The notes under the pieces were generated by a model. That model was not told the DNA's origin and ran no database searches. It was given only the letters and a program-made list of their open reading frames with translations. From contig JASFUG010000003.1 in assembly GCA_050050395.1 (NCBI GenBank), positions 1-36,053 of the forward strand: a stretch of 36,053 nucleotides of DNA, read 5' to 3'. Positions 1 to 36,053 of this stretch are shown here, piece by piece. Both the position numbers and the translations under genes were made by a program. The first letter of the stretch is position 1. Each line of letters starts with the position of its first letter. The DNA is from Nitrospirota bacterium (GTDB taxonomy: Bacteria; CG2-30-53-67; CG2-30-70-394).

Positions 1-42
1 GGAGTGCCGCGGTTCTTTAACCCGTAGCACGAGGAGGTCGTC

Positions 43-2160
43 ATGATCCATTCACGAGAGGGAAGTATACCGGTGATCCGCGGCAGGCGCTGGTTCTCGA
101 TGTTGTTCGTTGCTGCGCTCGCCCTGATCTTCACGCCGGACGCCGGGGCGTTTTCCAGCTTCGGTAACGGCAATTGCTCGGATTGCCACAGCAATGTCTT
201 CGCTGGCGGATCCGACTCCGCTGGCCATCAGGCGCACCTCGGGCTGGGTCTCCCGGACAGCTGCAACACATGCCATGTCTCCATCGGCGACAACCCATCC
301 ACGAGCCGATGCAACCAGTGCCATGTCGGGGCCGGCTTACGCCAGCACCATCGCTGGGCGAGTGCGCACGACTGCGCCCCCTGCCACTCCAACCCCGAGT
401 TCCCAGACCCGGAGAACACTGCGGTGCCGGGCTATGCCAACATCACGGCGGCGCTGGACCCCTGCGACGGCTCCGAGGAGCTGTTTGGTCCCAACGTGCC
501 GTTTGGCGCCGGGTCTTTCACCTTCAGCCTCGACAACGATGGCGACGGACTGACGGATGGCGACGATGACGACTGTGCACCGGCAGCGGAGTGCGGTAAC
601 GGCATCGTCGAGGGGGGCGAGGACTGCGACGACGGCAACATCGCCGACGGCGACTGCTGTAGCGCCACCTGTCAGTACGAGGCCGCCGATAGCTTCTGCG
701 ACGATGGCGACTTCTGTACCGACGGCGATGCCTGCGACGGTGCCGGCATCTGCGTGGCCGGTGGTGCCCGTAACTGCAGCGACGGCGTCGGCTGTACCGT
801 CGATTCTTGCGACTCGGTGAACGCCACCTGTGTCCACACTCCAGACGACTCGGCATGCGCGGACGACGGCCTGTTCTGCAACGGCGAGGAGTTCTGTGAC
901 GCGGTGAACGATTGCGCCTCGACCGGCAACCCGTGCGACGTCGGGACCGTTTGCAACGACGCGAACGACACCTGCGACCCGGAGCCGGCCTGCGGCAACG
1001 GCGTGGTGGAGCCCGGCGAGGAGTGCGATGGCGGCCCGTGCTGCGCGGCGGACTGCACATTTGCCGCGGCCGGCAGCGCCTGCGACGACGGCGACTTCTG
1101 CACCGACGGTGACGCCTGCGACGGTGCCGGTAGCTGCCAGGCGGGAGGGCCCACCGACTGCAGCGACGGCGTCGCCTGTACCGTCGACACCTGCGACTCG
1201 GCGAACGCCACGTGTGTCCACATCCCCGATGACGGCTTCTGCGACAACGGTGCCTTCTGCGACGGTGTCGAGATCTGCGATCCCATCGACGACTGCACCT
1301 CCCCCGGCGATCCCTGTCCTGCGGGCACGATGTGCGACGAGGCGACCGATGCCTGCGAGCCCATCGCCGGCTGTGGCGATGGCGTCCTCCAGCCCGGCGA
1401 GGAGTGTGACGACGGCAATACGGCCGACGGCGACTGCTGTGGCGCCGACTGTCAGTTCGAGGCCGCCGGAAGCCTCTGTGACGACGGCCAGTTCTGCACC
1501 GTGAGCGAGGTGTGTGACGGTGCCGGCGCCTGCGGTGACGGCCTGCCCCTCGACTGCGGCGACGGCATCGCCTGTACGAACGATGCCTGTGACGAGGCGA
1601 ACGCCACCTGCGTCCACACTCCGAACGACGCCAACTGCGACGACGACGGCCTGTTCTGCACCGGCCTGGAGTTCTGTGATCCGGCCAACGATTGCTCGTC
1701 CACGGGTGATCCCTGCGGCGCTGGCACGACGTGCAACGAAGACCTGGATAGCTGCGATCCTTCCGCAGAGATCGTCGACCTAGACATTCAGCGCCTCAAG
1801 GTCAACAGGCGTGTGCGGGTCGGACGCCGAGTGCGGATTGCGCTCAAGGTCTGGAACGACGGGGAGGTGGACGGCGCGCGTCCCGCGACCGTGGTGGGCG
1901 TGCAGGATGGCGTGGAGGTCTACCGCGAGACCCTGGACGTGTCCGATCCGCCGGAAGATGGCGCGACCCGGGTGCGGTTCCCAACGTACGTGCCACTAGC
2001 GCCCGGCGTCATTACGTGGACCGCGACCCTTGACGACGACGACCCGGACATCGATGAAGCTACCGCGAGGACGCGGGTGGTGGCACGGCGCGTCCGCCCT
2101 GCGGAGCCGGCGGGTGGCGACGACGACCATGACGAAGAGCGCGATGACGACCGTCGCTGA
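43..2160 (+). CDS. Secreted multiheme (4 x CxxCH) cytochrome c domain fused to three cysteine-rich repeat modules (Myxococcus Cys-rich/DUF4215-like) and a C-terminal beta-rich domain
   Basis: GAGGAGG RBS before ATG 43; signal peptide ending AGA|FS; CSDCH, CNTCH, CNQCH, CAPCH; DNDGDGLTD acidic motif; three CG[ND]G.....E.CD.G modules; C-terminal ~100 aa non-Cys domain. Confidence 0.85.
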   Translation: MIHSREGSIPVIRGRRWFSMLFVAALALIFTPDAGAFSSFGNGNCSDCHSNVFAGGSDSAGHQAHLGLGLPDSCNTCHVSIGDNPSTSRCNQCHVGAGLRQHHRWASAHDCAPCHSNPEFPDPENTAVPGYANITAALDPCDGSEELFGPNVPFGAGSFTFSLDNDGDGLTDGDDDDCAPAAECGNGIVEGGEDCDDGNIADGDCCSATCQYEAADSFCDDGDFCTDGDACDGAGICVAGGARNCSDGVGCTVDSCDSVNATCVHTPDDSACADDGLFCNGEEFCDAVNDCASTGNPCDVGTVCNDANDTCDPEPACGNGVVEPGEECDGGPCCAADCTFAAAGSACDDGDFCTDGDACDGAGSCQAGGPTDCSDGVACTVDTCDSANATCVHIPDDGFCDNGAFCDGVEICDPIDDCTSPGDPCPAGTMCDEATDACEPIAGCGDGVLQPGEECDDGNTADGDCCGADCQFEAAGSLCDDGQFCTVSEVCDGAGACGDGLPLDCGDGIACTNDACDEANATCVHTPNDANCDDDGLFCTGLEFCDPANDCSSTGDPCGAGTTCNEDLDSCDPSAEIVDLDIQRLKVNRRVRVGRRVRIALKVWNDGEVDGARPATVVGVQDGVEVYRETLDVSDPPEDGATRVRFPTYVPLAPGVITWTATLDDDDPDIDEATARTRVVARRVRPAEPAGGDDDHDEERDDDRR
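592..1770 (+). repeat. Intragenic tandem triplication of a ~130-aa Cys/Asp-rich module
   Basis: Modules start at 592 (CGNGIVEGGEDCDDGN), 991 (CGNGVVEPGEECDGG), 1372 (CGDGVLQPGEECDDGN); each contains CDDG.FCT...CDGAG.C, C.DG..CT.D.CD..NATCVH and G.FC.G.E.CD. Confidence 0.9.
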
Positions 2161-2204
2161 GCGTGGCGTAGCTCTCGCCCGGCCTCTCCCCTAGCCGGTG
2201 CGGG

Positions 2205-2238
2205 GATGAGGGAGGGGGGGTACCCCCCCTCCCTCATC
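2205..2238. terminator. Perfect 34-bp palindrome between convergent genes (possible bidirectional terminator or repeat remnant)
   Basis: GATGAGGGAGGGGGGGT|ACCCCCCCTCCCTCATC is its own reverse complement; both strands translate as MREGGYPPSLI in the ORF track; no U-tract. Confidence 0.55.
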
Positions 2239-2260
2239 GGTCATCACCATTCGCAGCGAG

Positions 2261-3028
2261 TCACGTCGCGGGAGACGGCGCGGCACCGATCTCATGCAGG
2301 AAGCGGTCGAAGAGCTCCAGCCCCGGCCACTGGCGCCGGCGCAGGGGGGTGTGGCGCGCGACCCAGTGCGGCACCAGGGTCAGGGGAATGAGACACGGCT
2401 CGATCCCGGCCACGGCGGCGGTGAGCCGCGCGAGCGGCGCCGCCAACGGTACGGGCATGTCCACCTTGGCGATGTCGTGGTCGTACGGCGTCCGGCACCA
2501 CTCGGCGGGCGACGTCACGTTGAAGTCGCGGCACACCACCGGCCGGTCGCCATGGATGCTGCACGACTCGTCCTCCAGGAACGGGCACGCCATGCCGAGA
2601 GTGAAGTAGCGCCGCGCGATGGGGAGGGACGACTCGCCGGTGAGGCGCGGTGCGAGCAGCTCGTCGACCATGGCCTCCGCCCGCAGGATCTCGACGATGC
2701 GCGCGAAGCGCTGCACCACCACCCGCCGGCGCGCCGGGGTGAGGCTATCGAGGAGATCAACGATGGCGAACGCCTCGGGGGGCGACACGGGCACCATGTG
2801 CCGGCAGCAAGCGCCGCAGCCGGCCCCGCAGGAGATCCGGCGCCCGGTCTGCTCCTCGATCTGCACCGCACGGGCCACCAGGGCGTTGGTCACCTCGTAG
2901 GCGATCCGCACCAATCCAGCGAGGCCCATCGATCCGGTGGTTACCGCCACCTTGCCGCGGATCACGCCGTCGGGCGTCGGCAGCTCGATTGCCCTCAGGA
3001 CCATCCCCGGCGGTAGGTTGCTCTCCAT
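2261..3028 (-). CDS. YkgJ-family (CxxCxxCC) zinc/iron-chelating cysteine cluster protein
   Basis: SCGAGCGACCRH and ACPFLEDESCSIHGDRPVVCRDF motifs; start reassigned to ATG 3028 behind GAAGGGAAGG. Confidence 0.85.
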   Translation of the reverse strand: MESNLPPGMVLRAIELPTPDGVIRGKVAVTTGSMGLAGLVRIAYEVTNALVARAVQIEEQTGRRISCGAGCGACCRHMVPVSPPEAFAIVDLLDSLTPARRRVVVQRFARIVEILRAEAMVDELLAPRLTGESSLPIARRYFTLGMACPFLEDESCSIHGDRPVVCRDFNVTSPAEWCRTPYDHDIAKVDMPVPLAAPLARLTAAVAGIEPCLIPLTLVPHWVARHTPLRRRQWPGLELFDRFLHEIGAAPSPAT

Positions 3029-3297
3029 CACCTTCCCTTCTCGCGGTGCAGCAGTCGTCAACGGCTTCGCCCCGGTGGAGCCCACCGGAGACGACGAGGA
3101 GACCGGTGCGCCCGTGGCGTCACTCTAACCGGACCACGGCGGGTCGTGACAACTTTGCATTGCTGGCCCCGTCCCCCGACCCTGGGGCGGTCCTGAGTTG
3201 GAGGCGGAGAAAAGGGGCCGATTCGCCGAGGCCGGCCGCTGTGGTGGGCGTGGGTGGCGACGCCGGCCCGGCACGGAGTCGCCCATGATGCGGAAAG

Positions 3298-5001
3298 GTG
3301 ACAGCCATCGCTGAGCAGATCGACACCCCGGACCCCGCTGCCGATGCGCTGGAGGCGGTGGTGCGCTATCACGAGCGCACCAAGCACCAGCCGAACCGCT
3401 ACGCGCGCTCCCTTGGCTACATGGACTGGGCGACGCAGCCCGATCCGTTTCGCCGCTTCATGGGTGCGCCGCTCGTCGCCCTGGACCGGGTGGAGCCCGG
3501 CTCGGTACCGACCTACGACGCCCTGTTCGGCGGAGGCGCCATCGCTTCCCGGCCGGTGGATCGCGCAGCGATCTCGCAGCTCTTCTTCGACAGCCTCGCC
3601 CTCTCGGCGTGGAAGGTGTACGGGCCGTCGCGCTGGTCCCTGCGGGTCAACCCCTCCAGCGGCAACCTCCACCCCACCGAGGGCTATCTCGTGGCCGGGC
3701 CAATCGCGGGGCTGACCGATCAGGCCGGCGTCTACCACTATGCGCCCCACGAGCACGCCCTGGAGGAGCGCTGGACTCTGGAGCCGGCGGCCTGGGAGGC
3801 GTTGCGACGCGGGTGGCCCGACGGCACCGTGTTCGTCGGCCTCACTAGCATCTACTGGCGGGAGGCGTGGAAGTACGGTGAGCGCGCCTTCCGCTACTGC
3901 CAGCACGACGTGGGTCATGCGATGGCGGCCATTGCCATCGCCGCGCGGATCCTTGGGTGGTCGGCCGTGTTGCTGGAGGGATCACCCGACGCGGCCCTGG
4001 CCGGTCTGCTGGCGATCGACCGGCAGGAAGGGATCGAGGCGGAGCACCCGGATTGCCTGATCGCGGTCGTGCCCGCCGGCGCAGTGGAGGACCTAGCAGC
4101 GGCACGCAGGTGGCAGATCCCGACCGCAGTGCTGGCGGAGCTCGCCGGTCGTGAACCGGCCGGCGTTCCCAGTCGATTGAGCGGCGACCACCACCCGTGG
4201 CCGGTCATCGACACGGTGTCGGAGGCCGCGACCAAGGACGCCCCGCCTGGCGAGGGCTTCTCGGATCCGGCGCCGCACGGCGCCACGCCTCCGGCATCGC
4301 ATCGCCCTTCACTCTCCGCCCGCCAGATCGTCCGCCAGCGGCGCAGCGCCGTGGCCATGGACGGTGCCACGGCAATCGACCGGGAGGCGTTCTACCGGAT
4401 GCTCCAGGCGGTGGTTCCGGCGACCAACGGCGCCGTTTTCGGCGCCCTCCCGTGGCGACCCCGGGTCCACCTGGCGATATTCGTCCACCGCGTGCACGAC
4501 CTCGTCCCGGGCCTCTATCTCCTGGTCCGTGAGGCCAGTGCAGCGGAGAGACTGCGCGAGACCATCACCGGGCCCGTCCTCTGGGAGCTCGCCGATGGCT
4601 GCCCCGACGGCCTCGGCCTTTACCTACTGGAGCGGGGCGACTTCCGCGACGGCGCGCGCCTGGTCTCCTGCCAACAGGAGATTGCCAGCGACGGCGCGTT
4701 CGCCCTCGGGATGCTCGCGGAGTTCGAGGGGCCGATCGCCGACTACGGCCCGTGGTTCTACAAGCGGCTGTTCTGGGAGACCGGCGCGATCGGCCAGGTC
4801 CTCTACCTGGAGGCCGAGGCCGCCGGCATCCGCGCCACCGGCATCGGATGTTTCTTCGACGACGTGATGCACCAGATCCTCGGTATCGAGGACCGCCGCC
4901 TCCAGTCCCTCTACCACTTCACCGTCGGCGGCCCCCTCGACGACCCCCGCCTCCGCACCGAGCCCCCGTACGCGCATCTGAAATCAGGAGCATCCGGCTG
5001 A
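3298..5001 (+). CDS. SagB/ThcOx-family nitroreductase-fold dehydrogenase (two domains)
   Basis: YHERTKH, LRVNPSSGNLHPTEGY, REAWKYGERAFRYCQHDVGH, RQRRSAVAMDG, TGIGCFFDD, YHFTVG. Confidence 0.9.
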   Translation: MTAIAEQIDTPDPAADALEAVVRYHERTKHQPNRYARSLGYMDWATQPDPFRRFMGAPLVALDRVEPGSVPTYDALFGGGAIASRPVDRAAISQLFFDSLALSAWKVYGPSRWSLRVNPSSGNLHPTEGYLVAGPIAGLTDQAGVYHYAPHEHALEERWTLEPAAWEALRRGWPDGTVFVGLTSIYWREAWKYGERAFRYCQHDVGHAMAAIAIAARILGWSAVLLEGSPDAALAGLLAIDRQEGIEAEHPDCLIAVVPAGAVEDLAAARRWQIPTAVLAELAGREPAGVPSRLSGDHHPWPVIDTVSEAATKDAPPGEGFSDPAPHGATPPASHRPSLSARQIVRQRRSAVAMDGATAIDREAFYRMLQAVVPATNGAVFGALPWRPRVHLAIFVHRVHDLVPGLYLLVREASAAERLRETITGPVLWELADGCPDGLGLYLLERGDFRDGARLVSCQQEIASDGAFALGMLAEFEGPIADYGPWFYKRLFWETGAIGQVLYLEAEAAGIRATGIGCFFDDVMHQILGIEDRRLQSLYHFTVGGPLDDPRLRTEPPYAHLKSGASG

Positions 5002-5099
5002 TGGGGTCGAGTTGGCAGCCGCTCTTCACTGCGGGCAAACTCGTCCACGGACTGACTCGAATCACGGCGACGGTAATCACTGAGCCAGTGGTGCTGTGA

Positions 5100-5438
5100 A
5101 TGAAACTGCCAAACGCGGAGAAGGCGAAGGTCGACCGGGAGAAGGTCACGGGGTACCTGCTATGCACTTCGCATTCCGATGGCGCCAATAAGGCTGCTTT
5201 TTTCTCCCGGTACGGTTTCACCGCGGGAGCGTGGGAGGTGCTCGCTGAGGCATTGCAAGACCACGGGAGGTCGCACCCTGTGTGTGGATCAGTGCCCTCC
5301 GCCTACGGAACGAGGTACAGTGTGGACGGACCACTCAAGAGCCCCGATGGGCGGAATCCGAAGGTGAGAACCGTTTGGATCGCTGAACGTGGAAGCGAGA
5401 CCCCGAGGCTGATAACGGCCTACCCGGTGAAGGAGTGA
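5100..5438 (+). CDS. DUF6883-like protein (putative toxin/nuclease component)
   Basis: MKLPNAEKA.V..EK..GYLL..SH.DG..KA.FF, YGTRY...G.LKSPDGR...VRTVWI, PRLITAYP; recognised from pattern only. Confidence 0.75.
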   Translation: MKLPNAEKAKVDREKVTGYLLCTSHSDGANKAAFFSRYGFTAGAWEVLAEALQDHGRSHPVCGSVPSAYGTRYSVDGPLKSPDGRNPKVRTVWIAERGSETPRLITAYPVKE

Positions 5439-5441
5439 GCT

Positions 5442-5672
5442 GTGATCCGAGAGCATGATCGCGTCGTCTTAGTCGCCGACGTGCCTGAACAGGATATCAA
5501 GGCCGGCGACGTCGGGACCGTTGTCCATGTCTACTCCGGGGGTGCCGCCTACGAGGTGGAGCTGATGACCCTGACCGGGGAGACCGTTGCCGTGCTCACC
5601 CTGTCCGCCGACCAGGTCCGAGAGGTACGCGCAGGAGAAGTCGCCCACGCCCGCCCCCGCGAGGCGGCCTGA
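5442..5672 (+). CDS. DUF4926-like small protein (putative partner/antitoxin)
   Basis: EHDRVVL..DVP...IKAGDVGTVVHVY....AYEVE......GET.AV.T; AAGGAG RBS inside the end of the upstream gene; 3-nt gap. Confidence 0.8.
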   Translation: MIREHDRVVLVADVPEQDIKAGDVGTVVHVYSGGAAYEVELMTLTGETVAVLTLSADQVREVRAGEVAHARPREAA

Positions 5673-6051
5673 GCAGCTTCGTCACACGCCTTGCGCGCCC
5701 GGCCGCTTACCGCGGAGGACGTCAAGGTTCGCAAAAGGCCTGGCGGTAACCTGCCATCATCGCTCGCCGCCGCGAGGCGTGCGGAGGTGGCGGCGCGGTT
5801 GGTTTCAACGTAACGACACCAGGGCGCAAAGAGGTTGACCTACGGGGCAAGCGACGCCCGGCCGGTTCACTGACGGCCCTTCCGTTGGGCCGGATCGGCC
5901 GTGCGAAATGCGATAGCGCCGGCCAGACCCTCGCAACTAGTCTCCGTAGGCTACGAAGCGTGGGAGACCTAACGTCGTCTTCTTTCGCCTATTTGCCAGA
6001 TCTTGTTACCGACCATCTTTTAGGGAGATCCAATAAACGCAACCGAAGCCT

Positions 6052-6609
6052 TTGTTAGTTTTCCTATCTTTAGTCATAGGTTGTGCATTGACCTCTTGTA
6101 GTGCCCCACAAGTACAGAGAATGACAGAGCCGACGTTAGCATCTTCTAGAATTAATATAGACTTCGGATTCTCCTTTCAGCCGATATTGGAGTATGGAAC
6201 AGAAATCTGGGACAGGGGCGCGATGCTGGATGACCTGAGAAAGCACGGCAGCGGGACCATAGTAATCGGTCTGTTTCGTATGAAGAGGTCCGACGACGCT
6301 TTGGGGCAAGAAAAACGACTAGACGAATTTCTAACAGGCTATCTCAGGTCACAAAATGGCGTGTATGTAAAAGGGCCTGTGTCGCCCATTACGGTGGGTG
6401 GCCATGACGGGGTAGCAATTGAGACAACCGGTTTGTTTCGCCGTAGGCCTTTCCAAGGCCGCGCGGTCCTGGCGCCGCAAAGTGAGTCGGAAGACATGGT
6501 TGGTCTCTGTTTTGGCCTTACAAAGGCAAATGAAAATAGATGGGCGAATGAAGGACGTGAGGCGTGTGACACAGTGCTTAGCTCAGTAACATTTTCCGTG
6601 CGGAAATAA
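6052..6609 (+). CDS. Hypothetical lipoprotein, low GC, probably horizontally acquired
   Basis: 185-aa open frame in a visibly AT-richer segment with many A/T-ending codons; hydrophobic N-terminus with LTSC lipobox; TTG start uncertain. Confidence 0.6.
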   Translation: MLVFLSLVIGCALTSCSAPQVQRMTEPTLASSRINIDFGFSFQPILEYGTEIWDRGAMLDDLRKHGSGTIVIGLFRMKRSDDALGQEKRLDEFLTGYLRSQNGVYVKGPVSPITVGGHDGVAIETTGLFRRRPFQGRAVLAPQSESEDMVGLCFGLTKANENRWANEGREACDTVLSSVTFSVRK

Positions 6610-6685
6610 GCAAGATAAGGAGGAGCTTTGAGGCGGTGCCAGGCATGCAAACTTGGAGGGAAAGCGCGCTCGGAGAAGAAGACCC

Positions 6686-6765
6686 CTGAGGAAGCCAGGA
6701 GGCCAGGAGTAGCCTCCCGACGCCGGGCGATCTCCCATGCTCTCGTGCCTTCCTGGATTCCTCAG
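6686..6765. repeat. Imperfect inverted repeat with 24-bp arms (periodic-arm family)
   Basis: CTGAGGAAGCCAGGAGGCCAGGAG (6686-6709) vs CTCGTGCCTTCCTGGATTCCTCAG (6742-6765): 20/24 complementary. Confidence 0.75.
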
Positions 6766-6833
6766 CGAAGCTCGCGTCCGGCAGCCGCCGTGGTTCCAGC
6801 GAACCTCTGTCGATAGGAAGGCGCCGCTACGCG

Positions 6834-6899
6834 AATCTGCGTCCATCTGTGGTTCCTTCTTGCCCTCCGTTCTCTGCGTCCTCTGCGGCTCTGCGGTGA
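6834..6899 (-). repeat. Two unpaired arms of the periodic-arm repeat family just after the helicase stop
   Basis: Minus strand reads TCACCGCAGAGCCGCAGAGGACGCAGAG (6899-6872), similar to the 9441/9518 arms, then AACCACAGATGGACGCAGAT (6854-6835). Confidence 0.7.
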
Positions 6900-6902
6900 G
6901 AC

Positions 6903-9401
6903 CTACGCTCCCGCGGCGAGGTCTGCCGGGACGACCGGCGGCTGGAGGAGGCGGCGGCGCAGCTCCAGGACCGGGGCGCGGAACGCCGGGTCGACGCGGG
7001 GGAAGCCGCCGGCGACGTCGGTGAGCTGTTGCAGGGTGCGCACCAGGTCGCCCTCCATCACCCCGCCCTCGACGAAGTCCGCCACCAGGGAGGCCCACGG
7101 CTCGCCCGCCAGCCACCGCTTGGCGAGCTCGCCGCCGCCCCAGCCGTAGCCGGCGAAGCGGATGCGGTTGCCCGGCAGGCGGCGGTAGCGGGAGGAGAGG
7201 TGCTCGGGGTAGAGCTCGGTCAGCTCTCTCGGGGCGTCGCCGATCTCCGACTCCCATCGCTCCCCGGCCAGGGCACCGAGCAGGCCCACCTTGTCGAGGA
7301 GGTTCTCCGGGGTGACCTTGCCCTTGGCGAGACGCCGCGCCAGGTAGAGGCCGCCGTAGGTGCCGCCGAAGGCGGCGGCGGTCTCCCCCAGGGGGTTTAG
7401 GCGTCCGGTGTCGTCGCAGAACCCCTGGCGTTGCAGGTGGCCGAGGACCTTGAGCAGGTGGCCGCTGATCGGGTGGCTGCGGATCTCGTGCTCCGCGATG
7501 CGGCACGAACCGGCTACCGGGCAGTCGGCGCACACGTGGCCTGCGGCGCGTCTCTCCAGGGTGGCGAGGCGCCCCTGGCGGGCGCGGCGAATCTCCTTCA
7601 GGGCGGCGTCGGCCTCCTGAAAGGCGCGCTGGGCGATGCGCATCTGGCGGTGGGCGAGTCCCGCCCCGCGGCCGCGCGCCCGCTCGCTGCGCCGCTGGAG
7701 GCGGGCGATCTCCCCCTTCGCCTCCAGGAGACGGCGGCGCCAGGCGCGGTGCCCCCGGACCAGCTCCGCCAGGCGGCGGGCCTCGCCCTGGAGGTGGTCG
7801 AAGTCATGGCGGGTGGTGAAGCCGGTGCAGCGCGAATCGTCGCGGAAGCCGAACGCCCCCGCCGCCTCCACCACCGTGCGCGACGGCGCCAGGGGCGGCA
7901 GCGTTGTGCCCCAGTCGCCGCGGGTGAATCGCTCGAAGCTCCGCTCCAGGAGGCGGCGCAGGGGGATGGCGCCGCCGGTTGCCGCCAGCAGGGCCACCAT
8001 CTGGTCAAGGTCGACGGAGGCGGTGAGGGCCGAGCGCAGCTCCTCGCGCTCGAAGGCCACCGGCCCCGAGTGCCACGGCACCACGGAGTATCCCACCTCC
8101 TCTTTGCCGCGGCGGCCGGCGCGGCCGAGCATCTGGATCACCTCGGCGTCGGAGAAGTCCTGCACCCCTTTCGCCCCGGGGCGCTGGTGGGTGGCGACCA
8201 CCACGGTACGTACGGAGAAATCGATGCCCATGGCCAGGGTGGTGGTGCCGACGATGAAGCGCAGCAGCCCGACCTTGCCGAGGCGCTCCACCGCGTCCTT
8301 CTCCGCCGGCAACAGGGCTGCGGAGTGGTAGCCGACGCCGCTGGCCACCAGCATCCGGCGCAGCCAGGGCGAGACGAAGTCGCGGTCCGGCAGGTCGTCG
8401 AGGATTGCCGTGACCGCCGCCGCCTCGTCGTGTCCCAGGGGCGGGAGGCGGTGGGCGATTGCCTGGGCGAGGCCCTGGGCGGCCTTGCGCTTGCCCACCA
8501 TCACCAGGGCCGGGCAGAGGTCCTGCTCGAAGAGCCGGAGGTAGTCCAGGCCCGGCGCCACCGGCGGCAGTCGGTAGTTGCGTCGTGCCTGGCGCAGCGC
8601 CGGTTCGTCGACCACGTCCACCAATCCCGCCTCGCTGGGCACGAGCTGCACCAGCTCCACCGGCCGCTGCTCGTCGCGGATGCACACCGCCGGCTGATTG
8701 GAGACGGCGCCGAGCCAGCCGGCGATTTGGTCACCGTTGGCCACCGAGGCCGAGAGGAGCACGAGCTGCACGCCAGCCTCGGCAGCGATCAGGATCGTGG
8801 TCTCGTAGGCGATGCCACGCTCGCCATCGGCGAGCATGGCGTACTCGTCGATGATGGCCAGGGACCATCGTCGGGCCCCGGGGGATCCGGCGGTTTCGCG
8901 GTCCGCTGTCTCCAGCGCGCCCTCCCCCACCAGGATGTTGCGCCAGCTCTCCAGGGTGGCGACCAGCAGCGGCGCGGTGGTGTTGAGCTTCACGTCGCCG
9001 GTGTGAAGCCCCACCTGCGCGGCGCCGAAGCGCTGCTGGAAGTCGCGGTACTTGTCGTTGGCCAGGGCCTTGATCGGTGCGGTGTAGCAGCAGCGGCCGC
9101 CTTGGGCGAGGGCCATGCGGATCGCCTCCTCGCATGGCCACGTCTTCCCGGCGCCGGTGGGGGCGTCGACCACCACGTGGTCGCCGCGGGCGATCGCCGC
9201 ACCCACCTTCTCCTGCCATGGGTCCGGCACCAGCGGCCCGTCGTGGGCGAACGGCGGTCCGCCGTACACCAGCAGGGGTTTCACCGCGGCGACGAACCCG
9301 GCCGGCAGGTCACGCCGACGGGGCGCGGCCGGGTGTGCCTCCGCGCCATCGGCCCGGCGTTCGCGGTACACCCTCCGGCCTCCGCCGCCGGGGTGCCTCA
9401 T
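6903..9401 (-). CDS. Ski2/HelY-like SF2 RNA helicase with C-terminal DSHCT-like region
   Basis: PDPWQ, APTGAGKT, TAPIKALANDK, GLHTGD, IIDEYA, LSAS, TTTLAMGID, QMLGRAGRRG, C-terminal EGDLVR; start 9401 (ATG) or 9284 (GTG). Confidence 0.88.
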   Translation of the reverse strand: MRHPGGGGRRVYRERRADGAEAHPAAPRRRDLPAGFVAAVKPLLVYGGPPFAHDGPLVPDPWQEKVGAAIARGDHVVVDAPTGAGKTWPCEEAIRMALAQGGRCCYTAPIKALANDKYRDFQQRFGAAQVGLHTGDVKLNTTAPLLVATLESWRNILVGEGALETADRETAGSPGARRWSLAIIDEYAMLADGERGIAYETTILIAAEAGVQLVLLSASVANGDQIAGWLGAVSNQPAVCIRDEQRPVELVQLVPSEAGLVDVVDEPALRQARRNYRLPPVAPGLDYLRLFEQDLCPALVMVGKRKAAQGLAQAIAHRLPPLGHDEAAAVTAILDDLPDRDFVSPWLRRMLVASGVGYHSAALLPAEKDAVERLGKVGLLRFIVGTTTLAMGIDFSVRTVVVATHQRPGAKGVQDFSDAEVIQMLGRAGRRGKEEVGYSVVPWHSGPVAFEREELRSALTASVDLDQMVALLAATGGAIPLRRLLERSFERFTRGDWGTTLPPLAPSRTVVEAAGAFGFRDDSRCTGFTTRHDFDHLQGEARRLAELVRGHRAWRRRLLEAKGEIARLQRRSERARGRGAGLAHRQMRIAQRAFQEADAALKEIRRARQGRLATLERRAAGHVCADCPVAGSCRIAEHEIRSHPISGHLLKVLGHLQRQGFCDDTGRLNPLGETAAAFGGTYGGLYLARRLAKGKVTPENLLDKVGLLGALAGERWESEIGDAPRELTELYPEHLSSRYRRLPGNRIRFAGYGWGGGELAKRWLAGEPWASLVADFVEGGVMEGDLVRTLQQLTDVAGGFPRVDPAFRAPVLELRRRLLQPPVVPADLAAGA

Positions 9402-9440
9402 CCGGTTCGTCCAGTGAGACGGTAACGAAGGCCATGACGG

Positions 9441-9518
9441 TCACCACAGAGACACAGAGGAGACAGAGGACGAGGCGAGTGAATAGACATCTCTGTGATC
9501 TCTGTGTCTCTGTGGTGA
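9441..9518. repeat. Inverted repeat with 19-bp perfect core (periodic-arm family)
   Basis: TCACCACAGAGACACAGAGGAGACAGAG ... CTCTGTGATCTCTGTGTCTCTGTGGTGA. Confidence 0.9.
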
Positions 9519-9534
9519 AGGATCTGGTGGAGGC

Positions 9535-9565
9535 GGTGCGCCGCGCTGCGCTTGGCACACCCTAC
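9535..9565 (-). repeat. GTAG-type REP element
   Basis: Minus strand GTAG-GGTGTGCC-AAGCGCAGCGC-GGCGCACC: GTAG tetranucleotide followed by a hairpin. Confidence 0.75.
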
Positions 9566-9595
9566 GGAGGCGTCGGCTCCCCGGTCGGCCAATCC

Positions 9596-10009
9596 CTACT
9601 CCCGCTCCGCCTGCCACTTCTCGTACGCGGCGGCGAACAGCGCTTCCATCTCGTCAATCACCTCGCCGCCGTCGTGGCCCATCATGTGGTGGCGCATCAT
9701 CAGGTTGGCCGCCTCGGAGAACAGGGACTCGCCGGTGAGCATCGGATAATTGGCCTTCAGCCGCTTCAGGGCGTGGACCGGCTTCTCCTCCGGCGGACGC
9801 GGAATCGCCAGTGGCTGGGTCGCGGGCTCGCTCGCGTCGGGCTCTGACGCCGCGGCCGGGTCATCCCGTCCACCGGGCTCGACGCCGCGCCGCTTGTTCT
9901 CCTCCACCAGGAAGCGGGCGAAGTCGATCACCGTGCGCCGCTGCTCGGCGGTGAGCTGGCGCAGCAACAGGTCGAGGGGACTGGTGGGGGGAAGGAACAT
10001 CGCGGCCAT
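9596..10009 (-). CDS. Conserved hypothetical protein
   Basis: GC3-rich 137-aa ORF; R.TVIDFARFL and PLAIPRP.EE..V.ALKRL...YPML...VIDEMEALF resemble a proteobacterial family often loosely labelled Crp/Fnr, but no cNMP or HTH motif visible. Confidence 0.7.
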   Translation of the reverse strand: MAAMFLPPTSPLDLLLRQLTAEQRRTVIDFARFLVEENKRRGVEPGGRDDPAAASEPDASEPATQPLAIPRPPEEKPVHALKRLKANYPMLTGESLFSEAANLMMRHHMMGHDGGEVIDEMEALFAAAYEKWQAERE

Positions 10010-10044
10010 TATTTCACAATGGCTGTGCTAGCGTTGAGGGAAGC

Positions 10045-10644
10045 GTGAATACCTTCGACCTCTACCTCTACATCGACGGCGTCCCCACCGTGGACCAGGT
10101 CAGCCGTGTCCTGCACGAGTTCTCCGCCCAGTGGGACGGGCAGATGAGCTGGTGGGTGACGGACCCCAAGGATCGCGGTTCCGGCGTACGCTGCGGTCTG
10201 CTGATCGAGCCGCACGTCGCGCCTGTCGCCGGCCGCCTCTCCCATGCGGCCATGGCGGGCATCGCCATCTCCACCGACGAGGCGCGCGCCGACAAGGACT
10301 TCGTCAATCAGCTCAACGTGGCGGCGGCCCTGCATCGCGCCCTGGGCGGCTCCCTCTACGATCCGCAGGGCGATGCGCTCCTCGCCACCCGCGACGACCT
10401 GAGCGAGTTCGCCACCACCAAGGTGGTGCAGTACTTCAACCAGGGAGAGAGCTTCCAGCGCGAGGTGGAGGCGGCGGCGGAAACGCGCGAGCTCCTCGGT
10501 GGCAGCGCCCTGTGGGAGCCGAGCGAGGAAGAGTTAGACGACATCATTCGCGAGAACCGGGGGCTGATGGTGGTCGGTCTGATCAGCCTCGTCTTTCTGG
10601 CCATCTTCGTGGCGATGGCGGTCCAGAAATCGTGCGGAGGGTGA
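10045..10644 (+). CDS. Hypothetical protein with C-terminal membrane anchor
   Basis: GAGGG RBS, GTG start, GC3-rich codons, C-terminal GLMVVGLISLVFLAIFVAMAV helix. Confidence 0.75.
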   Translation: MNTFDLYLYIDGVPTVDQVSRVLHEFSAQWDGQMSWWVTDPKDRGSGVRCGLLIEPHVAPVAGRLSHAAMAGIAISTDEARADKDFVNQLNVAAALHRALGGSLYDPQGDALLATRDDLSEFATTKVVQYFNQGESFQREVEAAAETRELLGGSALWEPSEEELDDIIRENRGLMVVGLISLVFLAIFVAMAVQKSCGG

Positions 10645-10648
10645 GGGG

Positions 10649-11353
10649 ATGGACGTCGGGGAACGGAGACACGGGAGTAGGGTGATCGCGGCTCCGCGAC
10701 GCGCCGGGCGATGGTTGTGCGCCCTGGCGGTGGCGGCGGCGATGACATTGCCGGTCCGGGGCAACGCATTCGTACCGGTGATCGCCGCCCGTGCGGCGGT
10801 CGCCAATGCCGCCGCCACCGCGGCCCTGGCTACGGCCGCGGTGGCCCACGGCGCAGCGGCCCACGCCCTGGCAGGGGCGGCCGTGCTCCACGCGGCACCG
10901 GTGCCCCTGGGGTTCGCCTACGGCGGGGTATCGGCGGTGCGCGGGCTGCACCTCGGTGGAGCCGGCTTTCTCACCGCGGGCGCCGCGGGTGTCGAGTCGG
11001 GGTTGGCGTTGACCGGCACGGCGATCGCGCTGGTGGGGGGCGGGGTGGCCCTGTTCCCGGCGCCGGGGATTCCCCTGCCGATCCGCATCGGCGCCGCCGG
11101 CGTGGCGGTGCACGGTGCCGGGGTGGCCGGCCACGCGGGGATCGCCGCGCCTGTCCATCTGCACATCGCCGGGACCGAGCTGCACCTCGCGGCGGCCTCC
11201 GGCATGGGAACCGTCGCCAGCGCCGCGGTCGCCACCACTCACGCCGGCATCACGGGCTTCACCATGTCCGCCGCGGCCTGGGAGGCGACCCTCGCTCGCT
11301 TCGCCGCCCACGCGGCGGTCGTCAGCATCCTTCTTCCACCACCCATCCTGTAA
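10649..11353 (+). CDS. Hypothetical exported/membrane Ala/Gly/His-rich protein
   Basis: Starts 4 nt after upstream stop with GAGGGG RBS; GC3-rich codons; signal-like segment RWLCALAVAAAMTLPVRGNA|F. Confidence 0.6.
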   Translation: MDVGERRHGSRVIAAPRRAGRWLCALAVAAAMTLPVRGNAFVPVIAARAAVANAAATAALATAAVAHGAAAHALAGAAVLHAAPVPLGFAYGGVSAVRGLHLGGAGFLTAGAAGVESGLALTGTAIALVGGGVALFPAPGIPLPIRIGAAGVAVHGAGVAGHAGIAAPVHLHIAGTELHLAAASGMGTVASAAVATTHAGITGFTMSAAAWEATLARFAAHAAVVSILLPPPIL

Positions 11354-11379
11354 CTGCTGGACTCACGGAGCATGTACCT

Positions 11380-11461
11380 GTAGGAGCGAGCTTGCTCGCG
11401 AACCCGGACCATTGCCCACCGTGCGTCTGAGGCGTCGCTTTGCGGCCAAGGTCGCTTCGAC
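11380..11461. repeat. GTAG-type REP doublet (one intact, one degenerate inverted copy)
   Basis: GTAGGAGCGAGCTTGCTCGCGAA (11380-11402) and, on the minus strand, GTCGAAGCGACCTTGGCCGCAAA (11461-11439). Confidence 0.75.
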
Positions 11462-11486
11462 GGCGTGCGATCGAGCCATGCTGCTC

Positions 11487-12302
11487 CTACCAGTACCGCT
11501 CCACGTGGACCTGGCCGGGCTGCTTCTTGGAGTGCTCGCGGAATCCCTCGACTGCGAGCCTCTCGGACATCGACTCGATCATCGCCGGGTTGCCGCACAG
11601 GAAGATGTGGGTGGTCTCCGGGGTGGGACGAAGGCCCCACGCCGCCTCCAGGTCGCCGGCCTCCCACAGGTCCTGGACGTGGCCTTCGGCGCCACGCCAT
11701 TCCACCAGCTCCTCCGCAGGCCGGCTGATGATCGGCAGATAGGTGAAGTTGGGGCACACGCGGCGCAGGGTGGAGAGCTCGGAGCGGTAGCCCAGGTCCC
11801 ACGAGTGGCGCGCGCCGTGGAGCACGGCGAAGCGCCGCTCCGTGTCACCGGTGAGGAAGGTGCGGAGCATGCTCATGTAGGGGGCCAGCCCGGTGCCGGT
11901 GGCGATCAGCGCCACGTGGCGATCGGCGGGCACCTTGTCGAGAGTGAACAGGCCGGAGCTCCTCGTTGACATCCACAGGCGGTTCCCCACTTGCAGGGCG
12001 AAGAGCCGCGGGGTGAGGGCGCCGGAGCGCACGAGAGTGATGTAGAACTCCAGATACTCCGTGGCCAGCGACGAGGAGGCGATGGAATAGGAGCGGCGGA
12101 TCAGGACATCGGGCTTGCGTTGCACCTCCTCCGGATCGCTCATGGGGTAGCGCGGCGCGCTGCCCGGCAGGGCGAGGACCGCGAACTGGCCAGGCTCGAA
12201 CGGCGGCAGCTCCCAGCCGTCGGGGACCACCCGCAGGACGATCAATCCGGGCGCCACCTCGATGCGTTGCGCGACCACGGCGTTCAGCTCCGGCGCCGCC
12301 AT
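11487..12302 (-). CDS. fpr: Ferredoxin(flavodoxin)-NADP+ reductase, bacterial type
   Basis: F.PGQF, RRSYSIASS, ATGTGLAPYMSM, FLCGNPAM, C-terminal ERYW; AGAGGAG RBS. Confidence 0.9.
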   Translation of the reverse strand: MAAPELNAVVAQRIEVAPGLIVLRVVPDGWELPPFEPGQFAVLALPGSAPRYPMSDPEEVQRKPDVLIRRSYSIASSSLATEYLEFYITLVRSGALTPRLFALQVGNRLWMSTRSSGLFTLDKVPADRHVALIATGTGLAPYMSMLRTFLTGDTERRFAVLHGARHSWDLGYRSELSTLRRVCPNFTYLPIISRPAEELVEWRGAEGHVQDLWEAGDLEAAWGLRPTPETTHIFLCGNPAMIESMSERLAVEGFREHSKKQPGQVHVERYW

Positions 12303-12399
12303 GATGTCGTCTCCTCTCTAGGACAATCCAAGTTTCTCCGGCTCGCGCCAAGCGTAGCGTGGTGCCGGCGTGCGTGCAGGCGGGGCAGGCCGCGGGCGA

Positions 12400-13080
12400 T
12401 CACTTCACCGGCCGGTAGGCGCGTGCGGCGTCCACCTGCACGATGCGGTCCTCCTCCGCGATCCAGGCGGTGAGCTTGCCGCCGTACACGCAGCCCGTGT
12501 CGAGGCCTCGTACCCGCGGCGCGACGACCAGGCCGCGCCGCGCCCAGTGACCGAAGACCACGGTACGGCTGCCGCCGTAGAGCTTGTCCCACGGCACGAA
12601 CGGCGGCTTCGGCGGCGGCCAGTCGCGTTTCGGGCGATTGCCATCGCCGTCGCAATAGCGGACCGTGACCAGCCACTCCATCTCGGGGGCGAGCGGCGCA
12701 GCGAGGTCCAGGGGCGGGGTGAGGTCGTGGCGCAGGCGCTCGATCGCCGCGTCGTCCCAGGCCGGATGGAGACCGGCGTGGACCATGATCACGTCGTCCC
12801 AGGTGGCGATGAAAGGCCGGCGGGCCAGCCAGTCGCGCAGCTCATCGTCACCGCGGCGCTTGCGGATCCACCACAGGTCGTGGTTGCCGAGGACCACGGT
12901 GGCGTCGAGCTCGCGCGCCATGCCTACCACCCCGTCCGAGTCCGGTCCCTTGTTCACCAGGTCGCCCACCAGGCACAGGTGGTCGTTGGCCGGCGTGAAG
13001 GCGCACGCCTCCAATAGCCGCGCGAGCTCCTCGCGACACCCTTGTACGTCACCGATGTAGATCCGTCGTGTCGTCGTCAT
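12400..13080 (-). CDS. ApaH-like metallophosphoesterase (diadenosine tetraphosphatase / PPP family)
   Basis: IGDVQGC, VGDLVNKGPDS, VLGNHD, VHAG, VFGHWA, LDTGCVYGGKLTA. Confidence 0.88.
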   Translation of the reverse strand: MTTTRRIYIGDVQGCREELARLLEACAFTPANDHLCLVGDLVNKGPDSDGVVGMARELDATVVLGNHDLWWIRKRRGDDELRDWLARRPFIATWDDVIMVHAGLHPAWDDAAIERLRHDLTPPLDLAAPLAPEMEWLVTVRYCDGDGNRPKRDWPPPKPPFVPWDKLYGGSRTVVFGHWARRGLVVAPRVRGLDTGCVYGGKLTAWIAEEDRIVQVDAARAYRPVK

Positions 13081-13255
13081 GTGGACGCCAATCCGCCGCG
13101 CTATGGTGCCGATGGTGGCGGGCTATCCCAAGGGGAAACGGGTGCCTGGACCTCAGGGTGCCCTTGCGACCACCGATCGGTTGCCGCATGTTCCGTCCTG
13201 ACGGGCGAGGTCGGTGATCGGCCCACAGCGACTTCGCCGCACCTCCGGAGTCACG

Positions 13256-16200
13256 ATGCCGCCCACCCTGTCGACGCAGACATCCCTGGCGCAACGGCGC
13301 ACCGTACGCCGTAAGAGTCAGGTCCTGACGTGGTTGCGCGGTAATACCCCGAAGAAGGAGCACCGAGGGCTCGAGCGGATCGCGGAGGCGCTGTTCGGCG
13401 CGGTCTCGGCGCACGCCGCGGACCTCTCGGTGGAGGAGTGGGGCGCGATTGTGCGCACCGCCAAGCGTTTCCTCGCGCGGTCTGTCCCGGAGGAGGACCT
13501 GGTCAAGATCCTGCCGGCTGGCTGGGACCTGGGGGTGGCCAACCTGGAGGAGTGTTGCGGCGCGCCCCTGGACACCTCCACCACGACGGTGGTGATCCGC
13601 TGTCAGGACTCGCCGTTCATCTTCGAGGCAGTACGCAACTTCCTGCGCAAGCGCGGAATCCACATCTTTCTCAGCCTCCATCCGGTCCTTGAACAGAAGA
13701 CCGGACCGGAGCAGCTCATCTACCTGCAGATCGACAAGGTCGTGCACCCCGACAGGCTGGCCGAGCTCCGGATGGATGTCGCGTGGTTGCTGCGCGGGGT
13801 GATGCTGTCGATCGATGATTTTGCGCGTTTCAACACCCGCCTGGTGGCCCTGGCCAGGGATCTGCAGGCGGGGAACGGTGACCAGGAGGTGGCCGCCTTT
13901 GCCGAGTGGCTGGCGGACGACCACTTCATCTTTCTCGGCTACCAGGCGTTCGAGGCGGACGGCCGTGACAAGCCGTGCCGGCCGGTGCGTGGCAGCAGCC
14001 TCGGCATGTTCCGTGACCAGCGGGTGCTAGAGCGATTGTTGCCGGGTCTGGGTGAGGAGGTGGCCGACTGCGTCGCCTCGATGCGCTCGGCGCTGGCGAT
14101 CGACTTCAGTCCCGCGGGCACCCGCGTGGCCTACCACAACGAGCCGGTCGAGTGCCTGATGCTCGAGACCCGCTCGCGCGGTGGGAAACGACGGCGCCAT
14201 TGCCTGGTGGGCCGCTTGTCGCGCGGCGGGCTCCTGAAGCGCAGCTCCGGTGTGCCCTTCCTGCGCGCCAAGCTCGCGGCGATCCAGGAGGCGCGGGGCC
14301 GCACTGGAGGCCGCTACCAGCGGCGCGAGATCGAGACCCTGTTCAACTACTTCCCCAAGCGCGAGCTCCTTTACAGCCCGGTTGCGGACCTCATCCAACG
14401 CTTCGACGAGGTCCTCTCGGTGCAGGGGGACGAAGGGCTCAGCGTCGGTTACCGACTGGGCAAGGGCGACGCGTACTGGGCCGTGACCGTCGGCCTGCCG
14501 CGCACCCGATTCGGCGAGGACACCGCCTGGACCATCGCCGGCGTGGTGGCGGAGGCATTCGGACACCCGGTCCTCGACCGGGTCGAGGGGCTGGGTGACG
14601 CGGTTGGGGTGCTGGTCTTCTATCTTCCGGCGAACGGTGGCTCTCCACCGCCCGCCGCCGTCCTGCACGAGCGCATCCGCGATGCCCTCACCGAGTGGGA
14701 GGATGAGTTCCTGCGCCTGCTGGTGGAACGCTACGGTGAGCATCCCGCCTTCGTCCTGCTGCACCGCTACGGGCCGCGCCTGCCGGTGGTCTACAAGGAG
14801 TGCACCGACCCGCGGGTGGCGCTGGTGGAAGTGGAGCATCTGGAACGCCTCGCCGAGGGCACCGGTCCGATTCCCTACTGCATCGATAATGACCGGGGCG
14901 AGCTGCAACTCCGGATCCTCGCCGCGGCGCCGCTGGATCTCATGGCCCTGATACCGATGCTGCGCCACCTGGGGCTGGCGGCGAGCGACGAGATCATGGC
15001 GCGCCTCACGCGGGCACCGAGCAAGCCCGCGGTGCACGTGGTTACCCTCGGTGGGCCCGAAGAGCACCTGGAGGCCGTACGTACCTGCCAGAACCCCCTG
15101 TGCGAGGCCCTCGCCGCGGTCCTGCGCGGGGAGATGCAGGACGAGCCATCCAACGCCCTCATCCTCCACGCCGGCCTCTCTCCCAGTGCGGTGCGATTGT
15201 TCCGCACCCTGCGTGGCTACCTGCTGCAGGTGAACCAGAGCCTGATGGAGACCGGCATCCTGCGCACGGTGCTGACCTACCCGGCGGCGATCGCCGCCCT
15301 GCACGACTACTTCTCCGCGCGCTTCGACCCGGACCTTGCCGGCGATCGGGACGAGGCCATGGAGCAGGCGGCGAGTCGCTTCGCGGACCGCCTGGCGGAG
15401 GTGACCGGCCTGGCGGACGACGAGATCCTACGCGGCCTGTTCAACGTCGCCGCGGCGACGGTGCGTACCAATTACTTCACCTCCGCGCGGGACCACTACC
15501 TCGCCCTGAAGATCGATTCGCAGGCCATCGACAAGATGCCCGAGCCGCGGCCCCTGGTGGAGATTTTCGTCCACGCCCGGGGCATGGAGGGGATCCACCT
15601 GCGTGGCGGCCGGGTGGCGCGTGGAGGGCTGCGCTGGTCCGACCGACCGGACGACTTCCGTACCGAGGTCCTCGGATTGATGAAGGCGCAGATGGTGAAG
15701 AACAGCGTGATCGTGCCGGTCGGCTCCAAGGGTGGCTTCGTCCTGCGGCGCACCTCGTTCGCCAGCCGCGACGAGCAGATGTCCCACCTGCGGGCCCAGT
15801 ACCAGACCTTCGTCGCCGGCCTGCTCGGGCTCACCGACAACGTCGTGGCCGGCCGCGTCGTCCACCCTCCGGGCGTGGTGATCCACGACGGCGACGATCC
15901 CTATCTGGTGGTGGCGGCGGACAAGGGCACGGCGCACCTGTCGGATGCGGCGAACGAGGTGGCGGATCGTCTCGGCTTCTGGCTCGGTGACGCCTTCGCC
16001 TCGGGTGGCGCCAAGGGATACGACCACAAGAAGGAGGCGATCACCGCGCGCGGCGCCTGGGAGTGCGTGAAACGCCACTTCCGCGAGCTCGACCACGATA
16101 TCCAGAACGAGCCGTTCACCGTGGTCGGCATCGGTGACATGGCCGGCGACGTGTTCGGCAACGGGATGCTGCTGTCACGCCATATCCGGTTGCAGGTGGC

Positions 16201-17995
16201 CTTCAACCACCGGCACATCTTTGTCGACCCGGACCCGGACCCCGCGCGCTCCTACAAGGAGCGCGAGCGCCTCTTCCGCCTGGCCGGTTCGACGTGGCGT
16301 GACTACGACACCTCCTTGATCAGCAACGGTGGGGGTGTCTTCGAGCGTGCCGGCAAGGCGATCGAGCTGGCGCCGAACGTGCGTGACATGCTCGGCGCCA
16401 AGCGTGCCACGGTGAGCGGCGAGGAGCTCATCCGTCTCGCCCTGACCATGGAGGTGGACCTGCTGTACAACGGCGGCATCGGCACCTACATCAAGGCCTC
16501 TACCGAGCGCCACGTGGATGTCGGCGACAAGGCCAACGATCGGGTCCGGGTCGACGCCAGCGCGGTGCGCGCACGGGTGGTCTGCGAGGGCGGCAACCTC
16601 GGCATAACCCAGCTCGGCCGGCTCGAGTACGCCGCGCACGGTGGCCGCATCAACACCGATGCGGTCGATAACTCCGCCGGCGTCGATATGTCGGACCATG
16701 AGGTCAACCTGAAGCTCCTGTGCCAGGTGGCCATGGAGGAGGGCCGTCTCAAGGACAGCAAGGCGCGTGACCGGTTGCTGGTCCAGGTCACCGAAGAGGT
16801 GGCGGAGCTGTGCCTGGCGGACAACTACCACCAGAGCGCCTGCGTCTCCCTCGATCAGCGTCGCGGCCGGGAGTCCGCCGCGCCGTTCGTCTCGTTGATC
16901 GAGAGGCGGGTGGCGGACGGGGTGCTGGCGGCGGAGGAGGAGCAGGTCCCGGTCGACGAGGCGCTGGATGGGGCGGTGAAGGCCCACGGCGGCCTGCTGC
17001 GGCCGACCCTCTGTACCCTGCTGGGCTACGAGAAGATGCGCCTCCAGGCGGCGCTCACCGGTTCCCCGCTGGTCGACCTGCCGGGGGCCGGGGAGTACCT
17101 ACGTGCCTACTTCCCCCGGGTGTTCGTGCGTCGTTTCGGGGAGCTGCTGGAGCGCCACCCCCTGCGGGCGGAGATCGTCGCCACCGTCATGGTGAACAAG
17201 ATCGTCAACCAGGCGGGGATCACCTTTTTCTCGGAGATGGAGGAGGAGTCCGGAGCGCCGCCGTGGGAGATCGCCTACGCTTACCTGGTGGCGGAGCGCA
17301 TCGTCGATGCCGACAGCTATCGCGACTGGCTGGCCAAGCTGGACAACAAGATGGAGGCCGCGGTGCAGTACGACCTCGCCCTGCGTCAGGAAGAGCTCCT
17401 CGGCCACCTCACCCAGCGTCTCCTTCACCGTTCGCCCGAGGAGCGTCCATCGTTCGCGGACATCTCCCACTATCGTCGCCACGTTCGCGCCTTCGAGGCG
17501 AGCTTCGCGGGTGACGATCACACGAAGGAGGTGGCCGCCTTGCGTCAGCAAGGGGTTCCGGCGCCTCTTGCCCAGCACGCCGCCCGCCTGCCGAGGTTAC
17601 GTGGGATCTTCGAGGTCATCGATCTGCATCAGGAGATGGGGACGCCATTCGTGGCCATCGGTCAGTGCCTGGTGGTGGTCGGCGATGCCCTGTGCCTCGA
17701 TGAGCTGCGCAGCCGCCTCGCCGGTCTCGTCGTGGATGGAGAGTGGCAGGAGCAGGCGCGCCACGACCTCCTGGAGCAGGTGTCGCGGCTACGGTATCGC
17801 CTCGTCACCGCAGCGCTGCGCCGGCACAGCCAGCGCCACACGGTCGCCGAGGCGGTGAACGCATTCTTCGCCGAGCGTAGCGAGCCACTGCGCGCCTACC
17901 GTGAGCGGCTCGCCGCCTTGGTGGCCAGCGACCGCGCCGACGCGGTGATGTTCTCCGTGGTCTTGCATCAGTTGCGCGACCTGCTGCCGGAGTAG
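13256..17995 (+). CDS. gdhB: Large NAD-specific glutamate dehydrogenase
   Basis: [96 protein letters not shown]; start moved to ATG 13256 behind GGAG. Confidence 0.95.
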   Translation: [1579 protein letters not shown]

Positions 17996-18032
17996 TTCTT
18001 AGTGAACGCGGGCCGACGCCCGGGAGAGAGAC

Positions 18033-18233
18033 ATGGACCGAATCATCGATTTGGCAGGAAACGTGGCGGGTGTCCTGGGAATACTCGTCTGCCTGGGCAG
18101 CGGGCTGGTGCGCATCGGCGGCGGCTTTTACTTCGGCGGCGTGCAGCTCATGCCCCTATTCACGGCGGGGATCGCCCTGATGGTGATGGGGTGCCTCGCC
18201 AAGCTGCACGTCCTGACCCGGATGCGGCGCTGA
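18033..18233 (+). CDS. Small two-helix membrane protein
   Basis: GGGAGAG RBS; 66 aa with two hydrophobic segments; 37 nt after the GDH stop. Confidence 0.7.
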   Translation: MDRIIDLAGNVAGVLGILVCLGSGLVRIGGGFYFGGVQLMPLFTAGIALMVMGCLAKLHVLTRMRR

Positions 18234-18285
18234 CGGGCGCGTCCCGGGCGGCTCGGCCAGGCGGCTAGCCTGCCTGCGCTGGGTA

Positions 18286-18780
18286 TCACGGGGCGTTGGG
18301 TACGACGACGCCCTCGTCCGTGCTCGCCTCGGCGGTCGGTGCCTCGGCAGCGGGCGTCTCCATCGCGTCCGCGGCCTCGGTATCCGGCGCTTCGGTGCCC
18401 GCGCAATGGACGTCGGCGGTGGCGATGCGCGGTACACCGGCGACGTGCAGGTTCTCGATCACGAGGTCGCCGTCCGGGCACAGGTCCGATACCCGCTCGT
18501 GGAGCAGGCGCTCCGCCGCCTCCTCCGACGAGAAGTAGTTGACCCGCACCAGCACATGCCACTGGCCAGGGATCGTTTCGGTCACGGTGTGAATCGTCTC
18601 CCGGCCTTCCGGGTCGAGGTAGGGGTCCGGCAGGGTGTTGCATGCCGGAAGCGTCACGCATAGGGCCACCAGCAGCGCCGCACCCCATCGATGTCGGTGG
18701 ACGGGAAGTGGGCGATCGATCACCGGTGCCGGGCCACGTGCCCCGGAGAGGGGAGGTGATGCGTGCAGTCGTATACCCAT
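18286..18780 (-). CDS. Hypothetical lipoprotein with acidic Ala/Pro/Glu tail
   Basis: WGAALLVALCVTLPAC lipobox-like segment; two further Cys; real start probably later (e.g. GTG 18723). Confidence 0.6.
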   Translation of the reverse strand: MGIRLHASPPLSGARGPAPVIDRPLPVHRHRWGAALLVALCVTLPACNTLPDPYLDPEGRETIHTVTETIPGQWHVLVRVNYFSSEEAAERLLHERVSDLCPDGDLVIENLHVAGVPRIATADVHCAGTEAPDTEAADAMETPAAEAPTAEASTDEGVVVPNAP

Positions 18781-18869
18781 ATCGCTTTCCGTCTTTCCGT
18801 CGAAGGCCGCCCGAATTTCGCATCGGCGGGTCGTCGACCCCGGACGGGCGTGTCACCGCCGTCTTCCCC

Positions 18870-19985
18870 TTATCGTCCGGCCGGCAATGCGGCTGACGCT
18901 GTTTGCGGAATCTCCTCGATCACCACGGTTTCTAGCCCATCGTCCCACTGGTACCTCCCGCCGTCTAGGGGGCGTAGCTCCTCCACTGGCACCTTGCCGT
19001 GGCCCGTGGGTAGGTCGATCACGTACGCCGGGAGGTCTGAGGCCGGCAGGCGGCGGCGCATCTCGGCGAAGATCCGCCGGCCGCGGGCGATCGACAGGCG
19101 GAACGCGGCATTTCCCGGCGCCCGATCCGGATGGTGGAGGTAGTAGGGGCGTACACCGAGCCTGCTCAGGTCGCGGCACAGCGTAGCGAGGATCCCGGGG
19201 TCGTCGTTCACGCCGGCCAGGAGAACCGTCTGGTTGAGGAGCCGGATGCCGCGGCGGGTGAGGAGTTCGACGGCGCGCCGGCTGGCGGTGCCGACCTCCG
19301 ATGGGTGATTGAAGTGGGTGACGATGCGCAGGGAGAGGCGCGACGCCAGGGAGGTCGTCAAGCTCGACGTGATCCTCTCTGGGTAGTGCACCGGCGCGCG
19401 GGTATGGACCCGCAGGTGGGTCAGGTGTGGTAGCGCGGCGACGCGACGTACTAGCGCGGCGAGCCGTCCATCGGACCAGACCAGCGGATCTCCGCCCGAG
19501 AGGATCACCTCGCGCAGCGCCGTCTCCGCCGAGAGGTAGGTGATCGCTCGGGTCAGGTCTGCGGCGTTCGGCTCACGCCCCGCGGGGGTGCCGCGTCGAA
19601 AGCAGAACCGGCAGTAGAAGTGACAGCGACCGGTGACGAGCAACACGGCCCGGTCGGCGTGCTTGCGGATCACGAACGGAACCGGCGAGCGCTCGCCCTC
19701 GCCTACCGGGTCTGCCAGATCACCCGGGTCGACGGCGAGCTCCGCGGGCTCCGGACGGCCCATGCGCCATACCGGCCCGTCGGGTCCCTGGCTCTCCGCC
19801 AACGCGAGGTAGCTTTGCGGCCAGCGCACGGGAAACAGGCGCGCCGCTTGTTGCCACGGTGCGTCCGGATCGGGATCGAGGGCCAGGGCGTGGACCACGT
19901 CGGCGCGGCCGGCAAAATCCCCGGACCGCTCATCGTGGTCGTCGGCGCCGCTCGCGGCGGCCCGGTCGTGGTCGCTGTCGTACAA
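18870..19985 (-). CDS. epmB: KamA-family radical SAM lysine 2,3-aminomutase (EF-P beta-lysylation)
   Basis: CHFYCRFCFRR, VILSGGDPL, THFNHP.E, NQTVLLAGVND, PYYLHHPD, PAYVIDLP.G.GK; divergent from efp; TTG 19985 behind GAGGG chosen as start (uncertain). Confidence 0.85.
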   Translation of the reverse strand: MYDSDHDRAAASGADDHDERSGDFAGRADVVHALALDPDPDAPWQQAARLFPVRWPQSYLALAESQGPDGPVWRMGRPEPAELAVDPGDLADPVGEGERSPVPFVIRKHADRAVLLVTGRCHFYCRFCFRRGTPAGREPNAADLTRAITYLSAETALREVILSGGDPLVWSDGRLAALVRRVAALPHLTHLRVHTRAPVHYPERITSSLTTSLASRLSLRIVTHFNHPSEVGTASRRAVELLTRRGIRLLNQTVLLAGVNDDPGILATLCRDLSRLGVRPYYLHHPDRAPGNAAFRLSIARGRRIFAEMRRRLPASDLPAYVIDLPTGHGKVPVEELRPLDGGRYQWDDGLETVVIEEIPQTASAALPAGR

Positions 19986-20176
19986 GGTGTTCCCTCGATC
20001 TGGGCGGCCGCACGGTGGCCCGGCCATCAGCGGCGCACGCCAAGCACTCACCAGCGCTTGCGAGCCGGCCGGCGACTCCGGCACCCTGCGCGACTCCTTA
20101 TGCCATACCGACAGGATGCGGTGTGCGACCGGCGCACGGGGATGGGCTCGGGCACAATCTCTCGAAGGAACCCACC

Positions 20177-20737
20177 ATGTACACCACCAGTGATTTGCGC
20201 AAGGGCTTGAAGGTCGAGATCGACGGCTCGCCCTACATCGTCGTCGACGCCCAGTTCGTGAAACCCGGCAAGGGCAATGCCTTCACCCGTTGCAAGCTGA
20301 AGAACCTCGCCACGGGTGCGGTCCTCGAGCGCACCTGGAAGTCGGGCGAATCGATCGGTAAGGCCGACCTGCAAGAGGTGCGCATGCAGTTCCTCTACGA
20401 GCAGGACGGCGATTACCACTTCATGAACACCACCTCCTACGAGCAGGTGTTCATCCGCAAGGACAACCTCGGGGACGCGCACCTCTGGCTCCTGGAGCAG
20501 ATGGAGTGCGACATCTTGTTCTACAACAACCAGGCGATCTCCGTGGAGGTGCCCAACTTCGTGGTCCTGGAGGTCACCCAGGCGGACCCCGGGGTGAAGG
20601 GCAACACCGCTACAGGCGCCACGAAGCCCGCCACCCTGGAGACCGGCGCCGTCGTGCAGGTGCCGCTGTTCGTGGAGCAGGGCGAGAAGATCAAGGTGGA
20701 CACGCGCACGGGGCAATACCTGGAGCGCGCCAAGTAG
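20177..20737 (+). CDS. efp: Elongation factor P
   Basis: DLRKG, FVKPGKGNAF, PGVKGNTA, KPATLETG, VPLF, VDTR.G.Y; AAGGA RBS; 186 aa. Confidence 0.97.
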   Translation: MYTTSDLRKGLKVEIDGSPYIVVDAQFVKPGKGNAFTRCKLKNLATGAVLERTWKSGESIGKADLQEVRMQFLYEQDGDYHFMNTTSYEQVFIRKDNLGDAHLWLLEQMECDILFYNNQAISVEVPNFVVLEVTQADPGVKGNTATGATKPATLETGAVVQVPLFVEQGEKIKVDTRTGQYLERAK

Positions 20738-20948
20738 GCTAGGTCTCCTCCTCTTGCCGGTGGAGAAGGCCATAGGGGTTCACGCGGGATGAGCTGCGTG
20801 CGCCGACATCGCGTACACACCTGCGGTGTGGCGCTGATCGAGACCGTAGTTGTGAAGAGGTGTACTTCGTCCTCCGTGCCGAACATCTCGTGGCGTATCT
20901 TCGCGACGGCGTGTACGACCGGCCGCGGGTCTCTTTCCGTCGTCGCCG

Positions 20949-21030
20949 CTCGCGAAGACGCCAACAACGCCAAGGGATCGAGAGAAAATGCAGCGGAAAT
21001 GAGGCCTTGCGCGCTTGGCGGCTTTGCGAG
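20949..21030. repeat. Imperfect inverted repeat (periodic-arm family) between efp and epmA
   Basis: CTCGCGAAGACGCCAACAACGCCAAGG (20949-20975) vs reverse complement of 21005-21030, CTCGCAAAGCCGCCAAGCGCGCAAGG. Confidence 0.7.
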
Positions 21031-21089
21031 AGACACTAGGATTTCCGCCGGCGGCGTGGACCGGCGACGGCTCTTGTTCGCGGTGGGTC

Positions 21090-22103
21090 ATGGATAGCCC
21101 GGAAGCGTTGCATGACCGGCGTCCCTTCCTGGTCGCCCGCGCGGCGGTCCTGCGGGAGATCCGCGCCTTCTTCGACGGTCGCGGCTTCCTGGAGGTGGAG
21201 ACCCCCAGGTTGGTCGCATGCCCCGGCCTGGAGCCCCACCTGGTCGCGTTCACCGTGGTGGGGGAGCCGCCTCGCTACCTCCCGACCAGTCCCGAGCTCC
21301 ATCTCAAGCGGCTGTTGGCGGCGGGTTACGAGCGCATCTACGAGATGGGGCGGGTCTTTCGCCGCGGGGAGAGCGGTCGCCACCACCTGCCGGAGTTCAC
21401 CCTTCTCGAGTGGTACCGGACCGGGAGCGACCTCGCCGCACTCATGAACGACTGCGAGGGACTGCTGCGTCATCTCTCCGCGACCATCGAGCCGCACGCA
21501 GGGCCCGGCGCGGTGTGCCTGCGCGATCAGTCCATCGCCGCTCCCTTCGCACGCCTCACCTACCGAGGGGCGCTACAGAGATATGCCGGGATCGACCCGG
21601 TGGACTTCCCCGCGGCGGCGGGCGTCGCGCCGCTGCGCGCCGAGATTGAACGCCTCGGTCTGCACACGGCCGAGGATGACGACCGCGACACCCTCCTCAC
21701 CCGTGTGTTCGTGGATCGGGTCGAGCCACAGCTCGGTCTGGCGCGGCCGTGCTTCGTCACCGAGTTTCCGGCATCGCAGGCGGCCCTGGCACGGGTGCGG
21801 GAGGAGCCCGGCTGGCCGGTGGCGGAGCGTTTCGAGCTGTACGTCGCCGGCGTCGAGCTGGCGAACGCCTTCGACGAGCTGACCGACGCGGTGGAGCAAC
21901 GCCGTCGTTTCCAGGCGTGGCAGGAGCAACGCCGGTCCCTCGCCGCCGAGGTCTACCCGATCGACGAGGGGTTCATGGCCGCCCTGGAGTCGGGTCTGCC
22001 ACCGTGCGTGGGGATCGCCCTCGGTGTGGACCGGCTGGCGATGCTCGTCACCGGTGCCGCGGACGTGGCCTCGGTGGTCGCCTTCCCGGAAGGAGCGCCG
22101 TGA
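21090..22103 (+). CDS. epmA: EF-P lysine aminoacylase (EpmA/GenX/PoxA)
   Basis: LysRS catalytic domain without anticodon domain: FLEVETP, YLPTSPELHLKRLLA, HH.PEFTLLEWY, AERFELY, ELANAF.EL.D, GIALGVDRL; next to efp. Confidence 0.93.
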   Translation: MDSPEALHDRRPFLVARAAVLREIRAFFDGRGFLEVETPRLVACPGLEPHLVAFTVVGEPPRYLPTSPELHLKRLLAAGYERIYEMGRVFRRGESGRHHLPEFTLLEWYRTGSDLAALMNDCEGLLRHLSATIEPHAGPGAVCLRDQSIAAPFARLTYRGALQRYAGIDPVDFPAAAGVAPLRAEIERLGLHTAEDDDRDTLLTRVFVDRVEPQLGLARPCFVTEFPASQAALARVREEPGWPVAERFELYVAGVELANAFDELTDAVEQRRRFQAWQEQRRSLAAEVYPIDEGFMAALESGLPPCVGIALGVDRLAMLVTGAADVASVVAFPEGAP

Positions 22104-22897
22104 TGGGTCCGGTCGCAGGGCTCGGCGGCCCTCGGGCGGAACGTCGCGTCGCCCTGATCACCGGGGCCTCGTCGGGGATCGGCGCGGCCGTGGCGCGGCA
22201 GCTCGCCGACGCGGGCTACGGCCTCGCCCTGGTGGCGCGGCGCAGCGAGCGGCTGCACCGGCTTGTGGAAGAGCTCGGGGGGCGCGAGAACGCGCTCGCC
22301 GTCGAGTGTGACGTGAGAGATCGCCCGGCGGTGGAGGCCGCCGCCGCCACCTCCCTGGAGCGGTGGGGTCGCCTGGATCTCCTGGTCCTCAACGCCGGGG
22401 TCGGGGCGATGACCGACTTCGCCGCCTTCGACGTGGACGGCGCCACGCGGGTGATCGAAACGAATCTGATGGGCGCACTCTACTGGCTCGGACCGTGTCT
22501 ACCGGCGATCACCACGGCCCATGGGTCGGTGGTCGGGATCTCCAGCCTCGCCGCCCACTTCGGTTCCCCGCGCTCGCCGAGCTACTGTGCCTCGAAGGCT
22601 GCGCTGTCCGCCTTTCTGGAGGGGATGCGGGTGGCGTGTCGCGGCCGCGGGATCCACGTTCTCACGGTGGAGCCGGGCTGGGTCTATACGGAGATGACGG
22701 CCCCGTTCGGCCGGTTGCCGCTGGCCATCGACGCCGATGACGCGGCCCGGCGCATCGTGCGGGCGGTCGTACAGCGACGTCGGATCGTTCGCTTCCCGTG
22801 GCCGGCGGCGCTGTTCGTCGCGGTCATGCGTCACGCGCCGGCGTGGGTACGGGAGCGGGTGTTGCGGCTCCGTGATCCGCGTACCGCCCGGCGCTAG
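22103..22897 (+). CDS. Short-chain dehydrogenase/reductase
   Basis: TGASSGIG, LNAG, ISS, YCASK, PGWV.T; ATG overlaps epmA stop (TGATG). Confidence 0.92.
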   Translation: MGPVAGLGGPRAERRVALITGASSGIGAAVARQLADAGYGLALVARRSERLHRLVEELGGRENALAVECDVRDRPAVEAAAATSLERWGRLDLLVLNAGVGAMTDFAAFDVDGATRVIETNLMGALYWLGPCLPAITTAHGSVVGISSLAAHFGSPRSPSYCASKAALSAFLEGMRVACRGRGIHVLTVEPGWVYTEMTAPFGRLPLAIDADDAARRIVRAVVQRRRIVRFPWPAALFVAVMRHAPAWVRERVLRLRDPRTARR

Positions 22898-22903
22898 TGC
22901 TGC

Positions 22904-24073
22904 CTACCTACCCCGGCCGCAGAGCACCACGCCGATCGTGGCCACCAGGATCCTCAGGTCGAGCCATAAGCCGAGGTTCTTGATGTAGTACAGGTCGTAC
23001 TCCAGCTTCTCGCGGTGCTCATCGACGGTCATCGCGTAGTCGGCGTTCACCTGCGCCCACCCGGTGATGCCGGGCTTGACCGCGGTCCGGTAGGCGTAAA
23101 ATGGGATCTCATTCTCGAGCTCGTGGGCGAAGCAGGGGCGCTCCGGTCGAGGGCCGATGAGGCTCATGTGGCCCGCCAGCACGTTGAACAGCTGGGGTAG
23201 CTCGTCGATGCGCAGGCGGCGGAGCCAGTAACCCACGCGGGTGATCCGCTCGTCATCCTCCGTGGCCAGGCGCGGGCCGTCCTTCTCGGCGTCGGCGTAC
23301 ATGGAGCGGAACTTCCACACCGTATAGGGTCGACCGTGGATGCCCAGCCGTTCCTGGCGATAGAACACCGGCCCCCGTGACTCCAGCTTGATGAGGAGCG
23401 CCACCAAGGCGAACAGCGGCAGGCAGAGGGGGAGTGCGATGGCGGTGAAAAGCAGCTCCCAGGCACGCTTCGCGTGCCGTGTCGTCCACCCTGTCTGGAA
23501 ACCGTTCGCGAAGACCAGATGGCAGGCGAGGAGCCCGGTGAGCGGCAGTCTGCGGTGTAGCGTCTCGTGGAACTCATGGAAGTCGACGATCTGGGTGCCG
23601 TACACCCGGCAGCCGAGGAGCTCATCCATGGGTAGGGCCGAGTGGGCACAGGGCCGGGTCACCACTACCTGCCTGACCCGCTGTTGCCGCACCACCTCCG
23701 TCAGGGTCAGTCCCTGACCCCAGACCGGTAGGTCGAGCTGGTGGCTCGAATGCGCCGTCGGATCGAAGAAGCCGGCCACCTGGAAGCGGCGGCGGCCATG
23801 TTTGCGGACCGCGTTGAAGAGGGCCACGGCATCGGCGTCGCTGCCCAGCAGGAGGATGCGCCGCTGGCCCAGGCCGCCCTTGCCCCACGCCAGGACCATG
23901 CCCCATACCACCAGCACCCCGTTGATCGCGTACTGGAAGAACGAGGTCGTGGTCGAGACCTCGTTGACCAGCACTCCGGTGCTGGACCAACCAACCGCCT
24001 CAGCCCCGAGGCTCAGCCACACGTTGACCACGATGGCGACGACCAGCAGGGCGAGGAAGTGCACACGGTTCAT
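22904..24073 (-). CDS. Polyprenyl-phosphate priming sugar transferase (WcaJ/ExoY/PEP-CTERM-EPS type)
   Basis: N-terminal TM helices, Rossmann-like middle, GPVFYRQERLG, KFRSM, RITRVG..LR..RIDELPQLFNVL.G.MSLIGPRPERP, KPGITGWAQV, KLEYDLYYIKN. Confidence 0.92.
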   Translation of the reverse strand: MNRVHFLALLVVAIVVNVWLSLGAEAVGWSSTGVLVNEVSTTTSFFQYAINGVLVVWGMVLAWGKGGLGQRRILLLGSDADAVALFNAVRKHGRRRFQVAGFFDPTAHSSHQLDLPVWGQGLTLTEVVRQQRVRQVVVTRPCAHSALPMDELLGCRVYGTQIVDFHEFHETLHRRLPLTGLLACHLVFANGFQTGWTTRHAKRAWELLFTAIALPLCLPLFALVALLIKLESRGPVFYRQERLGIHGRPYTVWKFRSMYADAEKDGPRLATEDDERITRVGYWLRRLRIDELPQLFNVLAGHMSLIGPRPERPCFAHELENEIPFYAYRTAVKPGITGWAQVNADYAMTVDEHREKLEYDLYYIKNLGLWLDLRILVATIGVVLCGRGR

Positions 24074-24161
24074 AGGCGTGGAACGTTCCGATGCGGGTGG
24101 CGGGGGCAGCCGTGGGCGTCGCTCTCATTCAGACCCGTGGCCCGATTGCAGCCAGCCCAAC

Positions 24162-24177
24162 GCATGAACTGTGCCAA
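24162..24177 (-). promoter_or_regulatory. sigma54 -24/-12 promoter of the sugar transferase
   Basis: Minus strand TTGGCACAGTTCATGC: TGGCAC with GG-N10-GC spacing, about 90 nt upstream of the ATG. Confidence 0.7.
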
Positions 24178-24217
24178 GGGCCACGAGCCACGGGGTCATG
24201 TAACGTAGAGTCCTTAA

Positions 24218-24230
24218 AAACATATAGTTG
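24218..24230. promoter_or_regulatory. Possible IHF site
   Basis: AAACATATAGTTG, two mismatches to WATCAANNNNTTR, in an AT-rich patch between promoter and upstream palindromes. Confidence 0.4.
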
Positions 24231-24272
24231 TGCATAATCCCCAGCGTGGTGGCTCACCGTCGGCCCGGATCC

Positions 24273-24332
24273 CGTCTCAATTCGGGACACCGGGAAGGCG
24301 TCGTCGCTCGGCGCCTGTCTCACTTTGAGAAA
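24273..24332. promoter_or_regulatory. Two candidate enhancer (UAS) palindromes TGTCTCA-N3-TGAGACA
   Basis: CGTCTCAATTCGGGACA (24273-24289) and TGTCTCACTTTGAGAAA (24316-24332), 43 bp apart. Confidence 0.55.
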
Positions 24333-24416
24333 GGGGGAGCGTTGTCGTCGGGATCGGGGGAGGAGGAGGCTTCGCAGGGCACCGCCGGGTAGCGGTTTTC
24401 CTGCGGTAACTCCCCG

Positions 24417-25382
24417 TCAGATCACGCGATTGCGCGCGACACCGGCAAGAAAGGCGCGGATGTTGGCCGCCAGCTCGGCGATGAGCCGTTGGCGGGCCTC
24501 GTGGCTGGCCCAGGCGGTGTGGGGGGTGAGGATGAGGTTCGGTAGGTCCGCATCGAGGAGGGGGTTGCCGCCGGCGGGGGGTTCTTGAGAAAGGACATCG
24601 AAGGCCGCGCCGCCCAGGTGGGCGCTGCGCAGGGCGTCGGCCACCGCCACCTCGTTCACCACGCCGCCGCGCGCCATGTTGAGCAGCCACGCGCCCGGCT
24701 TCATGCGTGCAATCGCCTCGTGGTCGATCAGATTGGCGGTGTCGCGGCTCAGGGCCGTATGCACCGTCACCACGTCTGCGGTGGCTAGCACCGTCGCGAG
24801 CGGCAGGCGCTCGCCCACCGGATAGGCGACCCGCGGGCGGCTCGCCGCCACCAGGACCTTCATCCCCAGCGCTCGCGCCACGTGGGCGACGCCGCGGCCG
24901 ATGGTGCCGTAGCCAACGATACCGAGGGTCTTGCCGGCGACCTCGACGATCGGCCAGTCGAGGAGGTTGAACTGGCTGGCCGCTTGCCACTGGCCGCCAC
25001 GTGCCGCCTGGTCGTACTCCCGCAGATGCAGGGCGAGGGCCAGGAGGGCGCCGATGGTGTGTTGCACCACCGCCGCGGTCGAGTAACCGGCGACGTTGGC
25101 CACCGCCACTCCCGCGGCCTTGGCGGCATCCACGTCGACGTTGTTGACGCCGGTGGCGGCCACTGCGATGAGCCCCAGGCTGGACGCTCCGGCGAGCTCG
25201 ACAGCGCCGAGCGGCACCTTGTTGGTCACTACCACGTGGGCGCCGGCGATCCGCTCCGCCACCTCCTCCGCGGTGGTGGCGGCGAAGGTGGTGAGTGCGC
25301 CCAGCTCGGCGATTGGCGACAGATCGATGTCGCCCCGGTCGAGGGTCGCGCGGTCGATGAGGACTATGGCGGGTCGGTTCAT
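24417..25382 (-). CDS. D-2-hydroxyacid dehydrogenase (glycerate dehydrogenase / hydroxypyruvate reductase-like)
   Basis: VVTNKV, ATGVNNVD, GIVGYGTIG, N.ARGGVV.E, DVLSQEPP, TPHTAWAS. Confidence 0.92.
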   Translation of the reverse strand: MNRPAIVLIDRATLDRGDIDLSPIAELGALTTFAATTAEEVAERIAGAHVVVTNKVPLGAVELAGASSLGLIAVAATGVNNVDVDAAKAAGVAVANVAGYSTAAVVQHTIGALLALALHLREYDQAARGGQWQAASQFNLLDWPIVEVAGKTLGIVGYGTIGRGVAHVARALGMKVLVAASRPRVAYPVGERLPLATVLATADVVTVHTALSRDTANLIDHEAIARMKPGAWLLNMARGGVVNEVAVADALRSAHLGGAAFDVLSQEPPAGGNPLLDADLPNLILTPHTAWASHEARQRLIAELAANIRAFLAGVARNRVI

Positions 25383-25569
25383 GGCAAAGCCGCTTCGCCT
25401 GTCACTCTGCCCCGTGCACGATCTTCAGAAAACCCCACACCCGGTGGTGCCGACGCTGCTGGTCACGCCCCCTGGCGTGGGGCAGAATGGCATCTCATCA
25501 GCACTCTCCCCTTGCGGTCATTTGCACCGCACACGGTCGGTGCTGACCAGATCGCTCCGGAGAGAACCC

Positions 25570-27936
25570 ATGGCCGAGCCCACGCCGAATACTCCGCTCT
25601 CTTCCCATTCTCCCGAACCTGCGCCGCGATCCGGGGAGGATGCCCTCGCGTACCACCGCGATGGTCGCCACGGCAAGATCGAGGTTCGCCCTACAAAGCC
25701 GTGCTCCACGCAGCGCGATCTCTCCCTTGCCTACACGCCAGGAGTGGCGGTGCCGTGCCTGGAGATCGAAAAGGACCCGGACCAGTCCTTCAACTACACC
25801 GCGCGGGCCAACTTGGTGGCGGTGGTCACCAACGGCACGGCTGTGCTTGGCCTGGGCAACATCGGTGCCCTGGCGGGTAAGCCGGTGATGGAGGGCAAGG
25901 GGGTCCTGTTCAAGCGCTTCGCGGACATCGACGTCTTCGACATCGAGCTCAATCTCTCGGAGCCCGAGGCGATCGTTCAGGCGGTAAAGGCGTTGGAGCC
26001 GACCTTTGGCGGCATCAATCTGGAAGACATCAAGGCGCCCGACTGTTTCTACATCGAGGAGCGACTCCGCGAGGAGCTGTCGATTCCCGTCTTCCACGAC
26101 GATCAGCACGGCACCGCGATCATCGCCGCCGCCGCCTTCCTCAACGCCCTGGAGCTCACCGGGCGTGCCATCGCGGACACGACGGTGGTCTTCTCGGGCG
26201 CCGGGGCGGCGGCCATCGCCACGGCCAACCTCCTCATGAGCCTCGGCGTGCGCCAAGAGAACATGGTGGTGTGTGACTCCAAGGGGCCACTTACCACGGC
26301 CCGGCTGGAGCGTCTGAATCCATACAAGGCGCGGTTCGCGCGCGATTTGCCGTATACCACGATGGACGAGGCGCTGGCCGGCGCGGATGCCTTCGTCGGT
26401 GTCTCGGTCGCGAACATCCTCTCCGAGGAGGCGGTGCGCTCGATGGCGGAGCGGCCGATCATCTTCGCCCTCGCGAATCCCGACCCGGAGATGCCCTACG
26501 CGGACATCAAGCGCTGCTGCCCGGAGGCGATCGTCGCCACCGGTCGCTCGGACCATCCGAACCAGGTGAACAACGTCCTGGGCTTCCCGTACATCTTCCG
26601 TGGCGCCCTGGACGTCCGCGCCACGACCATCAACGAGGAGATGAAGCACGCCGCGGTCTATGCACTCGCCGCTCTCGCCAAGGAGGAGGTAACCGGTGAG
26701 GTGCTGCGCGCCTATCCCGGGAGGGAGTTCGTCTTCGGTCCCGACTACCTCATCCCGACGCCCTTCGATACCCGGGTTCTCCTCAAGGTCGCGCCCGCCG
26801 TGGCCCGAGCGGCGATGGAGACCGGGGTGGCGCGGAGCGAGATCGAGGAAATGGACGCGTATCGCGACCGGCTGGAGCGGATCCTCGGCCCGGCGCGCGA
26901 GCTTCGGCGTTCGCTGATCCGCCACGCGCAGGGGAATGGCGATACGCGCCTGGTGTTTCCCGAAGGCGAGGACCCGGCGATCCTGCGCGCCTGCCAGATC
27001 GTGCGCGAGGAAGGGATCTGCGAGCCGGTCCTCCTGGGCAACGAGGAGAAGATTCAGGAACAGATCGAGCAGCACGGTTTCGATCTCCCGGGCGCCACCA
27101 TCGTAGATCCGCGCCACGCCCCCGAGCGGCACGCGTTCGCCGATCTCATCTACGCCCTCAACCAGCGGCGCGGCCTCACGCGTAGCGGGGCGGAGCGGCG
27201 GCTACGGCGCAACCGCAACCTCTACGGCATGATGATGGTACGCCAGGGGATTGCCGATGGGATGGTCACCGGCGCGACCCAGCACTACCAGGAGGTGATC
27301 GGACCGATCCTCTCCATCCTGCCGCCCGAGGAACGGCCGCACCGGATCGCGGGGGTCTACTGCCTGGTGTTCAAGAACCGCGTCCTGTTCCTGGCGGACA
27401 CCACCCTGCACATCGACCCCAGCGCCGAGCAACTCGCCGAGATCGCCTGCGCGACGACGAGCCTGATGGAGTCCCTGTTGATCAGCCCGCGCGTGGCCTT
27501 CATATCGTTCTCCGACTTCGGCTCCGTCCGTCACCCGCAGACCGAGAAGGTGCGACGTGCCGCCGATATGTTCCGGGCCGCCCGGCCGGACATCGTCGCC
27601 GACGGCGAGATGCAGGCCGACACGGCGGTGTACTGGGTGAAGCGGCACAACAACTTCCCCTTCTCGCCCCTCACCGAGAATCCCAACCTCCTTATCTTCC
27701 CCAACCTCGATGCCGGCAATGCAGCCTACAAGCTCCTCTCCCAACTCGCGGACGCGGAGCCGATCGGCCCGATCCTGGCCGGCATGCCGTATCCGGTGAA
27801 CGTGCTGCAGATCGATCCCACCCCGGAGGACGTGGTGAACATGGCGGTGATCACCGCCATCTGTGCCAGGCATCCCTGGTCCCAGTGCCGATTCGATGGC
27901 GCCGCTGACCAGGAGGCCGCCGCACCGACCCGCTGA
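25570..27936 (+). CDS. maeB: NADP-dependent malic enzyme with C-terminal phosphotransacetylase-like domain
   Basis: [80 protein letters not shown]; ATG 25570 behind GGAGAG. Confidence 0.95.
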
Positions 27937-28021
27937 TCCGCTGCCCCGGGGTCATTCCGCCAGGAGGCCGGGTGCCGCGAACCGCGCCGTGGCCGCGACA
28001 AGTCCCGGCGTGGAATGCGTA

Positions 28022-29263
28022 TTAGTCTAGGGGCAGGATCACCAGGCCGTCCCTGAGCTTGGGCTCGAACCAGGTCGACTTGGGCGGCATCACCTGCCCG
28101 CTGTCGGCTACCGCGAACAGGTCGTCGAGGCGCGTCGGGTGGAGAGCGAAGGCGGCGACGAACCGGCCGCTGTCCACCAGCCGCTCCAGCTCGGCGAGGC
28201 CGCGGATGCCGCCGACGAAGTCAATGCGCGGGTCGGTGCGCGGGTCGTGGATGCCGAGCAGGGGCGCGAGGCAATTGTCGGCGAGCAGGCTCACGTCCAG
28301 CCGGCCGACGGGATCGTCCGCCGGGATCCGCGCCGGATCGAGGGCCAGGCGCAGCCAGCCGCCGCCGACGTAGAGGCCGAAGACCCCCGGCTCCTCCGGC
28401 TGCACCGGCACGCGGCTCGGGCTCACCCCGAACCGGTCTCGCAGGCCGGCGAGGAACTCCCCCGGCGACGGGTCTCCGAAGTCGCTGATCACCCGGTGGT
28501 AAGGGAGGATCTGCATCTGATCGTCGGGGAACAGGACGCCGAGGAACCGGTTGAACGGCTCCTCGCCCGTAAACTCGGGATTCGCCGCCCGGCGCTCCTG
28601 GCACAGGCGCACGGCGGCGGCGGAGCGGTGGTGGCCGTCCGCCACGTACAGGGCGGGCAGGGCCTCGAAGGCCGCGACCAGGCCGTCAATGGCCGCGGGC
28701 GACTCCACCACCCATAACGTGTGGCGCACGCCGTCCGCGGCGGTGAGGTCGATGGTCGGTGGCGTGCTGGTCATGGCGGCCACCAGGGCGTCGATGGCGG
28801 CGTCGTGGCGGTAGGTGAGGAAGACCGGCCCGGAGTGGGCGTTCAGGGCGCGGCAGTGACGGAGACGGTCGTCCTCCTTCGCCGGCCGGGTGTGCTCGTG
28901 TTTCTTGATGCGGTCCGCCAGGTAGGCGTCGACGCTCACCGCCGCCACCAGACCGACCTGGGCGTGGTCGCCCATCACCTGGCGGTAGAGGTAGAGGCAC
29001 GGCGCCGCTTCCCGGCGCAGCAGCCCGTCCCTCACCAGACGGTCGAGGTTCTCCCGCCCCTTGGCGTACACCTCGGCGGCGTACGGGTCGGTGCCCGCCG
29101 GGAGATCGATCTCCGGTTTGGAGACGTGCAGGAAGCTGGCCGTATTGTCCGCGCCCAGGGCACGGGCCTCGTCACTGTCGAGGACGTCGTACGGCGGCGC
29201 GGCGACCTGTGCGGCGTGGTCGGAGGTGGCACGCAGGGCACGGAAGGGTTGAATGAGCTTCAT
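28022..29263 (-). CDS. DUF1015 family protein
   Basis: I.PFRALR, APPYDV, IKKHEHTRP.KE.DR, YVADGHHR, MPPKSTWFEPKLRDGL; start ATG 29263 behind GAGGAG. Confidence 0.92.
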   Translation of the reverse strand: MKLIQPFRALRATSDHAAQVAAPPYDVLDSDEARALGADNTASFLHVSKPEIDLPAGTDPYAAEVYAKGRENLDRLVRDGLLRREAAPCLYLYRQVMGDHAQVGLVAAVSVDAYLADRIKKHEHTRPAKEDDRLRHCRALNAHSGPVFLTYRHDAAIDALVAAMTSTPPTIDLTAADGVRHTLWVVESPAAIDGLVAAFEALPALYVADGHHRSAAAVRLCQERRAANPEFTGEEPFNRFLGVLFPDDQMQILPYHRVISDFGDPSPGEFLAGLRDRFGVSPSRVPVQPEEPGVFGLYVGGGWLRLALDPARIPADDPVGRLDVSLLADNCLAPLLGIHDPRTDPRIDFVGGIRGLAELERLVDSGRFVAAFALHPTRLDDLFAVADSGQVMPPKSTWFEPKLRDGLVILPLD

Positions 29264-29363
29264 GGTCTCCTCGGAATCAGGCAGAGGACGCATGGTACGG
29301 GCCGCGGCCGTCGCCAACAAACCGGCCGCCGGGCACCTTCCCCGGAGCCGGGAATTCCTCCGT

Positions 29364-29402
29364 CCCTCTCTCCCCGGCCCTCCCCCGCAAGGGGGGAGGG
29401 AG
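29364..29402 (+). repeat. Pyrimidine/purine-segregated hairpin repeat (REP-like)
   Basis: CCCTCTCTCCCCGG-CCCTCCCCC-GCAA-GGGGGGAGGG-AG; degenerate relatives at ~2172-2213 and ~20742-20780. Confidence 0.6.
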
Positions 29403-29487
29403 CCTGGGTCCGACCCCGTCGCCTGCCCATACCATGGCTGGCGCATGACCGCGTGGAGACCCATGAGATGAGCCCTTCCTCGTGCGG

Positions 29488-30627
29488 TCACGCCGTGGTC
29501 GCTTCGTCGCCAAACTCGCCGCCGTGTTTCAGGAGGGCAAACACCCGGTCGTGGAGCTCCGGGCGGAAGGTCTTGAAGCCGCGCTCCTCCCGGCCGCCGT
29601 GGACGCGGTTGGTGAGGAGGATCACGCGGCCGCGGTGGGCGAGGTCGAGCCACACGGAGCAGCCGGTGAAGCCGAGGAGGCCGCGGCCGGTTGCGGCGGA
29701 GAGCCGGCTGCCGGCCTGGGAGTCCACGGGGCTGGGCCGGTCCCAGCCGCGACACCAGGTGTCCGGCGGCGCCCCGGCGGGCACCGCGAAGAGGTCGCGG
29801 ATGACATCCGTGGGCAGCCAGTCGTCCTCGCCGTGATAGCAGGCGAGGAGCCGCTCCACCACGGCGTCCACGGCGGCGGCGGTACCGAACAGGCCGGCGT
29901 GGCCGGCCACGCCGCCCATGGCCCAGGCGTTCTCGTCGTGGACCTCCCCCTGCAGGGTGCGCTGCCGCCACCGGCACGCCTCGGTGGCGGCGCACTCCTC
30001 GCAGCCCGGGGCGCCGGGGACGCCGGGTCGATACGCCAGGGTGTCGCCAACCCCCAGGGGCGTCGTGACCCAGTCGGCGACGCATTCGGCCAGCGGCACG
30101 GTTGCCGCCCGCTCGATCACCTCGCCGAGGAGGATGTAGCCGAGGTCGGAGTAGCAGAACCGCTCGCCGGGTCGCGCCTCCAGCTCCATCGCCTCGACCA
30201 TCGCCACCGTCGCCGGACGCCACACCGCCGGCGGTGGGCCGCCGCCGGCCGCAACCCGGCGTTGATCCGGGAGACCCTCGAACAGCGGGACCCACCACGG
30301 CAGGCCAGAGGTGTGTGCCAGGAGGTGCTCGACCGTCACCTCCCGGTGGCGGCCACGCTTGAGGGTTGGCAGGAGGGTGGCCACCGGCGTCTCCCAGCGC
30401 AGCTCGCCGTCGGCCACCAGCCGGGCGACACACACGGCGGTCGTCAGCCCCTTCGTGAGGGAGGCGAGGTCGAAGTGGGTAGCCGTGGTGGCGGGGGGAG
30501 AGCCGTGGCCCGCGAGGCGACCGGCGGCGAGGTGGAGGCGTAGCCGTCGCCCGTCGTGCACCCGGAGCTGGGTCGCGGAGAATAGCCCGCGCTGGATGCC
30601 CTCGTGGACCAAGGTGGCCGGGCTCAT
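29488..30627 (-). CDS. Beta-lactamase-fold (class C-like) serine hydrolase
   Basis: FDLASLTK (SxxK), LLAHTSGLP, YSDLGYILLG, GEVHDENA, GVAGHAGLF, LGFTG, LLTNRVH. Confidence 0.9.
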   Translation of the reverse strand: MSPATLVHEGIQRGLFSATQLRVHDGRRLRLHLAAGRLAGHGSPPATTATHFDLASLTKGLTTAVCVARLVADGELRWETPVATLLPTLKRGRHREVTVEHLLAHTSGLPWWVPLFEGLPDQRRVAAGGGPPPAVWRPATVAMVEAMELEARPGERFCYSDLGYILLGEVIERAATVPLAECVADWVTTPLGVGDTLAYRPGVPGAPGCEECAATEACRWRQRTLQGEVHDENAWAMGGVAGHAGLFGTAAAVDAVVERLLACYHGEDDWLPTDVIRDLFAVPAGAPPDTWCRGWDRPSPVDSQAGSRLSAATGRGLLGFTGCSVWLDLAHRGRVILLTNRVHGGREERGFKTFRPELHDRVFALLKHGGEFGDEATTA

Positions 30628-32666
30628 TTCTTGTCCTCCCCGCTCTGCAGGGCGGCGAGCAGCGCCGGGGCGTCCTCGCTGCGGGTGAAGGCCGTAACCC
30701 GGTCGCCGCTGGCGAGTCGGGTGGATCCGTGCGGGATCAGGGTACGGCCGTCGCGGCGGATGGAGATCAGGATTGCGTCCGCCGGCAGGTGCGCGGCGAT
30801 GTCCGACACCACCTCCCCAACCGCGAGATCTCCGGTCGCGAGCGCCACCTCGATGAACTCGGTCGCCTCGCCGTGGCGCCGGCGGATGTGGCGCGCCTGA
30901 TGATGCAAGGCGCCGCGACGGGAGACCGCCGTGTCGTACGCGCGCAGCAGGTCCTCCCGCCGGGCCAGGCCGAGGACCTCGTTGGGCTCCTCGGCCGCGA
31001 CCACCGGCAAGGTGTCGAAGCCGCGGATCCCCATGCGGGTCAAGACCTCCGCCGCGCTCTCCTCGGGCGCGGCGACCACCAGCCGTTCCCGCGGCAGGGT
31101 GATGGCCCCGACCTCCGTGGTCATCGGGAGGTTGCGGTGGATCGCCCGGTCCATGTCACTGGCCGCCACCATGCCGGAGAATTGCCCGGCGTGGTCCAGC
31201 ACGATGACACCGTGGGCGCCCGTCGTGGCAAGAAAATCGGAGACCGTGGCGAGGTCCGTATTGTCGGGGACCGCGTGCACATCGGTGTCCATCACGTCGG
31301 CGACGCTCACCCCGGCGAGGACGTCGAGGTCGAAGCCTGCCTGGAGGCGGATCCCCTTGCGGGCGAGCTTCATGGTGTAGATCGACTCGCGGGACCACGC
31401 CTGGGCGAGGTAGGTGGCGAGCACCGTGGCGAGCATCAGGGGCAAGATGAGGGCGTAGTCGTTGGACATCTCGAAGACAATTAGCACCGCCGTGATCGGC
31501 GCACGGGCGGCACCGGCGAACACCGCCGCCATGCCGACGATGGCGTACGCCCCGGGATTCACCGCCACCTCCGGCCACAGGCCGTGGGCGACGGTGCCGA
31601 GCAGCCCGCCGAGGGCGGCGCCCATGAACAGGGACGGGGCGAAGATCCCGCCCGAGTTGCCCGCTCCCAGAGTGAGGCTGGTGGCCACCAGCTTGACCAC
31701 GAGCAGGGCGGCCATCATCCCCAGAGAGAGCTGGAAGTTGGCCGCGACCGTCTGGCCGATGTTGTGCAGCCCCGGCCCGAGCACCGGCTGGCCCGGCAAG
31801 GGCAGGGCGATCACCGCACACAGGGCCATGCCGAGGGCGTACTTGAACGGCGCGGGGATGCGCGCCATACCGTCGAACACGTCCTCCATCCAGTACAGCA
31901 GGCGGATGAAGAGCACCGCCACGCCCGCCGCCAGGAGGCCGAGGAGCACGTACAGGGGCAGCTCGGCGAGGTGCTCGAAGGGGTAGGCGGGGACGCCGAA
32001 GGCGGGGCGTGCGCTGAGGAAGATGCGGCTGACGATGGAAGCGGAGACCGAGCTGATCACCACCGCACCGAAGTAGCGCACGGTGAACGACCCGAGGACG
32101 ATTTCCAGGGCGAAGATCGCGCCGGCGATCGGGGCGTTGAAGGTGGCGGCGATGCCCCCCGCGGCACCGCACGCCACCAGGGTACGCACCCGGTGGGTGG
32201 AGACGTGGAAGAGCTGGCCCATCGTGGACCCCAGGGCCGCGCCCACCTGTACGATCGGACCCTCGCGGCCGGCGGAGCCGCCGGCGCCGATGGTGACGGC
32301 CGAGGCGAGGAGCTTCAGCACCGCGACCCGTGCCCGGATATGTCCACCGCGCAGGGCCATCGCCTCCATGACGTCCGGTACCCCGTGCCCCTTGGCCTCC
32401 GGCACCCAGCGCTCGACGACCCACCCGACCACCAGCCCCGCCGCGGCCATCGCCGTCACCAGCCCGAGAGCTGTGCCGACCCGCGCCTCGAAGAGTGCGA
32501 CCCCCGCCCCGATGCGTGCCATCAGGTCCACGAACACCACCGCTGCCAGGCCCGTTCCCAACCCGACGATCACGGCGGACACCAGGACGATCAACTCCTC
32601 CGGCGGATGGAGGTGGAAGAGCCAGGCGGCCAGGCGGGACCGGGAGTGGGGAGTCGTGGCCATCAC
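30624..32666 (-). CDS. ClC-family anion transporter with CBS pair and RCK_C/TrkA-C domain
   Basis: GHGVP, GGSAGREGP, FNAPIAG, GGIFAP.L, RAPITA..I.FEM, SIYT; CBS-like and ISIRR.G....P.G.T.L..GD.V tail; ATGA overlap with next gene. Confidence 0.92.
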   Translation of the reverse strand: MMATTPHSRSRLAAWLFHLHPPEELIVLVSAVIVGLGTGLAAVVFVDLMARIGAGVALFEARVGTALGLVTAMAAAGLVVGWVVERWVPEAKGHGVPDVMEAMALRGGHIRARVAVLKLLASAVTIGAGGSAGREGPIVQVGAALGSTMGQLFHVSTHRVRTLVACGAAGGIAATFNAPIAGAIFALEIVLGSFTVRYFGAVVISSVSASIVSRIFLSARPAFGVPAYPFEHLAELPLYVLLGLLAAGVAVLFIRLLYWMEDVFDGMARIPAPFKYALGMALCAVIALPLPGQPVLGPGLHNIGQTVAANFQLSLGMMAALLVVKLVATSLTLGAGNSGGIFAPSLFMGAALGGLLGTVAHGLWPEVAVNPGAYAIVGMAAVFAGAARAPITAVLIVFEMSNDYALILPLMLATVLATYLAQAWSRESIYTMKLARKGIRLQAGFDLDVLAGVSVADVMDTDVHAVPDNTDLATVSDFLATTGAHGVIVLDHAGQFSGMVAASDMDRAIHRNLPMTTEVGAITLPRERLVVAAPEESAAEVLTRMGIRGFDTLPVVAAEEPNEVLGLARREDLLRAYDTAVSRRGALHHQARHIRRRHGEATEFIEVALATGDLAVGEVVSDIAAHLPADAILISIRRDGRTLIPHGSTRLASGDRVTAFTRSEDAPALLAALQSGEDKK

Positions 32667-32816
32667 GTCCTTGGGACGCCGCGACCGGGGACACGACGCC
32701 CCCCGAGTGTGAAAGGCCCGCGGCCGGATGTCGACGCCGTGCGGTCGACACGCGAGCCGGGGACGTCGCGGCGGTGCGAAATATCGCTAAGAAAGGCAGG
32801 AAAGGAATCCAGGTCG

Positions 32817-32885
32817 CTCTCGCAAGGTCGCCATGCCTCTTTGGTTGCGGTCTCTCCGAATGTTGCCTTGGCGTCGTGGCGAGAG
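32817..32885. repeat. Degenerate inverted repeat (periodic-arm family)
   Basis: CTCTCGCAAGGTCGCCATG vs reverse complement of 32866-32885, CTCTCGCCACGACGCCAAGG; resembles the 20949-21030 arms. Confidence 0.5.
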
Positions 32886-33028
32886 GCAGAGAAGACGCGT
32901 CGGCGGGCGGTTGTTTACGCCGGGCTTTAGGAGCCGAGGGATTGGGGGTGTAATGGGGTCCCATCGGAAGACGGAACGCATTTTTCCCGCCCATAGCGCC
33001 GCGCGGTGCTCCGGCACAGGAGACTGTA

Positions 33029-33727
33029 ATGATCAACATCCGCAGGAGCGCCGAGCGGGGCCACGCCAACCACGGCTGGCTCGACACCTACCACACCTTC
33101 TCCTTCGCCGATTATCACGATCCGGCACACATGAGCTTCCGCGCCCTGCGGGTGATCAACGAGGACCGGATCGCACCGGGCGAGGGGTTCGGCACCCACC
33201 CGCACCGGGACATGGAGATCATCACCTATGTTCTCGACGGCGAGCTGGAGCACAAGGACAGCATGGGCAACGGGTCGGTGATCCGCGCCGGCGAGGTGCA
33301 GCGCATGAGTGCCGGCACCGGCGTCACCCACAGCGAGCACAACCCGTCGCCGACCACCGCCACCCACCTGCTCCAGATCTGGATCCGGCCGGCGGTCCTG
33401 GGGATCGCGCCGAGCTACGAGCAGCGCTCCTTCCTCCTCGATCAAGGCGACCCGAAGCTGCGCGTGGTCGCCAGCGGTGACGGCCGGGACCAGTCGCTCC
33501 TCATCCACCAGCACGTGCGCCTCTACGCCGCCCGCCTGGGACCGGGAGCCGCGGTGGCCCACCGCTTCGGCAGCGGCCGCCATGGCTGGCTGCAGGTGGC
33601 GCGCGGCACCGTCGAGGCCAACGGCCACGCCCTGGCGGCCGGTGACGGCGCGGCCATGAGCGACGAGCGGCGCCTCACGGTGGCGGCGCAGGAGGCGGCA
33701 GAGGTGCTGCTCTTCGACCTGGGGTGA
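33029..33727 (+). CDS. Pirin family protein (YhhW-like bicupin)
   Basis: RGHANHGWL, HTFSFA.Y, LRVINED, GFGTHPHRDMEI, H.DSMG, MSAGTG..HSE.N, LLQIWI. Confidence 0.95.
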   Translation: MINIRRSAERGHANHGWLDTYHTFSFADYHDPAHMSFRALRVINEDRIAPGEGFGTHPHRDMEIITYVLDGELEHKDSMGNGSVIRAGEVQRMSAGTGVTHSEHNPSPTTATHLLQIWIRPAVLGIAPSYEQRSFLLDQGDPKLRVVASGDGRDQSLLIHQHVRLYAARLGPGAAVAHRFGSGRHGWLQVARGTVEANGHALAAGDGAAMSDERRLTVAAQEAAEVLLFDLG

Positions 33728-33730
33728 TGG

Positions 33731-34342
33731 TTATTGCGTCGAGCGGAGCTTGATGGAGCAGCCGATGAACGGCACGTCGGCCGGGTCGACCGGTCGGCCG
33801 GCGAGGAGGGCGTCGAGGGCGTCGCGCAGAAAGCGGTGCGTGACTCGCTCGGGCTCGTGGGCGTTGTCGTCGATCGCCCCGTGGTAGACGAGGCGGCCCG
33901 CGCCGTCGAACAGGAAGGCCTCCGGGGTGCGGGTCGCGCCGAACGCCCTTCCCACGTCGGAGGTGGCATCGACCACGTAGGGGAAACGATAGCCCTCCCG
34001 CGCCGCCACCTGCTTCATGGTGTCCAGGTCGTCCGTGGGGTAGGCCGCGGGATCGTTCGAGTTCACCAGCACCACCCCGATCCCCTTGGCGGAGTACTCG
34101 TTGCCCAGGGCCACCATCCGCTTCTGCCACGCCTGGACCCAGGGGCAGTGGTTGCACGAGAAGATCACCAGCGTGCCCTTCTCGCCGTGTACATCGGCGA
34201 TGGAGAGAGAGCGTCCGTCGACGTTCTCCATCTTCGTGTCCGTCGACGGAATCGTCGCGCCGAGTTGCAGGGCTCCCGCGTGCGCGGCTCCGGCCAGCAG
34301 GAGCGCGGCGGCGACCGCCGTCAGTACGACAGCGCGGCGCAT
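33731..34342 (-). CDS. Exported thioredoxin-fold (AhpC/TSA-like) protein
   Basis: Signal peptide ending AHA; FSCNHCPWV, NSND, FGATRTPE, YHGAIDD, GCSIK; ATG 34342 overlaps upstream TAA. Confidence 0.9.
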   Translation of the reverse strand: MRRAVVLTAVAAALLLAGAAHAGALQLGATIPSTDTKMENVDGRSLSIADVHGEKGTLVIFSCNHCPWVQAWQKRMVALGNEYSAKGIGVVLVNSNDPAAYPTDDLDTMKQVAAREGYRFPYVVDATSDVGRAFGATRTPEAFLFDGAGRLVYHGAIDDNAHEPERVTHRFLRDALDALLAGRPVDPADVPFIGCSIKLRSTQ

Positions 34343-34896
34343 TACTTCCCGCCCGTCTCCGCTTTGGACCCTGCCAGGAGCGACTCGATCGTCTCCTCGA
34401 ACCGCGTGCGATCGCCGGGCCCGGGCCACCATGTCGTCAGCTTACCGCTGCTGTCGAAGAACAGCGATGCCGGCAGCTGCCCCTGCCACTTGCCCCCCAG
34501 GCCGGCGATGAATGCCTGGTCGTTCTGCGCCTTGATGAAGGTGGCGTAGTCGATCCCGTGCCGGTCCAGGAACTCCTGCACCGCGCCCAGCCGGCTCGCC
34601 GAGTCCGCCGACACCAGCAGCACCGTCAGCCCCCGGTCGCGGTACTTGCGCTCCAGCTCGACCACCAGGGGAAACTCCTCCAGGCACGGCTCGCACCACG
34701 TGGCCCATAGGTGGACCAACGCCACGGGCTTCCCGGCCTGGCGTGCCTGCGTCATCAGGCCTTGAGCCGTGACCGGGCTGACCATGGGGGCGGCCGCCTC
34801 GGCCTTGCCGGCGAGCGGAGAGGGAACGGTATAGAGTGCAGCCAGGAGCAGGATTCCGGCGGCTCGCCGCGCCATCCGGCGCACGTGTAGTGCCAT
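34342..34896 (-). CDS. TlpA/ResA-family thiol-disulfide oxidoreductase, exported
   Basis: HLWATWCEPC.EEFP, W.G.LP cis-Pro loop, N-terminal signal; start 34896 or 34875. Confidence 0.88.
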   Translation of the reverse strand: MALHVRRMARRAAGILLLAALYTVPSPLAGKAEAAAPMVSPVTAQGLMTQARQAGKPVALVHLWATWCEPCLEEFPLVVELERKYRDRGLTVLLVSADSASRLGAVQEFLDRHGIDYATFIKAQNDQAFIAGLGGKWQGQLPASLFFDSSGKLTTWWPGPGDRTRFEETIESLLAGSKAETGGK

Positions 34897-34993
34897 CGCA
34901 GAGCGATGCGTATGCGGCGTTGCTCCGGTGCGTCTCGTGGTGGCATTCGTCACGGCGGTCGGCTCGTCGGCTCGGAGGAGAGGTGGCGCAGGG

Positions 34994-35425
34994 CTACTCG
35001 ACGGGGCCTACGTTCCCACTCCCGACGTGCGGCGGCAAGGGGGCCAGGGTCCTCGCGGCCTCCCCCCAGTGGCGGCCGTCGAAGGGGGTCACGGAAATCT
35101 TGTCGATGGTGGAGCGGTCCAGGCAACGCACGTTGATGCTGTAACCATCGGGATGGGAGCGGGGCACGTAGAACGACTTGATACCACAGTGCTTGCAGAA
35201 CACGTGGTCGGCGGTACCGGTGTTGAAGCGGTAGCTGATCAGCGCCTCACGGCCGCGGAGGAGCCGAAACCGCGCGGCCGGGACGATCAGATGGAGATAG
35301 GCGGTCATGGAGCAGACCGAGCAGTTGCACTCCACCGCCTCGATTGCCGCCGGCGCCTCCACCTCGAATCGCACCGCGCCGCAATGGCAGCCGCCGCGGT
35401 GGGTCACTACCTTCGGATCGCTCAT
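34994..35425 (-). CDS. GFA / CENP-V family protein
   Basis: GGCHCGAVRF, CNCSVC, H.FCKHCG, PRSHPDG.S.NVRCLD, FDG..W. Confidence 0.93.
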   Translation of the reverse strand: MSDPKVVTHRGGCHCGAVRFEVEAPAAIEAVECNCSVCSMTAYLHLIVPAARFRLLRGREALISYRFNTGTADHVFCKHCGIKSFYVPRSHPDGYSINVRCLDRSTIDKISVTPFDGRHWGEAARTLAPLPPHVGSGNVGPVE

Positions 35426-35661
35426 GTCGTCATTCCCTATGGGCCGCGGCGCTTTCCCCCCGCCGCGATCTGGATCGCGCTTACCTCATCCTCGTGACCT
35501 GCGTCCGGACCCTGCGAGGTCCTGCATGGACCATGAGATCCAACGAGGTCCAGGCGGTTCGATCAAGATGACCCCGCACGATCACGTGTGGCGGGCGACT
35601 GTGTTAGATTCTCGCGCCCCGTGCCCGCGAGAGGCGCGGGACACCGCTTGCAGGAGTGTAC

Positions 35662-36053
35662 ATGTCCCCGGTGGCGATGACCGTCATTGTGCTGCTGCTG
35701 TACGTGGCGTTTTACCGCTTCTATGCGAAAGGGGTGCTCGCCAGGCGGGTGTTTGCCCTCGATGACGCGGCGGTGACCCCGGCGCACCGCCACCGGGACA
35801 ACGTCGACTACCTCCCGTCCAATCGCTACGTGCTGTTCGGCCACCACTACGCCTCGGTCGCCGGCCTGGCCCCCATGCTGGGGCCGGCGATCGCGGTGAT
35901 CTGGGGATGGGGGCCGGCCCTGTGCTGGGTGGTGCTGGGGACCCTCCTAGTGGGCGCGGTGCACGACTTCTCCGCCCTGGTGCTCTCCGTCCGACACGAC
36001 GGGCGCAGCGTCGGCACCATCGCCCGGGACGTCATCTCGCCCCGCACCCGGCT
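35662..36053 (+). CDS. cstA: Carbon starvation protein A family transporter (5' part, runs off the window)
   Basis: Translated by hand from ATG 35662 (AGGAG RBS): MSPVAMTVIVLLLYVAFYRFY...TPAH...D.VDY.P....VLFGHHYASVAGLAPMLGPAIA..WGWGPA..W...G....GAVHDF. Confidence 0.93.
   Translation, partial: MSPVAMTVIVLLLYVAFYRFYAKGVLARRVFALDDAAVTPAHRHRDNVDYLPSNRYVLFGHHYASVAGLAPMLGPAIAVIWGWGPALCWVVLGTLLVGAVHDFSALVLSVRHDGRSVGTIARDVISPRTR

Follow-up and report, generated by a model that had tools for sequence, protein, structure and literature searches.

The gene at positions 43 to 2160 of the window (the whole stretch of 36,053 nucleotides that was analysed) raises the question of what a small cluster of heme-binding motifs is doing at the front of a long exported protein that is otherwise rich in cysteine and aspartate. 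An earlier note had read the gene as a signal peptide, four CxxCH motifs at nt 175-387 with enough spare histidines for bis-His ligation, an acidic DNDGDG motif, three Cys/Asp-rich modules of ~130 aa containing no CxxCH, and a terminal domain, and had proposed a redox-active head projected from the cell surface. The gene and its start are laid out as follows:

31..37, + strand: Shine-Dalgarno-like GAGGAGG, with the ATG 5 nt downstream
43..2160, + strand: whole open reading frame, 705 aa, ATG start, stop codon within the coordinates; homologues over every part
43..150, + strand: predicted Sec-type signal peptide, aa 1-36, read from the sequence

The predicted signal peptide opens with a basic n-region, continues into a hydrophobic core and closes with an A-x-A site preceding F37; it has no lipobox Cys. 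Both this reading and the conservation of A36 (64/74) and A34 (49/74) among the aligned homologues described below agree with the leader that had been noted. The RR in the n-region brought up Tat export, which we judged unlikely because most homologues open with ordinary Lys-rich Sec leaders and because the maturation of c-type cytochromes comes after Sec export. Overlapping ORFs on the opposite strand or in other frames (e.g., 337-1617, minus strand) are unsupported by-products of high G+C, and a promoter and terminator scan of nt 1-2400 found none. The gene is present in several wetland metagenomes, with runs X5 and X7, a small share, left out of this habitat evidence. Three exact 151-nt contigs from an RNA library match the 5' part of the gene, which is a weak hint of its transcription and not proof.

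The predicted tetraheme head

The head domain follows the signal peptide directly. Conservation is given below as counts among 74 aligned homologues, i.e., those with at least four N-terminal CxxCH among 102 cluster representatives, the other 28 having been dropped.

151..582, + strand: predicted tetraheme head domain, aa 37-180, recognised by its PF14522 score, profile matches to PDB cytochromes, the 102 cluster representatives and an AF2 model (pLDDT 82.3)
175..189, + strand: CxxCH 1 (C45-H49), invariant, 74/74
226..237, + strand: H62-x-x-H65, conserved pair of putative distal His (H62 72/74, H65 74/74), aligning with the HxxH of the 3ov0 c7-type units
262..276, + strand: CxxCH 2 (C74-H78), invariant, 74/74
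310..324, + strand: CxxCH 3 (C90-H94), invariant, 74/74
346..351, + strand: H102-H103, conserved pair of putative distal His (H102 66/74, H103 74/74)
373..387, + strand: CxxCH 4 (C111-H115), invariant, 74/74
463..576, + strand: C141...C178 segment with an acidic loop (C141 and C178 each 70/74, L163-D168 67-71/74)
529..576, + strand: acidic loop LDNDGD-x3-D-x2-D-x-D-C, conserved in head homologues

The four CxxCH motifs (aa 45, 74, 90 and 111) stand where the earlier note had placed them, and they are not due to chance, since four were reached in 0/20,000 shuffles of the head and 0/20,000 of the whole mature protein. Spare His occur at 62, 65, 102, 103 and 109. The expectation that these would be enough for bis-His ligation held for four of them (H62, H65, H102 and H103), which are conserved, but not for H109, which is kept in only 2/74 homologues. 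Because the mature head has no Met, His/His is the sole standard ligation open to it. We infer that the head binds four low-spin bis-His hemes, and the conservation of CxxCH and distal His across the 74 aligned homologues, which had been put forward as a check, backs this reading, with the four motifs, H65 and H103 present in every one.

The DNDGDG string is likewise present, at nt 532-549, but it belongs to the conserved end of the head together with the C141/C178 pair and not to the stalk. The C141-C178 segment probably forms a loop of the Ca type, with a disulfide closing it, and as such may bind Ca. In most homologues the acidic loop matches positions 11-29 of the 32 in NF033662 acid_disulf_rpt at sub-cut-off scores, and for the query protein neither NF033662 nor PF11617 (acidic double-disulfide / MopE) is listed at E<=1.

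When the head is scanned alone, PF14522 (Cytochrome_C7) reaches 26.4 bits (cut-off 24.8), a marginal match that is absent from the list for the whole protein. A profile built from 72 heads retrieves the PDB cytochromes 1z1n (8e-23), 3ov0 (2e-17), 1czj (cytochrome c3, 1.8e-5) and 1kwj (c7, 5e-3). By these profile comparisons, the head is a conserved domain of the class III c3/c7 cytochrome superfamily, with a core in the c7-like triheme order HxxH...CxxCH...CxxCH...CxxCH to which an extra N-terminal CxxCH and an HH pair are added. Structure prediction of the head, another of the suggested checks, yielded the AF2 model of pLDDT 82.3 for the apo form. Foldseek finds no PDB match for it at E<=0.001, and none of the 48,161 chains compared by VIA-align reached Z>=2. 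We deem these blanks uninformative because the model is mostly coil and carries no hemes.

The head recurs in ~100 protein clusters (the 102 representatives) among 1.84 billion representatives and is N-terminal in almost all of them. Tabulation of its fusion partners, as the earlier note had proposed, gave mostly extracellular-type repeats: PKD in 10 proteins, ASH/HYDIN/choice-of-anchor D in 8, DUF4215 in 7 and MopE in 2, with choice-of-anchor U, dockerin, FlgD_ig and TSP_3 as further partners. By a simple pattern count, at least 43/158 homologues end in tails that resemble MYXO-CTERM / GlyGly-CTERM sorting signals, 16/158 with a Gly-run, a Cys, a hydrophobic helix and a basic tail and 27/158 with the same elements minus the Cys. 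The MYXO-CTERM model TIGR03901 scored 16-18 bits against a cut-off of 20 in 4/56 homologues scanned, and one head homologue is annotated as a MYXO-CTERM protein in one source. Among kin the occurrence is sporadic: 3/14 genomes of the class have the head, and 2/61 relatives have the tail. A cultured organism, Desulfuromonas versatilis, also carries the head.

In one homologue (P0082) a di-heme peroxidase/MauG domain is joined to the head, as might be expected if the protein were a catalytic heme protein, such as a peroxidase or reductase that works on an external substrate. We hold this to be improbable for the query protein, in which there is no catalytic domain and in which there are as many conserved distal His as hemes, so that no five-coordinate heme would be left. 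Some cytochrome filament subunits have four hemes, the same number as each head here, and the profile matches 8e5f weakly (E 0.011), which would suit heads that polymerise into a nanowire. However, the best 60 of 86 profile matches include no significant likeness to filament cytochromes, one chain can supply all four distal His, and the 520-residue C-terminal extension would need to be accommodated or removed. As such, a filament subunit seems highly improbable.

An exchangeable stalk and a CARDB-like tail

Beyond the head, the rest of the protein is divided into three repeated modules, a terminal domain and a short charged end:

592..990, + strand: Cys/Asp-rich module 1, aa 184-316, 20 Cys; TIGR02232/DUF4215 repeat, then Dicty_CTDC-like Cys repeats
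991..1371, + strand: Cys/Asp-rich module 2, aa 317-443, 20 Cys; TIGR02232 repeat
1372..1767, + strand: Cys/Asp-rich module 3, aa 444-575, 20 Cys; TIGR02232 and PF13948 matches
1768..2112, + strand: predicted CARDB-like beta-sandwich, aa 576-690, with a conserved W-T-A-T...DDDPD acidic motif; AF2 and Foldseek
2113..2157, + strand: charged low-complexity end, aa 691-705, rich in D/E/R/H; comparable charged ends in 15/158 homologues

The three modules of ~130 aa are as the earlier note had described them, with neither CxxCH nor CxxC anywhere in the stalk. They share 62-65% mutual identity, and all 20 Cys are invariant across the three. Their proposed kinship with a myxobacterial repeat is confirmed by TIGR02232 myxo_disulf_rpt (51.8 bits against a cut-off of 20.8, in 3 stretches) and PF13948 DUF4215 (30.5 against 27), the latter being the sole entry in the whole-protein Pfam scan. 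Each module probably forms 10 disulfides. In several relatives a like head and a like tail flank differing middles, which are four choice-of-anchor D domains in P0073, MopE repeats in P0058 and P0186, and cadherin-like/PKD repeats in P0172 and P0183. The middle section can thus be exchanged between relatives, which fits the idea of a spacer.

The terminal domain was also borne out, at aa ~573-690 followed by the charged end. Its AF2 model is of high confidence (pLDDT 95.0, pTM 0.85) with 8 strands, and the top Foldseek matches are the CARDB structures 3idu and 2kl6 (E 3.6e-6 to 3.5e-5, TM 0.64-0.69), the best being 3idu, a di-metal complex (E 3.6e-6, TM 0.66-0.69). The sequence match of the tail to CARDB PF07705 (13.4 bits, E 0.09) is under the gathering score of 22.7. 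The HMM searches per domain that had been recommended returned PF14522 for the head and TIGR02232 and PF13948 for the stalk above cut-off, and PF07705 for the tail below it. The domain models as a CARDB-like beta-sandwich and is a recurrent C-terminal module, found at the extreme C-terminus in 27 proteins.

Three proteins have 63-69% tail identity to the query, and the one aligned in full, P0170, is 80% identical to it over aa 184-683, in register, with a different head that has a single CxxCH. The sequence comparison indicates cassette swapping of heads on a shared stalk and tail, because a scaffold 80% identical to that of the query nevertheless bears a different, single-heme head, and this natural exchange also marks the head as a separable unit.

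That a non-homologous single-heme domain can take the place of the head suggests a role for the scaffold in its own right, which would suit a matrix or adhesion protein. In that case the hemes would not form a relay but would sense redox state or make up an element that is redox-controlled or binds metal, with Ca or other metals bound by the acidic loops and the Cys/Asp-rich modules. The CARDB-like tail, with a di-metal complex as its closest structural match, favours such a protein, as do the acidic loops, which are related to MopE/acid_disulf repeats in homologues. In contrast, four close bis-His hemes are a hallmark of electron transfer and not of ligand sensing, as no open coordination site is conserved, and the query protein has no signalling domain. 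We regard a matrix or adhesion protein of this kind, with hemes that are not a relay, as unlikely.

Maturation, location and probable role

The earlier note had pointed out that the protein needs both reduced CxxCH for heme attachment and extensive disulfide formation. This dual demand is real but ordinary for diderm bacteria, in which the CcmG/DsbD reducing branch operates beside DsbA. The genome, an 84% complete assembly, encodes CcmE, three CcmC/F-family genes, a CcdA/DsbD-type gene and DsbA-like genes; DsbB and VKOR were not found in this 84%-complete assembly. It also has 26 frames with at least four CxxCH and four secretin genes. When the head, tail and module 1 were searched with tblastn against the query's own genome, no second copy of head or tail was detected.

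Related loci were gathered with the 13 closest alignment rows. A blastp comparison of the ORFs of 12 related loci with the first 12 kb of the window and the upstream contig retrieved only the gene itself and no shared neighbours, and Pfam annotation of 37 neighbours in 8 related loci revealed no recurring partner or porin-cytochrome cluster. The query gene's own neighbours are unrelated and likewise include no porin-cytochrome cluster. The one exception among the neighbours of related loci is a PAS-LuxR regulator near the two closest-related MAG loci.

Taken as a whole, the three-module exported cytochrome, with its heme head, Cys-rich spacer and adhesion-type end, is an uncharacterised yet recurrent design that probably keeps a redox module outside the cell. 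Our preferred explanation, to which we give roughly even odds, is that the protein is a tethered extracellular electron-relay cytochrome. Sec would export the apoprotein of three independent modules, and System I (Ccm) would attach the hemes. The protein would then exit the periplasm and stay bound through its C-terminal end to a mineral, to the matrix or to the cell surface. Beyond the spacer, the heme head would pass electrons over short range, with cytochromes of the envelope or matrix on one side and external donors or acceptors on the other. The location beyond the outer membrane, the attached end and the electron-relay role are all inferred. A surface-projected head does fit that family in its N-terminal head, sorting-type tails and swappable middles, but the query protein lacks a membrane anchor, a lipobox and any recognised sorting signal and ends in its charged tail.

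The same features leave some room for a periplasmic tethered carrier. It would stay between the membranes as a kind of extended c3/c7/STC-type shuttle, its tetraheme head tied by stalk and tail to a partner in the periplasm or outer membrane. Small tetraheme and triheme cytochromes (c3, c7, STC) are periplasmic, and the nearest sequence relatives of the head are c3/c7-type units; in addition, only a Sec signal is recognisable in the query protein, with no outer-membrane targeting feature. However, the partner domains and C-terminal tails of the family are of the surface or secreted type, and a spacer of ~390 residues with a tail behind it would be long for a periplasmic protein. Model descriptions and passages in the literature also place TIGR02232 and CARDB-type domains in extracellular or adhesion proteins. 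We therefore view a periplasmic carrier as unlikely, though worth keeping in mind.

A broader and more tentative extension of the extracellular relay is that heme head, interchangeable spacer and CARDB-like or sorting tail constitute a modular 'cofactor-display' system. We consider this possible, if on balance doubtful. If true, four-heme and single-heme redox cassettes would be swapped on the same scaffold, seeding the surface or matrix with tethered carriers of differing potential, and the system would be a component, so far undescribed, from which sediment bacteria of several phyla build conductive matrices.

Comparison with known systems

Searches of Pfam, NCBIfam and sequence databases found no characterised full-length match, in line with the earlier remark that the architecture was not recognised as characterised. 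The literature searches returned nothing for multiheme cytochrome, PKD domain and extracellular electron transfer in combination or for multiheme with MYXO-CTERM, and only unrelated work for DUF4215 or for cytochrome with choice-of-anchor. In the texts searched, multiheme and CARDB appeared together only as separately listed domains. Extracellular multiheme cytochromes drive iron and humic reduction, electrode respiration and syntrophy, and to our knowledge the known examples come from few cultured genera. Two modules that have no description of their own in Pfam or NCBIfam are defined here, a predicted four-heme head with a Ca-type loop and a C-terminal CARDB-like tail. In uncultured bacteria of sediments and wetlands, both are joined to extracellular spacers of many kinds. 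The natural exchange of heads shows where constructs for expression, spectroscopy and display can be cut, and D. versatilis opens the way to genetic tests.

The closest relatives of the head are class III c7 (PpcA type), c3 and the c7-unit polymer GSU1996 (3ov0), with which it shares closely spaced CxxCH and predicted His/His ligation; its H62xxH65 and CxxCH 2-4 align with the c7-type triheme unit. Unlike the c3 and c7 models, the query head has an extra N-terminal heme motif, the HH pair and an extension (E124, Y131, C141, the LDNDGD loop and C178), and it is joined to ~520 residues of non-cytochrome domains.

For the stalk, the comparison is with the Myxococcus cysteine-rich repeat proteins (TIGR02232/PF13948), which have the same Cys pattern, here in three copies over the cut-off. 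The query copies differ in that they open larger 130-residue, 20-Cys modules with Dicty_CTDC-like repeats and are capped by a cytochrome. The TIGR02232/DUF4215 repeat is reported in secreted adhesive proteins in the available part of one study (10.1101/2023.03.06.531300). The predicted fold of the tail matches that of CARDB (PF07705; 3idu, PF1109 of Pyrococcus furiosus), whereas the query-type domain is always at the extreme C-terminus, has its own acidic motif and often carries an acidic tail.

As to the overall design, no Pfam or NCBIfam family of MtrC/OmcA-type conduits matches the query protein. The secreted triheme PgcA of Geobacter has repeat linkers, and methanotrophic archaea have multiheme cytochromes bearing S-layer or dockerin domains. 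OetF of syntrophic sulfate reducers is described, in the part of the report available, as an extracellular-electron-transfer cytochrome with a fibronectin domain (PMC10553843). The query protein has in common with OetF, PgcA and the archaeal S-layer cytochromes the principle of joining heme domains to extracellular spacer or adhesion domains, and it differs from them in its family, its small predicted four-heme head, its disulfide-type spacer, its CARDB-like tail and its lack of a conduit cluster.

Anatomy of a predicted secreted tetraheme protein

The gene is the following.

43..2160, plus strand: single long open reading frame with an ATG start, 705 aa

A GAGGAGG lies 5 nt before the ATG. 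At the N-terminus of the product, a basic n-region and a hydrophobic core lead up to A-G-A preceding F37. The pattern at aa 34-36 fits a signal-peptidase I site because Ala occupies position 36 in 64 and position 34 in 49 of 74 aligned heads; inspection of the leader found no lipobox Cys. As the earlier note had claimed, four CxxCH motifs follow the signal peptide (aa 45, 74, 90 and 111; nt 175-387). Shuffling residues 20,000 times, in the head or in the whole mature protein, never gave four. The non-motif His of the head are at 62, 65, 102, 103 and 109; Met is absent from the mature head.

A Pfam scan of the whole protein returned DUF4215 as its sole entry; scanned alone, the head (aa 1-180) matched Cytochrome_C7 at 26.4 bits (cut-off 24.8), with the c3 families weaker. 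An exhaustive HMMER search with aa 37-180 against 1.84 billion cluster representatives retrieved 102 proteins of 80 to 1363 aa at E<=1e-3 (33 at <=1e-10, 9 at <=1e-30), almost all with the match near the N-terminus. We aligned 74 of them, this protein included, chosen for having at least four CxxCH within the first 175 residues; left out were P0048 and P0060, which are polyheme proteins of c7 repeats, and 26 others, mostly N-terminally truncated fragments or matches with two or three CxxCH. Four CxxCH, H65 and H103 are invariant in all 74, the CxxCH figure being biased by the selection and the His and loop figures free of that bias. H62 is kept in 72 heads, H102 in 66 and H109 in only 2. Conservation of the motifs and distal His, on which the earlier reading hung, is thus found (four CxxCH in 74/74, four His in 66-74), and of the spare histidines proposed for bis-His ligation only H109 drops out.

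G98-L99, E124, Y131, C141 and E146 are each kept in 64-73 of the 74 heads, as are L163-D168 (LDNDGD), D172, D175, D177 and C178. The DNDGDG motif is therefore present as described but belongs with the head, not with the stalk where it had been placed. From this conservation we define the head as a domain of ~140 residues, with four predicted hemes and four distal His, ending in an acidic loop between a Cys pair. Against the NCBIfam acidic double-disulfide repeat, the homologues' loop aligns at positions 11-29 and scores under the cut-off.

Compared by sequence with solved class III cytochromes, a profile of 72 heads matched 16-heme HmcA (1z1n, E 8e-23), GSU1996 (3ov0, E 2e-17), cytochrome c3 (1czj, E 1.8e-5) and cytochrome c7 (1kwj, E 5e-3). 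In the alignments shown, H62xxH65 and CxxCH 2-4 align with a single c7-type unit, so that the first CxxCH is an addition. The AlphaFold model of aa 37-180, made from this alignment as a check the earlier note had proposed, is confident (pLDDT 82.3, pTM 0.72) and largely coil with short helices. Foldseek and VIA-align found no fold match for it among solved structures, which says little because the model lacks heme and the domain is heme-packed.

The three Cys-rich modules without CxxCH were recovered by position and Cys counts, with the terminal domain and a charged end behind them. The modules start at aa 184, 317 and 444, share 62-65% identity and lack both CxxC and CxxCH; all three keep the same 20 Cys, and this even, fully conserved number fits 10 putative disulfides apiece. 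Their supposed likeness to myxobacterial CG.G..E..E.CDDGN repeats is borne out by three matches to TIGR02232 (myxo_disulf_rpt; 51.8 bits, cut-off 20.8), and single-module scans add weak Dicty_CTDC and disintegrin-like matches. Among head homologues, the closest stalks are those of P0028 (58% identity over 246 aa), P0092 and P0081; P0028 looks truncated because its sequence ends within the stalk. Window 610-660, in the first myxo-type repeat, draws many partial matches of 90-95% likeness in wetland DNA runs (depth up to 151 in run X4), with apparent joints from other genes. These communities are rich in the repeat family, and the joints are no sign that this gene was rearranged.

Residues 573-690 form a tail common to the C-termini of the homologues P0073 (35% identity, E 3e-22) and P0058. 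A search among 563 candidates (387-1234 aa) gave 27 proteins at E<=1e-3, this one included; in nearly all of them the tail is the last domain, followed by the chain end or an acidic run. Its model (pLDDT 95.0) is an eight-stranded sandwich that, among solved structures, best matches the CARDB domain of PF1109 (3idu and 2kl6; E 3.6e-6 to 3.5e-5, TM 0.64-0.69), and its Pfam CARDB sequence score is far under cut-off. As modelled, the tail thus folds like CARDB without sequence membership of that family.

Exchange of head, spacer and tail

Tabulated as the earlier note had suggested, the head's fusion partners are mainly extracellular-type repeats, DUF4215 included; many other representatives, of 130-220 aa, are head only.

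Fusion partners of the head among 102 representatives
PKD: 10 proteins
ASH/HYDIN/DUF1573 set (NCBIfam choice-of-anchor D): 8
DUF4215: 7
MopE repeats: 2
Other: Big_5, He_PIG, BACON, CHRD, dockerin, TSP_3, FlgD_ig
Heme-type: a di-heme peroxidase domain; further cytochrome domains

C-termini of 158 collected head homologues, sorted by a simple ad hoc pattern
Gly run, Cys, hydrophobic helix, basic residues: 16
Gly run, hydrophobic helix, basic residues, without Cys: 27
Another helix with basic residues: 3
Charged tail resembling that of 43..2160: 15
Outside these types, many of them cut off at contig ends: 97

The helix-type C-termini are called sorting-signal-like and no more, because MYXO-CTERM scores stay below the required 20 bits (16-18, in 4 of 56 head homologues scanned). 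Five head-bearing proteins (P0012, P0019, P0080, P0098 and P0113) have in common a conserved C-terminal motif of Cys-His, Lys-Gly-Lys and His-Gly-Asp elements.

Of the 27 proteins with this tail, 4 begin with the tetraheme head. Another N-terminal domain, in which one CxxCH lies at residue 50-69, opens 12 of them, and the other 11, some truncated, lack both. Their middles are choice-of-anchor D, PKD, cadherin-like, MopE or DUF4215. P0170 follows our protein module for module at 80% identity over aa 184-683 and carries at its head a different domain of ~120 residues with a single CxxCH. P0168 and P0171 (677 and 679 aa) also have one CxxCH near the N-terminus, with tail identity of 63-69% (from the tail comparison, the full-length alignment covering P0170), and the signal-peptide n-region of P0171 resembles ours. 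For the replacing domain the Atlas offers Temptin_C as a lead (score 0.90); Pfam gave nothing on it, except a weak match in P0164. From the varied partners of head and tail and the P0170 head swap, head, spacer and tail are, judged by sequence, each separately exchangeable.

Genomic setting and cellular equipment

The window is an entire contig of a 3.12-Mb, 400-contig bin (84% complete). Another contig, C236, overlaps its first ~145 nt with one difference; two DNA runs show it too, as A>G at position 127.

L002 (locus on C236) 675-1217, minus strand of the locus: membrane-anchored monoheme cytochrome c, 180 aa, CNDCH
Window 2261-3085, minus strand: CxxCxxCC protein (zinc- or iron-chelating), 274 aa, convergent, downstream
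Window 3298-5001, plus strand: nitroreductase-family domain protein, 567 aa, downstream

The monoheme cytochrome, with weak Cytochrome_CBB3 and Cytochrom_C matches, lies ~570 nt upstream of window position 43 in the same orientation. No link was found between the cytochrome gene and its two downstream neighbours, none of the gene's neighbours recurs at 12 related loci in species genomes, and Pfam on the neighbours at 8 of those loci gave no recurring partner. Submitters label the related loci Candidatus Deferrimicrobiaceae, uncultured Nitrospirae (CG2-30-53-67), Desulfuromonadales, Chromatiales, Woeseiaceae and Gammaproteobacteria; loci of two class-level relatives are identical to records labelled CG2-30-53-67, and one hypothetical protein of the cultured Desulfuromonas versatilis is a head homologue. 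Within the class, 3 of 14 genomes match the heme-bearing portion of the head profile, and the tail turns up in 2 of 61 relatives, a patchiness that marks 43..2160 as an accessory gene. In one class-level relative, locus L013 has two tandem paralogues (699-2915 and 3641-5818; 739 and 726 aa; 30% over 522 aa and 32.5% over 566 aa against our protein), with a PAS-LuxR regulator nearby, as in locus L005.

The gene is present in several wetland metagenome runs. Three exact 151-nt contigs in a metatranscriptome library (nt 37-187, 185-335 and 561-711) give a weak hint of transcription, weak because DNA can occur in such libraries.

With 26 stop-free frames of at least four CxxCH (up to 13 per frame), the organism is, by motif count, rich in multiheme cytochromes; its contig C10 has a cluster of frames with 13, 12 and 11. 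PMC9386147 describes one related lineage as having many multiheme cytochromes and predicts that it reduces iron. The genome encodes CcmE, three CcmC/F-family genes, a CcdA/DsbD-type gene, DsbA-like genes and four secretin genes, with a GspL-like match just under its cut-off; ResB, DsbB and VKOR were not found in this 84% complete bin. On contig C32, ~10600-12000 (plus strand), two tandem DsbA-like thioredoxin-fold domains each have TGA in frame where a U-P-F-C active-site motif begins, probably making this a DsbA-like selenoprotein. Given no DsbB or VKOR, it may be relevant to oxidation of the 60 stalk Cys.

Proposed role and known systems

Our preferred reading, at about an even chance, is an electron relay tethered outside the cell, in which heme attachment, disulfides, Ca binding, location and function are all predicted. 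Four close, predicted bis-His hemes with no spare coordination site argue for electron transfer over catalysis or ligand sensing, so that a catalytic heme protein appears very improbable. Both the partner domains of the homologues and their C-terminal tails indicate a place at the cell surface or in the matrix; a tethered carrier confined to the periplasm is rather unlikely. A matrix or adhesion protein whose hemes sense or regulate is unlikely too. That the protein is a filament subunit we find scarcely credible. Where an anchor-like C-terminal tail exists, the N-terminal head is by topology the distal end, and by analogy the CARDB-like tail with its charged end would here serve for attachment.

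Besides OetF, PgcA and archaeal S-layer cytochromes are known fusions of cytochromes with adhesion-type domains. Such fusions are known in principle: OetF, in PMC10553843, is a cytochrome that carries a fibronectin domain. Our literature search, supplements excepted, found no description of the head, the tail or their combination with Cys-rich repeats. Notable here, at the level of sequence, are the two undescribed modules, head and tail, together with clear evidence of cassette swapping.

Follow-up and report, generated by a model that had tools for sequence, protein, structure and literature searches.

How small accessory genes are gained and lost at a locus that encodes no recombinase is the question raised by positions 5002 to 6902 of the window, the 36,053-nucleotide stretch of a Nitrospirota genome analysed here. 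In the initial annotation this pocket was described as two convergent host-like genes enclosing a DUF6883/DUF4926-like pair and a low-GC lipoprotein gene, a description borne out by Pfam matches, a trough in GC content and a lipobox, and as being surrounded by short periodic repeat arms. It was also said to lack an integrase or transposase, and none of the ORFs in the pocket matches such a family, either in the window or at the corresponding loci of three related metagenome contigs (L039, L040 and L041). The stretch is probably a strain-variable accessory islet that is framed by hairpin-repeat arms and whose turnover may be promoted by these arms. The coordinates of the genes and arms are given in the table.

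Features of the pocket and its surroundings, with positions in the window and the basis of each assignment
Feature	Position	Strand	Basis or remark
SagB-type nitroreductase-family gene (left conserved flank)	3298-5001	+	Pfam Nitroreductase, E 1e-14
Claimed arm, unsupported	5045-5067	+	No TRF array; no nhmmer match at E<=1000
DUF6883 gene, BECR-Tox3-type predicted RNase toxin	5100-5438	+	Pfam PF21814, E 8e-38
DUF4926 gene, predicted immunity partner	5442-5672	+	Pfam PF16277, E 3e-22
Arm A, degenerate, TTCACCGCGGAG... type, head at left	5706-5737	+	Orthology to arms of relatives
Arm B, CGCAAAG family, one unit lost	5803-5831	+	Match to family consensus and orthology
Arm C, strongly degenerate, CACGGGG family	5834-5860	+	Alignment to TTGACCACGGGGGACACGGGG... 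of L040 and L041 only
Low-GC ORF, predicted lipoprotein (cargo of this strain)	6052-6609	+	PsbP/DcrB-like fold (predicted)
Inverted pair, CAGGAAG-family arms	6685-6709 and 6742-6766	+ and -	Family members elsewhere in genome
Two-unit arm, CACAGATGGA family (third family)	6835-6856	-	Reads GGAACCACAGATGGACGCAGAT on minus strand
Family-1 arm, CGCAGAG variant	6872-6901	-	Head 1 nt past helicase stop codon
Ski2/Hel308-like DEAD/DEAH helicase gene (right conserved flank)	6903-9401	-	Pfam DEAD, Helicase_C, DSHCT
Gene-less family-1 hairpin element, upstream of helicase gene	9439-9468 and 9491-9520	+ and -	40.8 and 50.8 bits

The protein encoded by the left flanking gene also contains the TIGR03605 SagB domain (97.7 bits, cut-off 78.4), and an orthologue with 82% identity lies beyond the pocket in L040; no orthologue is found in the same-genus and same-family reference genomes. 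Orthologues of the helicase on the right are encoded in three same-family genomes (62-64% identity) and in the three metagenome contigs (82-85%). Within the pocket, the DUF4926 gene follows directly on the DUF6883 gene with a gap of 3 nt, which is the organisation of the BECR-Tox3 toxin-immunity module. Both the role of DUF6883 as a toxin and the DUF6883-DUF4926 gene order are taken from the accessible text of a preprint (bioRxiv 10.64898/2026.08.28.747851). Judged from their sequences, the two genes are a predicted toxin-immunity pair, in which toxicity and neutralisation are likewise predicted. The DUF4926 gene is the sole copy detected in the genome and has orthologues in L040 and L041, while the DUF6883 gene of L040 has lost its first ~270 nt. 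The predicted lipoprotein gene is located in a trough of 0.42-0.54 GC, compared to 0.67 for the genome, and its product, when read from a TTG start, contains an L-T-S-C lipobox. Pfam and NCBIfam searches with this ORF return no match and a word-based search returns only the ORF itself; there are, in addition, 63 distant relatives, the best of which aligns from residue 6. The Atlas model shows a structural TM of 0.74-0.86 against PsbP/DcrB-type models, which suggests a PsbP/DcrB-like fold. A counterpart of the gene is missing from L039, L040 and L041, and within the reading favoured here it is best explained as a foreign gene that was acquired by the islet.

The arms share a single design, in which a short head (TTCACC, TTCAAC, TTGACC, GAACC or CTAAGG) is followed by two to four units of 8-10 nt. 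Five of the six arm sites initially listed are real. The exception is the site at 5045, which is non-periodic, matches no family and has a matrix tail fraction of 5e-4, and whose orthologous stretch in L040 is conserved without periodicity; because this arm is unsupported, the statement that every spacer carries arms is wrong for the spacer at 5002-5099. The concern that the degenerate left arms may be no better than chance holds for the family-1 motif tests taken alone, where arms A and B give no nhmmer match even at an E of 1000 and the matrix tail fractions of the left arms (5e-4 to 2e-3) are those expected by chance for ~840 positions, but well-formed orthologues occur in three relatives. 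A first rejection of arms A and B on the motif tests was thus overturned by orthology, while that of the 5045 site was upheld. In alignments arm A is orthologous to well-formed periodic arms of L039, L040 and L041. Arm B, which matches the consensus of the CGCAAAG family (14 matches in the genome and none in the reversed control), is orthologous to four-unit arms in L040, where there are two copies, and in L041. Arm C, a putative assignment made from the aligned sequences, is the least secure of the set.

On the helicase side, the full inverted pair that had been placed at 6686-6765 is a real palindrome of a second family, characterised by the word CAGGAAG, with orthologous pairs in L040 and L039 that are 78-81% identical. 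The neighbouring two-unit arm has three-unit orthologues in L039, L040 and L041, and its family has 14 matches in the genome compared to none in the control. The family-1 arm beside the helicase gene scores 24.6 bits on the family-1 matrix (nhmmer E 5e-4) and is retained in all three relatives. These last two arms, annotated at 6835-6854 and 6872-6899, are both genuine, but were wrongly taken to be oppositely oriented, as both are minus-strand arms with the same orientation. The more general rule, that left arms lie on the plus strand and right arms on the minus strand with their tails pointing inward, is correct in the pocket. The gene-less hairpin element on the far side of the helicase gene is shared with L039 and L040, and neither its arms nor a counterpart occur in the 10-15-kb syntenic loci of the genomes G002, G003 and G004.

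Comparison of the window with the three metagenome contigs shows that all four loci share the helicase flank, that the window and L040 also share the SagB flank, and that the gene content is different in each locus. No gene lies within the arm scaffold in L039, one in the window, two in L041 and five or six in L040, with genes for HicA, HEPN, KAP NTPase and PEP-CTERM proteins among those of the relatives, and the empty and filled states of the site for which relatives were to be compared are thus both represented. Flexible genomic islets, whether replacement or additive, are sites where the same core flanks enclose differing small accessory genes without a mobility gene. The locus shows the same core flanks and different content in close relatives, and differs from such islets in retaining a conserved scaffold of non-coding repeats, at whose elements most of the homology breaks are located. 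Read on the sense strand of the helicase gene, the scaffold consists of the helicase stop codon, the family-1 arm, the CAGATGGA arm, (a REP-like hairpin), the cargo, the CACGGGG arm, the CGCAAAG arm and arm A. In each of the three comparisons, homology with the window breaks off where the helicase-side arm has its inner end (at 6871/6872, and at 6866 for L041). The inner end of the family-1 arm is also the exact starting point of an ORF6N-HicA insertion in L040, which measures 859 nt where L041 has 15 nt. HEPN and PEP-CTERM genes of L040 fill the interval from the CAGGAAG pair to arm C, in which the window has its lipoprotein gene. Overall, 44 of 72 homology-block endpoints fall no more than 30 nt from the end of an arm or hairpin, where 12.3 are expected and none of 5000 simulations reached 44. 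The arms are, however, conserved segments in their own right, which makes the test partly circular.

Breakpoints were proposed to coincide with arms, and this is so for most of the endpoints above but not for two other rearrangements. The 5' deletion of the DUF6883 gene in L040 has junctions without an arm, and a 0.8-kb chalcone-isomerase module, found at different sites in L040 and L041, has no repeat at either end and is accompanied in L040 by a 37-nt duplication of the 3' end of the SagB gene. Such arm-free junctions, and the presence of chalcone-isomerase-type cargo without arms of its own, fit a reading in which the locus is simply a flexible islet and the arms, as the common intergenic repeat of this genome, are bystanders. 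The gap downstream of the helicase gene would then be a generic hotspot for toxin-antitoxin and other small genes, turned over by illegitimate recombination and by homologous recombination within the core genes on either side. This is a possible explanation, though not a probable one. In its favour, variation continues past arm A, where L039 contains a DUF2283 gene and L041 DUF5615/DUF433 genes, and periodic arrays are common, with 511 in 488 kb of intergenic DNA compared to 100 in a shuffle, and 20-27% of all spacers of 100-800 nt holding one. Because arrays occur throughout the genome, their presence in a variable islet could be incidental. The enrichment of arrays beside toxin-antitoxin genes that had been anticipated is not seen, with 2 of 15 PIN, ParE, DUF433 and DUF4926 matches lying within 300 nt of an array compared to 20% of gene calls; HicA has no match in this genome. 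A second candidate pocket, between family-1 arms at positions 364 and 4596 of contig C227, was likewise rejected, because the 4.2 kb between them hold only large ORFs of ordinary GC and the two arms are thus separate elements. Downstream of the helicase gene, G002, G003 and G004 have neither synteny nor arms in common with the window. Several observations, however, argue against bystander arms. The four loci agree in how five to seven arms are ordered and oriented while everything between them differs, and in every comparison homology stops at one and the same arm, at its inner end. The non-coding module formed by arms A, B and C is conserved at 73-83%, a level close to that of the coding DNA, and lies directly beside any of three genes (DUF4926, DUF5615 or DUF2283).

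Beyond the pocket, family 1 comprises 70 arms scoring above 12 bits among the 6.2 million positions of the genome, with a bimodal distribution of scores; all 23 close pairs are head-outward and 24 arms are single. Six further word families have 4-71 matches each, compared to 0-6 in reversed controls. The arm pattern occurs 57 times in this genome (G000), 90 times in G002, 12 in G001, four in G003 and nine in G004, with 0-1 in the controls, and the same 27-nt pattern is present in more than 12 phyla and one archaeal MAG. Across the genome, the interior of most arm pairs is only 10-495 nt long and has no convincing ORF, and the 18 family-1 pairs of at least 180 nt in this genome contain repeat-like translations only. 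Partner arms of family-1 pairs show no covariation, and because likeness within pairs (0.796) is about that between pairs (0.800), hairpin pairing is not visibly selected in this family. No obvious target-site duplication was noticed in the flanks of the 23 pairs, which were inspected by eye. The arms of the pocket share the features of this class, namely the head followed by two to four units of 7-10 nt, the head-outward arrangement, dispersed gene-less copies and variable copy number, and are best explained, as part of the same favoured reading, as relics that have no gene and derive from five or more word families.

Complete elements of this class carry a small gene of the GxxExxY type, with a PD-(D/E)XK fold, between two head-outward arms. 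A nuclease gene flanked by intact arms was among the features to be sought, and such a gene exists on contig C288 (G000:C288:1885-2238), where a nuclease-fold PF13366 gene sits between CGCAAAG arms. In this genome CGCAAAG/CGCTAAG arms lie on both sides of the PF13366 genes on C288 and C171, and strong flanking inverted arms (score of at least 18) are found at 16 of 24 PF13366 loci of the genome and its relatives but at none of 200 control small genes. The words at these loci include CGCAGAG, for example at locus L168 of G002, CGCAAAG, CACGGGG and CTAAGGAAGGCAGGAAG, as well as a related CAGATT word, and the families of the pocket are therefore covered. Gene-bearing copies with a PF13366/TIGR04256 gene are recognised by Pfam at L085 and L058 and by NCBIfam at L090, and the D...E-x-K motif appears intact in the C288, L085 and L090 proteins. 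A PDB sequence search with the C288 protein gave no match. The contig of the pocket itself (C3) has no PF13366 match, and the assembled genome, which is 84% complete, contains a single intact GxxExxY gene and none with family-1 arm flanks. To our knowledge, no activity has been reported for any GxxExxY protein. PF13366 is classed as 'Unknown' in the available part of a 2012 survey (PMC3424549), the exact arm strings had no relevant match in the literature, and the accessible passages of papers on GxxExxY/PF13366 are silent on repeats.

On the favoured reading, in which the arms promote turnover of the islet, GxxExxY-type proteins may mobilise or cut arms in trans, and breaks at the arms, or mere homology between them, would favour the gain, loss or replacement of small genes in the spacer. 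The lineage would thereby keep the arms as a scaffold while strains exchange the genes inside, and the arms would act without being dedicated cassette-integration machinery. As applied to the arms, the earlier proposal of a trans-acting system that uses the repeats as substrates or leaves them as scars is reasonable, but the dedicated attC-like capture role that it included does not follow from these data. A more specific version, in which the locus is an integrase-less exchange platform where GxxExxY proteins cut the inner ends of arms and repair swaps the content between head-outward arms, is unlikely; if true, selfish hairpins of 0.1-0.5 kb would occasionally hold toxin-antitoxin or surface-gene cassettes across many bacterial phyla. 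More doubtful again is a dedicated cassette platform, also without an integrase, in which the arms are attC-like sites where cassettes are inserted and excised by an enzyme acting in trans, the candidate for which is GxxExxY. The occurrence of the same arm frame in an empty, a single-gene and two multi-gene forms, the placement of the HicA module, the nuclease-fold genes between arms of the same words and the absence of an integrase from all four pockets are consistent with such a platform. The cargo genes, however, lack an arm of their own and are not co-oriented (they are of mixed orientation in L040), and the arms beside them are from different word families and form no matched pair. The chalcone-isomerase module, the only one seen at two sites, has arm-free ends, the arms are not associated, over the genome as a whole, with toxin-antitoxin genes or accessory genes, and the short interiors of most arm pairs likewise argue against cassettes.

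That the arms are RNA-level elements (long transcript stems that are either processed by RNase III, like those of intervening sequences in 23S rRNA, or stabilise or terminate 3' ends) conserved independently of turnover is very improbable: while 22 heads, including that of the family-1 arm of the window, lie 1-75 nt past stop codons, and the 23S rRNA of Coxiella is an example in which an intervening sequence with a small ORF is flanked by stems (PMC4990558, available text), heads lie beside gene starts (35) at least as often as beside gene ends, solo arms cannot form a stem, partner arms do not covary, the spacer at 6610-6905 folds no better than its shuffles (z -0.68), no Rfam family exceeds its threshold, the sole matches being microRNA-like hairpins that fall short of it on the 9439-9520 pair, and a promoter/terminator scan is at chance level (2 terminator-like sites, 1.8 expected).

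If the arms do join in turnover, a widespread repeat class would gain a function in marking, and perhaps creating, sites of small-gene exchange, and the uncharacterised GxxExxY family would gain a testable substrate. On a cautious reading, the locus is a natural series, with zero, one, two and five or six genes in the same repeat frame, for the study of how islets are built without an integrase.

Several known systems resemble these elements in part. The REP/REPIN-RAYT system similarly comprises short, dispersed intergenic palindromes, mostly in inverted doublets and in tens to hundreds of copies, with a single-copy protein gene between two repeats that is thought to act in trans. The flanked gene here, however, encodes a PD-(D/E)XK-fold GxxExxY protein rather than a Y1 (HUH) transposase, and the arms are not self-palindromic but arrays of 8-10-nt units, with many word families of one design. 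A RAYT was rejected as the partner enzyme: the sole PF01797 (Y1_Tnp) match, on contig C209 (27.8 bits), lacks periodic-arm flanks and is flanked by a classical REP hairpin, GGTGCGCC...GGCGCACCCTACG. Like MITEs, the elements have terminal inverted repeats, a variable non-coding interior, many gene-less copies and nesting, but no IS transposase with matching ends was seen, target-site duplications were not noticed and the arm pattern extends across phyla. Integron cassettes also bring small promoter-less accessory genes, including toxin-antitoxin pairs, together at one locus between structured repeats, and their enzyme may lie outside the array; the pocket, in contrast, has no IntI, no attI and no recombinase family among the ORFs of the four loci. 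Its genes point both ways and its cargo has no repeat of its own, unlike the co-oriented units of one ORF plus attC, and the arms are periodic arrays rather than bipartite palindromes.

Abundant intergenic few-unit arrays with a period of 7 nt, located near gene ends and of unknown function, have been described in Xanthomonas and Nostoc and are referred to, in the available portion of that report, as G-quadruplex-forming tracts (Rehm et al. 2015, PMC4692102). The arms differ from these heptamer repeats in their conserved non-repeated head, units of 8-10 nt, head-outward inverted pairing and link to a nuclease-fold gene. Finally, the S23p intervening sequence in the 23S rRNA of Coxiella burnetii is, according to the accessible text, also a small selfish unit with an ORF between complementary flanks (PMC4990558). 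The elements described here are by comparison intergenic and mostly ORF-less, and the pocket contains neither a PF05635 nor a PF13366 gene. Four-helix-bundle genes of the PF05635 family are also bracketed by periodic arms elsewhere in this genome, on contigs C177 and C44.

The source MAG, G000, comprises 3.12 Mb (84% complete; 67% GC), with the window as its contig C3. Between the converging SagB-type nitroreductase and helicase genes, in the pocket at 5002-6902, lie three ORFs, and their initial annotation as a DUF6883/DUF4926 pair and a low-GC lipoprotein-type gene is upheld by Pfam, GC content, lipobox and predicted fold. DUF6883 is placed among the BECR-Tox3 RNase toxins, with DUF4926 as its conserved downstream partner, in a 2026 preprint (bioRxiv 10.64898/2026.08.28.747851). 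The third ORF had no match in Pfam or NCBIfam and contains a lipobox if TTG is taken as its start. Its distant relatives number 63, and the alignment with the best one begins at residue 6; a PsbP/DcrB-like fold is predicted. Elsewhere in the window, three direct repeats of ~300 nt (592-1671; 384 and 396 nt apart; 63-76% identical) fall inside a long ORF (43-2160, crude gene calls), and therefore probably encode a protein with repeated domains.

Features of the pocket, of its relatives in three metagenome contigs (L039-L041) and of other arm- or hairpin-flanked genes in G000
Feature	Position	Strand	Remarks
SagB-type nitroreductase gene	3298-5001	+	left flank, converges with helicase gene
DUF6883 gene	5100-5438
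DUF4926 gene	5442-5672
185-aa ORF, pocket	6052-6609		GC trough 0.42-0.54
Ski2/Hel308-like helicase gene	6903-9401	-	right flank
L039 pocket			~380 gene-less nt, then DUF2283 and UPF0150/HicB-like genes
L040 pocket			ORF6N fragment, HicA, HicB-like ORF, HEPN pEK499_p136, PEP-CTERM protein, DUF4926, DUF6883 remnant, chalcone-isomerase-like gene
L041 pocket			chalcone isomerase, KAP NTPase, DUF5615, DUF433, MqsA-like zinc finger, DUF4926
PF05635 locus	G000:C177:3470-4200		GGGGCTAG-type arrays: 3470-3510 and 3930-3965 co-oriented, inverted copy near 4170-4200
PF05635 locus	G000:C44:7700-8110		inverted TAGCGGTCAGC-type arms
Y1_Tnp (RAYT-like) gene	G000:C209:4900-5864 (L038)		classical REP hairpin GGTGCGCCGCCCTTCGGTTGGCGCACCCTACG on both sides

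The spacers carry arms, each a short head followed by repeated 8-10-nt units. The arm at 6872-6901 (minus strand), which resembles an inverted pair at 9439-9520, belongs to family 1 (consensus TTTCACCACAGAGACACAGAGGACACAGAG), for which a position matrix built from 37 clean copies was used to scan the whole genome. Scores are bimodal, exceeding 12 bits at 70 of 6.2 million positions and falling between 0 and 12 bits at just 31 more; the window arm reaches 24.6 bits, with its head 1 nt past the helicase stop codon. The family-1 arms form 23 close pairs, with the heads outward in all and interiors of 10-495 nt, and 24 singles. Other repeats are present in the longer interiors, where no convincing ORF was found, and a search for co-variation between partner arms found none. 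Relative to crude gene calls, 51 arms lie in intergenic DNA, ten are at call ends and nine at contig edges, while 35 heads adjoin gene starts versus 22 adjoining gene ends. Seven arms (contigs C6, C39, C65, C167, C218, C303 and C325) continue into a common extension, GATCAGCGGAAAT...GGCGCCCATTTGTAGGGCC, either as a longer sub-family or as a composite that includes another repeat. On C38 (6468-6560) a family-1 arm is seemingly partnered with a CCCTAGC-type arm of a different word family and not with one of its own, so heterologous pairs do occur. Another candidate pocket, on C227, was discarded as two unrelated elements with ordinary-looking genes between them.

A first nhmmer pass identified just three arms in the window. 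The inverted pair initially annotated at 6686-6765 is confirmed as a palindrome (6685-6766) of a second family, with the word CAGGAAG. The sequence at 6835-6856, which reads GGAACCACAGATGGACGCAGAT on the minus strand, is likewise an arm, of a third family, but its orientation equals that of 6872-6901 rather than opposing it as had been claimed. For the three proposed left-side arms, at 5045, 5707 and 5805, nhmmer gave no match in the 2-kb pocket even at E 1000, and their matrix scores, in the 5e-4 to 2e-3 tail, are at chance level for the ~840 positions tested. However, 5690-5860 aligns to a module found in L039, L040 (two copies) and L041, consisting there of well-formed periodic arms, namely TTCACCGCGGAGGACGCCGAGGTTCGCAGAGG (arm A, at 5706 in the window), TTTCAACGCAAAGACGCCAAGGCGCAAAGACGCAAAG (arm B, 5803) and TTGACCACGGGGGACACGGGGAGCTCACGGGG (arm C, 5834); the sites at 5707 and 5805 are therefore decayed arm copies. 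With the relatives' consensus, the 5803 arm has a 14-member genome family versus no reversed-control matches. The site at 5045 drew no counterpart support from the relatives' module or a genome family and is not retained. Across the four pockets TRF detected 24 periodic arrays, versus 6.35 in shuffles. Searches of the right-hand spacer of the window pocket for Rfam families, terminator signals and unusual folding gave nothing that explains it.

Same-family reference genomes have the helicase gene and its upstream neighbour in common with the window, with nothing shared and no arms downstream of the helicase gene. The three metagenome contigs, whose helicases are 82-85% identical to that of the window, are collinear with it as far as the inner end of the family-1 arm (6871/6872; 6866 for L041) and divergent beyond. 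On the helicase sense strand the scaffold reads family-1 arm (+), CAGATGGA arm (+), an optional REP-like hairpin, cargo, then arms C, B and A (all -). This order is kept in all four loci, with arm B degenerate and arm C doubtful in L039. As the initial annotation anticipated, gene content differs: the same scaffold encloses no genes in L039, one in the window, two in L041 and five to six in L040. The position flanked by the CAGGAAG pair and arm C is taken by the lipoprotein gene in the window and by the HEPN and PEP-CTERM genes in L040, where a HicA module stands in for 15 nt of L041 directly at the family-1 arm tail. Gene content also varies beyond arm A, a counter-example to exchange bounded by the arms. 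Downstream of the helicase gene, L039 lacks synteny with the window; 4 kb past its pocket it carries HsdM (17147-18418), the methylase gene of a type I restriction-modification system, preceded by a PAS/GAF hybrid histidine kinase gene and a fragment of Ppx/GppA.

The arms derive from elements which, when complete, consist of two head-outward arms around a GxxExxY (PF13366) gene. The 27-nt family-1 pattern was recovered from at least 122 reference-genome stretches, which span over 12 phyla and include one Methanothrix MAG. Most copies are gene-less, yet two PF13366 genes (L058, L085) were found among the inner-side ORFs (150 of 198 scanned), and L090 encodes a TIGR04256 GxxExxY protein between its arms. 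In G000 itself, a PF13366 gene lies between four-unit CGCAAAG arms on C288 and a truncated copy between CGCTAAG arms on C171. Among 24 near-full-length PF13366 loci with both flanks, drawn from G000 and 30 relatives, 16 have flanking inverted repeats scoring at least 18, compared with none of 200 control small genes. Their arm words include CGCAGAG (L168, a perfect 31/31), CGCAAAG, CACGGGG, CTAAGGAAGGCAGGAAG and CAGATT, and all pocket arm families are therefore represented there. Both G000 copies of PF05635 four-helix-bundle genes (23S rRNA IVS-type) are also bracketed by periodic arms. A RAYT-like gene was rejected as arm partner, the sole G000 copy being flanked by a different REP hairpin; the two constitute a second, separate repeat system. 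The exact 27-nt pattern in the archaeal MAG (L084) and in low-GC genomes (loci of 0.38-0.43 GC such as L116, L107 and L064) points to horizontal spread or binning contamination.

The pocket is thus a real strain-variable accessory islet, with spacers made up of relic arms that derive from GxxExxY-type periodic-arm elements and form a conserved scaffold. Of the initial interpretation, the part that takes the arms as scars of a trans-acting system has good support, but a dedicated capture system is not demonstrated, given how common the arrays are, the lack of toxin-antitoxin enrichment and the arm-less junctions. Periodic arrays number 511 in the 488 kb of intergenic DNA of G000 versus 100 in a shuffle, 20-27% of 100-800-nt spacers hold at least one, and the enrichment proposed beside toxin-antitoxin genes is not seen, with 2 of 15 near arrays versus a 20% baseline. 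Breakpoints fall at arms only in part: 44 of 72 homology-block endpoints are no more than 30 nt from the end of an arm or hairpin versus 12.3 expected, in a test with some circularity, since the conserved pieces are the arms themselves, whereas some junctions are arm-less. The junctions of the DUF6883 deletion have no arm. A 0.8-kb chalcone-isomerase-like module occupies two different places and has no arms of its own; in L040 (14258-15135) it is inserted where the SagB-like gene terminates, accompanied by a direct 37-nt duplication of this 3' end (89% identical), and in L041 it directly follows the helicase-side hairpins. It moves without arms or an integrase. A literature search yielded no description of these arms and no GxxExxY-repeat link. 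It is plausible that the arms aid gene turnover, through breaks or shared homology.
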